Shown one piece after another: positions 1-32,000 of a stretch of 32,000 nucleotides of DNA. The DNA is from Candidatus Baldrarchaeota archaeon. GTDB lineage: Archaea > Asgardarchaeota > Baldrarchaeia > Baldrarchaeales > DXJG01. Each line of letters starts with the position of its first letter. Positions within the stretch are counted from its first letter, which is position 1. A program made the translations under genes and the position numbers. The notes under the pieces were generated by a model. It saw nothing but the letters and a program-made list of their open reading frames with translations, was not told the origin of the DNA and ran no database searches. The stretch covers positions 180,001 to 212,000 of the forward strand of contig DXJG01000004.1 of assembly GCA_019056805.1 (NCBI GenBank), given 5' to 3'.

Positions 1-1874
1 AATGGATCTTCAAATATTAAATCTTCTAATGTTGTACCCCCAGCTGAATATTGCATCTCACCCTTTGGATCTATCAGCGTCCATTCTATTATTCCAGTGG
101 AAGAACCATTTATAGCGAATCTTTCTGTATCAGTAGGGATGTAAAATCTGAATACTTGAAGATTTTCACCTTCAAGTCTCCCAGTTACTTGAAGCGGCGG
201 AGTTCCAAGTAATTTACCAATTACTTCATCTACGGTTAATGTAAAGGTTACGTTATCACCTGCTTGGATGAAAAGCGACCATACCCCATGTTCAGGGCTT
301 CTTATTAAATTAATCTCTGACAGTGAATATTCTTCGCCATAAGGACTTTTAATAGTACAATCAATAGAACCATTTGCATCCAAATTGAGTGGAATTGCTT
401 CAACTCCAGGTGGTACATAGAATTTGAAAATTTCTGTTTCCCCGCTTCTAAGGAAATCTGTAGTAATTACAGGTATCTCGCTAAATTCCTCTATAGATAA
501 TGTTTCAATTTCCATAAAGAACGCTATATTTTGAATATCTCCTGGGTTTTGAGCTATTATTCTGAGCATGTAGATTCCATGTAGAGGTTCGAAAAGAGGC
601 TCTATCAAGGGTAATGTTCCAATGTAATTTCCTAACGGGTCATATAGTTCAATTGAAAAGTCTATTAATTCTTCTGTAAATATGCTTAGTGAAGATACTC
701 CAGGTGGTACATAGAAGTGTAGAATTTTTTCCTCACTGCCCAATAAGTCACCTTCTACTATAAGTTTCTCTTTAAGGAGATCAGTACCTCCAATTAAGTC
801 AGGCGCTGAAACTAAAACTTTTAGAGTAACATTAACTGTCGAATCTGACGCTGTATTGTTTAATAGTACCTGCCATGTTCCTGGCATGGGATCTCTTACT
901 GCAAATTTGACAAAAACTCCACCTATAGTGGTAATTGGAGTATTAGTGGGGTCATACAATATCCATTCCGGATAATCTGTTAAGTTAGCTTCTCCTCCTA
1001 CGATAAGTTGATGAATACCCACTGGAACACTAAAATTAACGGTGACCATGGAATTATTTTCTACGATGATACTGTTATTTTCTAAAATTACATGTTTTTC
1101 AAGAAGTGTATAGTTTTGAATGTTCAACGTGTCATGTGGCACTATGACAACTGGTACACGCCAAGTTTGAGAAACGGGATTTATAACTGTGAAATTTATT
1201 TCTTCAATAATAAGTTCTGAAGTTTTCCACGTTTTTATTAAGAGAGGGAACTCTGCGTGTCCCCTAGGTGGAATTACATCTTTATCTTTGAGTGGTATAC
1301 AAATCTCATTAAGCTCATTAGGCAGTTGAAGTAAAACTGTGAGATTTGTATCTGTTAAACTCTCTACAACAATTTTTACAAGACTTTCTTCATAGCTTAA
1401 ACCTTCGAAGTAGAAATATGGGGGATTAATACGTATTAATGGATTAGATGGCTGAACTATGATAGAATAGTCTATCGTATTAATAATCTCTCCTGATGAA
1501 CTTTCGAAGGTAAAGTTTACCCATCCATGATAGGTAGCAGGTTCTAACGCTGATGTGTTAATTAATATGAAAGCCCAAGTTTCATTGGAGGGCATAAGCC
1601 ATTTAAGAGGATGCGTTGTATTGATAATTTGAGTTATATCAGATCTTTGAACATCAATTTTTTTTAGCCGAATGGTTTCGGTACCATTATTTGTTATGTT
1701 TGCTTTTAAAATGTAATATTCGCCTTTCTGCAATGTTATTCCTACATTGTCTGGTTCGATTACCACAGTATCATTTCCCTGGGCTTTTACAGTTATTTTT
1801 GATTGTAATGGTATTTGAATAAGTATTGTCAGAATTATGATGAGCAGCAAGCAACATACTTTTGTTTTTTGCAT
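1..1874 (-). CDS. Large secreted/cell-surface glycoprotein with Ig-like and tandem PPC-like beta-sandwich repeats (3'-truncated by window edge, >624 aa)
   Basis: Not in ORF track. Hand translation from ATG 1874 (GGTGA SD upstream) is open to position 1. It begins with a signal peptide (MQKTKVCCLLLIIILTILIQIPLQSKITVKAQ) and has many N-x-S/T sequons. Four repeats have the pattern F(Y/S)(V/I)PxG...L(Y/I)DPxG...PxxGxW. Confidence 0.85.
   Translation of the reverse strand, partial: MQKTKVCCLLLIIILTILIQIPLQSKITVKAQGNDTVVIEPDNVGITLQKGEYYILKANITNNGTETIRLKKIDVQRSDITQIINTTHPLKWLMPSNETWAFILINTSALEPATYHGWVNFTFESSSGEIINTIDYSIIVQPSNPLIRINPPYFYFEGLSYEESLVKIVVESLTDTNLTVLLQLPNELNEICIPLKDKDVIPPRGHAEFPLLIKTWKTSELIIEEINFTVINPVSQTWRVPVVIVPHDTLNIQNYTLLEKHVILENNSIIVENNSMVTVNFSVPVGIHQLIVGGEANLTDYPEWILYDPTNTPITTIGGVFVKFAVRDPMPGTWQVLLNNTASDSTVNVTLKVLVSAPDLIGGTDLLKEKLIVEGDLLGSEEKILHFYVPPGVSSLSIFTEELIDFSIELYDPLGNYIGTLPLIEPLFEPLHGIYMLRIIAQNPGDIQNIAFFMEIETLSIEEFSEIPVITTDFLRSGETEIFKFYVPPGVEAIPLNLDANGSIDCTIKSPYGEEYSLSEINLIRSPEHGVWSLFIQAGDNVTFTLTVDEVIGKLLGTPPLQVTGRLEGENLQVFRFYIPTDTERFAINGSSTGIIEWTLIDPKGEMQYSAGGTTLEDLIFEDP
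403..716 (+). repeat. Exact 20-nt direct repeat ACTCCAGGTGGTACATAGAA (403-422 and 697-716), marking intragenic domain duplication
   Basis: Read directly. The spacing is 294 nt (98 codons), and both copies encode FYVPPGV on the minus strand. Confidence 0.9.
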
Positions 1875-1926
1875 TACACATCACCCTAGACCTATATTTG
1901 GTCAGTTTCTTCCTTTCCACAATACA

Positions 1927-1950
1927 TTGTAATAATAATTATTATAACAA
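1927..1950. promoter_or_regulatory. 24-bp near-perfect palindrome TTGTAATAATAATTATTATAACAA, candidate operator
   Basis: 22/24 positions match its own reverse complement. It lies about 53 nt upstream of the surface-protein ATG in a divergent intergenic region. It is AT-rich, so chance is possible. Confidence 0.45.
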
Positions 1951-2216
1951 ATTGTAGTGATAGTAAGTAATATATTTTTTGGATTTGAATAACTTTACAA
2001 AACTAAAGGAACACGTAAAAGAAGTTCTTATTACAAACAAATTTAAACAATGTAAATTCCCGAAGCTTCCTTTAATGATGCATATTTAACATTTTTAATA
2101 TCGGCCAATTTTAACAAATTGATGTCCTGTTTATCTAATTTAGGAGTGTACAACAAGTTATATTAGGCACTGATGTGCTTTAATATTTAATCTTTGTTTG
2201 AATAGAGGAGTTAAAT

Positions 2217-2888
2217 ATGATTCCAGAAGCAGAAGTAGGATTAAAAAGACTTGTGAAACTGGCACCGGAAATCAAGAAACGTTTTCCATGGGTTATAGCG
2301 TTAAAGTTGAGTGGTTCTCTTGGAGATAACCAATATTTTGAAACTAATTTAGATGGTGTACAAATATGTAGCGATTATGATGTTGTTGTTTTAATAGATA
2401 GAATTCCAAGTAGAGAAGAAATAATAGAATTAATTAAACTATTAAAAACTCCATGTCTAAACTCTGACATTGAGAAAAAACTTTTAGAAAACATAGATGT
2501 AAAAATATTTACCACTGCATTCCCTGTACATGGAAAAATGAGAATACCATCAGTTTTTGATAGTAGTGAAACCGTTTGGCGTCATTTAATAGGTGGTAAA
2601 CCTGTTTTTGGAAAAGAAATTTTTGAAAAATATAGCGTAGCTAGTGATGAAAAAATCAGGTGGGCTCTTGTTGAAAGACATAAAAAACGTAAAAAAGCCT
2701 TTGATCTATATGCCCACGCTGGATTTCTTCTTCGTATAGCTAAAATACTTAGGAAAAATGAAGTCGCTAAGGAGATAATTGAAACTGTCAAAAAATACAA
2801 GGATTTTCATACGATATCTGACTGGCAAATAGAAGAATTTAAGAAGAAAATAAAGGAAATAGAAAATAAATTAGACTTCCGACTATAA
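2217..2888 (+). CDS. Pol-beta-superfamily nucleotidyltransferase-domain protein
   Basis: LSGSLG...SDYDVVVL motif (hGS...DhD), a third acidic residue in NIDVKIF, a helical C-terminus and a GAGGAG SD. Confidence 0.7.
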   Translation: MIPEAEVGLKRLVKLAPEIKKRFPWVIALKLSGSLGDNQYFETNLDGVQICSDYDVVVLIDRIPSREEIIELIKLLKTPCLNSDIEKKLLENIDVKIFTTAFPVHGKMRIPSVFDSSETVWRHLIGGKPVFGKEIFEKYSVASDEKIRWALVERHKKRKKAFDLYAHAGFLLRIAKILRKNEVAKEIIETVKKYKDFHTISDWQIEEFKKKIKEIENKLDFRL

Positions 2889-3057
2889 TTTATTAAAACA
2901 ACCAATAGCTTTAAAGTTTGGAATGAAACATTTATGATTAAAAAAATCGATACAATAAACAAAATTTATCTTAAAGTTGAATATATTTCAATAAAAACAC
3001 CACATTAAAACGATAATTGACTCAAAATCAAAAGTATTCCTTGGAGGAAACCCAAAG

Positions 3058-3873
3058 TTGGAGACTATTAAAAACGATATTAACAAATTAGTTAAAGGGT
3101 TACAAGCTTCCCCGTACATAGAAGCTGCTGCGATTTTTGTAAACCAAGGTTATCTTGTTGCTGGCTCTTTACCTCCTGATAGTGATAAAGTTGTACGAGG
3201 TTTTTTATCAATTACCCCTTTAAAAGAGGAGCAAAAAATGACTCTAGAAAGCAGTGAGGGCTCCTTAGGAATAGTTAAAGCAAAAAATCTCACAGCTGCA
3301 CTTCTCGCAAGAAAAGGAACTTCCATAGGACTATTATATGTTGAGTTAAAAAAGGCTTTAGAATCGCTTAAAAGATTTGAAGAAACTCGTCCAGAAATAG
3401 AGAAAATAATCGCCATTAAAGAGAAGGTTAGTCCTCCTTCCATTCCTTCAGAACCGTTGCAACCACCAATACCACCAGAACCAACTCCATTATCGAAACC
3501 TGAACCAGAAGTTATCAAAGAGGAAAAGCCAATTGAAGTTCCTCCCCCACCTCCTCCACCAACAGTGGAGAAAGAAAAATTGACTGTTGAAAAAGTTGAA
3601 GAAGTACCACCAAGCGAAGAAGCCGTAGAAGAGGTAGCCATCACTTGGAACAGCATTCTGAGTAAGAAATTATCCCTTATGGAGTTCTTAGATTTAGTTG
3701 AGAAAAATAAGTTAAACGAAAAATTTGGAAGCTGGCTTGCAGATCTTTTTATGCTCATTGACGGTGAAAAATCGGTTAGAGAACTAGCTAAAGGTATTGC
3801 ACGTAACGAGGGGGAGGTTCTAGAAGCTATAAAATTTTTGATTAGTAAAAAGGCGGTTGAAATAAAAGAGTAA
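3058..3873 (+). CDS. Roadblock/LAMTOR-like N-terminal domain + Pro/Glu-rich linker + C-terminal winged helix
   Basis: The N-terminus follows the roadblock pattern (IEAAAIFVNQGYLVAGSLP...SIGLLYVELKKALESL). The linker has a PPPPPPP tract. The C-terminus LIDGEKSVRELA...EVLEAIKFLISKKAVEI is wHTH-like. GGAGG SD precedes the TTG start. Confidence 0.7.
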   Translation: METIKNDINKLVKGLQASPYIEAAAIFVNQGYLVAGSLPPDSDKVVRGFLSITPLKEEQKMTLESSEGSLGIVKAKNLTAALLARKGTSIGLLYVELKKALESLKRFEETRPEIEKIIAIKEKVSPPSIPSEPLQPPIPPEPTPLSKPEPEVIKEEKPIEVPPPPPPPTVEKEKLTVEKVEEVPPSEEAVEEVAITWNSILSKKLSLMEFLDLVEKNKLNEKFGSWLADLFMLIDGEKSVRELAKGIARNEGEVLEAIKFLISKKAVEIKE

Positions 3874-3886
3874 GAGGGGATTAGGA

Positions 3887-4519
3887 ATGGTATTAAAAGA
3901 AAAATGGATTGATGCTGAAAAGTTTCCTAATACATACCCAGGAGGAATAATGGGAAGAAAAGATGCACGTAAAATCTTTGAACAATATAAAGTGACATTT
4001 GTGCCAAGTCATTTACTTGGTTTTTTAAGCTATAGTTTAACTAGTGTATTTGGAGATATGGAAAGATCGAGAAAAACTCTATACCATATTGGTAGGCAAA
4101 TTGGCAGAATGGTAGAGGAACTTTTAACTTACGGTAAGGTGGAACGTCCAGCTGAAAAGTTCAATGATTTAAATGACGTAATTAGAAATCATATCGGAAA
4201 TCTTAGAGTTGGACTTGAAGCTATTACGGGATTACCCGGTGATAACATTATAATGCGTGTAACTGAGGATCTAAACAAAATTAGAATTAGATTAATAGAA
4301 TGTCCACTTTGTACTTCTCTTAAATCTATGGGTTATAGAGAAGTCATATGGAAGATAAATGAACCTATGTGTGACTTCTACTCTGGACTTTTTGCAGGAT
4401 GGACCGAACATAGTATCAGAAATAATATCGGAGTCGAATGCAAAGAAACACGTTGTCAAATGGCTGATAAACACATTAACTTCTGTGAATTCTTGATTAC
4501 ACTTAAAAGACCAGAGTAA
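3887..4519 (+). CDS. V4R (4-vinyl reductase)-domain protein
   Basis: ECPLC...PMCDFYSGLFAG...KETRC...FCEF is the V4R signature, including C/E/C/C Zn-ligand positions. It starts 13 nt after the upstream stop. Confidence 0.8.
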   Translation: MVLKEKWIDAEKFPNTYPGGIMGRKDARKIFEQYKVTFVPSHLLGFLSYSLTSVFGDMERSRKTLYHIGRQIGRMVEELLTYGKVERPAEKFNDLNDVIRNHIGNLRVGLEAITGLPGDNIIMRVTEDLNKIRIRLIECPLCTSLKSMGYREVIWKINEPMCDFYSGLFAGWTEHSIRNNIGVECKETRCQMADKHINFCEFLITLKRPE

Positions 4520-4579
4520 AAGTCGTAAATTTATACGTATGATGTATGAGACTAATACCTTATTTTAGGTGAGGTCAAA

Positions 4580-5335
4580 TTGAAGAAAATGGAGGTATAC
4601 GGATTAGAAACGATTCCTATAGTCAAAGAAGGAGATAACATTGCCAAATTAATAATTGAAGCAGCTAAAAAAGAAAATGTGGGTATTCAAGATAACGATA
4701 TAATTGTCATTGCCCAAACCATCGTGTCCAGGTCTGAAGGAAGAATAGTTAACTTGAAGGACATCGAACCTAGTCCTTTTGCAAAAATCTTAGCAAATGA
4801 AACTAGAAAAGATCCACGTCTGGTCGAAGTTATTCTAAGGGAAAGTAAAGGCATAGTAAGAATGGGAGGACACCACCTAATAATGGAGACACGTCATGGA
4901 TTTGTTTGCGCTAATAGCGGCGTAGATAGAAGCAATGTTCCAGGTGAGGAAACAGTCTCACTTCTTCCTTTAGATCCCGATGCATCCGCTAGAAAAATAA
5001 GAGATGAAATAAGGCGGCTAACTGGGAAGGAAGTTGCAGTTATTATCAGTGATACCTTTGGTCGACCTTTACGTGAAGGAGCTGTCGGTGTAGCTATTGG
5101 TGTGGCTGGTATCGATCCTCTTTACGATATGAGAGGGAGAAAAGATCTTTTTGGATATGTTTTAGAAACAACACTAGTTGCGATAGCTGATGAGCTTGCT
5201 TCAGCAGCGGAACTTGTTATGGGAGAGTCAAATGAGGGAATTCCTGTAGTTGTAATTAGAGGTTTCAAATATCCTAAGGGTGAATATTCGATTCAAAAAT
5301 TGTTGAGACCAGTAGAAAAAGACTTATTTAGATAA
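4580..5335 (+). CDS. cofE: Coenzyme F420-0:L-glutamate ligase
   Basis: Motifs AQTIVSRSEGR, ANSGVDRSN, DPDASA, VIISDTFGRPLREG and ADELASAAELVMGE. GGTGAGG SD. Confidence 0.95.
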   Translation: MKKMEVYGLETIPIVKEGDNIAKLIIEAAKKENVGIQDNDIIVIAQTIVSRSEGRIVNLKDIEPSPFAKILANETRKDPRLVEVILRESKGIVRMGGHHLIMETRHGFVCANSGVDRSNVPGEETVSLLPLDPDASARKIRDEIRRLTGKEVAVIISDTFGRPLREGAVGVAIGVAGIDPLYDMRGRKDLFGYVLETTLVAIADELASAAELVMGESNEGIPVVVIRGFKYPKGEYSIQKLLRPVEKDLFR

Positions 5336-5455
5336 AAATCAATAAATGAATACTCAAGGGTAAATATTTGTCCTAGATTGAAAATAGAGAATGTATTAGT
5401 GGTGGGACATTTCAAATATTTATGTTAACGGTAAAATCATGTAAGTTGGATTTGG

Positions 5456-5986
5456 GTGTTACGTTTGGAGGAACTTCCTAAAAAAATTAAAGATATGCTC
5501 TGTGAAATTATTCAGCTACTTCACGGGAAATCCGAGGAAAAACTTGAAAAATTTGACGAAATTAAAGAAAAAATATTTGAAGATTATAGTAAATTTGCGG
5601 AATACCTACGTCAAATGGAGCCCATTGTAAAATTTCTAAATAGTCGTTTTGAAGATGCGCTAAAATTTTTCGGTTTTCTAATGGATACAGCCAGCATAGC
5701 CAAAAATTTATCAGATGTAGATGATCCAATACTCCTAAGATTTCTAGTATCATCTCTTTTAGAAAGTCTTCTCCATGTCAATGATGTTGTTTCTGAAAGT
5801 TTCAGACGCTTAGATGAATTAGAAGAATTTGAAGCTATATTAAACAGAATGTTGAGCGACACAAAAAATCTTATGGATCTTTTCCAAGATGTGAAAGAAA
5901 AAATATCGGAACAAGTAGATTATCTTCGAGATAGACTAGAAGAACTTAACGAAAAAATACATGAGGTAAAGACGGAAAGTAAATAA
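5456..5986 (+). CDS. Acidic all-helical hypothetical protein (weak PhoU-like helical-bundle resemblance)
   Basis: Heptad-rich, D/E/K/L-rich composition with no beta character. LMDTASIAKN loosely resembles the PhoU helix-3 motif. The ORF is credible; the family is speculative. Confidence 0.55.
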   Translation: MLRLEELPKKIKDMLCEIIQLLHGKSEEKLEKFDEIKEKIFEDYSKFAEYLRQMEPIVKFLNSRFEDALKFFGFLMDTASIAKNLSDVDDPILLRFLVSSLLESLLHVNDVVSESFRRLDELEEFEAILNRMLSDTKNLMDLFQDVKEKISEQVDYLRDRLEELNEKIHEVKTESK

Positions 5987-6059
5987 GCTGTGTCGTCCCC
6001 TATATTTTTAGCATCAGAGTAAGATTATACCGTTAAGAGCTATAATTAGAGGCCTCAAA

Positions 6060-6515
6060 ATGAAATTGTGGGAGGTAAAGGCGGAGGTAGGAAAGAAAGA
6101 ATATAAATGGCACTTTTGCGACCTAAAATCCATAAGCGAAGGTAAAGTAATCATTCTAAAAGAAGAATGGTTCAACCTTTTCCTTTCATGTGCTAAGAAA
6201 AGAGGCATCCAGTCTTTTACAATTAAAAGTTTAATTAGCCCTGAGGGAAGGGAAGTCTCAGGGCAAAATATACTGTTAATCCTTTTAACTTTTGAAGATT
6301 TGCCGATGGGGTTTTTGATTAAAATATTAAATAGAACAGGAGAACTTATGGCCATATGGCCAAAAGAGTTTGCAGAAGCTGCCCAAAAAGACTTACCGAC
6401 CCTCAAAACACTTATTACAAAAATGTTGATGATTCCAGAAAAACTATCAGATATCGTTATTGGAGCTACAGCCTCTCTCAGGAATTTCAAAGAAGATGTT
6501 GAATATATAACTTAG
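6060..6515 (+). CDS. Hypothetical protein
   Basis: 151 aa with typical K/E-rich composition, co-oriented with its neighbours, ending 10 nt before the next gene. No motif recognised. Confidence 0.6.
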   Translation: MKLWEVKAEVGKKEYKWHFCDLKSISEGKVIILKEEWFNLFLSCAKKRGIQSFTIKSLISPEGREVSGQNILLILLTFEDLPMGFLIKILNRTGELMAIWPKEFAEAAQKDLPTLKTLITKMLMIPEKLSDIVIGATASLRNFKEDVEYIT

Positions 6516-6525
6516 AACTAGAGAG

Positions 6526-8325
6526 GTGAAGCAATTGAATAAAAACAAATTTAAAGTAATATTCTTGATTTTTCTTTTCGGTTTTACATACATGGTGAAT
6601 ATGAGTGTTAATACACTTTTATTTCAACTTCCAAAGCGATACGCACCTATTCCGTCACCAGACACTTTTGAAACAGATTTCTGGAACATTACAAAAGCAG
6701 AAATAGACCCGCTAAATGCAAACATAACAAAAATCGAAGAGAAAAATATCACCTACAACGGAGTAAATAGGAAGATCATTATAAAACACGCAGAGTTTCT
6801 AAGTGAAATTTACGGGGGAGTAAAAGTAAAAATTTACGGATTGTTAATGCAACCTTCAAATATAACAGGTAAAATACCAGCAGTACTGCTACTTCACGGA
6901 TATCAAGGTTCCCATAAATCATTCATTGAAATAATGGAATATTTTGCTTTTCACAATTATATCGTATTGGCTACAGATGCTCCAGGATGCGGATATTCCA
7001 CGAAATTTCCAGAATGTATACCTCAAAACATAGTTAATGGCACCCAAGAACCTCAGGGAGCCTATTTTTACCATGCGATTTGGGCAGCACTAAGAGCTAT
7101 AACATTTCTCCGTAGCTTACCCGAAGTTGATACAACAAGGATAGCTGTTTCCGGCGCCTCAATGGGCGGTATAGAAACCTTCATAATTGCTGCTATAGAT
7201 CCAAGAGTTAGCATCGCTATTCCGATCGTTGCTGCAGGAAATTATGAAAATTTAATTAAAGCAGGAACATTTGCAAATGGTCTAATGCCACCAAACGTAT
7301 CTATAAATGACCAAGGTGCTAGAAACGTTATGAAGTACTTTGACGTCATTGCATATGTTCCTAAAATAAAAATACCCATATTGATGCTCGCAAGTACAAA
7401 CGATGAATTTTTCACTCTAGAATCAATAAACGACACTTTTAACATGATTGGTAGCAGCGACAAGATTTTAAATTTAGCTCCAAATTGGGGACATTTTAAG
7501 GAATATAAAGGTTGGATAGAATCAAGTCTCTCATGGCTTAATTATCACTTTAATAGATCAGATGAGTCACTTCCGAAAATAACTTGTGAATATGAAGTTC
7601 GTAAAGGGCTTTCTACGAAAGTAGTTGTAAAAGCAAGTGTATCAGGGGATTATGATCTTTTTCTCGCTTATAGGCATGGTTCACTTGGTGAAACGTGGAA
7701 AGTTGTTTCGATGGAATTAAAAAATGGTATTTGGACTAAGATAATCTCTTCAAATATTCCGGGAAATCTCATGTTTTATGTGATAGCTAGAAAAGGAGAC
7801 TTACAATTTTCCACAACACCAGTTTATGTGGTAAAAACCATTCCGCCAATATATTTTGTTCCAATAGTACTTTTCTTCGCTGCCCTACTTATAGTTTACA
7901 TGAATATTAAACCATCATTTTCAAGAAGATGTTTAAATTATGTTGCTGGGCTTGTTGCATGGCTCCTTGCAGTTTTATCACTTTATATGCCTTGGATTGC
8001 TATAGGTGACAGAAGTTCGCTAACAATTTGGGAATTAATTGAACGATTCGGCCTAACGTTTGCCATATCTCCATGGATAAGATACACAATTCTTATAGTA
8101 ATTCCGTTGTTTCTAATATTAACTCTTATAAGACCAATATTTGGCTTTATATTCTCCATTCTTTGTTCTTCAGCCTCTATAATGCTTGTCTTCTTCATTA
8201 ATTCAGTTACAAGGGGAGTTATAGCGGTCTCTTTTGATATTGGCTGCTTAATAGCTACAATATCTACATTGACTTACATAGTGATATGGTATTTCGCTAA
8301 AACAAGAGGAGCATCGAAAGATTGA
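6526..8325 (+). CDS. Membrane-anchored extracellular alpha/beta hydrolase (acetyl-xylan esterase/S9-like) with polytopic C-terminus
   Basis: N-terminal TM segment, LLLHGYQG, nucleophile GASMGG in RIAVSGASMGG, acid in STNDEFF and His in NWGH. N-glycosylation sequons and about 5 C-terminal TM helices. Confidence 0.85.
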   Translation: MKQLNKNKFKVIFLIFLFGFTYMVNMSVNTLLFQLPKRYAPIPSPDTFETDFWNITKAEIDPLNANITKIEEKNITYNGVNRKIIIKHAEFLSEIYGGVKVKIYGLLMQPSNITGKIPAVLLLHGYQGSHKSFIEIMEYFAFHNYIVLATDAPGCGYSTKFPECIPQNIVNGTQEPQGAYFYHAIWAALRAITFLRSLPEVDTTRIAVSGASMGGIETFIIAAIDPRVSIAIPIVAAGNYENLIKAGTFANGLMPPNVSINDQGARNVMKYFDVIAYVPKIKIPILMLASTNDEFFTLESINDTFNMIGSSDKILNLAPNWGHFKEYKGWIESSLSWLNYHFNRSDESLPKITCEYEVRKGLSTKVVVKASVSGDYDLFLAYRHGSLGETWKVVSMELKNGIWTKIISSNIPGNLMFYVIARKGDLQFSTTPVYVVKTIPPIYFVPIVLFFAALLIVYMNIKPSFSRRCLNYVAGLVAWLLAVLSLYMPWIAIGDRSSLTIWELIERFGLTFAISPWIRYTILIVIPLFLILTLIRPIFGFIFSILCSSASIMLVFFINSVTRGVIAVSFDIGCLIATISTLTYIVIWYFAKTRGASKD

Positions 8326-8414
8326 GGTCGCATTCATAAGCTTTACCGCATTAAGTGAATTTATATTGAACAACTGCAGTTTAATATTAGGCTAAAACTT
8401 GGAGGTTAAACTGT

Positions 8415-8819
8415 TTGGATGGGTTAGAAGCGAAAATATTAGGATTGTTAAGTTCAGAAAAAGAACCTGAAAAACTTATGGCTGATATTTTGAGGGTTTT
8501 AATGCTTTATAATGGGGTTTTATGGATTTCTGAACTGTACAGGGAAGTACCTATGTTTCATGGTACACTTGGAGAGGAAAGAGTTGAAAACACAGAAGAT
8601 ATCGATAATGCTGTTTCAAAATTAGTAGAAATGGAAATAGTTAAGATGGAGGAAAGGTTGAAAGGTTCATTTGCATCTGAAGGATTTGAAAGAGAACAAT
8701 TGGTATTCGTTATTGATCGAAGTTGCGTTTTGAAAACAATTCAAAAGGACTCCAAATTTAGGAAATTCATAGCTGAGAGGGATAGAATATTTAGAGAAAT
8801 TCTGGGAAAGAAAAAATAA
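8415..8819 (+). CDS. Small winged-helix-like hypothetical protein
   Basis: ADILRVLMLYNGVLWISELY...DIDNAVSKLVEMEIVKMEE fits a wHTH pattern. GGAGG SD before TTG. Confidence 0.55.
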   Translation: MDGLEAKILGLLSSEKEPEKLMADILRVLMLYNGVLWISELYREVPMFHGTLGEERVENTEDIDNAVSKLVEMEIVKMEERLKGSFASEGFEREQLVFVIDRSCVLKTIQKDSKFRKFIAERDRIFREILGKKK

Positions 8820-8872
8820 AGTAAATTTAACATGACAACACGTTTTTCGTAGCTACTCCAGGTTAAACACTG

Positions 8873-9583
8873 CTATCTATTTTTTCTCTTTTTTATTTTT
8901 AATATGAAATGTACTGTTAATATGATAACAGCTATTAATGCTATAACATCCAATTTTCTAAAGAACGTGTCAATTATCATCCAATTTGGTCCTAAAAGGT
9001 ATCCTAAATAAGCTAATAAATAACACCAAAGAGATGACCCTATCGTAGTATATAACACGAACTTTTTTAAGTTCATTTTTCCAACACCCGCTGGAAAAGA
9101 AATCAAAGTTCTAACTATTGGTACTAATCTACTAATGAGAACAGATAATTCACCATATTTTTCAAACCATTCCTCAGCCATTTCAATATCTTTCTCGCTA
9201 ATCATAAAGTACTTACCATACTTTATTATCAGTTTTCTACCACCAATTAATCCTAAATAATACACTGCCAAGCTTCCCAGCAAACTTCCAATGGTTCCAG
9301 CTATAACTACCCCATATAATGAAAATCTTCCAAGATAAGCTAAATAACCAGAAAATGGCAATATAATTTCACTTGGAATAGGAAACACCACAACTTCTAC
9401 AGCTGTTAGCAACATTATACCAATGTAACCCATTGTAGATATTCCTTCAATAATTAGATCTGTTATACCTTCAACTAGTCCCATACTCGGAACGTTAATA
9501 CCTTCATAGAAGAAAATAAATATCGAGGCTATTCCAAGAAGAGCAAATAGTACTAACAGGACCATGTTTTCTTTTTGAACCAT
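8873..9583 (-). CDS. dedA: DedA/VTT-family membrane protein
   Basis: FPIPSEIILPFSGYL, GSLAVYYLGLIGGR and SRLVPIVRTLISFPAG. The likely start is ATG 9583 (GGTGGAG SD); the ORF track start is 9604. Confidence 0.92.
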   Translation of the reverse strand: MVQKENMVLLVLFALLGIASIFIFFYEGINVPSMGLVEGITDLIIEGISTMGYIGIMLLTAVEVVVFPIPSEIILPFSGYLAYLGRFSLYGVVIAGTIGSLLGSLAVYYLGLIGGRKLIIKYGKYFMISEKDIEMAEEWFEKYGELSVLISRLVPIVRTLISFPAGVGKMNLKKFVLYTTIGSSLWCYLLAYLGYLLGPNWMIIDTFFRKLDVIALIAVIILTVHFILKIKKRKNR

Positions 9584-9713
9584 TCTCTCCACCGATCGTA
9601 GCAATCCATCAAAAGAATTTTCAAGCTTAACTCTAAGTTTCTACCTAATTCTGTTTATTTTAATTTAAATGTTTCTAAACAAATCGATGTAAAACCCTAT
9701 AAACATCACATTC

Positions 9714-9726
9714 AAAAGCTTTAAAA
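9714..9726 (+). promoter_or_regulatory. BRE-TATA-like promoter AAAAGCTTTAAAA upstream of APC permease
   Basis: Matches the archaeal purine-rich BRE + TTTAAA box pattern. Similar AAAGCTT(T)AAA strings precede other genes in the window. Confidence 0.4.
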
Positions 9727-9817
9727 CACTGTAGGCAAGGAATTTTAACTATATTTGTTTATTCATCAACAAATCTCTACATTGATACAAAACATATACC
9801 CGACGCATAAAGGCCTC

Positions 9818-9832
9818 GGGTGGGTGGGCGGG
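9818..9832 (+). promoter_or_regulatory. G-quadruplex-forming motif GGGTGGGTGGGCGGG in putative 5' leader
   Basis: Four G3 tracts with 1-nt loops, ending 9 nt before the GTG start at 9842. It is the only conspicuous GC-rich intergenic patch in the window. Confidence 0.6.
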
Positions 9833-9841
9833 TGGCGGAAG

Positions 9842-11164
9842 GTGGACAAAAAAATAGAAATTAAGGAACTTTATGAAGTTGAATTAGTTAGAGAGCTAGG
9901 ACTAGTTGAAGCTATAACAATAGGCATAGGTGGAATGATTGGCGGAGGTATTTTCACAGTCATAGGTTTAGTTGCAGGTATAGCTGGCAAATTTGTTTTC
10001 CTAAGCTTAACTCTATGTACATTTTCCGCTTTATTAACTGGCTATAGCTACTCTGCCCTAGCAGAAAAATATCCAAGCAGTGGTGCTAGTTATGCATATG
10101 TTAAAGCTGGTTTTGGAGATTTTGCGGGAGGATTCGTTGCTTGGCTTATATGGTTTGGATACATCTCATCCTGTTCACTCTACGCCGTCTCATTTGGATA
10201 CTACATGTCTTATTTTGTTAACAGTCCCTGGAAAACGTGGAGCATCCTACTAATAGTTTTTCTAACCATTTTAAATTTAAGGGGTGCTAAAAAAACTGGT
10301 AGCGTTGAAAACATTTTAGTAGCTGCAAAAGTGGTTATTCTTCTCCTATTTGTTGGAGCAGGTCTTTTTTTCGCTTTACAAACTGGTTTAATACAGAGGC
10401 TCGAAGCTTATATCCCTGATTTCAATGAAAACTTTCAGTTCTTAAATATAATTTTAGGTAGTGGTTTAATTTTTATCGCATATGAGGGATTCGAACTTAT
10501 TGCGACAAGCGCTGAAGAATTAGAAAATCCGAGGAAAAATATCAGGAGAGCTATTTACATAAGCATAATCATTGTTTCAACAATATATCTCCTCGTGACG
10601 CTTGTTTCTTTAACTGTTGTTAATCCAGCTGAACTAATGATTAGTGAAGCTCCCTTAGCAGAAGCGGCAGAACGTTTCATGGGAAGTATCGGCGGAATTA
10701 TACTGGGTGTTGGAGGACTTTTTGCAACTGCTAGTGCTTTTAATGCAAGTTTATACGGTTCTTCGAGAATGATGTTTGCTTTAGCTAGAGACGATTTAGC
10801 ACCTAAAAAACTTGTTAAACTCAGCAAAAAGACTAAAGTACCTTATATTAGCATTATTTTTACTTCAAGTGTAATTGCAATTCTCACTTTAGCTGGTGTT
10901 TTACAAGATGTTGCAACACTTTCAAGCCTATTTTTTCTAATAATTTTCTTTATGGTCAACTTGTCTGCATTCAAACTTAGTATTAAAAGAGTACTTAAAA
11001 GTCATGCTTTATTCAGTATTGCTGCCTCAATTATTATTTTTGTAGTTACTGTTTTGCTGATATCCTATCTTTATACACCACTTATAGTAACAACCTTTGT
11101 AATCGCCGTAATTTCCTCCTTTTCAATAACAACTTACATGAACAAAACTAAAAGAAGAAGATGA
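9842..11164 (+). CDS. APC-family amino acid/polyamine permease
   Basis: RELGLVEAITIGIGGMIGGGIF, YPSSGASYAY, FIAYEGFE, ENPRKNI and SRMMFALARD, with about 12 TM helices. The probable start is GTG 9842; the track start of 9755 runs through promoter sequence. Confidence 0.92.
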   Translation: MDKKIEIKELYEVELVRELGLVEAITIGIGGMIGGGIFTVIGLVAGIAGKFVFLSLTLCTFSALLTGYSYSALAEKYPSSGASYAYVKAGFGDFAGGFVAWLIWFGYISSCSLYAVSFGYYMSYFVNSPWKTWSILLIVFLTILNLRGAKKTGSVENILVAAKVVILLLFVGAGLFFALQTGLIQRLEAYIPDFNENFQFLNIILGSGLIFIAYEGFELIATSAEELENPRKNIRRAIYISIIIVSTIYLLVTLVSLTVVNPAELMISEAPLAEAAERFMGSIGGIILGVGGLFATASAFNASLYGSSRMMFALARDDLAPKKLVKLSKKTKVPYISIIFTSSVIAILTLAGVLQDVATLSSLFFLIIFFMVNLSAFKLSIKRVLKSHALFSIAASIIIFVVTVLLISYLYTPLIVTTFVIAVISSFSITTYMNKTKRRR

Positions 11165-11984
11165 TTGGAAGATTTAGACGCGAAGCTAAATAATATTCAT
11201 CCGTGCCTAAGAGTCCAAAAAACGCTCTTGGCTTCTTTTTAGCTGGTATAAATATCAAATCGGGTTTAACCCTTTTCACGTATTCTAGTAATGTTTTCTT
11301 AGCATCTCTAGTAAATATATTCTTTATCCAAGGTGTTTTACCGGCAATTTTTGATTCTTCTTTAACAATGAATAAAACCTCTCTAGTCTCTGTTTTATTC
11401 TCTTCTGGAATATATTCTGTACCCATTGGAAGAGTAATAGGTAATTCATGAATATGCAAGAAGGTAATGTCGGCATCTTTACAACATTCTATATTGGTAA
11501 ACTCTAGAACTAATCTTATGGCTTTTCTATTTGGTGAAAACAAAGGGACAAGTATGTTGCTTAAGCTTTTAGGAAATTTATTCGCATTATGAAAAACTAG
11601 TACATCACACGGTGCATCTCTAACAACTTTATTTACTACACTTCCAAAAATCTCCTCTTTCAGTATTTTAAGTCTTGAAGCCATGGCGATTAAACTATAA
11701 TGTCTTTTTGCTTCTTTTAAAATCTCGTAAGCTACATCTTCACCATGAATTATTTCTATTCGAGCATCTGCTCCTTCCCTTTTTATGTTCTTCTCCAATT
11801 CATTTAATACTTTATCTGCTTCCACTTCCGGAGTCTTGACATGTAAGAACGTTAATTTATGCTTTTTAGTCTTAGCTAGATCTAAAAGAAGATTACATAT
11901 CTTTAGTTCTGATGAATGCCCTCCTATCGGAACTAAGATTTTTTTAGAATCATCTGACTGTCCTTCACTATCCAGCTTTGACAC
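11148..11984 (-). CDS. Tandem universal stress protein (USP) domain protein
   Basis: KKILVPIG...LTFLHV...IFGSVVNKVVRDAPCDVLV and a second NILVPL...ITFLHI unit. The start is uncertain (GTG 11984 chosen; the track start of 12128 overlaps the divergent gene). Confidence 0.85.
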   Translation of the reverse strand: MSKLDSEGQSDDSKKILVPIGGHSSELKICNLLLDLAKTKKHKLTFLHVKTPEVEADKVLNELEKNIKREGADARIEIIHGEDVAYEILKEAKRHYSLIAMASRLKILKEEIFGSVVNKVVRDAPCDVLVFHNANKFPKSLSNILVPLFSPNRKAIRLVLEFTNIECCKDADITFLHIHELPITLPMGTEYIPEENKTETREVLFIVKEESKIAGKTPWIKNIFTRDAKKTLLEYVKRVKPDLIFIPAKKKPRAFFGLLGTDEYYLASRLNLPIIFFF

Positions 11985-12097
11985 CCATTCTAACTCTCGT
12001 AGCAACCCTATAAATAATTTGCTAAATCTTGTTAAAAAGATGCTAAAATTTAAATTCACTAAGGAAACATGTAATCTACAATAACACCACATATAGG

Positions 12098-13426
12098 ATG
12101 GTCTGTTTCGTGAAAAAAGTTGAGACAATCATTCTCATCATAATATTGCTTAATAACATTATAATTTATAGCTCTCAACCGAGTATTTTTCACTCACAAA
12201 AAACAGGCAGCCTTAGTACTAATGTATTTTTCCAATTTTCTTGGAACAAATATCATAATTATAGTGAAATTCTTAATTTTTTGAAAAAACTTAACGAAAG
12301 CTACAGTGAAATTGCAAAAATCTATTCCATTGGAAAAACGTGGAATAATAGAAATATATGGTGTATAGAACTCTCAAGTCACGTATCTTCTAAACCTAAA
12401 CCAGCTTTATTCATTGTTTCGTATCACCACGCGCGGGAAAGAATAACAATTGAAGTAGCCCTCTATACCGCATGGTATCTTGCAACAAACTACGCTACAA
12501 ACAACACGATTAGAAAAATACTAGACCAGACCGTAATTTACATAATACCCGCTTTAAATGCAGATGGAATAGAAATTTCCGAGATAAACCCTTGGCAAAG
12601 AAAAAATCTTCGCCCAATAGATGAAGATGGAGACGGGAAAGTTGATGAGGATCCTCCAAACGATGTAGATGGAGATGGAGAAATATATCAATGGTGGAAC
12701 AACGCATCTTCAGGTTTTGAAGGGATTGATGACGATGGTGATGGCTTAGTAAATGAGGATTGGCTTGGAGGTGTTGATTTAAACCGTAATTATGACTTTC
12801 ACTGGAATGATACTGAAGTAAGTAGCGGCAGTTCAGATCCACATTCAGAAGTCTATATTGGTTCTGCACCCTTTTCTGAACTTGAAACGCAAGCAATTAA
12901 AAATTTTGTTGAAACTCATGAAAACATTAAGTATGCTATAAGTTTTCATAGTGGAACCGAGGTTATACTTTATCCATGGAGTTATACGTATGATCCGCCT
13001 CCAGATGAAGAAGAATTTGTTTCTCTTGCTGAAGACATGAGCGAAATAAGTGGGTATCCTTATTTTCAAGCTAGTGAACTGTATACTTGTAGCGGGGAAT
13101 GGGGAGATTGGATGTACGGTGTACATCGTATTTTTGCATTCGTAATTGAAGTATACGGACAATATGGCAACGATACATGGATACTTGAACATACAAAAGA
13201 AATTGATGGAACATTCTATTTTTATAATATCTGGGAATATTTTAACCCACCAGAAAACAAAATTAAAAATGTATTGGAGAGAAATCTACAAATAGCGTTA
13301 TACTTGTTATCAAAACTATTACCGAAACAACGTTTCGACGTTTACATCATATTTTCATTTATCATAGTCTTCATGATGATAGCGTTAATTGTAATTGTTA
13401 GAAAATCTAGAGAACATACTTACTAA
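12098..13426 (+). CDS. Membrane-anchored M14 zinc carboxypeptidase with DxDGDG acidic repeats
   Basis: Zn/catalytic motifs HHARE, WQRKN, GVDLNRNY, SFHS and IEVYG. N-terminal signal/anchor and a C-terminal TM helix. Confidence 0.92.
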   Translation: MVCFVKKVETIILIIILLNNIIIYSSQPSIFHSQKTGSLSTNVFFQFSWNKYHNYSEILNFLKKLNESYSEIAKIYSIGKTWNNRNIWCIELSSHVSSKPKPALFIVSYHHARERITIEVALYTAWYLATNYATNNTIRKILDQTVIYIIPALNADGIEISEINPWQRKNLRPIDEDGDGKVDEDPPNDVDGDGEIYQWWNNASSGFEGIDDDGDGLVNEDWLGGVDLNRNYDFHWNDTEVSSGSSDPHSEVYIGSAPFSELETQAIKNFVETHENIKYAISFHSGTEVILYPWSYTYDPPPDEEEFVSLAEDMSEISGYPYFQASELYTCSGEWGDWMYGVHRIFAFVIEVYGQYGNDTWILEHTKEIDGTFYFYNIWEYFNPPENKIKNVLERNLQIALYLLSKLLPKQRFDVYIIFSFIIVFMMIALIVIVRKSREHTY

Positions 13427-13437
13427 AGATTAGGGAT

Positions 13438-14187
13438 TTACGGTTCTATTGCCTTAAAAGGCCAAATATTATTTCTCCTTAATAGTTTTTTAACATGAGG
13501 ATAAAGGATAACGTATTCTTCCTCAACTTGGTTCGGTAATCCTTTGTCAATCTCTCTTAATTCTTCTAAAAGTTTAACCATGCTTTCTTTTGTGCTAAAA
13601 CTTAGCATAACAGCTGAGTGACATGCCACACCTGCGTCAAGAAGATTTTCCAAAGACTTAAGTTGAAGAGAAAAATCTTCAGGACTTGCTCCAGTTAATT
13701 TTGAAAACTCTTCTGGTGTACACCCCTTAATTGAAACTCTAACATACAAATTATCATATTTTGACAATTGTTGCGCATAAGTTTTATCTGCTCCGATCAA
13801 AATACCATTGGTCTCTAAAATAAACATATAATTTGTTTGGTCAACAAGTTCAAGAAGTTGTAGCAGATGATCTCTACTTATTGTTGGTTCTCCACCACTT
13901 ACACGAGTTTTATTATATCCACGTTTCTCAGCTATCTTCGTTATCTGGCTAAAGACTTGAAGAGGTGTATAGAACTTTCCATGTTCTCGAGGATTATCCC
14001 TTGTTAAATGACCCCAGCAAAAAACACATTTAAGACAGCATCCAACACAGTCAGCTGTAGCTACTCCACCATACCATCTACCGCCTCTAAACCTAAAATA
14101 CTTTCTCAATTCAATATCGTCAATAGTTTTACAAACAATTCCTCTAATTTCTTCAGACAATTTTAATGGATTGATTTGCATCAACAT
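13438..14187 (-). CDS. Radical SAM protein (COG5014-like archaeal family)
   Basis: GGVATADCVGCCLKCVFCW contains CxxxCxxC; also RVSGGEPT and LETNG. Confidence 0.88.
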   Translation of the reverse strand: MLMQINPLKLSEEIRGIVCKTIDDIELRKYFRFRGGRWYGGVATADCVGCCLKCVFCWGHLTRDNPREHGKFYTPLQVFSQITKIAEKRGYNKTRVSGGEPTISRDHLLQLLELVDQTNYMFILETNGILIGADKTYAQQLSKYDNLYVRVSIKGCTPEEFSKLTGASPEDFSLQLKSLENLLDAGVACHSAVMLSFSTKESMVKLLEELREIDKGLPNQVEEEYVILYPHVKKLLRRNNIWPFKAIEP

Positions 14188-14258
14188 CGCCTGTCCACAA
14201 AATAATTTAACTTTAAAATTCGGCTACAATAAAATTTAGAATTTAAACATTTACTGAA

Positions 14259-14957
14259 TTATGTAATGTGTATGACATTTTTAAGTAGATCTCTTATCCA
14301 TTTGCGAGGATGTTTTTTCACAATGTTATGTCCTTCGCATAGAAGGGAGATATCTAATTTTAATAGTTTTTCTATAGATTTTTTCCATTGTTTAATATCA
14401 CTTCGCCACTTAGAACTAAACGGACCATGTAAATCTCCTCCAAACAACACTTTTTGTCCCTGGTCGCTTTCATAATATAGAGCAATGCTACCTGGTGTAT
14501 GTCCCGGTATATGCAAAACTTCAAAAATAATACTATCAAGACGTAAGGTTTCCTTGTCCTCTGTTGTTAATTCTAAGTCTACATTGCATGGCTCAAATGA
14601 TTCACCATAGAAATCTGCCGCACTTAGTATAGCATCCGCTTTTTCTAACACTTCTGCATCAAGTTGATGCATAACTACTTTGCAATTTATTTTTTCTTTT
14701 AATTTTTTAGCTCCACCTATGTGGTCGTAATGACCATGGGTTAATACGAGATATTTTACCATTCGCGGCTCTATTTCAATGTTTATTATATTTTTGAATA
14801 ATTTTTCCGTTGCAAGACCAGATCCAGCATCTATTAATATTGCTGTACTTTTTCTGGTCACTAAATAAGCGTATGCATCATAGAAATGTGTTAATTCAGG
14901 TCCTGCTACCACATATACATCTCTAAGCAACTTTCTGAAAGACAAAGTTAACACCAA
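14259..14957 (-). CDS. Metallo-beta-lactamase-fold hydrolase (glyoxalase II-like)
   Basis: LIDAG, THGHYDHIGG, PGHTPGS, GGD and EGH. Confidence 0.92.
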   Translation of the reverse strand: MVLTLSFRKLLRDVYVVAGPELTHFYDAYAYLVTRKSTAILIDAGSGLATEKLFKNIINIEIEPRMVKYLVLTHGHYDHIGGAKKLKEKINCKVVMHQLDAEVLEKADAILSAADFYGESFEPCNVDLELTTEDKETLRLDSIIFEVLHIPGHTPGSIALYYESDQGQKVLFGGDLHGPFSSKWRSDIKQWKKSIEKLLKLDISLLCEGHNIVKKHPRKWIRDLLKNVIHIT

Positions 14958-15059
14958 TACTCCCTTGTAATCGGAAACGTAAACAAGAATTATTTTAACA
15001 TTAAGTAGGCCCTAAAGTGTCGGTTATGAATTTTATACGGTAAGGATTTGAATATGATG

Positions 15060-15827
15060 TTAGGTGATGATTCCAAGGATAATTGAGGCAAGGTAAAGTA
15101 CTCCAGTAACCGTAAAGGGTAGGGTAATATTATCTATGCCTCTGGGCGACACTGCTTCCACAACCATACCTGTAATGGCCGCTATAAACGCTAAGATCAA
15201 AATTTGATTCCACATCAAGGGATAGAGACCACTGAACGGTCCGAAGAACCATATTGCGAGCAAAGCACCGACAAATCCTCCTGCAAAAACGCCCAATGAA
15301 CCTTCCACTGATCTTATTGCGCCTGGAAATATTTGGTATTGATGTTTTCCCCATTTTTTCCCTATGGGGGCTGCTAAACCATCTCCCCAGTACATCACTG
15401 TGAGTCCAGCTGCAGCTGTAAACATGTATTGTATTGGAAGTATTTGGAAAGAGAAAATTGCTACTAAGATCGTTATTGAAAGAGCGTAATAAAAGGGTCC
15501 GAAAATGTGCCCTGTTTCATAGTCTTCTTCGCGCGCCATCGCTTCAAACCAGCTTGTAAGCTTCTTCACAGGTGATTTTGGCCCGGTTAAATATAGTAGA
15601 ATGGTAAATGTTAATGCTACGATGGTTGCAGGCCAATAATGGGGATAAAAAGGACACGTATATATTGCAAAACCCGCAAAGAGGTGTATAACTTTTCTGG
15701 TGAATGAAGATGGGTAATTCTTTTTCTTTCTAAGCGCTTCGCCAATCGAGATTACGATTATGGTATATAGATAGGCTATAAGCATGACAATTAGATCCCA
15801 AAGATTAAAAATCTCCATTGTAAACAC
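15060..15827 (-). CDS. CTP-dependent isoprenol/diacylglycerol kinase (dolichol/phytol kinase, SEC59/VTE5/DGK1-like)
   Basis: TRKVIHL, WGDGLAAPIGKKWG, RSVEGS and DNITLP in a polytopic membrane protein. Confidence 0.85.
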   Translation of the reverse strand: MFTMEIFNLWDLIVMLIAYLYTIIVISIGEALRKKKNYPSSFTRKVIHLFAGFAIYTCPFYPHYWPATIVALTFTILLYLTGPKSPVKKLTSWFEAMAREEDYETGHIFGPFYYALSITILVAIFSFQILPIQYMFTAAAGLTVMYWGDGLAAPIGKKWGKHQYQIFPGAIRSVEGSLGVFAGGFVGALLAIWFFGPFSGLYPLMWNQILILAFIAAITGMVVEAVSPRGIDNITLPFTVTGVLYLASIILGIIT

Positions 15828-16042
15828 CTCTCTCTAATCCACTATTATATTAGCTCCAAATATATAGATTTTATGTCCAAATGTCAAAATACTTTGTGAA
15901 CTACCGAAGAAATTTAATGTTTATCCTTAAGTGATTGTATATATTCTTTTTCTGTCATTTTGCGGACTTCTCAAAACTAAACTTTTAATATAACCTCGTT
16001 ATTATTGTTTATGACTAGCATGCATGTTCATACATTTTTGAG

Positions 16043-16492
16043 GTGTTCATGTTGAGCGGTGAAGAAGAGGCTTTAAAAGACTTTTATATGCACATACTTG
16101 CTGCAATCAGTGAATCCTTAGAAAAAATAGTAGGTCCAGGGTCAAGAGCATTGCTATACGCATCTGGAAAAGAATACGGAGAAAAACTAACTAAACCCGT
16201 CGAAAAAACCTCTAATTTAGAGGATGCAATTAAGAAATTATTGGAAGTTTTTCATTCAGTGTGGGAGATTGAGATAAAAAATGATGATCAAATAGTTGTT
16301 AGAAAATGTCCTATCAGAACTCTGTGTCAAAGATTAAATATAGAGAGAGGAGAAAAGGGTATGCTACTTTGCCACTACGTCGATGGTATATTTGCAGGGG
16401 CTCTTTCAGGGATTCTAGGGAAAACCATAGAGGTAAAGATTATAAAATCCGCACCAGTTGCATGTATGAAAAATCTCCTTATAAAAGACTAA
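16043..16492 (+). CDS. Stand-alone V4R/MetOD1-like domain protein
   Basis: LLYASGKEYG, IVVRKCPIR...LCHYVDGIFAGALSGILG...C. The real start may be ATG 16049 or TTG 16052 after the GAGGTG SD. Confidence 0.7.
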   Translation: MFMLSGEEEALKDFYMHILAAISESLEKIVGPGSRALLYASGKEYGEKLTKPVEKTSNLEDAIKKLLEVFHSVWEIEIKNDDQIVVRKCPIRTLCQRLNIERGEKGMLLCHYVDGIFAGALSGILGKTIEVKIIKSAPVACMKNLLIKD

Positions 16493-16728
16493 ATTCTTCA
16501 TTCTATTTTCTAATTTCTCTGTGAATAATCGATTAAATTTATTTCGTTGCGATGTATTACGAACAAGTATATATACATTCGTAAAGTAGGAAAATGTAAA
16601 CGAAAATGCTTATATTTGTAGAAAAAGAAATATTATACGAGCACTGTCGGAGGGATGTCTCAAAACCTAGATAAAAGGGACCTAAACGCTCTCTACCAAC
16701 CTATTTTTCATCAAATTACTAACAATTT

Positions 16729-17382
16729 TTACATTCTTATTTCTAGGATCAATATTTTCTCCATTATTGTTTTCATATATGTTACAACATACCACTTTAG
16801 CTTATTTTTCTTTAATATATTGAAAAGAAGGTTTATGTCGGAAATATTACTATAGATCATTCTAACTCTCCCATTCGGTTTAAGATATCTTTTTACTTCT
16901 TTAAAAAATTCTTTTATTACTTCGTATTTTTCTCCACAAAACCATGCGTACTCAAAATAATTTTTGGGTTTTCCAGGAATATACGGTGGAGAGAAAATTA
17001 TCAAGTCAAATTTCTCTCCTTTAACTGGTTCAAACAAATTTCCATGTCGTACTTCTATTTTATCCGCAACATTGTTAATTTTGGCATTTATTTTTGCACA
17101 TTGTACTGCTCGTATATTTATATCAGTTGCTATTACTTTCTTGGCTTTCTCGGCAGCAAATATTGCTTGAATTCCACATCCAGTTCCTAAATCTAGAACG
17201 TAGTCACCTTCTCTTACCCCTAAATTCTTAGCTAAAAAAGTGCTTGTAAGAGTTCCGCGAGGAGAAAAAACGCCTGGTAATAAAATAAACGTTTTATTGT
17301 AAATTTTTATTTTCTTTGGTCTTCTTATTGTTGAATGTAAAATTTTTAAAGCTAATATGGATATTTTTTGTTTAAGAGTCAT
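16729..17382 (-). CDS. HemK/PrmC-related class I SAM methyltransferase
   Basis: GVFSP, VLDLGTGCG, ATDIN, GNLFEP and FDLIIFSPPY. The likely start is ATG 17382. Confidence 0.85.
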   Translation of the reverse strand: MTLKQKISILALKILHSTIRRPKKIKIYNKTFILLPGVFSPRGTLTSTFLAKNLGVREGDYVLDLGTGCGIQAIFAAEKAKKVIATDINIRAVQCAKINAKINNVADKIEVRHGNLFEPVKGEKFDLIIFSPPYIPGKPKNYFEYAWFCGEKYEVIKEFFKEVKRYLKPNGRVRMIYSNISDINLLFNILKKNKLKWYVVTYMKTIMEKILILEIRM

Positions 17383-17465
17383 GTAATCATCTCTTCTCAA
17401 GTCTTAACGGCTTGATTTGAACTAGTAGCATGTTTTAATTTAATGATTTTGTAATGGTTCATTAT

Positions 17466-17499
17466 ACTCATTTTTGAGTTACTACCTATTGAGTAGTAA
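17466..17499. promoter_or_regulatory. Two adjacent inverted repeats ACTCA-N4-TGAGT and TTACTAC-N7-GTAGTAA next to a TATA-like box
   Basis: Read directly at 17466-17479 and 17479-17499, followed by TATATATT at 17502-17509, in a divergent promoter region. Confidence 0.5.
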
Positions 17500-17561
17500 A
17501 CTATATATTTGTAAACAGTATAGTGTGTGCACTGAAACAAAGCCTGAATGAGGGTATAAAC

Positions 17562-18185
17562 ATGAAAGAAACGAAAAACCTAAAACTAAGGTATGAAGCT
17601 GTCAAAACCATTAAATTTGTGGGCGGAGCGATGCTTGGAGCGTTATCCATAGTGTTAATACCTTTCACGCAATTTATTCCAAACCTACCTTGGGGCATGA
17701 AAATGTTTGATCCTACAAGTTTCCCATGGATCATTGCTTTCTTTCTCTTTGGAACTGAAGCAGCAATAATATCCGCTATGGTAGGAACAATTGGCATAAT
17801 GTTCTTGGGACAAACAGGTTTTATAGGGGCAACAATGAAATTCAGCGCAACAGTGCCTATGTTTCTAGTACCAGCGTTAATCCTTAAAGCTTTACCAAAA
17901 GTCGAATACAGCTCAAAAAATCTACGAAAGCCCTATATATGGTTTTCACTAGCATTCTTTGGGGCATTAGCCAGGTTTATTGTCTGTTTTTTCCTAAACT
18001 TATACTGGGCAGTACCTCTATGGATGGGTCTAACTACAAATGAAGTTTTAGAAATGTTCGGCGGCTACTTTAACTTCTTCCTAATGGTCATTGGATGGAA
18101 TGCTTGGCAAAGCTTCTGGGACGCTGTATTACCATGGTTCATAGTGTATTCAACAAAGCTCGATGAAAATTACAGCTACTGGTAA
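17562..18185 (+). CDS. ECF transporter substrate-specific (S) component
   Basis: PWGMKMFDPTSFPWIIAFFLFG and IGATMKFSAT in a ~200-aa, ~6-TM protein. GAGGG SD before ATG 17562. Substrate unknown. Confidence 0.7.
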   Translation: MKETKNLKLRYEAVKTIKFVGGAMLGALSIVLIPFTQFIPNLPWGMKMFDPTSFPWIIAFFLFGTEAAIISAMVGTIGIMFLGQTGFIGATMKFSATVPMFLVPALILKALPKVEYSSKNLRKPYIWFSLAFFGALARFIVCFFLNLYWAVPLWMGLTTNEVLEMFGGYFNFFLMVIGWNAWQSFWDAVLPWFIVYSTKLDENYSYW

Positions 18186-18280
18186 TCCAAGTCACCATTA
18201 CATACTTCCTTAACCTCATTCTTTTGTTACACTACTCGTGGAGATTTTAAACCATCATGCATATTCTAAAAGGGTAATTC

Positions 18281-19507
18281 ATGAACAACCATGCGATTCG
18301 CTCTGAAGACTATAGAAGAAATATTAAGGTATTAATGTTATCAACAACGATAACTGTGAGCGGATCCCAAATAATCCTACCCTATATTTCCCTCTACTGG
18401 AAAATCATAGGAAAAACATATATTTTTGTAGGTCTTTTAAGTTCTCTTACAACTTTAATTCAAATTTTCGGTTTTTTGATAAGTGGAAGTCTCTCAGATA
18501 GATTTGGTAGGAAATGGATTTTAATTTTTGCAACCTTCGGATACTCTACAGGCTTTCTAGCCTACATATTTGCAGAAAACATTTATGAACTGATTCTAGC
18601 AGCCTTACTAGTTTCAATATTTACATCTATTTCTACTCCCGCCTTTATTGCACTTTTTGCAGACAGTATTCCCTCAAATAAACGAGCAACCTATTTCTCT
18701 CTACTCAACATAACTATCTCTCTACCTTATTATATTGCACCTCTCCTCGGTGGCTATCTTCTTACCAAATATGGTTTTTTATACGGTTTTAAAAGAGGTT
18801 TATTTTTATCCGTTTTTCTTACAATTACTGGAGCTTTTACTAGACTATTTCTTACAGAGACGGTAAAAAAGAATGTTAAAAGAAATAATTTCACTGCAAG
18901 TGGCATTAAAGAAACTCTACTTGACACTTTTAAACTTATGATGAAGTTAGATAAGACTCCTAAACGTCTTTTGTACATACAGTTTTTAGATAAGTTTGCA
19001 ATGGGACTAACAAGTTATTTTGTGATTTTCTACGTATTAGAAGTTGTAGGATTATCTATTTCCCAATACAGCTATGCATTAACATTTTTCGGAATATTAT
19101 GTACAATTCTATCTTTTCCAGCGGGAAAAATTGCTGACAAAAAAGGTTGGACAAAAATTTTACTTCTAACTTTTCTTGGATACTCTTTTCTAAACATCTT
19201 CTTCATTTTCTGCTTTTCTTTCACATATCTACTTGTAATTTGGACGTTATCTGCACTATTTTATACCCTACATACATCTTCTTGGAGAGCATTAACCGTT
19301 GACGTAATTAAGTTAGAAGAAAGAGGCAGATACAGCGCAAGCTTAGAGATGATCGGCCAAATTTCTTTTATGACATCAAGTTTCCTAGGAGCAATACTCT
19401 ACACATATTCAAAACCTTTACCATGGTGCTTTAGCACAATATTAGACATACTAATTTTAAGAGTTCTCCTAAAAATTCATAAAACAAAAACATCCAATAT
19501 CACATAG
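18281..19507 (+). CDS. MFS transporter
   Basis: GSLSDRFGRK motif A, second-half GKIADKKG, and 12 TM helices. Confidence 0.92.
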   Translation: MNNHAIRSEDYRRNIKVLMLSTTITVSGSQIILPYISLYWKIIGKTYIFVGLLSSLTTLIQIFGFLISGSLSDRFGRKWILIFATFGYSTGFLAYIFAENIYELILAALLVSIFTSISTPAFIALFADSIPSNKRATYFSLLNITISLPYYIAPLLGGYLLTKYGFLYGFKRGLFLSVFLTITGAFTRLFLTETVKKNVKRNNFTASGIKETLLDTFKLMMKLDKTPKRLLYIQFLDKFAMGLTSYFVIFYVLEVVGLSISQYSYALTFFGILCTILSFPAGKIADKKGWTKILLLTFLGYSFLNIFFIFCFSFTYLLVIWTLSALFYTLHTSSWRALTVDVIKLEERGRYSASLEMIGQISFMTSSFLGAILYTYSKPLPWCFSTILDILILRVLLKIHKTKTSNIT

Positions 19508-19587
19508 AATACGGAGAGTTGTATCGTCATCAAACAATGTTACACTAGTTTGTTTTATCCAGTGGTAGGTTAAATGGGTGGAGTCAT

Positions 19588-20622
19588 TTGGGAGTATATC
19601 TTACACCAATCATCACATGTAGAAAGAAAATCTCTTTCCATTTCCTTTCAACAAAAAAGGTTGCTTTTGATGCTAACAATGAAATATACCAATTTTTAGC
19701 TTTAATAAGACAACCAGATGGAAAACACTTCACAGATAGAACAGGTAGAGTAACTTCTCACCTCATGGGAGTATTTTATAGAATCACAAGACTTGCAGAG
19801 TATGGAATCTTACCAATCTTTGTTTTTGACGGAGAGCCACATCCACTAAAATTAAAAGAGATAGAAAAAAGAAGAGAGATCAAAGAGAAAGCCGAAAAAG
19901 AATGGATAAAAGCGTTGTTCCGAGGAGATCTAGCAACAGCATGGAGAAAAGCTGTGCAAACAAGCAGGTTAACAAAAGAAATGATTGAAGAGGTTAAAGA
20001 ACTACTAGAACTAATGGGATTACCATGGGTCCAAGCCCCAAGCGATGCTGAAGCACAAGCAGCATATATGGCTACAAAAGGCGATGCATACTGTACCTGT
20101 TCAAGAGATTGGGACAGCCTTCTCTATGGTTCACCAAGACTGGTTAGATATTTAACAATTAGTGGAACAGAATTTCTACCAAGCAAAGGGATAGCACGTC
20201 CCCTAGAACCAGAACTTATCGAGTTAAAGGTCTTATTAGACGATTTAAAAATCACACGAGAACAACTTGTAGATATAGCTATCTTAGTTGGAACTGATTT
20301 CAATGAAGGTGTTAAAGGTATAGGGCCTAAAAAGGCTTTGAAGCTTATTAAAACATATGGAAATATTGAAAACCTTTTGAAAAGTGGAAAAATACGGTTG
20401 GAGGAAAATTACAAAGAAATAAGAGAAATCTTCCTAAAGCCTAAAGTAACAAATAATTATAAATTGGAATGGAAACGGCCAGATAAAGAAGGTATCATAA
20501 GATTTCTTTGCGAGGAAAGAGACTTTAAAAGAGACAGAGTTGAAAATGCAATAGGAAGGCTCGAAAAATTAATGTCGTATATAACACAAAGAAAGTTGTC
20601 TGAATGGTTTTTTCACACATAA
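19588..20622 (+). CDS. fen: Flap endonuclease 1
   Basis: DANNEIYQFL, RQPDG, FVFDG, APSDAEAQAAY, RDWDSLLYG, GTDFNEGVKGIGPKKA and a C-terminal PIP box QRKLSEWF. Confidence 0.97.
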   Translation: MGVYLTPIITCRKKISFHFLSTKKVAFDANNEIYQFLALIRQPDGKHFTDRTGRVTSHLMGVFYRITRLAEYGILPIFVFDGEPHPLKLKEIEKRREIKEKAEKEWIKALFRGDLATAWRKAVQTSRLTKEMIEEVKELLELMGLPWVQAPSDAEAQAAYMATKGDAYCTCSRDWDSLLYGSPRLVRYLTISGTEFLPSKGIARPLEPELIELKVLLDDLKITREQLVDIAILVGTDFNEGVKGIGPKKALKLIKTYGNIENLLKSGKIRLEENYKEIREIFLKPKVTNNYKLEWKRPDKEGIIRFLCEERDFKRDRVENAIGRLEKLMSYITQRKLSEWFFHT

Positions 20623-20661
20623 CAAGATATGAAATCCTATCGTTTGCCTTTTAGACGTGTT

Positions 20662-21501
20662 CTAGGTTTTTATTACCTCCACATTTTTAATGTCATTTTC
20701 ATTCAATTCGACATGGTTTCCCCCAGAACTCCATTTGATGATTCTCATGGGCCTATCTGGAACTAGTCCCATTTTTACCCTGCTAAGATGCCTCCAACTA
20801 ATTGATGCAAAAAATCCTAAAGCAGGGTCAAATGGTATCCAACCAACTATTGGAACCCAAACTTCACACCATGCATGATATTCCCAAGAAATTTCTCTTT
20901 CCTTTGGTGTTATAAATAAGCCCACGACCCTTCTACTAGGAATATTATTAGCCCTAAGTAAAGCTATGAAAAGGTCTGAAAACTCGTCACAGTCTCCTTC
21001 TCTTCTCTTGAAAGCTTCAGCTGCTCCAAGTCTTTCCTTCATTTTACTTTTAAGCTTTAATCTTTCATGAACAAAAGTAAACGTATTTTCTAAAATATCA
21101 ACGTAACTTTTGCTTGTTTTAAAGATCTCATTGGCAGTTTGGGAGATGTTTGAGTCCCAAATTTCCCAATATTCTGTTCCCTTAACATAGTTTTTCAGAT
21201 GGTGTGAAATTTTCACATTTTTCTTGATACCTTTGGGGAGAGGGAACATCACATCCAAAGTTTCCAAACCGATTCTAACGATGCTTATAAGTCCAGTAGA
21301 GGCTTTTAATTTCTTTATTTTTAAAAAACCATAAATATTATCGTCTCCTAGATTTTTAATTCTCATTTTTGGCTGGTGAAGTAAAACAACACCATCTTGA
21401 TGCTCATCTACAGCATATAAAGATATACGTAGGAGAAGTTTTTTCACATCTTTTGCTCCATGATTTGCTATGATATTTTCTAGGTCTAAAATTAATTTCA
21501 C
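20662..21501 (-). CDS. Transglutaminase-like domain protein (cytoplasmic)
   Basis: Triad motifs GDCDEF, YHAWCEV and FDP, plus ALLRANNIPSR. The probable start is GTG 21501 (GGTGAG SD); no signal peptide. Confidence 0.88.
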   Translation of the reverse strand: MKLILDLENIIANHGAKDVKKLLLRISLYAVDEHQDGVVLLHQPKMRIKNLGDDNIYGFLKIKKLKASTGLISIVRIGLETLDVMFPLPKGIKKNVKISHHLKNYVKGTEYWEIWDSNISQTANEIFKTSKSYVDILENTFTFVHERLKLKSKMKERLGAAEAFKRREGDCDEFSDLFIALLRANNIPSRRVVGLFITPKEREISWEYHAWCEVWVPIVGWIPFDPALGFFASISWRHLSRVKMGLVPDRPMRIIKWSSGGNHVELNENDIKNVEVIKT

Positions 21502-21656
21502 ATTACTCACCTGAGTAGCAATACCTCTCCTCCACCTACACACAATAATTCTATTTAGCTTCTTAACAAATTTTTCGCAAACTTTAAGTATCTAAATGTC
21601 GCGACAAAACCATTTTGAATGGTTGAAGATTATAAAAATTGAGTATTAAATCAATT

Positions 21657-22415
21657 TTAAGTTATATTCATATGTTTAATATTTAGCTTTAGTTTACTTG
21701 TAATCCAGTTTATCAATTCTTTTGCTATTTTTAATTTCTCGCATTTAATTTTTGAAGCTGGTTGAGAGCTTTTCAAGCCTGGCTTCGAATATTTACCAAT
21801 AATGGTTCCAAAATCCATTCCAATAAGCAAAATATTTTTAATGTTAAGAAAAGCTGCTAGAAAAACTCCTCGATCACCATCTGTAAATCCTCCAAAATTA
21901 TAAACAAACGGTCTAGGCTCAACCTGGGTAGAACCTATGATCTTTCCTTTAAACAATCTAACGTATTTTTTAAGAGCTTCTATATTATCTCCATGACCAT
22001 GAATAACAGTTATAGAACCTTTTTCATTTGCATATAAAATGTCCTGAACTCTTCCATCCAAATCGGTAACAATTACATGAGGGATTACATTATTTTCAAT
22101 TAAAAATGAAGTTGCACCATCAGCAGAGATCAAAAGTACAGATTCGCCTAAATTTCTTATTATTTTATCAGATTTTTCAAGAGACGGTCCAGTGCCGGCA
22201 ACAGCTGCGCATTCAAAATTAGAGAATGTGTTTTGTAGATCAACAAAAGTTATTACATTCTTGTTTTCCAATATATGGCTTAAAAGATCGGTGGCTTCTT
22301 GATCCCGTTCAAATGTAACTTTTAGCTTACTTTTAATGTAGTTGTACCACTTTGACCATTCATTCTTATCAACGATCCAGCTCACTTTTGAGCACCTAGG
22401 TTTCTCAAATAACAA
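21657..22415 (-). CDS. mptE: 6-hydroxymethyl-7,8-dihydropterin pyrophosphokinase (archaeal, DUF115)
   Basis: AGTGPSL, SADGAT, VTDLDG, HGHGDN and NFGGFTDGDR. Confidence 0.88.
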   Translation of the reverse strand: MLFEKPRCSKVSWIVDKNEWSKWYNYIKSKLKVTFERDQEATDLLSHILENKNVITFVDLQNTFSNFECAAVAGTGPSLEKSDKIIRNLGESVLLISADGATSFLIENNVIPHVIVTDLDGRVQDILYANEKGSITVIHGHGDNIEALKKYVRLFKGKIIGSTQVEPRPFVYNFGGFTDGDRGVFLAAFLNIKNILLIGMDFGTIIGKYSKPGLKSSQPASKIKCEKLKIAKELINWITSKLKLNIKHMNIT

Positions 22416-22559
22416 AATTTAGCATAATGTTACACCTAGTATCTAAACTTCTTAGGACTTTAATTTCTTACTGAACATTAAAGTTAAAATAGAGAGATCA
22501 AAAATAACGCATCATAGTAATTATAGCAAAATAAGAATTTTGTGAGTTGTTAATGATAT

Positions 22560-22700
22560 TTAGGCGGCAACCATTTTCTTTATTTTTTCTTCTAGATTCG
22601 GATTCGAAAATAAGTTATCGATTTCATCTAATACTTTATCTATAACTGCTCCGGCTATGATTTCGATAATTCTTGCGTTGCGCTTTAGTTTTTCGTTCAT
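22560..22700 (-). CDS. Small 46-aa helical protein (below ORF-track cutoff)
   Basis: Hand translation gives MNEKLKRNARIIEIIAGAVIDKVLDEIDNLFSNPNLEEKIKKMVAA*. GGTG SD 6 nt upstream and a BRE-TATA-like AAGCTTTAAATA about 70 nt upstream. Confidence 0.6.
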   Translation of the reverse strand: MNEKLKRNARIIEIIAGAVIDKVLDEIDNLFSNPNLEEKIKKMVAA

Positions 22701-22909
22701 TTCAAACACCTTGTTACGAATCATTAGTTGTAATATATGCTACTACCAATATAAGATATTCTCAAATTATATTTAAAGCTTGCTATTACAGTTTTTATTA
22801 ACTTTATTACAAAAAATGTACTGAAAATTAAGAAAAATTATGAAAAAGTAGGTGACAAAATAGAGAAACACGATTATAAGTAGATCAGATTATCCAAAAC
22901 GGTGATAGA

Positions 22910-23302
22910 ATGAAATTTATGGAAAAAATAAAGCAACGCGTAAAGCAACTAAGGAATGAAACCTATACTCTTTATATTGCATGTAAAGATCCCAGAGTCC
23001 CTTTGCACGTTAAAATACTCATTTCACTTATTGTGGGATACGTATTTAGTCCGATAGATTTAATTCCCGATTTCATTCCGATTTTAGGGCAAGTAGACGA
23101 CCTAATTTTAATCCCATTAGGCATTGCTATCGTACGGAAGATGATTCCTCAAGCAATTCTAGACGAATGTAGGTTAAAATCAAAAGAAATTCTAGATCAA
23201 GAAAAACCAAAAAATTGGACAACAAGCATAATAGTTACACTAATTTGGCTACTTATCATATTGGTAATCGTAATCGTTATAATACGTGTAGTTAAAGTCT
23301 GA
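22910..23302 (+). CDS. YkvA/DUF1232 family membrane protein
   Basis: KDPRVP...GYVFSPIDLIPDFIPILGQVDDLI. Confidence 0.92.
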   Translation: MKFMEKIKQRVKQLRNETYTLYIACKDPRVPLHVKILISLIVGYVFSPIDLIPDFIPILGQVDDLILIPLGIAIVRKMIPQAILDECRLKSKEILDQEKPKNWTTSIIVTLIWLLIILVIVIVIIRVVKV

Positions 23303-23350
23303 ACAACCATTACATGCAATAATGGTTTTAAATCTGTTTGAAATGAAAGG

Positions 23351-25309
23351 GTGAACAGAGTGAGGAAAGTATTTGCTACTTGTCCCAGAGATTGTTACGA
23401 TACCTGTTCTCTAATTGTCTATGTTGAAGATAATAAAATTGTTAAAATTGAAGGTAGAAAAGATCATCCAACAACTCAAGGATTCCTCTGTTCAAAAGCA
23501 AGGAAATACCTAAAATATGTTTACAGCAAGGATAGAGTTTTATATCCTATGAGAAGAGTTGGAAAGAAAGGTGAAGGAAAATTTAAGCGTATTAGTTGGG
23601 AGGAGGCTCTAAAAGAAATAACCAACAAGATAAAAGAAATAATTAGGGAATACGGGCCACAAGCCATATTGCACTATGAGTATGCAGGTCACTGTGGTCT
23701 TCTAAACTATTATTTCCCCTTAAGATTCTTTAATGCAATAGGAGCATCAAGTATTCAACATACAATATGCGATTCTGCAGGAGAAGAAGCAATAGCTTTA
23801 CACTACGGTTTACACTATGGATCTTTCCCAGGAGATATTTTGAAAGCTAAAATGATTGTTTTATGGGGTATAAACTCGGCTTGGACAAATCTTCACGGCT
23901 ACACACTTGTTTTAAAGGCTAAACGTAATGGGGCAAAAATTTATGTTATCGATCCGGTAAAAACGAAAACTTCAAACATAGGGATACACATACGTCCAAA
24001 GGTAGGTAGCGATGCAGCGCTTGCCCTTGGAATAGCAAACTACATCATAGAAAACAATTTGTACGATGAAAAGTTCATCGAGAAATATACTTTTGGTTTT
24101 GAAAAATTTAAAGAGCACGTAAAAAGTTTCACTCTAGATAAGACTTCCAAAATTACAGGATTATCTAAAGAGGAAATCACTAATTTTGCGGAGGATTATG
24201 CCAATCTCAAACCTAACATTATTCATATTGGCTATGGTATGCAACGACATTTAAATGGAGGGGAAATTGTTAGAGCGATATGTCTTCTTCCAGCCTTAAT
24301 AGGCTTACATAGAGGTTTCATCTATTGTAATGGAGTTAGAGATTTCGACCTAGACTATCTTACTGGAAAAAATTTGAGAAAAGTTCCAGAGAAAAGCATC
24401 AATATGGTTCAACTCGGCATGGCTCTTAAAAACGGGGAAATTAAAATGATTTTCATTTACGGTGCTAATCCCCTTATCACCCTTCCTAACCAAAATCTTG
24501 TACGAAGAATTTTCCAGCAAGAGGACTTATTTATCGTTGTACATGATATATTTAAGACTGAAACAGCAAATTACGCTGATATTTTACTTCCAGCAACAAC
24601 GTTCTTCGAAACTGTGGATGTACATGTTTCTTATTGGCATGAATATATCTCTATTAATGAAAAGGCTATTGAACCCTTGGGAGAAGCAAAAAGTAACGTA
24701 GAATTGTTTAAGGAACTAGCAAGGTACATGGGTCTAAATGATAAAGAACTTTATGAAGATGAATGGGAAATCATAAGAAATCTGTTGGCTAAAAGTAAAA
24801 TGGTTAACTTCACCTTGGAAGAATTGAGATCTAAGGGATTTGCTAAACTTAAGACTTTTCCGAAAGATGAATATCAGACGCCATCAGGTAAAATAGAATT
24901 TTACTCTCAAAAAGCTGAGCAAAGAGGTCTAAATCCATTACCACAACATGTAGAAATTAAAGGTAAATATCCTATTTTTCTCCTTACACCTAGGCATCGA
25001 GATATCTTAGGTTCTCAATTTAGAAATGTTATGCCTAGATTTGAACCTGTAATTGAAATAAATATTGAAGATGCCGTTGAACGAGGTATAAAAGATGGAA
25101 ATATTGTTGCTGTGTATAACGATTTAGGAGAAATTGTCTTAAGGGCTAAGGTTTCAGATAAAGTTCCTAGAGGTGTAGCATTAGCATATTTTTTCATTAA
25201 GGATCTAAAGGGAAGATGCATTAATACTCTTACTACTGATGAAACGCAGATTTATGGCGGATGTTCAACATTCAACTCCACTTTCATAGAAATTCGGAAA
25301 TTAAAGTAA
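23351..25309 (+). CDS. Cytoplasmic Mo/W-bisPGD oxidoreductase catalytic subunit (MopB_3/YyaE-YoaE-like, substrate unknown)
   Basis: CPRDCYDTC...FLCSK [4Fe-4S] motif, HTICDSAG (probable Cys metal ligand), LWGIN, YGANP, ADILLPATT, TPSGKIEF and a C-terminal binding domain. No Tat signal. Confidence 0.9.
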   Translation: MNRVRKVFATCPRDCYDTCSLIVYVEDNKIVKIEGRKDHPTTQGFLCSKARKYLKYVYSKDRVLYPMRRVGKKGEGKFKRISWEEALKEITNKIKEIIREYGPQAILHYEYAGHCGLLNYYFPLRFFNAIGASSIQHTICDSAGEEAIALHYGLHYGSFPGDILKAKMIVLWGINSAWTNLHGYTLVLKAKRNGAKIYVIDPVKTKTSNIGIHIRPKVGSDAALALGIANYIIENNLYDEKFIEKYTFGFEKFKEHVKSFTLDKTSKITGLSKEEITNFAEDYANLKPNIIHIGYGMQRHLNGGEIVRAICLLPALIGLHRGFIYCNGVRDFDLDYLTGKNLRKVPEKSINMVQLGMALKNGEIKMIFIYGANPLITLPNQNLVRRIFQQEDLFIVVHDIFKTETANYADILLPATTFFETVDVHVSYWHEYISINEKAIEPLGEAKSNVELFKELARYMGLNDKELYEDEWEIIRNLLAKSKMVNFTLEELRSKGFAKLKTFPKDEYQTPSGKIEFYSQKAEQRGLNPLPQHVEIKGKYPIFLLTPRHRDILGSQFRNVMPRFEPVIEINIEDAVERGIKDGNIVAVYNDLGEIVLRAKVSDKVPRGVALAYFFIKDLKGRCINTLTTDETQIYGGCSTFNSTFIEIRKLK

Positions 25310-25599
25310 AAATGGCCATTGTTGCAATCGCTTGTCTGAATTGACTACCTACACGATGTAACTATTTCAGGGAGTATGATAAACATAACTTCAGTCATTT
25401 TTTCTTAATATGTTTAGAAAATCATCAAAATGATGTAAATTTCTCACGCAAATGTGATATTTTGTTAGTATGTATGAAGTTAAGAACCGCAGATCATTAA
25501 ATGACGTGTAGAAACTAATTGTAGTGTCTGTAAGATTTTACTTACATAGTTTTTGGAAATAAGTTTAATTAGAAAGTCGTATTTCTTGTATTTCCTAAT

Positions 25600-25611
25600 A
25601 AAGCTTAAAAA
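25600..25611 (+). promoter_or_regulatory. BRE-TATA-like promoter of hdrCBA
   Basis: AAAGCTTAAAAA, about 48 nt upstream of the hdrC ATG. Confidence 0.4.
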
Positions 25612-25658
25612 TATCAATACTTAATTTTATCAAGTCAATATAGGCAAGCCTAAAGGGG

Positions 25659-26228
25659 ATGGAATTGGATTCAACAAAACCACTAATTAAAATTGATGAA
25701 GAAACCAGCGATTTTATAGCTGAAATATTGGAAAAAGGGGCGCAAATATTTCCAAAAGAGGAATTAGAGAGAATTCTCACATGTATTCAATGCGGGACAT
25801 GTTATGGAAGTTGTCCTTCTGGTAGAATAACGGCATATCATGTTAGAGTAATCATGAGAAAAGCACAACTAGGCCTCAAAGAAGAGGTATTAAAAGATGA
25901 AAACCTATGGAACTGCACAACCTGCTATACCTGTCAAGAAAGGTGTCCCAGAGAAGTTGAAACAACAGATACCATTCGATTAATTAGAAACATGGCTTTT
26001 GAAGCAGGGTACGTGAAAAAACCACATCTAATAGTTTCAAGGAACTTTATTGAAACAGGACACAGTATACCTTTGAGAGATGAGGACAAGGAAAAGAGAA
26101 AACGTGTAGGTGTATCTGAAATACCTCCAACCACCTTAACCTATCCAGAAGCTCTAAAAGAAGTTCAAACATTAGTTGAAGCTACTGGTTTTAAAGAAAA
26201 GGTTTTAAAACTTTTGGAGGAAGGGTAA
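25659..26228 (+). CDS. hdrC: Heterodisulfide reductase subunit C
   Basis: Two [4Fe-4S] motifs, CIQCGTCYGSCP and WNCTTCYTCQERCPR. Its stop directly abuts the hdrB ATG. Confidence 0.95.
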   Translation: MELDSTKPLIKIDEETSDFIAEILEKGAQIFPKEELERILTCIQCGTCYGSCPSGRITAYHVRVIMRKAQLGLKEEVLKDENLWNCTTCYTCQERCPREVETTDTIRLIRNMAFEAGYVKKPHLIVSRNFIETGHSIPLRDEDKEKRKRVGVSEIPPTTLTYPEALKEVQTLVEATGFKEKVLKLLEEG

Positions 26229-27116
26229 ATGACAAAATACGCTTTCTTTCTAGGCTGCATTGCACCTCTCAGATATCCAGGTCTTGAAGCCGCAACAAAA
26301 AGGGTTATGCAACATTTTAACATAGAACTTTTAGATTTAAATGGTGCATCGTGTTGTCCAGCTCCAGGAGTTTTCGGTAGCTTTGACTTGTGGAACTGGC
26401 TTGTAGTAGCTGCAAGGAATCTTTCACTTGGAGAATCACTTAATGCTGACCTAACAACCATTTGCAATGGTTGTTATGCAACTTTACAAGAGGCATGGCA
26501 CATATTAAAGGAAGATCCCAGCAAACGGAGACGTGTAAACGAAGTTTTAAGTAAAATTAACAGAAATTACAACGCTAAGACAGGAATTAAACATATAATC
26601 GAGGTTTTTGCTAACGATATAGGAATCGACAAAATAAAATCATCTGTTGAAAAATCTCTTGAAGGTCTAAAGGTTGCAGTTCACTATGGATGTCACTTTT
26701 TAAAGCCTAGAAAAATAAGAGGTCATGGTTCGAGTGAGAAGCCGCATATACTTGAGGATATTGTTACAGCTCTTGGCGCCGAGCCTGTACACTATAAGGA
26801 AAAATTGCTCTGCTGTGGTGCTGGCGGAGGGGTAAGGGCAGGCAACCTAGATGCAGCTCTAGAGATTACAGCAAGAAAATTAGCAAGTGTAAAAGAAGCC
26901 GGCGCCGACTGCATTCTTAACCCATGTTCCTTCTGTCACTTTCAATTCGACAGGGGACAGGTAGAACTTCGAGAGAGAAAAGGAATCGAATTTAATATCC
27001 CAGTGATTCATCTTGTTCAACTAGTTGGTTTAGCGATGGGAATTGACCCTAAAAGCCTAGGGCTGTATGAAAATGAAATTCCTCCAACATATCTAGATAA
27101 GCTAGGTTTGAGGTGA
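26229..27116 (+). CDS. hdrB: Heterodisulfide reductase subunit B
   Basis: Two CCG domains: FLGC...SCCPAPG...CNGC and HYGCH...CCGAGGG...CSFC. GTGA overlap with hdrA. Confidence 0.95.
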   Translation: MTKYAFFLGCIAPLRYPGLEAATKRVMQHFNIELLDLNGASCCPAPGVFGSFDLWNWLVVAARNLSLGESLNADLTTICNGCYATLQEAWHILKEDPSKRRRVNEVLSKINRNYNAKTGIKHIIEVFANDIGIDKIKSSVEKSLEGLKVAVHYGCHFLKPRKIRGHGSSEKPHILEDIVTALGAEPVHYKEKLLCCGAGGGVRAGNLDAALEITARKLASVKEAGADCILNPCSFCHFQFDRGQVELRERKGIEFNIPVIHLVQLVGLAMGIDPKSLGLYENEIPPTYLDKLGLR

Positions 27117-29509
27117 AAACTTTGGAGAAACCCCGTGTAGGTGTTTTCATATGTGAATGCGGTGGAAATATATCCGACGTTGTGGATGTTAAAAAAGTTG
27201 TTAAAACGGCTTCAGAATGGGAAAACGTCCTTGTAGCAAGGCATTACACTTACATGTGTTCAAAACCTGGTGTTGAACTCATCAAACAATCAATTAAAAA
27301 AAGAGAGCTAAACAGAATAGTTATTGCTTGTTGTACACCAAAAATGCATAGAAAAATGTTTGAGAGAAACGTGGGAGAGGAGGGTATAAACCCAGCATTT
27401 CTAGAAATTGTTAACGTTCGTGAACAATGTTCCTGGGTACATCATGGAGACAATGAAGGAGCAACTCAGAAAGCCATAGATCTCATTAGAGGTGCGGTTA
27501 AAAAAGTTGAAAATGCTGTTCCCCTACATCCTGGTAAAATGCCTGTTAAACCCGCTGTATTAGTTATCGGTGGCGGTATTGCCGGTATAACCGCTGCTTT
27601 ACGCGTTGCCGAAGCAGGAATAAAAGTTTACCTAGTTGAAAAAGAACCAACAATTGGAGGTCATATGGCTAAATACGCCAAAGTTTTCCCAACTCTAGAT
27701 TGTGCTCAATGTATTTTAACACCTAAAATGGGAGATGTTGCAGAAAATCCAAACATTGAGCTCTTTACTCTTGCTGAAGTAAAAGCTGTTGAAGGTGTTC
27801 CAGGAGATTTCAAAGTTAAAATTAAGCTTAAGCCTAGGGGAGTTGACGTTGAAAAATGTGTTGGTTGCGGTGCCTGTAATCGTGTATGTCCCGTTGAAAC
27901 GGTTTCCGATTTCGATGAGGGATTAGGAAAACGAAAGGCAATTTACATACCATTCCCACAAGCAGTTCCCTCAGCCTACGTTATAGATTTTGATAGCTGC
28001 ACAAAATGTGGAAAATGCGCTGAAAAATGTCCTAGAAAGGCTATAAACCTTGAAGATACAGAAAAAGAAATAGAAATAAATGTTGGAGCTATTATAGTTG
28101 CCACAGGTTTCAAACTTTTCGATTTAAGCGACTACGGCGAATACAAATACGGTATGCATCCAAACGTCATAACCGCATTACAAATGGAACGATTAATGAA
28201 CGTAGCAGGACCCACAAGCGGTGCCATAGTCCGTCCCAGTGACGGGGGAGAAGTCAAAAAGATAGGTTACATTCTATGCGCAGGATCGAGAGACACAAAC
28301 AAGGGTAAACCTTACTGCAGCCGTGTATGCTGTCTATATGCTACTAAGCAAGCATTAATGATGAGAGAATTCATGGAAGGCTTAGATATATGGATCCACT
28401 ACATAGATTTAAGAGCGGCAGGAAGGAGATACGAAGAATTCTATAAGAACGCTCAGATTGAAGGAGTAAAATACGTTAGAGGAAAAGTGTCAGAAATAAT
28501 TCCCGATGGAGATCAATTAATTGTCAGAGCCGAAGACACGATGTTAGGTAGACCAATAGAAAACAAGTACGATCTTGTAGTTCTATGTCCACCAATAGTA
28601 CCAAGCCCTGATATAACTAAACTCGCCGAAATACTAAAGATTCCACTTGATGAAGACGGTTTTGTCCTTGAAAAACATCCAAAACTCGATCCAGTTGCAA
28701 CAAAACGTGAAGGTATCTTCGCTTGCGGAGTTATAACAGGACCAAAAGATATACAAACATCGGTTTCAGAGGCTGAAGGAGCAGCTGCAAAAGCAATAAA
28801 CTTCCTAATACAAAAAGAGAAAATCATTGAACCAAACAAAGCCTATCTTGCCGTACCCGAAAAGTGCGATGCCTGTGGAGAATGTATTGAAGTATGTCCA
28901 ACCGAAGCAATCAGTATTGCAAGCGAGAAAGTTGAAATAAACGAAATTCTCTGTAACGGATGTGGAGCTTGTATACCCGCATGTCCCAAAGAAGCATTAG
29001 ACCTCAAAGGGTTATCAGAGAAACAATTAATGGCTGAAATAGAAGGAATATTAACCGGATCAGAATCTGAAATTAAAATACTTGCATTTGTCGAAAATGA
29101 AATCGCTTATACAGCCCTTGACCTAACCGGTGTCGCTCGTCTATCTTATCCAAGCAGTATCAGAGTTATACCCGTGCCTTCTACTAGCAGATTGAAGTTA
29201 AAACACATATTATACGCTTTTGCCAAGGGTGCTGATGGTATAATGTTCCTAGAAGCACCTGAACATGAAGGTCCATTCGGAAAAGCTCATGCAATTGCAG
29301 AAGAAAGAATTGAAAACTATAAATTTGACATCGAAGACTACGACGTTGATAGTATCAGACTCTGGTTCTCAAAAGTTTATGTTCCAGACTGGAGAAAACT
29401 GGTGAAAGTCTTTGAAACATTTGATAGAATGATAAAAGACGAAGGCCCCATAGAACAAGAAGTAAGAGAAAACATACTTAAACAGTTATCACAAGAAACA
29501 GATACCTAA
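27113..29509 (+). CDS. hdrA: Heterodisulfide reductase subunit A fused to a Cys-free MvhD-like C-terminal domain
   Basis: CECGGNI/MC/ACCTP/EQC N-terminal cluster, GGGIAG FAD motif and FPTLDCAQC. Inserted ferredoxin (CVGCGACNRVCP, CTKCGKCAEKCP), CAGSR...YCSRVCC and a C-terminal 2x[4Fe-4S] domain, followed by an MvhD-like fold from about 29075. Confidence 0.95.
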   Translation: MKTLEKPRVGVFICECGGNISDVVDVKKVVKTASEWENVLVARHYTYMCSKPGVELIKQSIKKRELNRIVIACCTPKMHRKMFERNVGEEGINPAFLEIVNVREQCSWVHHGDNEGATQKAIDLIRGAVKKVENAVPLHPGKMPVKPAVLVIGGGIAGITAALRVAEAGIKVYLVEKEPTIGGHMAKYAKVFPTLDCAQCILTPKMGDVAENPNIELFTLAEVKAVEGVPGDFKVKIKLKPRGVDVEKCVGCGACNRVCPVETVSDFDEGLGKRKAIYIPFPQAVPSAYVIDFDSCTKCGKCAEKCPRKAINLEDTEKEIEINVGAIIVATGFKLFDLSDYGEYKYGMHPNVITALQMERLMNVAGPTSGAIVRPSDGGEVKKIGYILCAGSRDTNKGKPYCSRVCCLYATKQALMMREFMEGLDIWIHYIDLRAAGRRYEEFYKNAQIEGVKYVRGKVSEIIPDGDQLIVRAEDTMLGRPIENKYDLVVLCPPIVPSPDITKLAEILKIPLDEDGFVLEKHPKLDPVATKREGIFACGVITGPKDIQTSVSEAEGAAAKAINFLIQKEKIIEPNKAYLAVPEKCDACGECIEVCPTEAISIASEKVEINEILCNGCGACIPACPKEALDLKGLSEKQLMAEIEGILTGSESEIKILAFVENEIAYTALDLTGVARLSYPSSIRVIPVPSTSRLKLKHILYAFAKGADGIMFLEAPEHEGPFGKAHAIAEERIENYKFDIEDYDVDSIRLWFSKVYVPDWRKLVKVFETFDRMIKDEGPIEQEVRENILKQLSQETDT

Positions 29510-29578
29510 ACAATTCATTTTTAATTTCTATTTATTAAAAACTAGAATCGAATAAAAAGATTGAAAATTGATGGAAAT
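29510..29578. terminator. Putative bidirectional oligo-T terminator region between convergent hdrA and gcvH-like genes
   Basis: 69-bp AT-rich gap with T-tracts on both strands, consistent with archaeal intrinsic termination. Confidence 0.35.
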
Positions 29579-30010
29579 TTATTTCTTGGCTTTTTCCATC
29601 TCTTTCTTTAACCATTCCTCTAATTTCGCATGGTCCGATCCTGGTATAAGATTTTTTAATTCTTCATCTAGATTTTCAGGTTCTATTATTGCGATCCACC
29701 CTTTTCCATAAGGATCATCATTTATTAGCGATGGATTTTTCTGAACTTCTTCATTTAACTCAACGATTTTCCCCGTGACCGGGGATTTTAATGGTCCGAC
29801 CCACTTTCCACTCTCGATTGTTCCAAGGGTTTTCCCTTGCTTTACTGTCTGCCCAACTTTTTTAGTCCTGATGAAGAGAATTTTTCCCGCAGCACTTTGA
29901 GCCCAGTCATTATATCCTACTTTTACCTTTCCATCTTCTATTTTTGCCCACATATGGTCAGGGTGGTAGTATAAGTCATCTGGGAATTCATGTTCTCCTA
30001 TCTTAACCAT
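29579..30010 (-). CDS. GcvH-family lipoyl-carrier protein, LbpA-like type
   Basis: FPDDLYY...HMWAK...GYNDWAQSAAGKI...TIESGKWVGPLKSPVTG...INDDPYGKGWI, with lipoyl Lys69. The start is ATG 30010 (GGAGGA SD). Confidence 0.92.
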   Translation of the reverse strand: MVKIGEHEFPDDLYYHPDHMWAKIEDGKVKVGYNDWAQSAAGKILFIRTKKVGQTVKQGKTLGTIESGKWVGPLKSPVTGKIVELNEEVQKNPSLINDDPYGKGWIAIIEPENLDEELKNLIPGSDHAKLEEWLKKEMEKAKK

Positions 30011-30198
30011 CTTAATACTCCTCCATCCACTATTACATCTAACCAATTTATACAACTTACTTAAAATATTATTCCCATTTCACAGAAGGTTTAATGATAC
30101 CAATGATCCTATTATTTGATTCGAAAAATAAGTTTTAAGATTAATAAACAAATAAAATTAAGGGTCATGTGTTGATATAAAGATTAAAAATAGTTTGT

Positions 30199-30900
30199 TT
30201 AGCCTTCAAATGTTATATAGAAGTGACAAGCATCGTCTCCTCTTATAATCGTTGATGCAAGATTAACAACTACATCCTTTTCAGGTTTAAATTTACTAAA
30301 AATATATGAAAAACTTAATTCGTGAATTTTACACGGAATTTCTTTGAGTTCTCCTTTTAAAGCATGGCTAATTTCCTGAAATATACAATTTCTTATGACA
30401 ATAAATATTTCTTTTCCATCTAATTTTTTAAGTTCACAATACATGCCCATATCATTGAGCTCATCTCTAAGAACATTCCAGAATCTATCAGTTGCTAATA
30501 CATCCTCACCATGTTTTCTCTTTAAACATTTAATTACGTCTTCGCCTAAAATATTTCCAACTTCCATAACCCAAGCATCTATTTCTTTATTACCATATTT
30601 TCGAGCGAATGCTTTGATAAGAGCTTGTGTAAGTAAGGGATAGTTTCTTGGTGGGTATATAAACATGAAGGGTTTTCTAAGCTTGTAAACCGTTGCTGGT
30701 CTACCTACACTTTCCTTTAAAAGACTTGTTTCAACATATCCATTTGACGAAAGTTCATCTAAAATATTTTTAATAGACGTATAGCTTAAACCTGTATTTT
30801 GAGAAATTTCAAGGATTGTAGCTGAGGGGTTAACTGTTAGATATTCTAGGACCATTTGCATTCTCTTAAACTTATCACGTGGCTCCATAATTGTTCCCAT
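30199..30900 (-). CDS. HTH transcription regulator with C-terminal V4R-like/SufR-like Cys sensor domain (COG2345-like)
   Basis: N-terminal wHTH (TILEISQNTGLSYTSIKNILDELSSNGYV...GRPATVY). The C-terminal domain has NC-x17-C-x34-C plus one more Cys. Confidence 0.8.
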   Translation of the reverse strand: MGTIMEPRDKFKRMQMVLEYLTVNPSATILEISQNTGLSYTSIKNILDELSSNGYVETSLLKESVGRPATVYKLRKPFMFIYPPRNYPLLTQALIKAFARKYGNKEIDAWVMEVGNILGEDVIKCLKRKHGEDVLATDRFWNVLRDELNDMGMYCELKKLDGKEIFIVIRNCIFQEISHALKGELKEIPCKIHELSFSYIFSKFKPEKDVVVNLASTIIRGDDACHFYITFEG

Positions 30901-31150
30901 TTTAACTCACACATATAAACTTTAAATCATGATATTTAAGCATTTTCTCATCAATTTTAGAACAATGCAATGAAAACAACAAAAAACAAGTACATCTACT
31001 ACTAACAATATGAAATATATTCAAAATTAACTTCGATTTCCAGCAACTTTATTTTCAAATATAATGCGACAAATGAGCTTTTTTATAGTTTTATTTCGTT
31101 AAAAGCGATATATAAAGATATAATTTAAAGATAAGAGAGGAGGTATGCAT

Positions 31151-31582
31151 TTATGTAGCTAAGTATTTTTGAAGAGCATTTTCCAAAGGTCCTTGACCAA
31201 CTGCTCCTACAATTTTCTCCACTGGTTTCCCATTTTTGAATATAATAAACGTTGGAATACCCATGATATAATATCTCTGAGCAACATCTGGATTTTCATC
31301 AACATTCAACTTAGCAACAATAACTTTCCCAGCATATTTCTTTGCAAGAGCTTCCACAACAGGAGCCATCATACGACAAGGCGCACACCATTCAGCCCAA
31401 AAATCTACAAGCACTGGCAACTTTGCATTATTTATAACTTCATCGAAATTTTTTGAAGTCAGCTTTATAACTTTCCCTTCCGAGCCAAAATTTGGTTCTG
31501 ATTTCTCCTTAGTTGACATCATCAGTTCCCTAGCTTTTTTCGCCAGTATTTTTTCTAATTCCGGGTCTTTTTCTTCACTCAT
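31151..31582 (-). CDS. trxA: Thioredoxin with N-terminal helical extension
   Basis: DFWAEWCAPC active site, AKLNVDENP and cis-Pro motif GIPT. Confidence 0.95.
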   Translation of the reverse strand: MSEEKDPELEKILAKKARELMMSTKEKSEPNFGSEGKVIKLTSKNFDEVINNAKLPVLVDFWAEWCAPCRMMAPVVEALAKKYAGKVIVAKLNVDENPDVAQRYYIMGIPTFIIFKNGKPVEKIVGAVGQGPLENALQKYLAT

Positions 31583-31698
31583 GATGTAATCACCTTCACT
31601 AAATTATGTATTTTTTGTACATTAAAAGCAAAATATTGATAAGGATATTCGTATATAAACTTATTGCTAATCAAAGCAAAGATTATGGGGAATAACAT

Positions 31699-32000
31699 AT
31701 GAGTAAAATTAGTACTTTTCTACCTTCCAAAAGTCCTCTTTGCATAAGAACAATAAATCTACAAAATATTCTAAGGTGTTGCTACGGATTAAGTGAGGTA
31801 GAGATCAACATTTTCATGTATCTTTTTAAGAGTGGTGAAAAAGATATCAAAGAATTATCTAAGAAGTTTAATAGAGATCCTAGCGTAATTTACAGGATGT
31901 TACAAAATCTTATAGAATGTGGGTTAGTAACTAAAAAACTCGCAAAATCTAAGATAGGAAGATCCTATTATGTTTATAACAGTATAACTCGTGAAGAACT
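31699..32000 (+). CDS. TrmB-like HTH transcription regulator with N-terminal Cys motif (COG3355-like), 3'-truncated
   Basis: Not in ORF track. Hand translation: MSKISTFLPSKSPLCIRTINLQNILRCCYGLSEVEINIFMYLFKSGEKDIKELSKKFNRDPSVIYRMLQNLIECGLVTKK...GRSYYVY, open to the window end. Confidence 0.8.
   Translation, partial: MSKISTFLPSKSPLCIRTINLQNILRCCYGLSEVEINIFMYLFKSGEKDIKELSKKFNRDPSVIYRMLQNLIECGLVTKKLAKSKIGRSYYVYNSITREE

Follow-up and report, generated by a model that had tools for sequence, protein, structure and literature searches.

A methanogen-type soluble heterodisulfide reductase, hdrCBA, is encoded tail to tail with an LbpA-type lipoyl carrier protein in a 32,000-nucleotide stretch of DNA (hereafter, the window) from a Baldrarchaeia-like Asgard archaeon, a non-methanogenic organism with a genome that is 91% complete. 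The association between the carrier and the hdr genes extends to every Baldrarchaeia relative that has the carrier and has arisen independently in other archaea. On the basis of these data, we propose that the likeliest thiol/disulfide partner of HdrCBA is the lipoyl group on the neighboring carrier, and we put the probability that the carrier is the substrate of this enzyme at about one half.

The features of the locus are collected in Table 1. The three hdr genes are translationally coupled, the TAA stop of hdrC abutting the ATG of hdrB and hdrB overlapping hdrA in the sequence GTGA, and the convergence of hdrA (end at 29509) with the carrier gene (stop codon beginning at 29579) is as close as described in an initial annotation of this DNA. 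The open reading frames and protein families assigned in that annotation are likewise borne out by our ORF calls and profile scores (TIGR03290, TIGR03288, PF01597 and TIGR01068), except that the start of the carrier is most likely the ATG at 30010 (MVKI...), as in 35/35 aligned homologues, and not the TTG at 30055. Being convergent, the carrier and hdr genes are not co-transcribed; the public sequencing runs that hold the locus are all DNA metagenomes, with no RNA run listed. A Pfam scan of the larger ORFs of the window, a few ORFs aside, gave no match to mvhAG, mcr, dsr or gcvP/T, in agreement with the absences reported previously, and the accompanying statement that fdh is missing holds only in the strict sense, with an Fdh-alpha-like Mo/W enzyme encoded upstream of hdrC. 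Among the window ORFs scanned against Pfam, none next to hdrBC encodes a group-4 [NiFe] hydrogenase or an antiporter.

Table 1. Genes and spacer of the Hdr-carrier locus (window coordinates)
Feature	Position	Strand	Evidence
Mo/W-bisPGD oxidoreductase, cytoplasmic, 652 aa, Fdh/DMSO-reductase superfamily	23351..25309	+	Pfam Molybdop_Fe4S4, Molybdopterin, Molydop_binding
hdrC, 2x[4Fe-4S] subunit	25659..26228	+	TIGR03290 199.6 bits (cut-off 160); Fer4 dicluster domains
hdrB, catalytic CCG subunit, non-cubane cluster type	26229..27116	+	two CCG domains (PF02754 twice); TIGR03288 411.6 bits (cut-off 345)
hdrA fused to MvhD domain, 798 aa, full-length bifurcating-type flavoprotein, HdrA2-like	27113..29509	+	8RVU match; FlpD/MvhD domain
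Convergent spacer, AT-rich, 69 bp, hdrA stop to carrier stop	29510..29578	.	sequence read directly
Lipoyl carrier, LbpA-type (GKW-type), "GcvH2", 143 aa, GcvH fold	29579..30010	-	PF01597 6e-37
wHTH regulator, C-terminal ATC_hydrolase/V4R-like domain, 5 Cys	30199..30900	-	HTH_24 1.8e-6; ATC_hydrolase 7e-4, below cut-off
Thioredoxin (WCAPC), 35-aa N-terminal extension	31151..31582	-	TIGR01068 125 bits

Judged by sequence, the product of hdrCBA is a methanogen-type soluble heterodisulfide reductase with a full-length HdrA. HdrB matches the HdrB of the 5ODC structure (5ODC_B) with an E-value of 3.4e-106 and with the CCG cysteine motifs aligned, and residues 2-648 of HdrA match the HdrA of 8RVU (8RVU_a) with an E-value of 2.7e-200; the TIGR03288 and TIGR03290 scores are above cut-off, and HdrA is of the full-length, bifurcating type, as described earlier. 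Residues 656-775 of HdrA form a fused MvhD/FlpD domain, which was absent from that description. The score against the HdrA2 model NF040770 is 876 bits, under its cut-off of 1100, and HdrA stays below the curated HdrA/HdrA2 equivalog thresholds. In HdrB, the residues that contact CoM-SH and CoB-SH (R14, G46, G198, R201, F233 and R240 in M. thermolithotrophicus numbering; PMC13261682) are conserved in six cases out of six, including the three arginines that bind the anionic head of CoB. Arg201 is missing from HdrB in the tightest carrier operons, as for the most part is Arg240, and bacterial sHdrB proteins differ at every pocket residue examined. The argument from the pocket is nonetheless ambiguous, because the operon HdrB of the sister family, G007, which is carrier-linked, also keeps all six contact residues.

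The carrier can be assigned, from comparative sequence features, as an LbpA-like second paralog distinct from the glycine-cleavage H protein. It shares with GcvH the fold (PDB matches of 1e-24 to 1e-25) and the position of the lipoyl-lysine, but differs in clade, in motif (GKW versus SVKA), in charge and in not being adjacent to gcvT. The lipoyl-lysine sits in the sequence IESGKWVGP, and the motif ESGKWVGP is common to the carrier and the bacterial LbpA proteins linked to sHdr, the heterodisulfide reductase-like system of sulfur oxidizers. In a tree computed from 141 columns under LG+G4, the bacterial sHdr-linked LbpA proteins group with every GKW-type archaeal carrier in a single clade that leaves canonical GcvH outside (UFBoot 98, SH-aLRT 92). 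LbpA proteins have been distinguished by a basic, not acidic, surface around the lipoyl-lysine and a pI above about 4.5 (bioRxiv 10.64898/2026.10.01.755906), and by pI alone the carrier, at 6.1, falls with them; the median of the clade is 5.3-5.4 and those of canonical GcvH are 4.2 (bacterial) and 4.6 (archaeal). The family is strongly conserved, with a mean column identity of 79%. Two cysteines are typical of bacterial LbpA, and no cysteine is present in the carrier or in 25/25 of its Bathyarchaeal relatives; exceptions without the two residues are known among archaeal LbpA proteins (Cao et al. 2018, PMC6067878). The genome has its own canonical gcvT-gcvH pair on contig C6, with a GcvH that is 41% identical to the carrier, and gcvP on contig C17, and the same pattern of two paralogs, canonical GcvH and carrier, is found in five Bathyarchaeia genomes. 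None of the 43 carrier-clade loci examined (0/43) has gcvT beside the carrier gene. A role as the glycine-cleavage H protein was rejected on the combined grounds of these separate gcv genes, the 41% identity, the motif, the pI and the tree, and the description of the protein as an LbpA-like carrier stands.

McrA and ComA were not found in the 91% complete genome, and no ComE match was above cut-off, making CoM-S-S-CoB an unlikely substrate. Lipoamide dehydrogenase was not found in the genome either, the sole clear Pyr_redox_dim match being a 455-aa flavoprotein on contig C9 that was rejected as a candidate because it is CoADR/Nox-like (TIGR01350 160 bits, cut-off 408). Two lipoate ligases are encoded on C9, both unlinked to the carrier in this genome. 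One, at 534.6-535.5 kb, is an ortholog of the ligases encoded beside the carrier in Bathyarchaeia, with 56-63% identity to them, and the other, at 427.9-428.9 kb, has 43.5% identity to bacterial sLpl(AB) and adjoins LipS-like genes, the LipS-like/sLpl(AB)-like gene set spanning 428-437 kb. The initial annotation had proposed a check of the host genome for these functions, and the outcome, with McrA, ComA, ComE and lipoamide dehydrogenase not found, the glycine-cleavage genes elsewhere and the ligases and LipS-like genes present, is in keeping with its proposal.

With 10 CCG-domain genes in the 1.92-Mb genome, any gene has a chance of about 3% of lying within 3 kb of one of them, which is low but not negligible, and the weight of the argument therefore falls on whether relatives keep the linkage. 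The carrier lies within 2.5 kb of the orthologous hdrB in 4/4 of the Baldrarchaeia genomes that have it, in two arrangements. The second of these, in the sister family, is a tightly packed, single-strand cluster with the order gcvH2-lplA-hdrC-hdrB-DUF2096, next to the gene cluster of a group-4 [NiFe] hydrogenase in which the NuoD-like subunit retains the two NiFe CxxC motifs. Outside the class, the orders hdrA-carrier-hdrC-hdrB in the Asgard group f15 and hdrA-mvhD-hdrC-hdrB-mvhG-mvhA-hycI-carrier-lplA in Bathyarchaeia are found, together with a further independent operon-level link between carrier and Hdr in Desulfurococcales, another independent operon-level arrangement with an HdrE/HdrD-like protein in other archaea, and a combination of a GlcD-like protein, a CCG protein and the carrier in Bathyarchaeia and the Asgard group f7. 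The copies of GcvH linked to hdrCB in f15 and f12 that are SVK-type and canonical-like in the tree were discounted as support. A CCG gene is present within 4 kb at 12/28 carrier loci, versus 0/10 canonical gcvT-gcvH loci within about 8 kb (Fisher p = 0.016, calculated on loci that are not independent). Within the class, none of the observations that the initial annotation had named as contrary to its proposal (unlinked genes, clustering of the carrier with gcvT or gcvP, a CoM pathway with Mcr) was made. The regulator, in its reading a putative Cys sensor, and thioredoxin, which it had counted among the partners, adjoin the carrier only within the genus (clusters c76 and c75, n = 2 each), and they were rejected as conserved members of the system.

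In the mechanism that we favor, the dedicated ligase from contig C9 would attach lipoate to the carrier. The lipoyl-lysine arm of the carrier, an N6-(6,8-dithio-octanoyl) amide similar to the 7-mercaptoheptanoyl amide of CoB, would then reach into the hydrophobic HdrB tunnel. HdrC would relay electrons to the bifurcating FAD in HdrA, from where they would pass to ferredoxin, with a third partner entering via the fused MvhD domain; candidates for the latter are the upstream Mo/W enzyme, F420H2 and a hydrogenase. We infer binding and catalysis between Hdr and the carrier, in either direction: the lipoyl disulfide might be reduced, or Hdr might re-oxidize the dithiol, no lipoamide dehydrogenase having been found in this genome. 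The midpoint potential of lipoamide, about -290 mV, is far below that of CoM-S-S-CoB, about -140 mV. At so low a potential, bifurcation from H2 or formate would be nearly thermoneutral, which counts against the carrier as the substrate. A co-folding run of HdrB with the carrier, made without controls, gave a score of 0.00 and carries no weight on either side of the question of binding. The data give no support to the coupling to amino-acid or 2-oxoacid oxidation that the initial annotation had added to this scheme.

Several known systems provide a frame for this proposal. The HdrB and HdrA of the window match those of the Mvh-HdrABC and HdrA2B2C2 complexes of methanogens (Wagner et al. 2017, 5ODC; Yan et al. 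2017), with all CCG cysteines kept, and the HdrA-MvhD fusion also occurs in Methanosarcina HdrA2; the difference lies in a genome where Mcr, ComA and ComE were not found and in a locus with a Mo/W enzyme upstream and no mvhAG. In the Ehe energy-converting hydrogenase cluster of Culexarchaeia, a GcvH has been suggested to carry the disulfide on which HdrB acts (Kohtz et al. 2022, PMC9723716), and the idea of a lipoyl disulfide for Hdr has thus been in print since 2022; that proposal was neither tied to the LbpA clade nor tested across lineages. As in the window, a GcvH-family gene stands beside hdr genes there (HdrBC, HdrA2B2C2, GcvH), in organisms without CoM or CoB, whereas the carrier of the window faces a complete soluble hdrCBA. 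An Ehe-like cluster of a group-4 [NiFe] hydrogenase, hdrCB, carrier and ligase is present in the sister family and not in the window. A precedent for a protein-bound "heterodisulfide" is the DsrC-DsrMK(JOP) system of sulfate reducers, where the disulfide/trisulfide of a small protein is reduced by a CCG-domain (HdrD-like) subunit, although DsrC uses two cysteines and no lipoyl cofactor and has an unrelated fold.

The most serious alternative, which we nevertheless consider rather unlikely, is that the adjacency is meaningless, HdrABC reducing a CoB-like anionic small-molecule heterodisulfide and the carrier having a role independent of Hdr. A small-molecule substrate has been assumed for other Asgard Mvh-Hdr systems, and the fully conserved CoM/CoB contacts of HdrB, with their three arginines, would suit it. 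In the Asgard groups f8 and f18, moreover, the orthologous hdrB is part of classical mvhADG-hdrABC clusters far from the carrier, and in f9 (13 genomes, 12 genera) HdrB is present and GcvH is only SVK-type; without a GKW-type carrier, Hdr there must use something else. These observations, along with the convergent orientation of the genes, the carrier's lack of cysteines and the chance of adjacency given by the number of CCG genes, point against the carrier as the substrate. A meaningless adjacency, however, would not be expected to persist in the sister family in a different, co-directional arrangement, to recur in at least five further independent carrier-CCG arrangements in other archaea and to leave the canonical gcvH loci without any CCG neighbor, nor does it fit a genome in which no CoM pathway was found. 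The hybrid of Hdr and lipoyl carrier put forward in the initial annotation is therefore upheld in part, with the LbpA affinity, the linkage and the CoM genes not found in its favor, and the convergent genes, the unlinked f8 and f18 clusters and the intact HdrB pocket against it.

Alternatively, the lipoyl dithiol could deliver sulfane sulfur to HdrB in persulfide or trisulfide form and so act in sulfur trafficking or in the metabolism of sulfur or polysulfide, a role modeled on the sHdr systems of Hyphomicrobium denitrificans and Thioalkalivibrio, for which LbpA is genetically essential (PMC6067878). The carrier is sister to the sHdr-linked LbpA proteins, with the same motif and a raised pI, its partner, in the window a putative one, is of the CCG-domain HdrB type in both cases, and a dedicated ligase and LipS-like genes are encoded in both; furthermore, the upstream Mo/W enzyme resembles thiosulfate/polysulfide reductase, and two cysteine desulfurases, NifU and thioredoxin are placed just downstream by synteny with relatives. 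Against this, the window has a single hdrC and hdrB and a methanogen-type, 798-aa HdrA-MvhD in place of shdrC1B1AHC2B2 (or type II) genes with a short sHdrA of about 350 aa, its HdrB is similar at the 60% level to the solved methanogen HdrB, and the carrier is without the LbpA cysteine pair to which sulfur binding is ascribed. DsrE, TusA and rhodanese were not found in the scanned window ORFs, nor does the precomputed Pfam annotation of relatives show them as far as 10 kb downstream, and the host is no sulfur oxidizer but an anaerobic Asgard archaeon. The locus was rejected as an sHdr system on account of its gene content, the carrier cysteines and these absences, and an sHdr-like role for the carrier appears improbable. 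Least credence is given to a role for the carrier in lipoyl relay or antioxidant defense, acting as an acceptor in lipoate assembly or as a thioredoxin-linked redox buffer under the neighboring regulator, with Hdr merely the next gene. Lipoate ligase is the tightest neighbor of the carrier in most Bathyarchaeia and many Asgard loci, thioredoxin and the regulator share its strand in the window, and GcvH serves as a lipoyl relay in Bacillus. This explanation, however, would leave the recurrent CCG-domain neighbors and the embedding of the carrier between hdrA and hdrC unaccounted for, and it invokes two partners that are not conserved beyond the genus; a search for another lipoyl acceptor, E2-type lipoyl proteins aside, returned only the canonical GcvH.

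If the lipoyl group of the carrier does serve as the partner of Hdr, a broader scenario, which we advance tentatively as a possibility, is that LbpA/GKW-type carriers represent a general protein-bound "heterodisulfide" of non-methanogenic archaea (Asgard, Bathyarchaeia, Culexarchaeia and some Thermoproteota), reduced and re-oxidized by interchangeable CCG modules. These would comprise Mvh-HdrABC, HdrA-MvhD-HdrBC, HdrBC on group-4 hydrogenases, HdrDE-like membrane enzymes and GlcD-type dehydrogenases, and bacterial sHdr-LbpA would be a derived branch of an older lipoyl redox loop. Among the energy-metabolism genes of Asgard, Bathyarchaeia and other uncultured anaerobic archaea, those for HdrABC rank with the most widespread, and a study of wetland Asgard archaea reportedly placed HdrABC among the most transcribed metabolic genes; publications such as PMC11291895 nevertheless continue to give its substrate as an "unidentified heterodisulfide". 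The lipoyl group of a dedicated and strongly conserved carrier offers a concrete candidate substrate that can be tested in vitro. Were it confirmed, metabolic reconstructions of these lineages would change, and with them models of the archaeal ancestor of eukaryotes, and methanogen Hdr, the sHdr of sulfur oxidizers and DsrC-type systems would be joined under one principle. The window is a clean case in this respect, combining a fully methanogen-like Hdr with a genome in which neither a CoM pathway nor lipoamide dehydrogenase was found and with a linkage that is class-wide in two gene orders.

The Mo/W enzyme, the gene of which is located 349 bp upstream of hdrC on the same strand, is a possible electron-input module or donor for Hdr, its membership in the system being uncertain. 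The gene is kept upstream of hdrC in the close relatives L011-L013, and none was found beside the hdrCB of the sister family. A canonical formate dehydrogenase was rejected, with a TIGR01591 score of 354 bits, below the cut-off of 666, and with Sec140-His141 of FdhH, the top PDB match (4.7e-57), aligned to Ser-Ala in the HMMER alignment; thiosulfate/polysulfide reductase 2VPW is likewise matched (2.5e-52). A cysteine two residues upstream of the Ser-Ala pair is a possible metal ligand if the alignment to FdhH is shifted.

The window (G000:C11:180001-212000) lies in an archaeal genome (1.92 Mb, 34% G+C, completeness 91%). The hdrC stop codon directly abuts the hdrB ATG, hdrB and hdrA overlap in GTGA, and hdrA converges with the carrier gene across a spacer of 69 bp; the open reading frames, stop/start overlaps and spacer confirm the coupled hdrC-hdrB-hdrA unit facing a lipoyl-carrier gene described in the initial annotation. 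The carrier start was corrected to what is most likely the ATG at 30010, as in homologues. Since hdr and carrier genes are convergent, any coupling between them is not transcriptional, a point against a partnership. Matches place the Hdr in the methanogen type: both HdrB and HdrC score above their curated TIGRFAM cut-offs, and the hits to solved structures are, for HdrB, the M. thermolithotrophicus subunit (3e-106) and, for HdrA, a methanogen HdrA (2.7e-200). The HdrB residues that contact CoM/CoB according to a 2026 structure-activity paper (R14, G46, G198, R201, F233, R240; PMC13261682) are all six kept. McrA, ComA and ComE were not found in the host genome (91% complete); its CCG-domain genes number ten, and a further HdrA-MvhD is encoded on a different contig.

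Features of the window, related loci and host lipoate ligases
Feature	Location	Strand	Remarks
Mo/W-bisPGD oxidoreductase	23351-25309	+	cytoplasmic
hdrC	25659-26228	+	
hdrB	26229-27116	+	
hdrA	27113-29509	+	fused MvhD domain
GcvH-fold carrier gene	29579-30010	-	
wHTH regulator	30199-30900	-	
Thioredoxin	31151-31582	-	
Locus L016 (sister-family genome G007)	G007:C84:63000-82000		gcvH2-lplA-hdrC-hdrB-DUF2096, divergent from nuoA/B/C/D(NiFe)/H/I-like genes
Locus L159/L172 (Asgard family f15)	G041:C6, about 364-374 kb		GKW carrier 3 nt upstream of hdrC
Ligase 1	C9:534.6-535.5 kb (region C9:534443-535508)		split LplA + LplB-like parts
Ligase 2	C9:427.9-428.9 kb (region C9:427865-429848, 436067-437104)		adjoins LipS-like radical-SAM genes
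HdrB homologues compared for arginines	window 26229-27116; L016:7284-8174; L159:9275-10162; L053:3987-4847; L064:11646-12542		

We propose, with a probability of about one half, that the window HdrB uses the carrier's lipoyl arm as its dithiol/disulfide substrate. This arm is chemically near CoB, being a mercapto-alkanoyl amide with a second thiol in place of CoM, and a protein-borne disulfide is an established substrate for a CCG subunit, DsrC being the substrate of DsrK and LbpA being genetically essential for sHdr (PMC6067878). Electrons would pass along HdrB, HdrC and the FAD of HdrA, with ferredoxin as one partner and a donor or acceptor docking at the fused MvhD domain. Lipoamide has a midpoint potential near -290 mV, at which bifurcation with H2 or formate as donor would be close to thermoneutral, and re-oxidation of the dithiol (confurcation) is as conceivable as reduction of the disulfide. 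The sHdr-LbpA system is already established, and the GcvH-Hdr idea for non-methanogens has been published once, by Kohtz et al. 2022 (PMC9723716), who proposed GcvH as disulfide carrier for HdrB in the Ehe cluster of Culexarchaeia. What is new is that, in an Asgard class, an LbpA-type carrier faces a methanogen-like HdrCBA-MvhD whose CoM/CoB pocket is intact, that carrier and hdr stay linked across the class, and that pocket residues differ among carrier-linked HdrBs. As a hypothesis, the lipoyl-carrier reading renders a long-standing question testable.

The carrier is LbpA-like, as first annotated, and a role as glycine-cleavage H protein was rejected. The host has a separate canonical gcvT-gcvH pair (contig C6) and gcvPA/PB (C17), and the carrier is only 41% identical to that gcvT-linked GcvH. 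Its ESGKWVGP lysine motif is common to bacterial LbpA, the canonical GcvH motif being ESVKA. Its raised pI of 6.1 (clade medians 5.3-5.4; canonical GcvH medians 4.2 in bacteria and 4.6 in archaea) agrees with the Dahl laboratory's electrostatic criterion for LbpA (bioRxiv 10.64898/2026.10.01.755906). All GKW-type archaeal carriers and bacterial LbpA form one clade (UFBoot 98, SH-aLRT 92), to the exclusion of canonical archaeal and bacterial GcvH, in a maximum-likelihood tree (95 sequences, 141 columns); a quick tree of 158 sequences agrees. Scanning 185,579 species genomes for the pattern returned two groups, Bathyarchaeal orthologues and bacterial LbpA proteins in textbook sHdr clusters. The closest database protein is from Candidatus Baldrarchaeota (92% identity); across the family (36 sequences) mean column identity is 79%, and the GYNDWAQ and ESGKWVG blocks are invariant. 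Five Bathyarchaeia genomes show a two-copy pattern, with a gcvT-linked GcvH and a separate GKW-type copy. The window carrier contains no Cys, and so not the pair that typifies bacterial LbpA, a rule to which Cao et al. noted archaeal exceptions (PMC6067878).

Within the tree, the window carrier joins Bathyarchaeia (98/88) and then the sister-family copy (99/92), and it is closer to Bathyarchaeia than to most other Asgard carriers, a grouping that suggests lateral transfer between these lineages. A third GcvH paralogue type in Asgard families f2, f8 and f13 (loci L152-L156, L158) has the SVK motif, does not lie beside gcvT, has neighbours without annotation, and falls outside the GKW/LbpA clade, among or near canonical copies.

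The synteny of hdr and carrier extends across the class Baldrarchaeia (five genomes) and recurs independently outside it. The carrier lies at most 2.5 kb from the orthologous hdrB in all four carrier-bearing genomes; the fifth (82% complete) has neither. In the sister-family genome G007, the co-directional carrier, lipoate-protein ligase (4-bp overlap), hdrC, hdrB and DUF2096 genes diverge from a cluster for a group-4 [NiFe] hydrogenase, the large subunit of which has both CxxC motifs, and Mrp-type genes (antiporter-like, by cluster assignment) lie farther out, past the hdr end. This Asgard locus is a hydrogenase-Hdr cluster of the Ehd/Ehe type, similar to the Culexarchaeia Ehe cluster; an AIR-synthase-related (HypE-like) gene lies nearby. 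In Asgard f15, GlcD-like and HdrD-like genes precede hdrA (1017 aa), carrier, hdrC and hdrB, all on one strand; one Bathyarchaeon has hdrA-mvhD-hdrC-hdrB-mvhG-mvhA-hycI-carrier-ligase on a single strand, and on a Desulfurococcales contig the carrier is flanked by the ligase on one side and CCG/hdrCBA genes on the other. Three Bathyarchaeal contigs carry NarI-like (HdrE/DsrM-type) and Fer4-CCG (HdrD-type) genes immediately 5' of the carrier, and a GlcD-like flavoprotein and a Fer4-CCG protein adjoin it in Bathyarchaeia and Asgard f7. Gene calls at the comparison loci came from a custom ORF script, and CCG domains were detected with an HMM built from the host genome's 20 CCG domains.

It is possible, if rather unlikely, that HdrB acts on a small heterodisulfide unrelated to the carrier, the linkage being due to chance or merely regional. 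Outside the genus, a CCG-domain gene lies within 4 kb at 12 of 28 carrier loci (flanked on either side by 4 kb or more), in about seven distinct arrangements, versus none within about 8 kb at ten canonical gcvT-gcvH loci of similar genomes (Fisher p = 0.016, indicative only, as the loci are related and the sample phylogenetically clumped); gcvT was found beside none of the 43 carrier-clade loci. Against a partnership, the closest hdrB orthologues in Asgard f8 and f18 sit in classical mvhA-mvhG-mvhD/hdrA-hdrC-hdrB clusters, with carrier and ligase elsewhere, often beside nuo-like hydrogenase genes, and Asgard f9 (13 genomes, 12 genera) has HdrB with GcvH of the SVK type only. The regulator and thioredoxin, initially taken as partners in the system, adjoin the carrier only within the genus, which also counts against it.

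The arginine pattern of HdrB (R14, R201, R240) may be a read-out of its substrate type. Baldrarchaeia HdrB has all three of these CoB-binding residues; R240 is lost in Mvh-linked Asgard HdrBs, R201 and mostly R240 in those sharing the tightest operons with a GKW carrier, and all three in bacterial sHdrB. That the window HdrB keeps the triad, unlike HdrBs of the tightest carrier operons, counts against the lipoyl-substrate reading, but the argument cuts both ways because the HdrB beside carrier and ligase in G007 also retains all six contact residues. A function of the carrier in sulfane-sulfur transfer, as in sHdr, is improbable, and one as lipoyl relay or antioxidant slightly more so.

Two lipoate ligases are encoded in the host genome. 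Ligase 1 is orthologous to carrier-adjacent Bathyarchaeia ligases (56-63% identity), and ligase 2 shares 43.5% identity with a bacterial sLpl(AB). A further, weaker pair of LipS-like genes is at C1:635-2610. Dihydrolipoyl dehydrogenase was not found in this genome (91% complete), so dihydrolipoyl groups must be re-oxidised by something else, and the glycine cleavage system appears to lack an L protein. Among host proteins, a single one (C9:526357-527724, L036:4357-5724) shows a clear dimerisation domain of the pyridine-nucleotide-disulfide-oxidoreductase type; it was rejected as lipoamide dehydrogenase, being CoA-disulfide-reductase/NADH-oxidase-like.

The Mo/W-bisPGD enzyme, 349 bp 5' of hdrC in a position kept within the genus, has an N-terminal [4Fe-4S] motif and no adjoining gene for a partner subunit was seen. 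It qualifies the earlier statement that the locus has no fdh: the enzyme is Fdh-like, yet falls under the family cut-off, and the Sec140-His141 pair of FdhH aligns with Ser-Ala, with a Cys two residues upstream (TICDS). It is also similar to acetylene hydratase and thiosulfate/polysulfide reductase.

Three window proteins (3887-4519, 16043-16492, 30199-30900) show weak similarity to V4R or ATC_hydrolase, suggestive of domains that bind small ligands; one such domain is fused to the wHTH regulator adjoining the carrier. Four sizeable window ORFs have no Pfam match (3-1874 on the minus strand, 2217-2888, 3058-3873, 15060-15827), one of them being truncated at the window edge and at least 624 aa long. 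Past the window end (G000:C11:212001-217200), synteny with the relative locus L011 indicates an Lrs14/Sta1-type regulator, a CoA-binding protein, two class-V aminotransferases (cysteine desulfurase-like), a NifU-like gene and a 370-aa gene without assignment; these genes beside the thioredoxin look like an Fe-S or sulfur-trafficking cluster.

Follow-up and report, generated by a model that had tools for sequence, protein, structure and literature searches.

An HdrA protein encoded by a Candidatus Baldrarchaeota archaeon carries a fused MvhD-like domain without [2Fe-2S] cluster ligands

The window analyzed here is a 32,000-nucleotide stretch (positions 180,001 to 212,000) of contig DXJG01000004.1 from a Candidatus Baldrarchaeota archaeon, and it contains three consecutive rightwards-transcribed genes in the order hdrC-hdrB-hdrA. 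The hdrC gene (25659..26228, + strand; 189 aa) is of canonical type, matching TIGR03290 (CoB_CoM_SS_C) at 199.6 bits (cut-off 160) as well as a Pfam 4Fe-4S dicluster domain, and the likewise canonical hdrB gene (26229..27116, +; 295 aa) matches TIGR03288 (CoB_CoM_SS_B) at 411.6 bits (cut-off 345) and PF02754 (CCG) twice. The hdrA gene (27113..29509, +; 798 aa) has an intact reading frame, its best NCBIfam match is NF040770, and it codes for an HdrA core to which a cluster-less MvhD domain is fused. A cytoplasmic molybdopterin oxidoreductase gene (23351..25309, +; Fdh-alpha TIGR01591 at 354 bits, below the cut-off of 666) is located upstream of hdrC; as only about its first 88 codons are left in the congeners L103 and L104, it was rejected as an obligate donor module and is probably not an obligate partner of hdrCBA. 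Convergent on hdrA is a GcvH-like lipoyl-carrier gene (29579..30055, -; PF01597, 126.7 bits), a neighborhood common only to the 92%-identical congeners; the genome also codes for a second GcvH and a GcvP, and a link between the GcvH-like gene and Hdr is unproven. No candidate partner of the window HdrA is backed by more than gene adjacency.

The window HdrA has a FAD core, six [4Fe-4S] Cys sets, a Cys pair, and the flavin-side Glu and Lys; the core shares 44-48% identity with solved HdrA proteins (TMt up to 0.90), and an AF2 model of the whole protein has a pLDDT of 90.7 and a pTM of 0.78. The N-terminal domain (residues 1-135; 27113..27517, +) includes the Cys of the HA3 shuttle cluster (C14, C16, C49, C73/74 and C106), all invariant or nearly so across the clade. 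The Cys pair C197/C200 (27701..27712, +) aligns without gaps to 8rvu_a and 5odc_A, corresponding to Cys202/205 of M. marburgensis HdrA, with C200 equivalent to Cys197 of the M. thermolithotrophicus enzyme; both columns are Cys in 106/106 close homologues and in 41/42 sequences of a wider set. The inserted ferredoxin domain with clusters HA5/HA6 (residues 241-318; 27833..28066, +; a Pfam Fer4 match) has invariant Cys (C249/252/255/259 and C296/299/302/306), the remaining HdrA Cys set (C389/402/406/407) is present, and E359 and K412 align with the flavin-side E356 and K409 of the solved enzyme. In the C-terminal ferredoxin domain with clusters HA1/HA2 (residues 571-632; 28823..29008, +; Fer4_7 at 584-628) the Cys are C585/588/591/595 and C614/617/620/624, of which seven are invariant and C588 is at least 90% conserved in a 42-sequence set. 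The Cys motifs outside the MvhD-like domain and the flavin-side residues are therefore as intact as the original prediction had them. In solved complexes, HA1/HA2 lead only to the MvhD cluster, and we note that the window HdrA keeps this ferredoxin domain although the next relay is gone.

C624 is the last Cys of HdrA, leaving 174 C-terminal residues without any, and within these is an MvhD-like (FlpD) domain lacking cluster ligands at residues 655-778 (29075..29446, +); the coordinates given with the original prediction, 29075..29449, equal residues 655-779. The PF02662 (FlpD) profile covers residues 656-775 with a score of 90.4 bits (E 1.1e-25, cut-off 22.3) over profile positions 1-120 of 123, and a profile built from Cys-less domains has MvhD chains as its only PDB matches (5odc_D, E 5e-25). 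The AF2 model of the domain (pLDDT 92.1) agrees, with a TMt of 0.87-0.93 and an rmsd of 1.5-1.8 Å relative to 5odc_D, 8rvu_F and 7bkb_F. The original prediction of an HdrA-fused MvhD domain without [2Fe-2S] Cys, made from an alignment by eye, is confirmed, and the strings quoted for it (KILAFVENEIAYTALDLTG, RVIPVPSTSR, FAKGADGIMFLEAPEHEGPF and EGP) are all present in the window HdrA. In a gapless alignment numbered according to M. thermolithotrophicus MvhD, C13, C16, C42, C67 and C72 are replaced by E661, I664, S690, A715 and G720, respectively, and all four cluster ligands are gone (E661, S690, A715 and G720), again as predicted, along with the accessory Cys16. An acidic/His motif, LEAPEHEGP, stands where the MvhD cluster loop was, with E719 at the position of MvhD Asp71. 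Among 106 close homologues the pocket residues E661, S690, H698, E714, E717 and E719 are 97-100% conserved and H718 is 92% conserved (97/106), with H698 and E714 being specific to the clade; a subgroup from Methanobacterium and Methanoperedenaceae does not keep the pocket motif and has D-I-S-Y/G-gap in the ligand columns. Judged by sequence and modeled fold, the 3' end of hdrA is predicted to encode a true MvhD-fold domain that has lost the ability to bind a [2Fe-2S] cluster.

The same DNA, without a single difference, is present on contigs from three other marine metagenome studies, and one of these (X3) covers positions 28870-29389, including all five codons for the replaced Cys; the Cys loss is therefore not an assembly artefact. 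No RNA data set is listed as carrying this DNA. Among the homologues searched, the window's own included, the HdrA tail has no Cys in 115/121 and one stray Cys in 6/121. The entropy of the domain is 0.58 bits, compared with 0.59 for the FAD core, and 68/124 of its sites are at least 95% conserved. Relative to a homologue of 92% identity the domain has a dN of 0.021 and a saturated dS, for which reason no dN/dS is given for the domain alone; the ratio for the whole hdrA gene is 0.037. Purifying selection on the MvhD-like domain is as strong as on the flavin core, and the question raised with the original prediction, whether the Cys loss is clade-wide and under such selection, is answered in the affirmative.

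About 45 of the best 150 50%-identity clusters are Cys-less, with members including Methanobacterium WP_069582731, Methanoperedenaceae PWB49702 and Nitrososphaerota. The Cys-less rows form starred clades in the tree whether the MvhD columns are in or out, a single clade is not rejected (p-AU 0.165), and the window HdrA is placed in the Cys-less clade (99, starred). These relationships mark the Cys loss as a fixed hallmark of an old HdrA clade spread over several archaeal groups, with bacterial sisters, rather than a peculiarity of one gene or assembly, and indicate that the clade is separate from HdrA2 of the M. acetivorans type. The class to which the window's genome belongs has only five species genomes, and prevalence there says little. 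The likeness to M. acetivorans HdrA2 that had been suggested is not upheld, as the window HdrA is outside the HdrA2 clade and the genome's own Cys-bearing paralogue (designated C6), which groups with Methanosarcina/Methanothrix HdrA2, is inside it; the F420H2 activity of HdrA2 is therefore not simply transferable. A full-text literature search, with subscription papers mostly beyond reach, gave no description of a Cys-less MvhD domain, and the Cys-less MvhD-HdrA variant is apparently undescribed, which is not proof of its novelty.

The genome codes for three HdrA paralogues. It has just two FlpD domains, each of them part of an HdrA fusion; a third FlpD match (designated C9) is a false positive in EF-1alpha. 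A canonical HdrA-MvhD paralogue adjoins CODH/ACS. In this 91% complete genome we found no free MvhD or MvhAG, no FdhAB- or ElpAB-type genes, and no family match to FrhB/FdhB, and a single full-length [NiFe] hydrogenase gene was found, of 3b-like (sulfhydrogenase-like) type. Genes for TfrA (700 bits, just under the cut-off of 718) and TfrB (433 bits, above 385) adjoin fumarase. CofD, CofE and Mtd are present, but CofH was not found in the genome, and neither were McrA and ComA.

Gene order around the Cys-less hdrA varies within the clade. In the window, as in Methanobacterium and Methanoperedenaceae, hdrC-hdrB-hdrA stand alone without a donor module. In the window's nearest non-congener, an operon runs from fumarase through hdrC'-hdrB'-fer4-FAD_binding_2 and the Cys-less hdrA to malic enzyme, and the same fumarase-to-malic enzyme operon is present at four other archaeal loci (L018, L023, L105 and L106). 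The hdrC'-hdrB'-fer4-flavoprotein genes also adjoin a Cys-less hdrA in a Gemmatimonadota sister, and the locus of a Fidelibacterota sister contains fumarase and two hdrC'B' pairs. The best family match of the flavoprotein in the relatives' operon is TfrA, at only 315 bits. The window HdrB shares only 28% identity with HdrB' of these flavoprotein-type operons, and the window's genus has paired its Cys-less HdrA with canonical-type hdrCB and not with the TfrA-like module of its nearest relatives.

The mobile arm of HdrA in solved complexes is composed of the N-terminal domain, the C-terminal ferredoxin domain and MvhD. The role of the MvhD [2Fe-2S] cluster, HdrA Cys202/205 and MvhD Asp71 has been described in these complexes (PMC12350162, PMC13580544), and recent cryo-EM maps show Asp71 touching an unidentified ligand held by HdrA Cys202/205 (PMC13580544). 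With all cluster ligands gone, FeS-wired entry cannot work as in Mvh-, Fdh- and Elp-Hdr, and the electron input must have changed, as originally proposed. The MvhD-like domain is most economically read as a cluster-less scaffold, and we consider it probable that it is a structural, cluster-free element of the HdrA arm, with electrons reaching the flavin as hydride or from ferredoxin. It would persist as a structural piece of the mobile arm and still pack on the partner protomer close to its flavin, its cluster-holding loop having been rebuilt into the invariant LEAPEHEGP motif. As the FeS wire to the flavin is cut, a two-electron donor would have to deliver hydride straight to the FAD. F420H2 would be the leading candidate, given that CofD, CofE and Mtd are encoded by the genome, with NAD(P)H also possible; the identity of the donor is a guess, and we identified no binding feature for F420 or NAD(P)H in the window HdrA. 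The cofE gene, which had been cited beside the proposal of F420H2 entry, is 22 kb away and not linked, and together with CofD and Mtd offers only general support for F420 use by the organism. What stands of the original interpretation is thus the MvhD domain, the ligand loss and the unworkable FeS input; the HdrA2 analogy and the cofE link do not.

Alternatively, the enzyme may work between ferredoxin, via the inserted ferredoxin domain, and the HdrBC disulfide site. The disulfide would not necessarily be CoM-S-S-CoB, since McrA and ComA are both missing from the genes found, and may be formed by the TfrAB-type thiol:fumarate reductase encoded beside fumarase. Two observations go against the structural-part reading: the pocket is more conserved than a mere filler needs, and the HA1/HA2 Cys stay conserved, which is hard to explain if the arm carries no wire.

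The clade-wide conservation of the HA1/HA2 Cys favors a different reading, possible but on the whole unlikely, in which the cluster-less MvhD domain and the retained HA1/HA2 domain would be a docking platform for another redox module, with electrons passing between this module and HdrA via HA1/HA2. The arm is exactly where Mvh, Fdh and Elp dock in solved complexes (PMC12350162). In the relatives, this role would fall to the TfrA-like flavoprotein and the ferredoxin-like protein of the same operon, giving a fumarate-linked, possibly bifurcating, Hdr-type complex, and the fumarase/malic enzyme operon in the nearest non-congener and four further loci, the related gene sets of the Gemmatimonadota and Fidelibacterota sisters, and the TfrA match of the operon flavoprotein are all consistent with this. 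The window operon has no such genes, however, and here the partner would have to be encoded elsewhere; its hdrCB are of canonical type, Methanobacterium and Methanoperedenaceae likewise have hdrCBA alone, and the upstream Mo-oxidoreductase is a remnant in congeners. Moreover, the flavoprotein module could equally attach to HdrB'C', as in TfrB, and without the [2Fe-2S] cluster there is no known route from HA1 to the flavin.

A further reading, to which we give little credence, is that the Cys-less MvhD domain, rather than being an inert scaffold, takes an active part in a novel mode of flavin loading, in which E661, H698, E714 and E717-H718-E719, together with C197/C200 of HdrA', would form a non-FeS site by the FAD for a metal, a thiol-type ligand or the hydride donor; ancestrally the lineage would have coupled this chemistry to a soluble fumarate-reductase-like flavoprotein, and the whole would be in effect an electron-bifurcating fumarate reductase. 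It is very improbable that the former cluster pocket binds some other cofactor or metal through these residues and S690, perhaps with the Cys pair of HdrA', and still has a part in passing electrons or protons to the flavin. The strong conservation of the pocket, the clade-specific H698 and E714, the alignment of E719 with the ligand-contacting Asp71 of the cryo-EM maps (PMC13580544) and the conserved Cys pair would fit such a site, but the motif is not conserved in the Methanobacterium/Methanoperedenaceae subgroup, and a salt-bridge and hydrogen-bond network that merely fills the pocket also fits. To our knowledge, every [2Fe-2S] site has some Cys or His2 ligation. That the domain is a decaying relic, or its Cys loss an assembly or sequencing artefact of the MAG, has in its favor only the prior assumption that a domain stripped of all its ligands no longer functions, and is refuted by the identical DNA from other studies, the intact frame and low dN with saturated dS, a conservation equal to that of the FAD core, the confident fold model, and the fixation of the trait in a deep clade.

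All solved Hdr complexes have the MvhD [2Fe-2S] cluster as the final stop on the way to the bifurcating flavin, and the crossing of the electron from this cluster to the FAD is an open point in flavin-based electron bifurcation. An old and widespread lineage without the cluster must use an electron route other than the textbook one, and in keeping the domain, the Cys pair and the HA1/HA2 clusters while dropping the MvhD cluster it is a natural experiment on the flavin-loading step; as there are members in cultured Methanobacterium, purification is possible. Annotations commonly call such proteins HdrA2 or 'hydrogenase iron-sulfur subunit', and for the Cys-less clade it is unsafe to read H2- or F420-linked bifurcation in uncultured archaea from these names.

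The closest parallel in domain organization is M. acetivorans HdrA2, a 'type Ia' HdrA-MvhD fusion whose HdrA2B2C2 complex oxidizes F420H2 and ferredoxin without a hydrogenase or Fdh (PMC5296606, PMC12054007). The two proteins have the same order of N-terminal domain, FAD core with inserted ferredoxin, C-terminal ferredoxin and fused MvhD, and donor-module genes are absent from both operons. The Fe2S2 motif is retained in HdrA2 (PMC5296606), however, and the Methanosarcina, Methanolobus and Methanothrix rows read CCCCC where the window has E, I, S, A and G; the window HdrA is in the separate Cys-less clade and scores 876.5 bits with NF040770, below the cut-off of 1100. The free subunits MvhD, VhuD and ElpC (5ODC_D, 7BKB_F and 8RVU_F), which serve as [2Fe-2S] connectors in the Mvh-Hdr, Fdh-Hdr and Elp-Hdr complexes, align end to end with the window domain at 26-29% identity, and an acidic residue is at the Asp71 position in the window domain, but this is fused to HdrA and has all four ligands, Cys16 and His68 replaced. 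The Methanobacterium HdrA WP_069582731 (NF041891; 'ferredoxin:CoB-CoM heterodisulfide reductase subunit HdrA'), from a cultured methanogen, is similar in length (791 aa), has a Cys-less MvhD domain and the hdrC-hdrB-hdrA order, and is in the same broad Cys-less clade. It differs in being only about 41% identical to the window HdrA and in a different subgroup, with D-I-S-Y-gap in the pocket columns and Ala at the aligned flavin-side Glu position; the window HdrA scores 758 bits with NF041891, below the cut-off of 1300.

TfrAB of Methanothermobacter (NF004900 / NF004898) resembles the relatives' Cys-less HdrA operon, with its TfrA-like flavoprotein, CCG protein and FeS proteins, but includes no HdrA, and the Tfr and hdrCBA systems of the window's genome are unlinked. 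The sHdr system, a sulfur-oxidizing relation of Hdr, has a short HdrA without ferredoxin domains and lbpA, dsrE and tusA in its locus; among the loci viewed in the Cys-less clade, that of Methanoperedenaceae alone showed TusA and DsrE. The GcvH-like gene is the only such neighbor in the window, whose HdrA, unlike that of sHdr, is of the long six-cluster type.

The hdrC (25659-26228), hdrB (26229-27116) and hdrA (27113-29509) genes lie on the forward strand at the right end of the window, and the 798-aa HdrA ends in a full-length FlpD/MvhD domain (PF02662; residues 656-775; 90.4 bits, E 1.1e-25, cut-off 22.3), with Pfam also matching the FAD fold and four Fer4 stretches. The original prediction was that the segment at 29075-29449 (HdrA residues 655-779) is an MvhD domain that has lost all four of its [2Fe-2S] cysteines, and both parts hold. 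The only PDB chains matched by the domain are MvhD homologues (phmmer; 9sfi_K at 3e-13, 7bkb_F, 8rvu_F and 5odc_D), and a profile built from 47 cysteine-less domains matches these chains end to end (5odc_D, E 5e-25). In gapless alignments using M. thermolithotrophicus MvhD numbering, the ligands C13, C42, C67 and C72 are replaced by E661, S690, A715 and G720, the accessory Cys16 by I664 and His68 by P716, and Asp71 corresponds to E719; the last cysteine of HdrA is C624, leaving a 174-residue C-terminus with none. The Cys16 position (column 2 of the five Cys columns) is frequently Ser among Cys-bearing domains (pattern CSCCC), consistent with Cys16 lying outside the four ligands.

The loss is not an artefact of assembly or peculiar to it, as contigs from three other, independent marine metagenome studies match the stretch with zero differences, one of them spanning 28870-29389 and all five codons. 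The window DNA is carried by subsurface, marine and vent metagenomes.

The remainder of HdrA is intact, as had been proposed. The protein has the Cys sets of all six [4Fe-4S] clusters and also the Cys pair C197/C200, which corresponds to Cys202/205 of M. marburgensis HdrA (C200 being Cys197 of the M. thermolithotrophicus protein), and the flavin-side E356 and K409 of solved HdrA are E359 and K412. The full-length AF2 model (pLDDT 90.7, pTM 0.78) resembles solved HdrA structures, to which it is 44-48% identical and with which TMt reaches 0.90. A model of residues 640-798 (pLDDT 92.1) has just four PDB matches under E 1e-3, all of them MvhD/ElpC chains (TMt 0.87-0.93, rmsd 1.5-1.8 A), so the cysteine-less domain retains the MvhD fold.

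A word-indexed search with the domain as query found 162 proteins, of which 120 listed homologues were examined together with the window's own (121 sequences, 62-91% domain identity). In 115 of the 121 the last 165 residues lack Cys altogether, and the other six have a single stray Cys, at a ligand column only in P0052 (column 3). These homologues, where named, are labelled Bathyarchaeota or Bathyarchaeia; the closest named ones carry the Bathyarchaeota label, although the collection holds only five species genomes for this genome's class, a poorly sampled lineage. When 1.84 billion representatives were searched exhaustively with HMMER, 646 proteins matched, and among the best 150 of these, with identity as low as about 27%, some 45 clusters are cysteine-less with the recurring pattern D/E - I/V - S/T - G/A - G. 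Cysteine-less members include a cultured Methanobacterium HdrA (WP_069582731, 791 aa), a Methanoperedenaceae MAG (PWB49702) and Nitrososphaerota MAGs. Five genomes of the phylum have two distinct cysteine-less HdrA copies each, about 58% and 40% identical to the window's domain, and the cysteine-less lineage has thus itself been duplicated.

The loss is therefore clade-wide, and the domain is under purifying selection: relative to a 92%-identical relative its dN is 0.021, with synonymous sites saturated, and dN/dS for the whole of hdrA is 0.037. Among 106 full-length close homologues, 68 of 124 domain sites are at least 95% conserved, and the MvhD-like domain equals the FAD core in conservation as judged by mean entropy (0.58 versus 0.59 bits). 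Nearly all of the clade-specific conserved residues are inside the domain (G645, H698, E714 and P758, plus G18), and the residues lining the former pocket in the window's subgroup are E661, S690, H698, E714, P716, E717, E719 and G720 (97-100% conserved) and H718, the lowest at 92%. The Methanobacterium subgroup does not have this pocket motif. The flavin-side Glu at residue 359 is kept in all 106 sequences of the window's subgroup, and is Ala in 6/6 sequences of the Methanobacterium/Methanoperedenaceae group, where a Glu occurs two residues earlier.

A tree was built from fused and unfused HdrA of 80 species-representative loci plus database hits. On the full set of columns the 17 archaeal cysteine-less proteins group as a single clade (SH-aLRT 99); once the MvhD columns are dropped there are two groups, Bathyarchaeia/Nitrososphaerota (99) and Methanobacterium/Methanoperedenaceae (98), weakly joined (73), with one long-branch Cys-bearing sequence beside the latter. 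A single cysteine-less clade is not rejected by the AU test (p 0.165), and one to three old losses of the cysteines would thus fit the sequence data. The bacterial proteins, from Gemmatimonadota (no Cys) and from Fidelibacterota (two Cys), pair together, and their attachment to the archaeal clade depends on including the MvhD columns.

The gene neighborhoods suggest a change of partners. In five archaeal loci, among them that of P0116, the nearest relative of the window protein beyond its 92%-identical congeners, the order is a divergent fumarase, hdrC', hdrB' (a type distinct from canonical hdrC and hdrB), a ferredoxin-like protein, an FAD_binding_2 flavoprotein (best match TfrA, 315 bits, well below cut-off), cysteine-less hdrA and, directly or past a short insert, malic enzyme. 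The hdrA of the Gemmatimonadota sister adjoins genes for HdrC', HdrB', the flavoprotein and the ferredoxin-like protein, and fumarase and two hdrC'B' pairs occur in the Fidelibacterota sister; taken as a set, these operons suggest a fumarate-linked Hdr-type complex. In the window's genus hdrA instead follows canonical-type hdrC and hdrB, which exceed the cut-offs of TIGR03290 and TIGR03288 respectively; their products are only 28-35% identical to HdrC'B', and the hdr operon has no flavoprotein gene. Because the window HdrA is nested in the tree among flavoprotein-operon members, parsimony makes it most likely that this genus re-partnered an HdrA of that lineage, swapping flavoprotein-type partners for canonical hdrCB. 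In Methanobacterium and Methanoperedenaceae, hdrC-hdrB-hdrA stand alone; in one Methanoperedenaceae MAG the cysteine-less hdrCBA adjoins a sulfur-relay set of two tusA and three dsrE genes (9401-10952 of locus L021).

Upstream of hdrC is a forward-strand gene (23351-25309) for a 652-aa cytoplasmic Mo-oxidoreductase that bears a 4Fe-4S domain at its N-terminus, lacks a twin-arginine signal and falls under every NCBIfam cut-off (best Fdh-alpha, 354 bits versus 666); only about 88 of its N-terminal codons are left in the two congeners. A reverse-strand gene for a GcvH-like lipoyl carrier (29579-30055) converges on hdrA across a 70-bp gap and retains the lipoyl-Lys motif (ESGKW). With a second GcvH at 89601-89966 of contig C6 and GcvP on contig C17, its role could be either in glycine cleavage or, by analogy with LbpA in sHdr systems, linked to Hdr. 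The GcvH-like, HTH and thioredoxin genes downstream of hdrA are common only to the congeners. At the other end of the window (3-4519), four ORFs (624 aa at the edge, 223, 271 and 210 aa) match no Pfam family at E 1e-5.

The host assembly (1.92 Mb, 91% complete) encodes three HdrA paralogues, one of them short with its own hdrCB. Another (C6:121067-123412; 794 aa), which shares 42% identity with the window HdrA, is likewise fused to MvhD and has all five canonical Cys and a FlpD score of 165 bits. Its locus (C6:110001-130000) includes a 439-aa polyferredoxin, hdrC, hdrB and cooC, directly adjoining cdhA, cdhB, cdhC and cdhD (CODH/ACS), cooT and Ftr, an arrangement that suggests an Hdr linked to the Wood-Ljungdahl pathway. 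No free MvhD was found in this assembly, a third FlpD match being EF-1alpha, nor were FrhB/FdhB, McrA, ComA or CofH; CofD, CofE and Mtd are present. The sole full-length [NiFe] hydrogenase gene found is sulfhydrogenase-like, besides two N-terminal NiFeSe-type matches. On contig C9 (112138-117001) fumarase alpha and beta, TfrA and TfrB are encoded in a row; TfrB passes its cut-off (433 versus 385 bits) and TfrA just misses (700 versus 718). This organism, in which McrA and ComA were both sought and not found, thus has an enzyme of the thiol:fumarate reductase type.

In the solved Mvh-, Fdh- and Elp-Hdr complexes the MvhD [2Fe-2S] cluster is fed directly by MvhG or via HA1/HA2, the clusters of the HdrA C-terminal ferredoxin domain, and passes electrons to the partner HdrA's flavin past the Cys202/205 pair, which holds an unidentified ligand touched by MvhD Asp71 (PMC12350162, PMC13580544). 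Since no cluster can form in the window domain, this wire to the flavin is probably cut. Strong selection has nevertheless preserved the cysteine-less domain, and with it the cysteines of the N-terminal domain, the Cys pair and, where MvhD has Asp71, an acidic residue; the domain is probably a structural element of the mobile arm, still closing on the partner's flavin region. With the wire cut, electrons would enter either from a hydride carrier acting straight on FAD, as in M. acetivorans HdrA2B2C2, where F420H2 is reported as direct donor (PMC5296606), or from ferredoxin via the separate inserted ferredoxin domain (HA5/HA6). The acceptor would be the disulfide site of the canonical-type HdrBC, and a candidate disulfide is the product of TfrAB. 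The main point that a structural arm leaves unexplained is the retention of the HA1/HA2 clusters, which keeps alive an alternative in which these and the cysteine-less domain form a landing site for another redox module.

Our literature search found no paper mentioning a cysteine-less MvhD variant, and in a recent survey covering 1,152 HdrA sequences type Ia is presented just as HdrA fused to a [2Fe-2S] MvhD. The closest known relatives of the window HdrA are HdrA2 (type Ia) and MvhD/ElpC. It matches the MvhD family in profile and fold but not in the defining ligands. The parallel drawn with HdrA2 stands for the fusion layout but not for membership, as the window HdrA differs in family score, motif and tree position; the HdrA2 group of Methanosarcina, Methanolobus and Methanothrix, with all five Cys kept, is placed elsewhere in the tree, and it is the C6 paralogue that groups with it.

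Follow-up and report, generated by a model that had tools for sequence, protein, structure and literature searches.

HdrABC genes are common outside methanogens and are highly expressed in Asgard archaea. Mcr is missing from these non-methanogens, and the disulfide used by their Hdr is still described as 'unidentified' (e.g. PMC11291895). The identity of this disulfide outside methanogens is an important question, and it is made testable by a locus of Candidatus Baldrarchaeota in which a cysteine-free lipoyl carrier with the fold of the H protein of glycine cleavage (GcvH) is encoded next to an hdrCBA gene set. The locus raises the question of whether this carrier serves glycine cleavage, the kind of sulfur chemistry proposed for LbpA in sulfur-oxidising Hdr-like (sHdr) systems, or the adjoining Hdr enzymes themselves. 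The lipoyl-disulfide-for-Hdr idea is not new, as a GcvH encoded in a Culexarchaeia cluster of Ehe hydrogenase, HdrBC and HdrA2B2C2 genes was proposed to be a disulfide carrier for HdrB (Kohtz et al. 2022, PMC9723716). In the following, the window refers to the whole 32-kb stretch of DNA that was analysed (32,000 nucleotides; Table 1). Our analysis indicated that the carrier most likely partners CCG-domain Hdr modules through a lipoyl dithiol/disulfide pair.

Table 1. Features of the window surrounding the lipoyl carrier gene.
Feature	Positions	Strand	Properties
Cytoplasmic Mo/W bis-PGD oxidoreductase; possible electron-input module	23351..25309	+	349 bp 5' of hdrC, same strand
HdrC, 4Fe-4S dicluster subunit	25659..26228	+	TIGR03290 199.6 bits, cut-off 160
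HdrB, two CCG domains; proposed docking site for the lipoyl disulfide	26229..27116	+	TIGR03288 411.6 bits, cut-off 345
HdrA with fused MvhD-like domain	27113..29509	+	798 aa; NF040770 HdrA2 876 bits, below the cut-off of 1100; Pfam FlpD at 656-775
LbpA-like cysteine-free lipoyl carrier	29579..30010	-	143 aa; K69 in IESGKWVGP; C-terminal Lys/Glu-rich helix 127-142
wHTH regulator	30199..30900	-	5' of the carrier gene, same strand; linkage within genus only
Thioredoxin	31151..31582	-	same strand as the carrier; linkage within genus only

Carrier gene and protein

The carrier is a GcvH-fold protein with an invariant lipoyl lysine as its predicted lipoylation site. Translation of the open reading frame agreed with the earlier note in that AQSAAGKILFIRTKKVG lies upstream of the IESGKWVGP motif, the motif lysine is residue 69 and no Cys is present when translation begins at ATG 30010. 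This ATG was taken as the start codon because the homologues begin at MVKI; an alternative upstream TTG at position 30055 would add 15 residues including one Cys. The Pfam GCV_H model (PF01597) matched the carrier with 127 bits, and an AF2 model built from a 38-sequence alignment (pLDDT 95.9) resembled the H proteins 1ONL and 3AB9 with TM values of 0.83-0.84, the C-terminal helix being an addition to this fold. Residues K69, W70 and G72 were invariant throughout the 38-sequence alignment, in which identity went down to 41%. The ESGKWV motif was present in 120/120 of the best carrier homologues in a collection of 5.8 billion proteins (identity 63-92%) and is therefore not attributed to chance, and Cys was absent from 118 of the 121 sequences formed by these homologues and the query. 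The named sequences among the 120 best homologues were mostly from Bathyarchaeia.

Distinction from the glycine-cleavage H protein of the same genome

Exactly two GCV_H genes were found in the genome (1.92 Mb, 91% complete). The second is located on contig C6 directly after gcvT and encodes IESEKATEDLYSPVS with the loop IESEKATEDLY, and gcvPA/PB were found on contig C17. Comparison of the two proteins demonstrated that the carrier is not the glycine-cleavage H protein of this genome. On the TIGR00527 gcvH equivalog model (cut-off 115.85), the gcvT-linked paralogue passed with 141 bits and the carrier failed with 100 bits, while the NCBIfam subfamily model NF002270 was passed by the carrier (132 bits, cut-off 117). 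E12 and E14 of E. coli GcvH hold the aminomethyl-lipoate arm, which is released past S67, D68 and Y70 (PMC7733448). Alignments showed that E14, S67, D68 and Y70 are replaced by M20, G72, P73 and K75 in the carrier, and that the C6 paralogue retains Glu, Asp and Tyr at the cavity positions. The net charge summed over 42 residues surrounding the lysine, which is a sequence proxy rather than a surface calculation, was +7 for the carrier, -4 for the C6 paralogue and -6 for Acinetobacter GcvH, and the pI of the carrier was 6.1 versus 4.7 for GcvH.

Phylogenetic analysis

A maximum likelihood tree of 66 rows (LG+C20, careful search) split 23 canonical GcvH sequences, including the C6 paralogue, from all ES/TGKW proteins (UFBoot 100 / SH-aLRT 98), and bacterial LbpAs formed a clade (100/100) among archaeal ES/TGKW sequences. 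Grouping of the carrier's clade with archaeal gcvT-type GcvH, the outcome that the earlier note had named as contradicting its reading, was rejected by the AU test (delta lnL 55, p 0.0008). In a second tree of 76 rows, obtained by a quick search after Sulfolobales-type and other Thermoproteota sequences were added, the carrier was located in a 10-row Baldrarchaeota/Bathyarchaeia clade (SH-aLRT 95), and a 25-row clade of all sHdr LbpAs together with Hdr-adjacent TACK proteins (SH-aLRT 99) excluded the carrier's clade. The carrier and the sHdr LbpAs alike fell outside the canonical GcvH clade in both trees. This separate Baldrarchaeota/Bathyarchaeia clade and its widespread Cys-free relatives bore out the claim that a distinct Cys-free subfamily exists. 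Placement of the carrier's clade as sister to canonical GcvH was not rejected (AU test, p 0.25), leaving the deep order of the ES(G/A)KW proteins ambiguous, and for this reason the clade is described only as lying outside canonical GcvH and not as the sister of the sHdr LbpAs. Judged by its sequence, the carrier is a member of the broad LbpA-like ES(G/A)KW group, outside canonical GcvH and not in the sHdr-LbpA clade proper.

These results bear on the possibility that the carrier is a second, redundant GcvH that takes part in glycine cleavage or a reductive glycine pathway with the GcvP and GcvT of this genome. The carrier has the GCV_H fold and the lipoyl lysine and passes NF002270, its close homologues in public records are named 'glycine cleavage system protein H', GcvT and GcvPA/PB are present in the genome, and several GcvH-family paralogues are common in Asgard genomes. 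We nevertheless consider a redundant GcvH unlikely, as the carrier fails the equivalog cut-off that is passed by its gcvT-linked paralogue, the residues of the aminomethyl-lipoate cavity are replaced, its surface is basic and not acidic, the AU test rejects its grouping with gcvT-type GcvH outside of whose canonical clade it lies, and a gcvT neighbour was found at 0/20 clusters of its subfamily.

Comparison with LbpA of sHdr systems

The LbpA references were H-type proteins from loci in which the sHdr context was checked (genome contigs, metagenomes and Thermoproteota), and they comprised proteins from Sulfobacillus (L037), Aquificaceae (L066/L081/L087/L100), Anaerolineae (L036), Proteobacteria (L051/L053), metagenomes (L199/L205) and presumed Sulfolobales (L243-L255). 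All of the checked references had the ES[GA]KW loop in the alignment. ES[GA]KW proteins were encoded beside sHdr-type sets in Sulfobacillus, Aquificaceae, Anaerolineae, Acidobacteriota, Proteobacteria, Saprospiraceae and presumed Sulfolobales, these sets having a short HdrA of approximately 350-380 aa, HdrB/HdrC in duplicate and, in many cases, EtfBA or a ligase. Most LbpAs from sHdr contexts had one Cys in an N-terminal 'GC.IP' motif and another at the C-terminus. The LbpA features of the earlier note, an ESGKW(V/A)G loop with extra conserved Cys, were therefore confirmed in the form of ES(G/A)KW in all checked references and of both Cys in nearly all of them, which agrees with LbpA as defined by Cao et al. 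2018, and canonical GcvH loops (ESVKA/ESTKA/EAVKT) were confirmed as well. The carrier is missing both conserved LbpA Cys, H7 occupying the alignment column of the N-terminal one. A basic surface around the lysine was described as the feature that discriminates LbpA from GcvH for ligase recognition (Kumpel et al. 2026 preprint); the basic charge around K69 of the carrier matched this discriminator, and net charges of +3 to +5 were obtained for sHdr LbpAs and of -4 to -6 for GcvH. Among the NCBIfam matches of the carrier there was no model named for LbpA, and we found no solved LbpA structure. Overall, the loop motif, the charge, the lost aminomethyl-cavity residues, the phylogeny and the gene context agreed with the view of the earlier note that the carrier is LbpA-like and not a canonical GcvH.

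Another reading is that the carrier is a genuine sHdr-type LbpA, handing sulfane sulfur to an Hdr-like complex of sulfur oxidation in the manner of Hyphomicrobium, Aquifex or Sulfolobales. LbpA was proposed to be a sulfur-substrate-binding entity, with dihydrolipoate cited as an acceptor of sulfane sulfur, and the two-Cys rule was stated to except 'some archaeal LbpAs' (Cao et al. 2018, PMC6067878). The ES(G/A)KW loop and basic surface are common to the carrier and LbpAs of sHdr contexts, presumed Sulfolobales sHdr loci also encode a Cys-free ESAKW carrier, and the genome has a lipS/slpl(AB)/lipT-like cluster. Cys-free LbpAs as such are thus not new. However, the Hdr adjoining the carrier is a classical one with a long HdrA-MvhD and HdrB/HdrC, and not a set of short sHdrA, duplicated HdrBC and hyp; Pfam scans of the open reading frames in the window found no DsrE, TusA or rhodanese genes; the genome, at 91% completeness, yielded no DsrE and a single TusA, which is on another contig (C16) and unlinked to the carrier; both conserved LbpA Cys are missing; and the sHdr-LbpA clade of the quick tree excludes the carrier. 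A role as sHdr-type LbpA is therefore very unlikely.

Gene neighbourhood and genome background

The carrier gene and hdrA are convergent, with 69 bp between their stop codons, so that the carrier is not co-transcribed with hdrCBA, which counts against the reading of the carrier as an Hdr partner. Linkage of the Mo/W oxidoreductase gene to hdrC was kept only in the close relatives examined (MoOx-HdrC-HdrB-HdrA at L028), and likewise the complete arrangement, MoOx-HdrCBA converging on carrier-HTH-Trx, was kept only in the close relatives L028, L029 and L129-L131. Pfam scans of the open reading frames in the window identified no gcvP, gcvT or lpd, in line with what had been noted earlier. The window has a cofE gene but contains no hydrogenase, CdhA or SdhA module.

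Upstream of the carrier are the genes for the wHTH regulator and the thioredoxin, whose role in relation to it is uncertain. Lipoyl proteins feed peroxidases in some bacteria, and the Trx-HTH-carrier genes share one strand in an order kept at L028 and L029, but a joint thiol redox-defence or regulatory module is highly improbable because this linkage is found within the genus only, the genes are spaced 188 and 250 bp apart, suggestive of separate transcription units, and the recurrent neighbours outside the genus are Hdr/CCG proteins and the ligase and not Trx.

The 91%-complete genome yielded neither McrA nor a 2-oxoacid dehydrogenase E2, and no dihydrolipoamide dehydrogenase scored above the cut-off (best match 156 bits versus 409). 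The genome encodes three HdrABC-type sets, of which the other two have an HdrA of 794 and 455 aa, and three FAD-oxidase/CCG pairs; a further HdrB gene is located among those for Nuo-like subunits on the same contig. Two lipoate-protein ligases, both encoded outside the window, are present for an H-type acceptor count of just two. The first (C9:427328-428932) is a 534-aa Lpl(AB)-DUF116 fusion encoded between a radical-SAM gene and an FAD oxidoreductase gene, a cluster that recalls the lipS-slpl(AB)-lipT clusters (Tanabe et al. 2023, PMC10332631), and the other (C9:534588-535535, accompanied by a small subunit) is a split LplA/LplB.

Genomic context of related carriers

Mapping of the loci of relatives demonstrated that Cys-free carriers recur genomically with Hdr/CCG-domain enzymes and a lipoate ligase, in several gene orders (Table 2).

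Table 2. Gene arrangements at loci of carriers related to that of the window.
Locus	Origin	Arrangement
L109	same order, genome G004	carrier-ligase-HdrC-HdrB, beside Nuo-like subunits / [NiFe] group 4 module
L125	Asgard genome G033	ligase-x-carrier-HdrA-HdrC-HdrB-FAD oxidase-CCG
L124	Asgard genome G006	carrier divergent from HdrA-MvhD-HdrC-HdrB
L142	metagenome	HdrC-HdrB-HdrA-carrier, stop/start overlap
L150	metagenome	CCG-carrier-CCG
L034, L038, L114, L116, L117	Thorarchaeota-type	carrier facing FAD-oxidase + Fer4/CCG (HdrD-like) pair
L035	Thermoplasmatota	carrier-FAD oxidase-CCG ... ligase-second carrier
L030, L132-L141	Bathyarchaeia	CCG or FAD oxidase, carrier, ligase
L256, L260, L262	Thermoproteota	carrier adjoining long HdrA, HdrBC or FAD-oxidase/CCG fusion

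Neighbours were counted after dereplication at 70% identity, for genes flanked by 4 kb or more, a CCG neighbour being one within 6 kb, and the counts (Table 3) are to be read with the provision that the neighbour profiles were derived from the same loci as were counted and that related genomes are non-independent samples. At 9/20 dereplicated Cys-free ES/TGKW clusters there was no CCG gene within 6 kb, and no Hdr, CCG or ligase neighbour was seen at the Heimdall loci L032 (short) and L033 or at the Bathyarchaeia locus L031. Embedding in a group 4 [NiFe]-hydrogenase (Ehe) cluster, which is absent at the carrier's window, was seen in the relatives L108, L109, L111 and L118.

Table 3. Neighbours of H-protein genes by dereplicated cluster (read with the provision given in the text).
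Group	CCG neighbour	CCG or ligase	gcvT
Cys-free ES/TGKW clusters	11/20	13/20	0/20
sHdr LbpA clusters	9/10	9/10	0/10
Other H-protein clusters	4/26	5/26	4/26

Two neighbour families considered as LipS1/LipS2 (c13 and c19) were ruled out, since NCBIfam models identified them as EtfA and EtfB, an assignment that fits the Etf-linked 'group III' sHdr loci of Cao 2018. A family recurring at the Thorarchaeota loci (c8) was an Orc1/Cdc6 homologue and its linkage was regarded as incidental, not as that of a functional partner.

Proposed role of the carrier

From the combined sequence and context data, the carrier is probably a specialised GcvH paralogue of a Cys-free LbpA-like subfamily that shuttles a lipoyl dithiol/disulfide between the adjacent HdrCBA-MvhD and other CCG modules. 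K69 would be lipoylated by one of the two lipoate-protein ligases of the genome, and the oxidised dithiolane could then be the disulfide substrate of the CCG-domain HdrB in the adjacent HdrCBA-MvhD complex. The CCG subunits of methanogen Hdr use two non-cubane [4Fe-4S] clusters to reduce CoM-S-S-CoB (Wagner et al. 2017, as cited in a later paper), and the lipoyl disulfide would stand in for CoM-S-S-CoB, which the non-methanogenic host is not expected to make. HdrA may link the reduction of the lipoyl group to that of ferredoxin through flavin-based bifurcation, or may run in reverse, with the upstream Mo/W enzyme and F420H2 as candidate electron donors. The dihydrolipoyl form might be reoxidised by the other CCG modules, namely the three FAD-oxidase/CCG pairs and the HdrB among the Nuo-like subunits, and the carrier would in this manner shuttle the dithiol/disulfide pair between Hdr/CCG modules.

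CoM-S-S-CoB is a much stronger oxidant than lipoamide. With an E0' of approximately -0.29 V for lipoamide (Cao 2018, PMC6067878), bifurcation would run near equilibrium, which speaks against a strongly exergonic bifurcation and is compatible with a reversible one.

The reading of the carrier as a redox shuttle is based on its partner enzymes, which are a classical HdrCBA-MvhD and CCG modules and not sHdr, together with the lack of DsrE and McrA in the genome and of TusA nearby. The lack of Cys does not in itself prove a non-sulfur role, because Cys-free LbpAs are excepted in Cao et al. and occur in presumed Sulfolobales sHdr loci, and the claim that the carrier acts purely as a redox shuttle and not as a sulfur carrier was for the same reason not established.

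A more far-reaching proposal, which we put forward tentatively as plausible yet somewhat short of probable, is that carrier-bound lipoate acts physiologically as the 'heterodisulfide' for bifurcating-type HdrABC of the classical kind, and for HdrD-like and membrane HdrB modules, in non-methanogenic Asgard archaea, Bathyarchaeia and other Thermoproteota, forming a protein-based dithiol/disulfide cycle of energy coupling in place of CoM-S-S-CoB. If true, this would widen lipoate biology beyond sulfur oxidisers to include the anaerobic energy conservation of the archaeal lineage nearest to eukaryotes. As a dedicated lipoyl carrier that keeps company with Hdr/CCG modules and a ligase, the protein is a concrete candidate for the Hdr disulfide outside methanogens. 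Our literature searches on LbpA in Bathyarchaeia and on lipoate-binding and Hdr in Asgard archaea found no paper that defines or tests the subfamily of the carrier. What is new here is that the carrier was identified as LbpA-like by explicit tests, that it belongs to a separate Cys-free clade and that it coexists with an intact canonical GcvH system.

Relation to known systems

The carrier shares the fold, 32-35% identity and the lipoyl-lysine hairpin with canonical GcvH (TIGR00527; E. coli 3AB9, T. thermophilus 1ONL). It differs in its score below the equivalog cut-off, in having M/G/P/K for E14/S67/D68/Y70, in its basic instead of acidic character, in the extra C-terminal helix, in the lack of gcvT linkage in its subfamily and in its separate clade. 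GcvH-L of Streptococcus pyogenes (5A35; TIGR03077 'not_gcvH') is likewise an H-protein paralogue outside glycine cleavage, but the carrier reached only 55 bits on TIGR03077 (cut-off 144), had a TM of 0.60 to 5A35 and lacks macrodomain/sirtuin partners.

With the LbpA of sHdr systems (PMC6067878; Tanabe et al. 2023, PMC10332631; Kumpel et al. 2026) the carrier has in common that it consists of a single GcvH-homologous domain with the invariant lipoyl lysine, an ES(G/A)KW(V/T/A)G loop and a basic surface, that CCG-domain Hdr-type enzymes are encoded nearby, along with a dedicated Lpl(AB) ligase in the carrier's relatives, and that it is distinct from the organism's own GcvH. In contrast to these LbpAs, the carrier is without both Cys and outside the sHdr-LbpA clade, its partner is a classical bifurcating-type HdrCBA-MvhD and not hdrC1B1A-hyp-hdrC2B2 with a short HdrA, its genome is without the DsrE/TusA sulfur-transferase set, and its host is an anaerobic Asgard archaeon with no signs of sulfur oxidation.

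The GcvH of Culexarchaeia (PMC9723716) was compared by gene context, and it differs from the carrier in that the latter is convergent with the operon and not inside it, with no hydrogenase, CdhA or SdhA. In both cases a GcvH-family gene adjoins HdrA2B2C2-type genes in a non-methanogen, the carrier gene lying 69 bp from hdrA in a genome without McrA, and in a relative from the same order (L109) the carrier has HdrBC on one side and a Nuo-like/[NiFe] group 4 module on the other.

Glycine cleavage and lipoyl enzymes of the host

The host of the window carrier, an anaerobe, encodes GcvT, GcvH and GcvPA/PB, while a search of its whole genome gave a best dihydrolipoamide dehydrogenase score (TIGR01350) of 156 bits vs the cut-off of 409 and found no E2. 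Two lipoate ligases are encoded on another contig, and an HdrB-like protein with the CCG domain is encoded among membrane-complex subunits about 110 kb upstream on the contig of the window (table).

Features of the host genome, the window and compared loci
Feature	Location	Strand	Details
Locus of the HdrB-like CCG protein	G000:C11:64717-70117 (L210)		protein 291 aa, flanked by NuoD-like (561 aa) and NuoH-like
Radical-SAM gene, Lpl(AB)-DUF116 fusion ligase, FAD-dependent oxidoreductase	G000:C9:426935-430273 (L006)	all same	ligase 534 aa
Second lipoate ligase	G000:C9:534371-535535		split LplA/LplB
HdrC-HdrB-HdrA-H gene order	L142:1321-5540		metagenome contig
Giant ORF	L034:2-8698; likewise L038, L114, L116, L117		2,500-3,000 aa; few genes upstream of carrier
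CofE (F420-0:gamma-glutamyl ligase)	window 4580-5335	+	Pfam 285 bits
ORF	window 3-1874	-	no Pfam match
ORFs	window 2217-2888, 3058-3873, 3887-4519	+	no Pfam match

Carrier neighbourhoods in other loci

On the metagenome contig L142, a 1267-aa HdrA is followed by a cysteine-free ETGKW carrier whose gene start overlaps the HdrA stop, and EtfB/EtfA genes lie close to the cysteine-free carrier in L119/L120 (Atabeyarchaeia-type) and L262. The five Thorarchaeota-type loci with the giant ORF carry an Orc1/Cdc6 homologue between the carrier and an FAD-oxidase/CCG pair. A further H-protein subtype, with the loop EAGKP(I/L)GT and without Trp, occurs in Thermoproteota (L217, L218, L221, L222, L259 and L261) and its neighbours are a CCG protein of 389 aa and an FAD oxidase; L225, L259 and L261 contain additional H-like ORFs, for which a pattern search gave no lipoyl-lysine motif.

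Other genes of the window

F420H2 is the electron donor for HdrA2B2C2 of Methanosarcina, and for this reason the presence of CofE in this Asgard genome, inside the window, bears on the Hdr question. Four consecutive window ORFs (210-624 aa) gave zero matches in a Pfam search at E <= 1e-5.

Comparison with known systems

The HdrB-like gene flanked by NuoD- and NuoH-like genes is Ehd/Ehe-like in arrangement ('HdrB plus membrane complex'), and the layout around the fusion ligase in the host resembles the lipS-slpl(AB)-lipT lipoate-assembly clusters known from sulfur oxidisers. Proximity of Etf genes to the carrier recalls Firmicutes and Actinobacteria, whose 'group III' sHdr loci are likewise Etf-linked.
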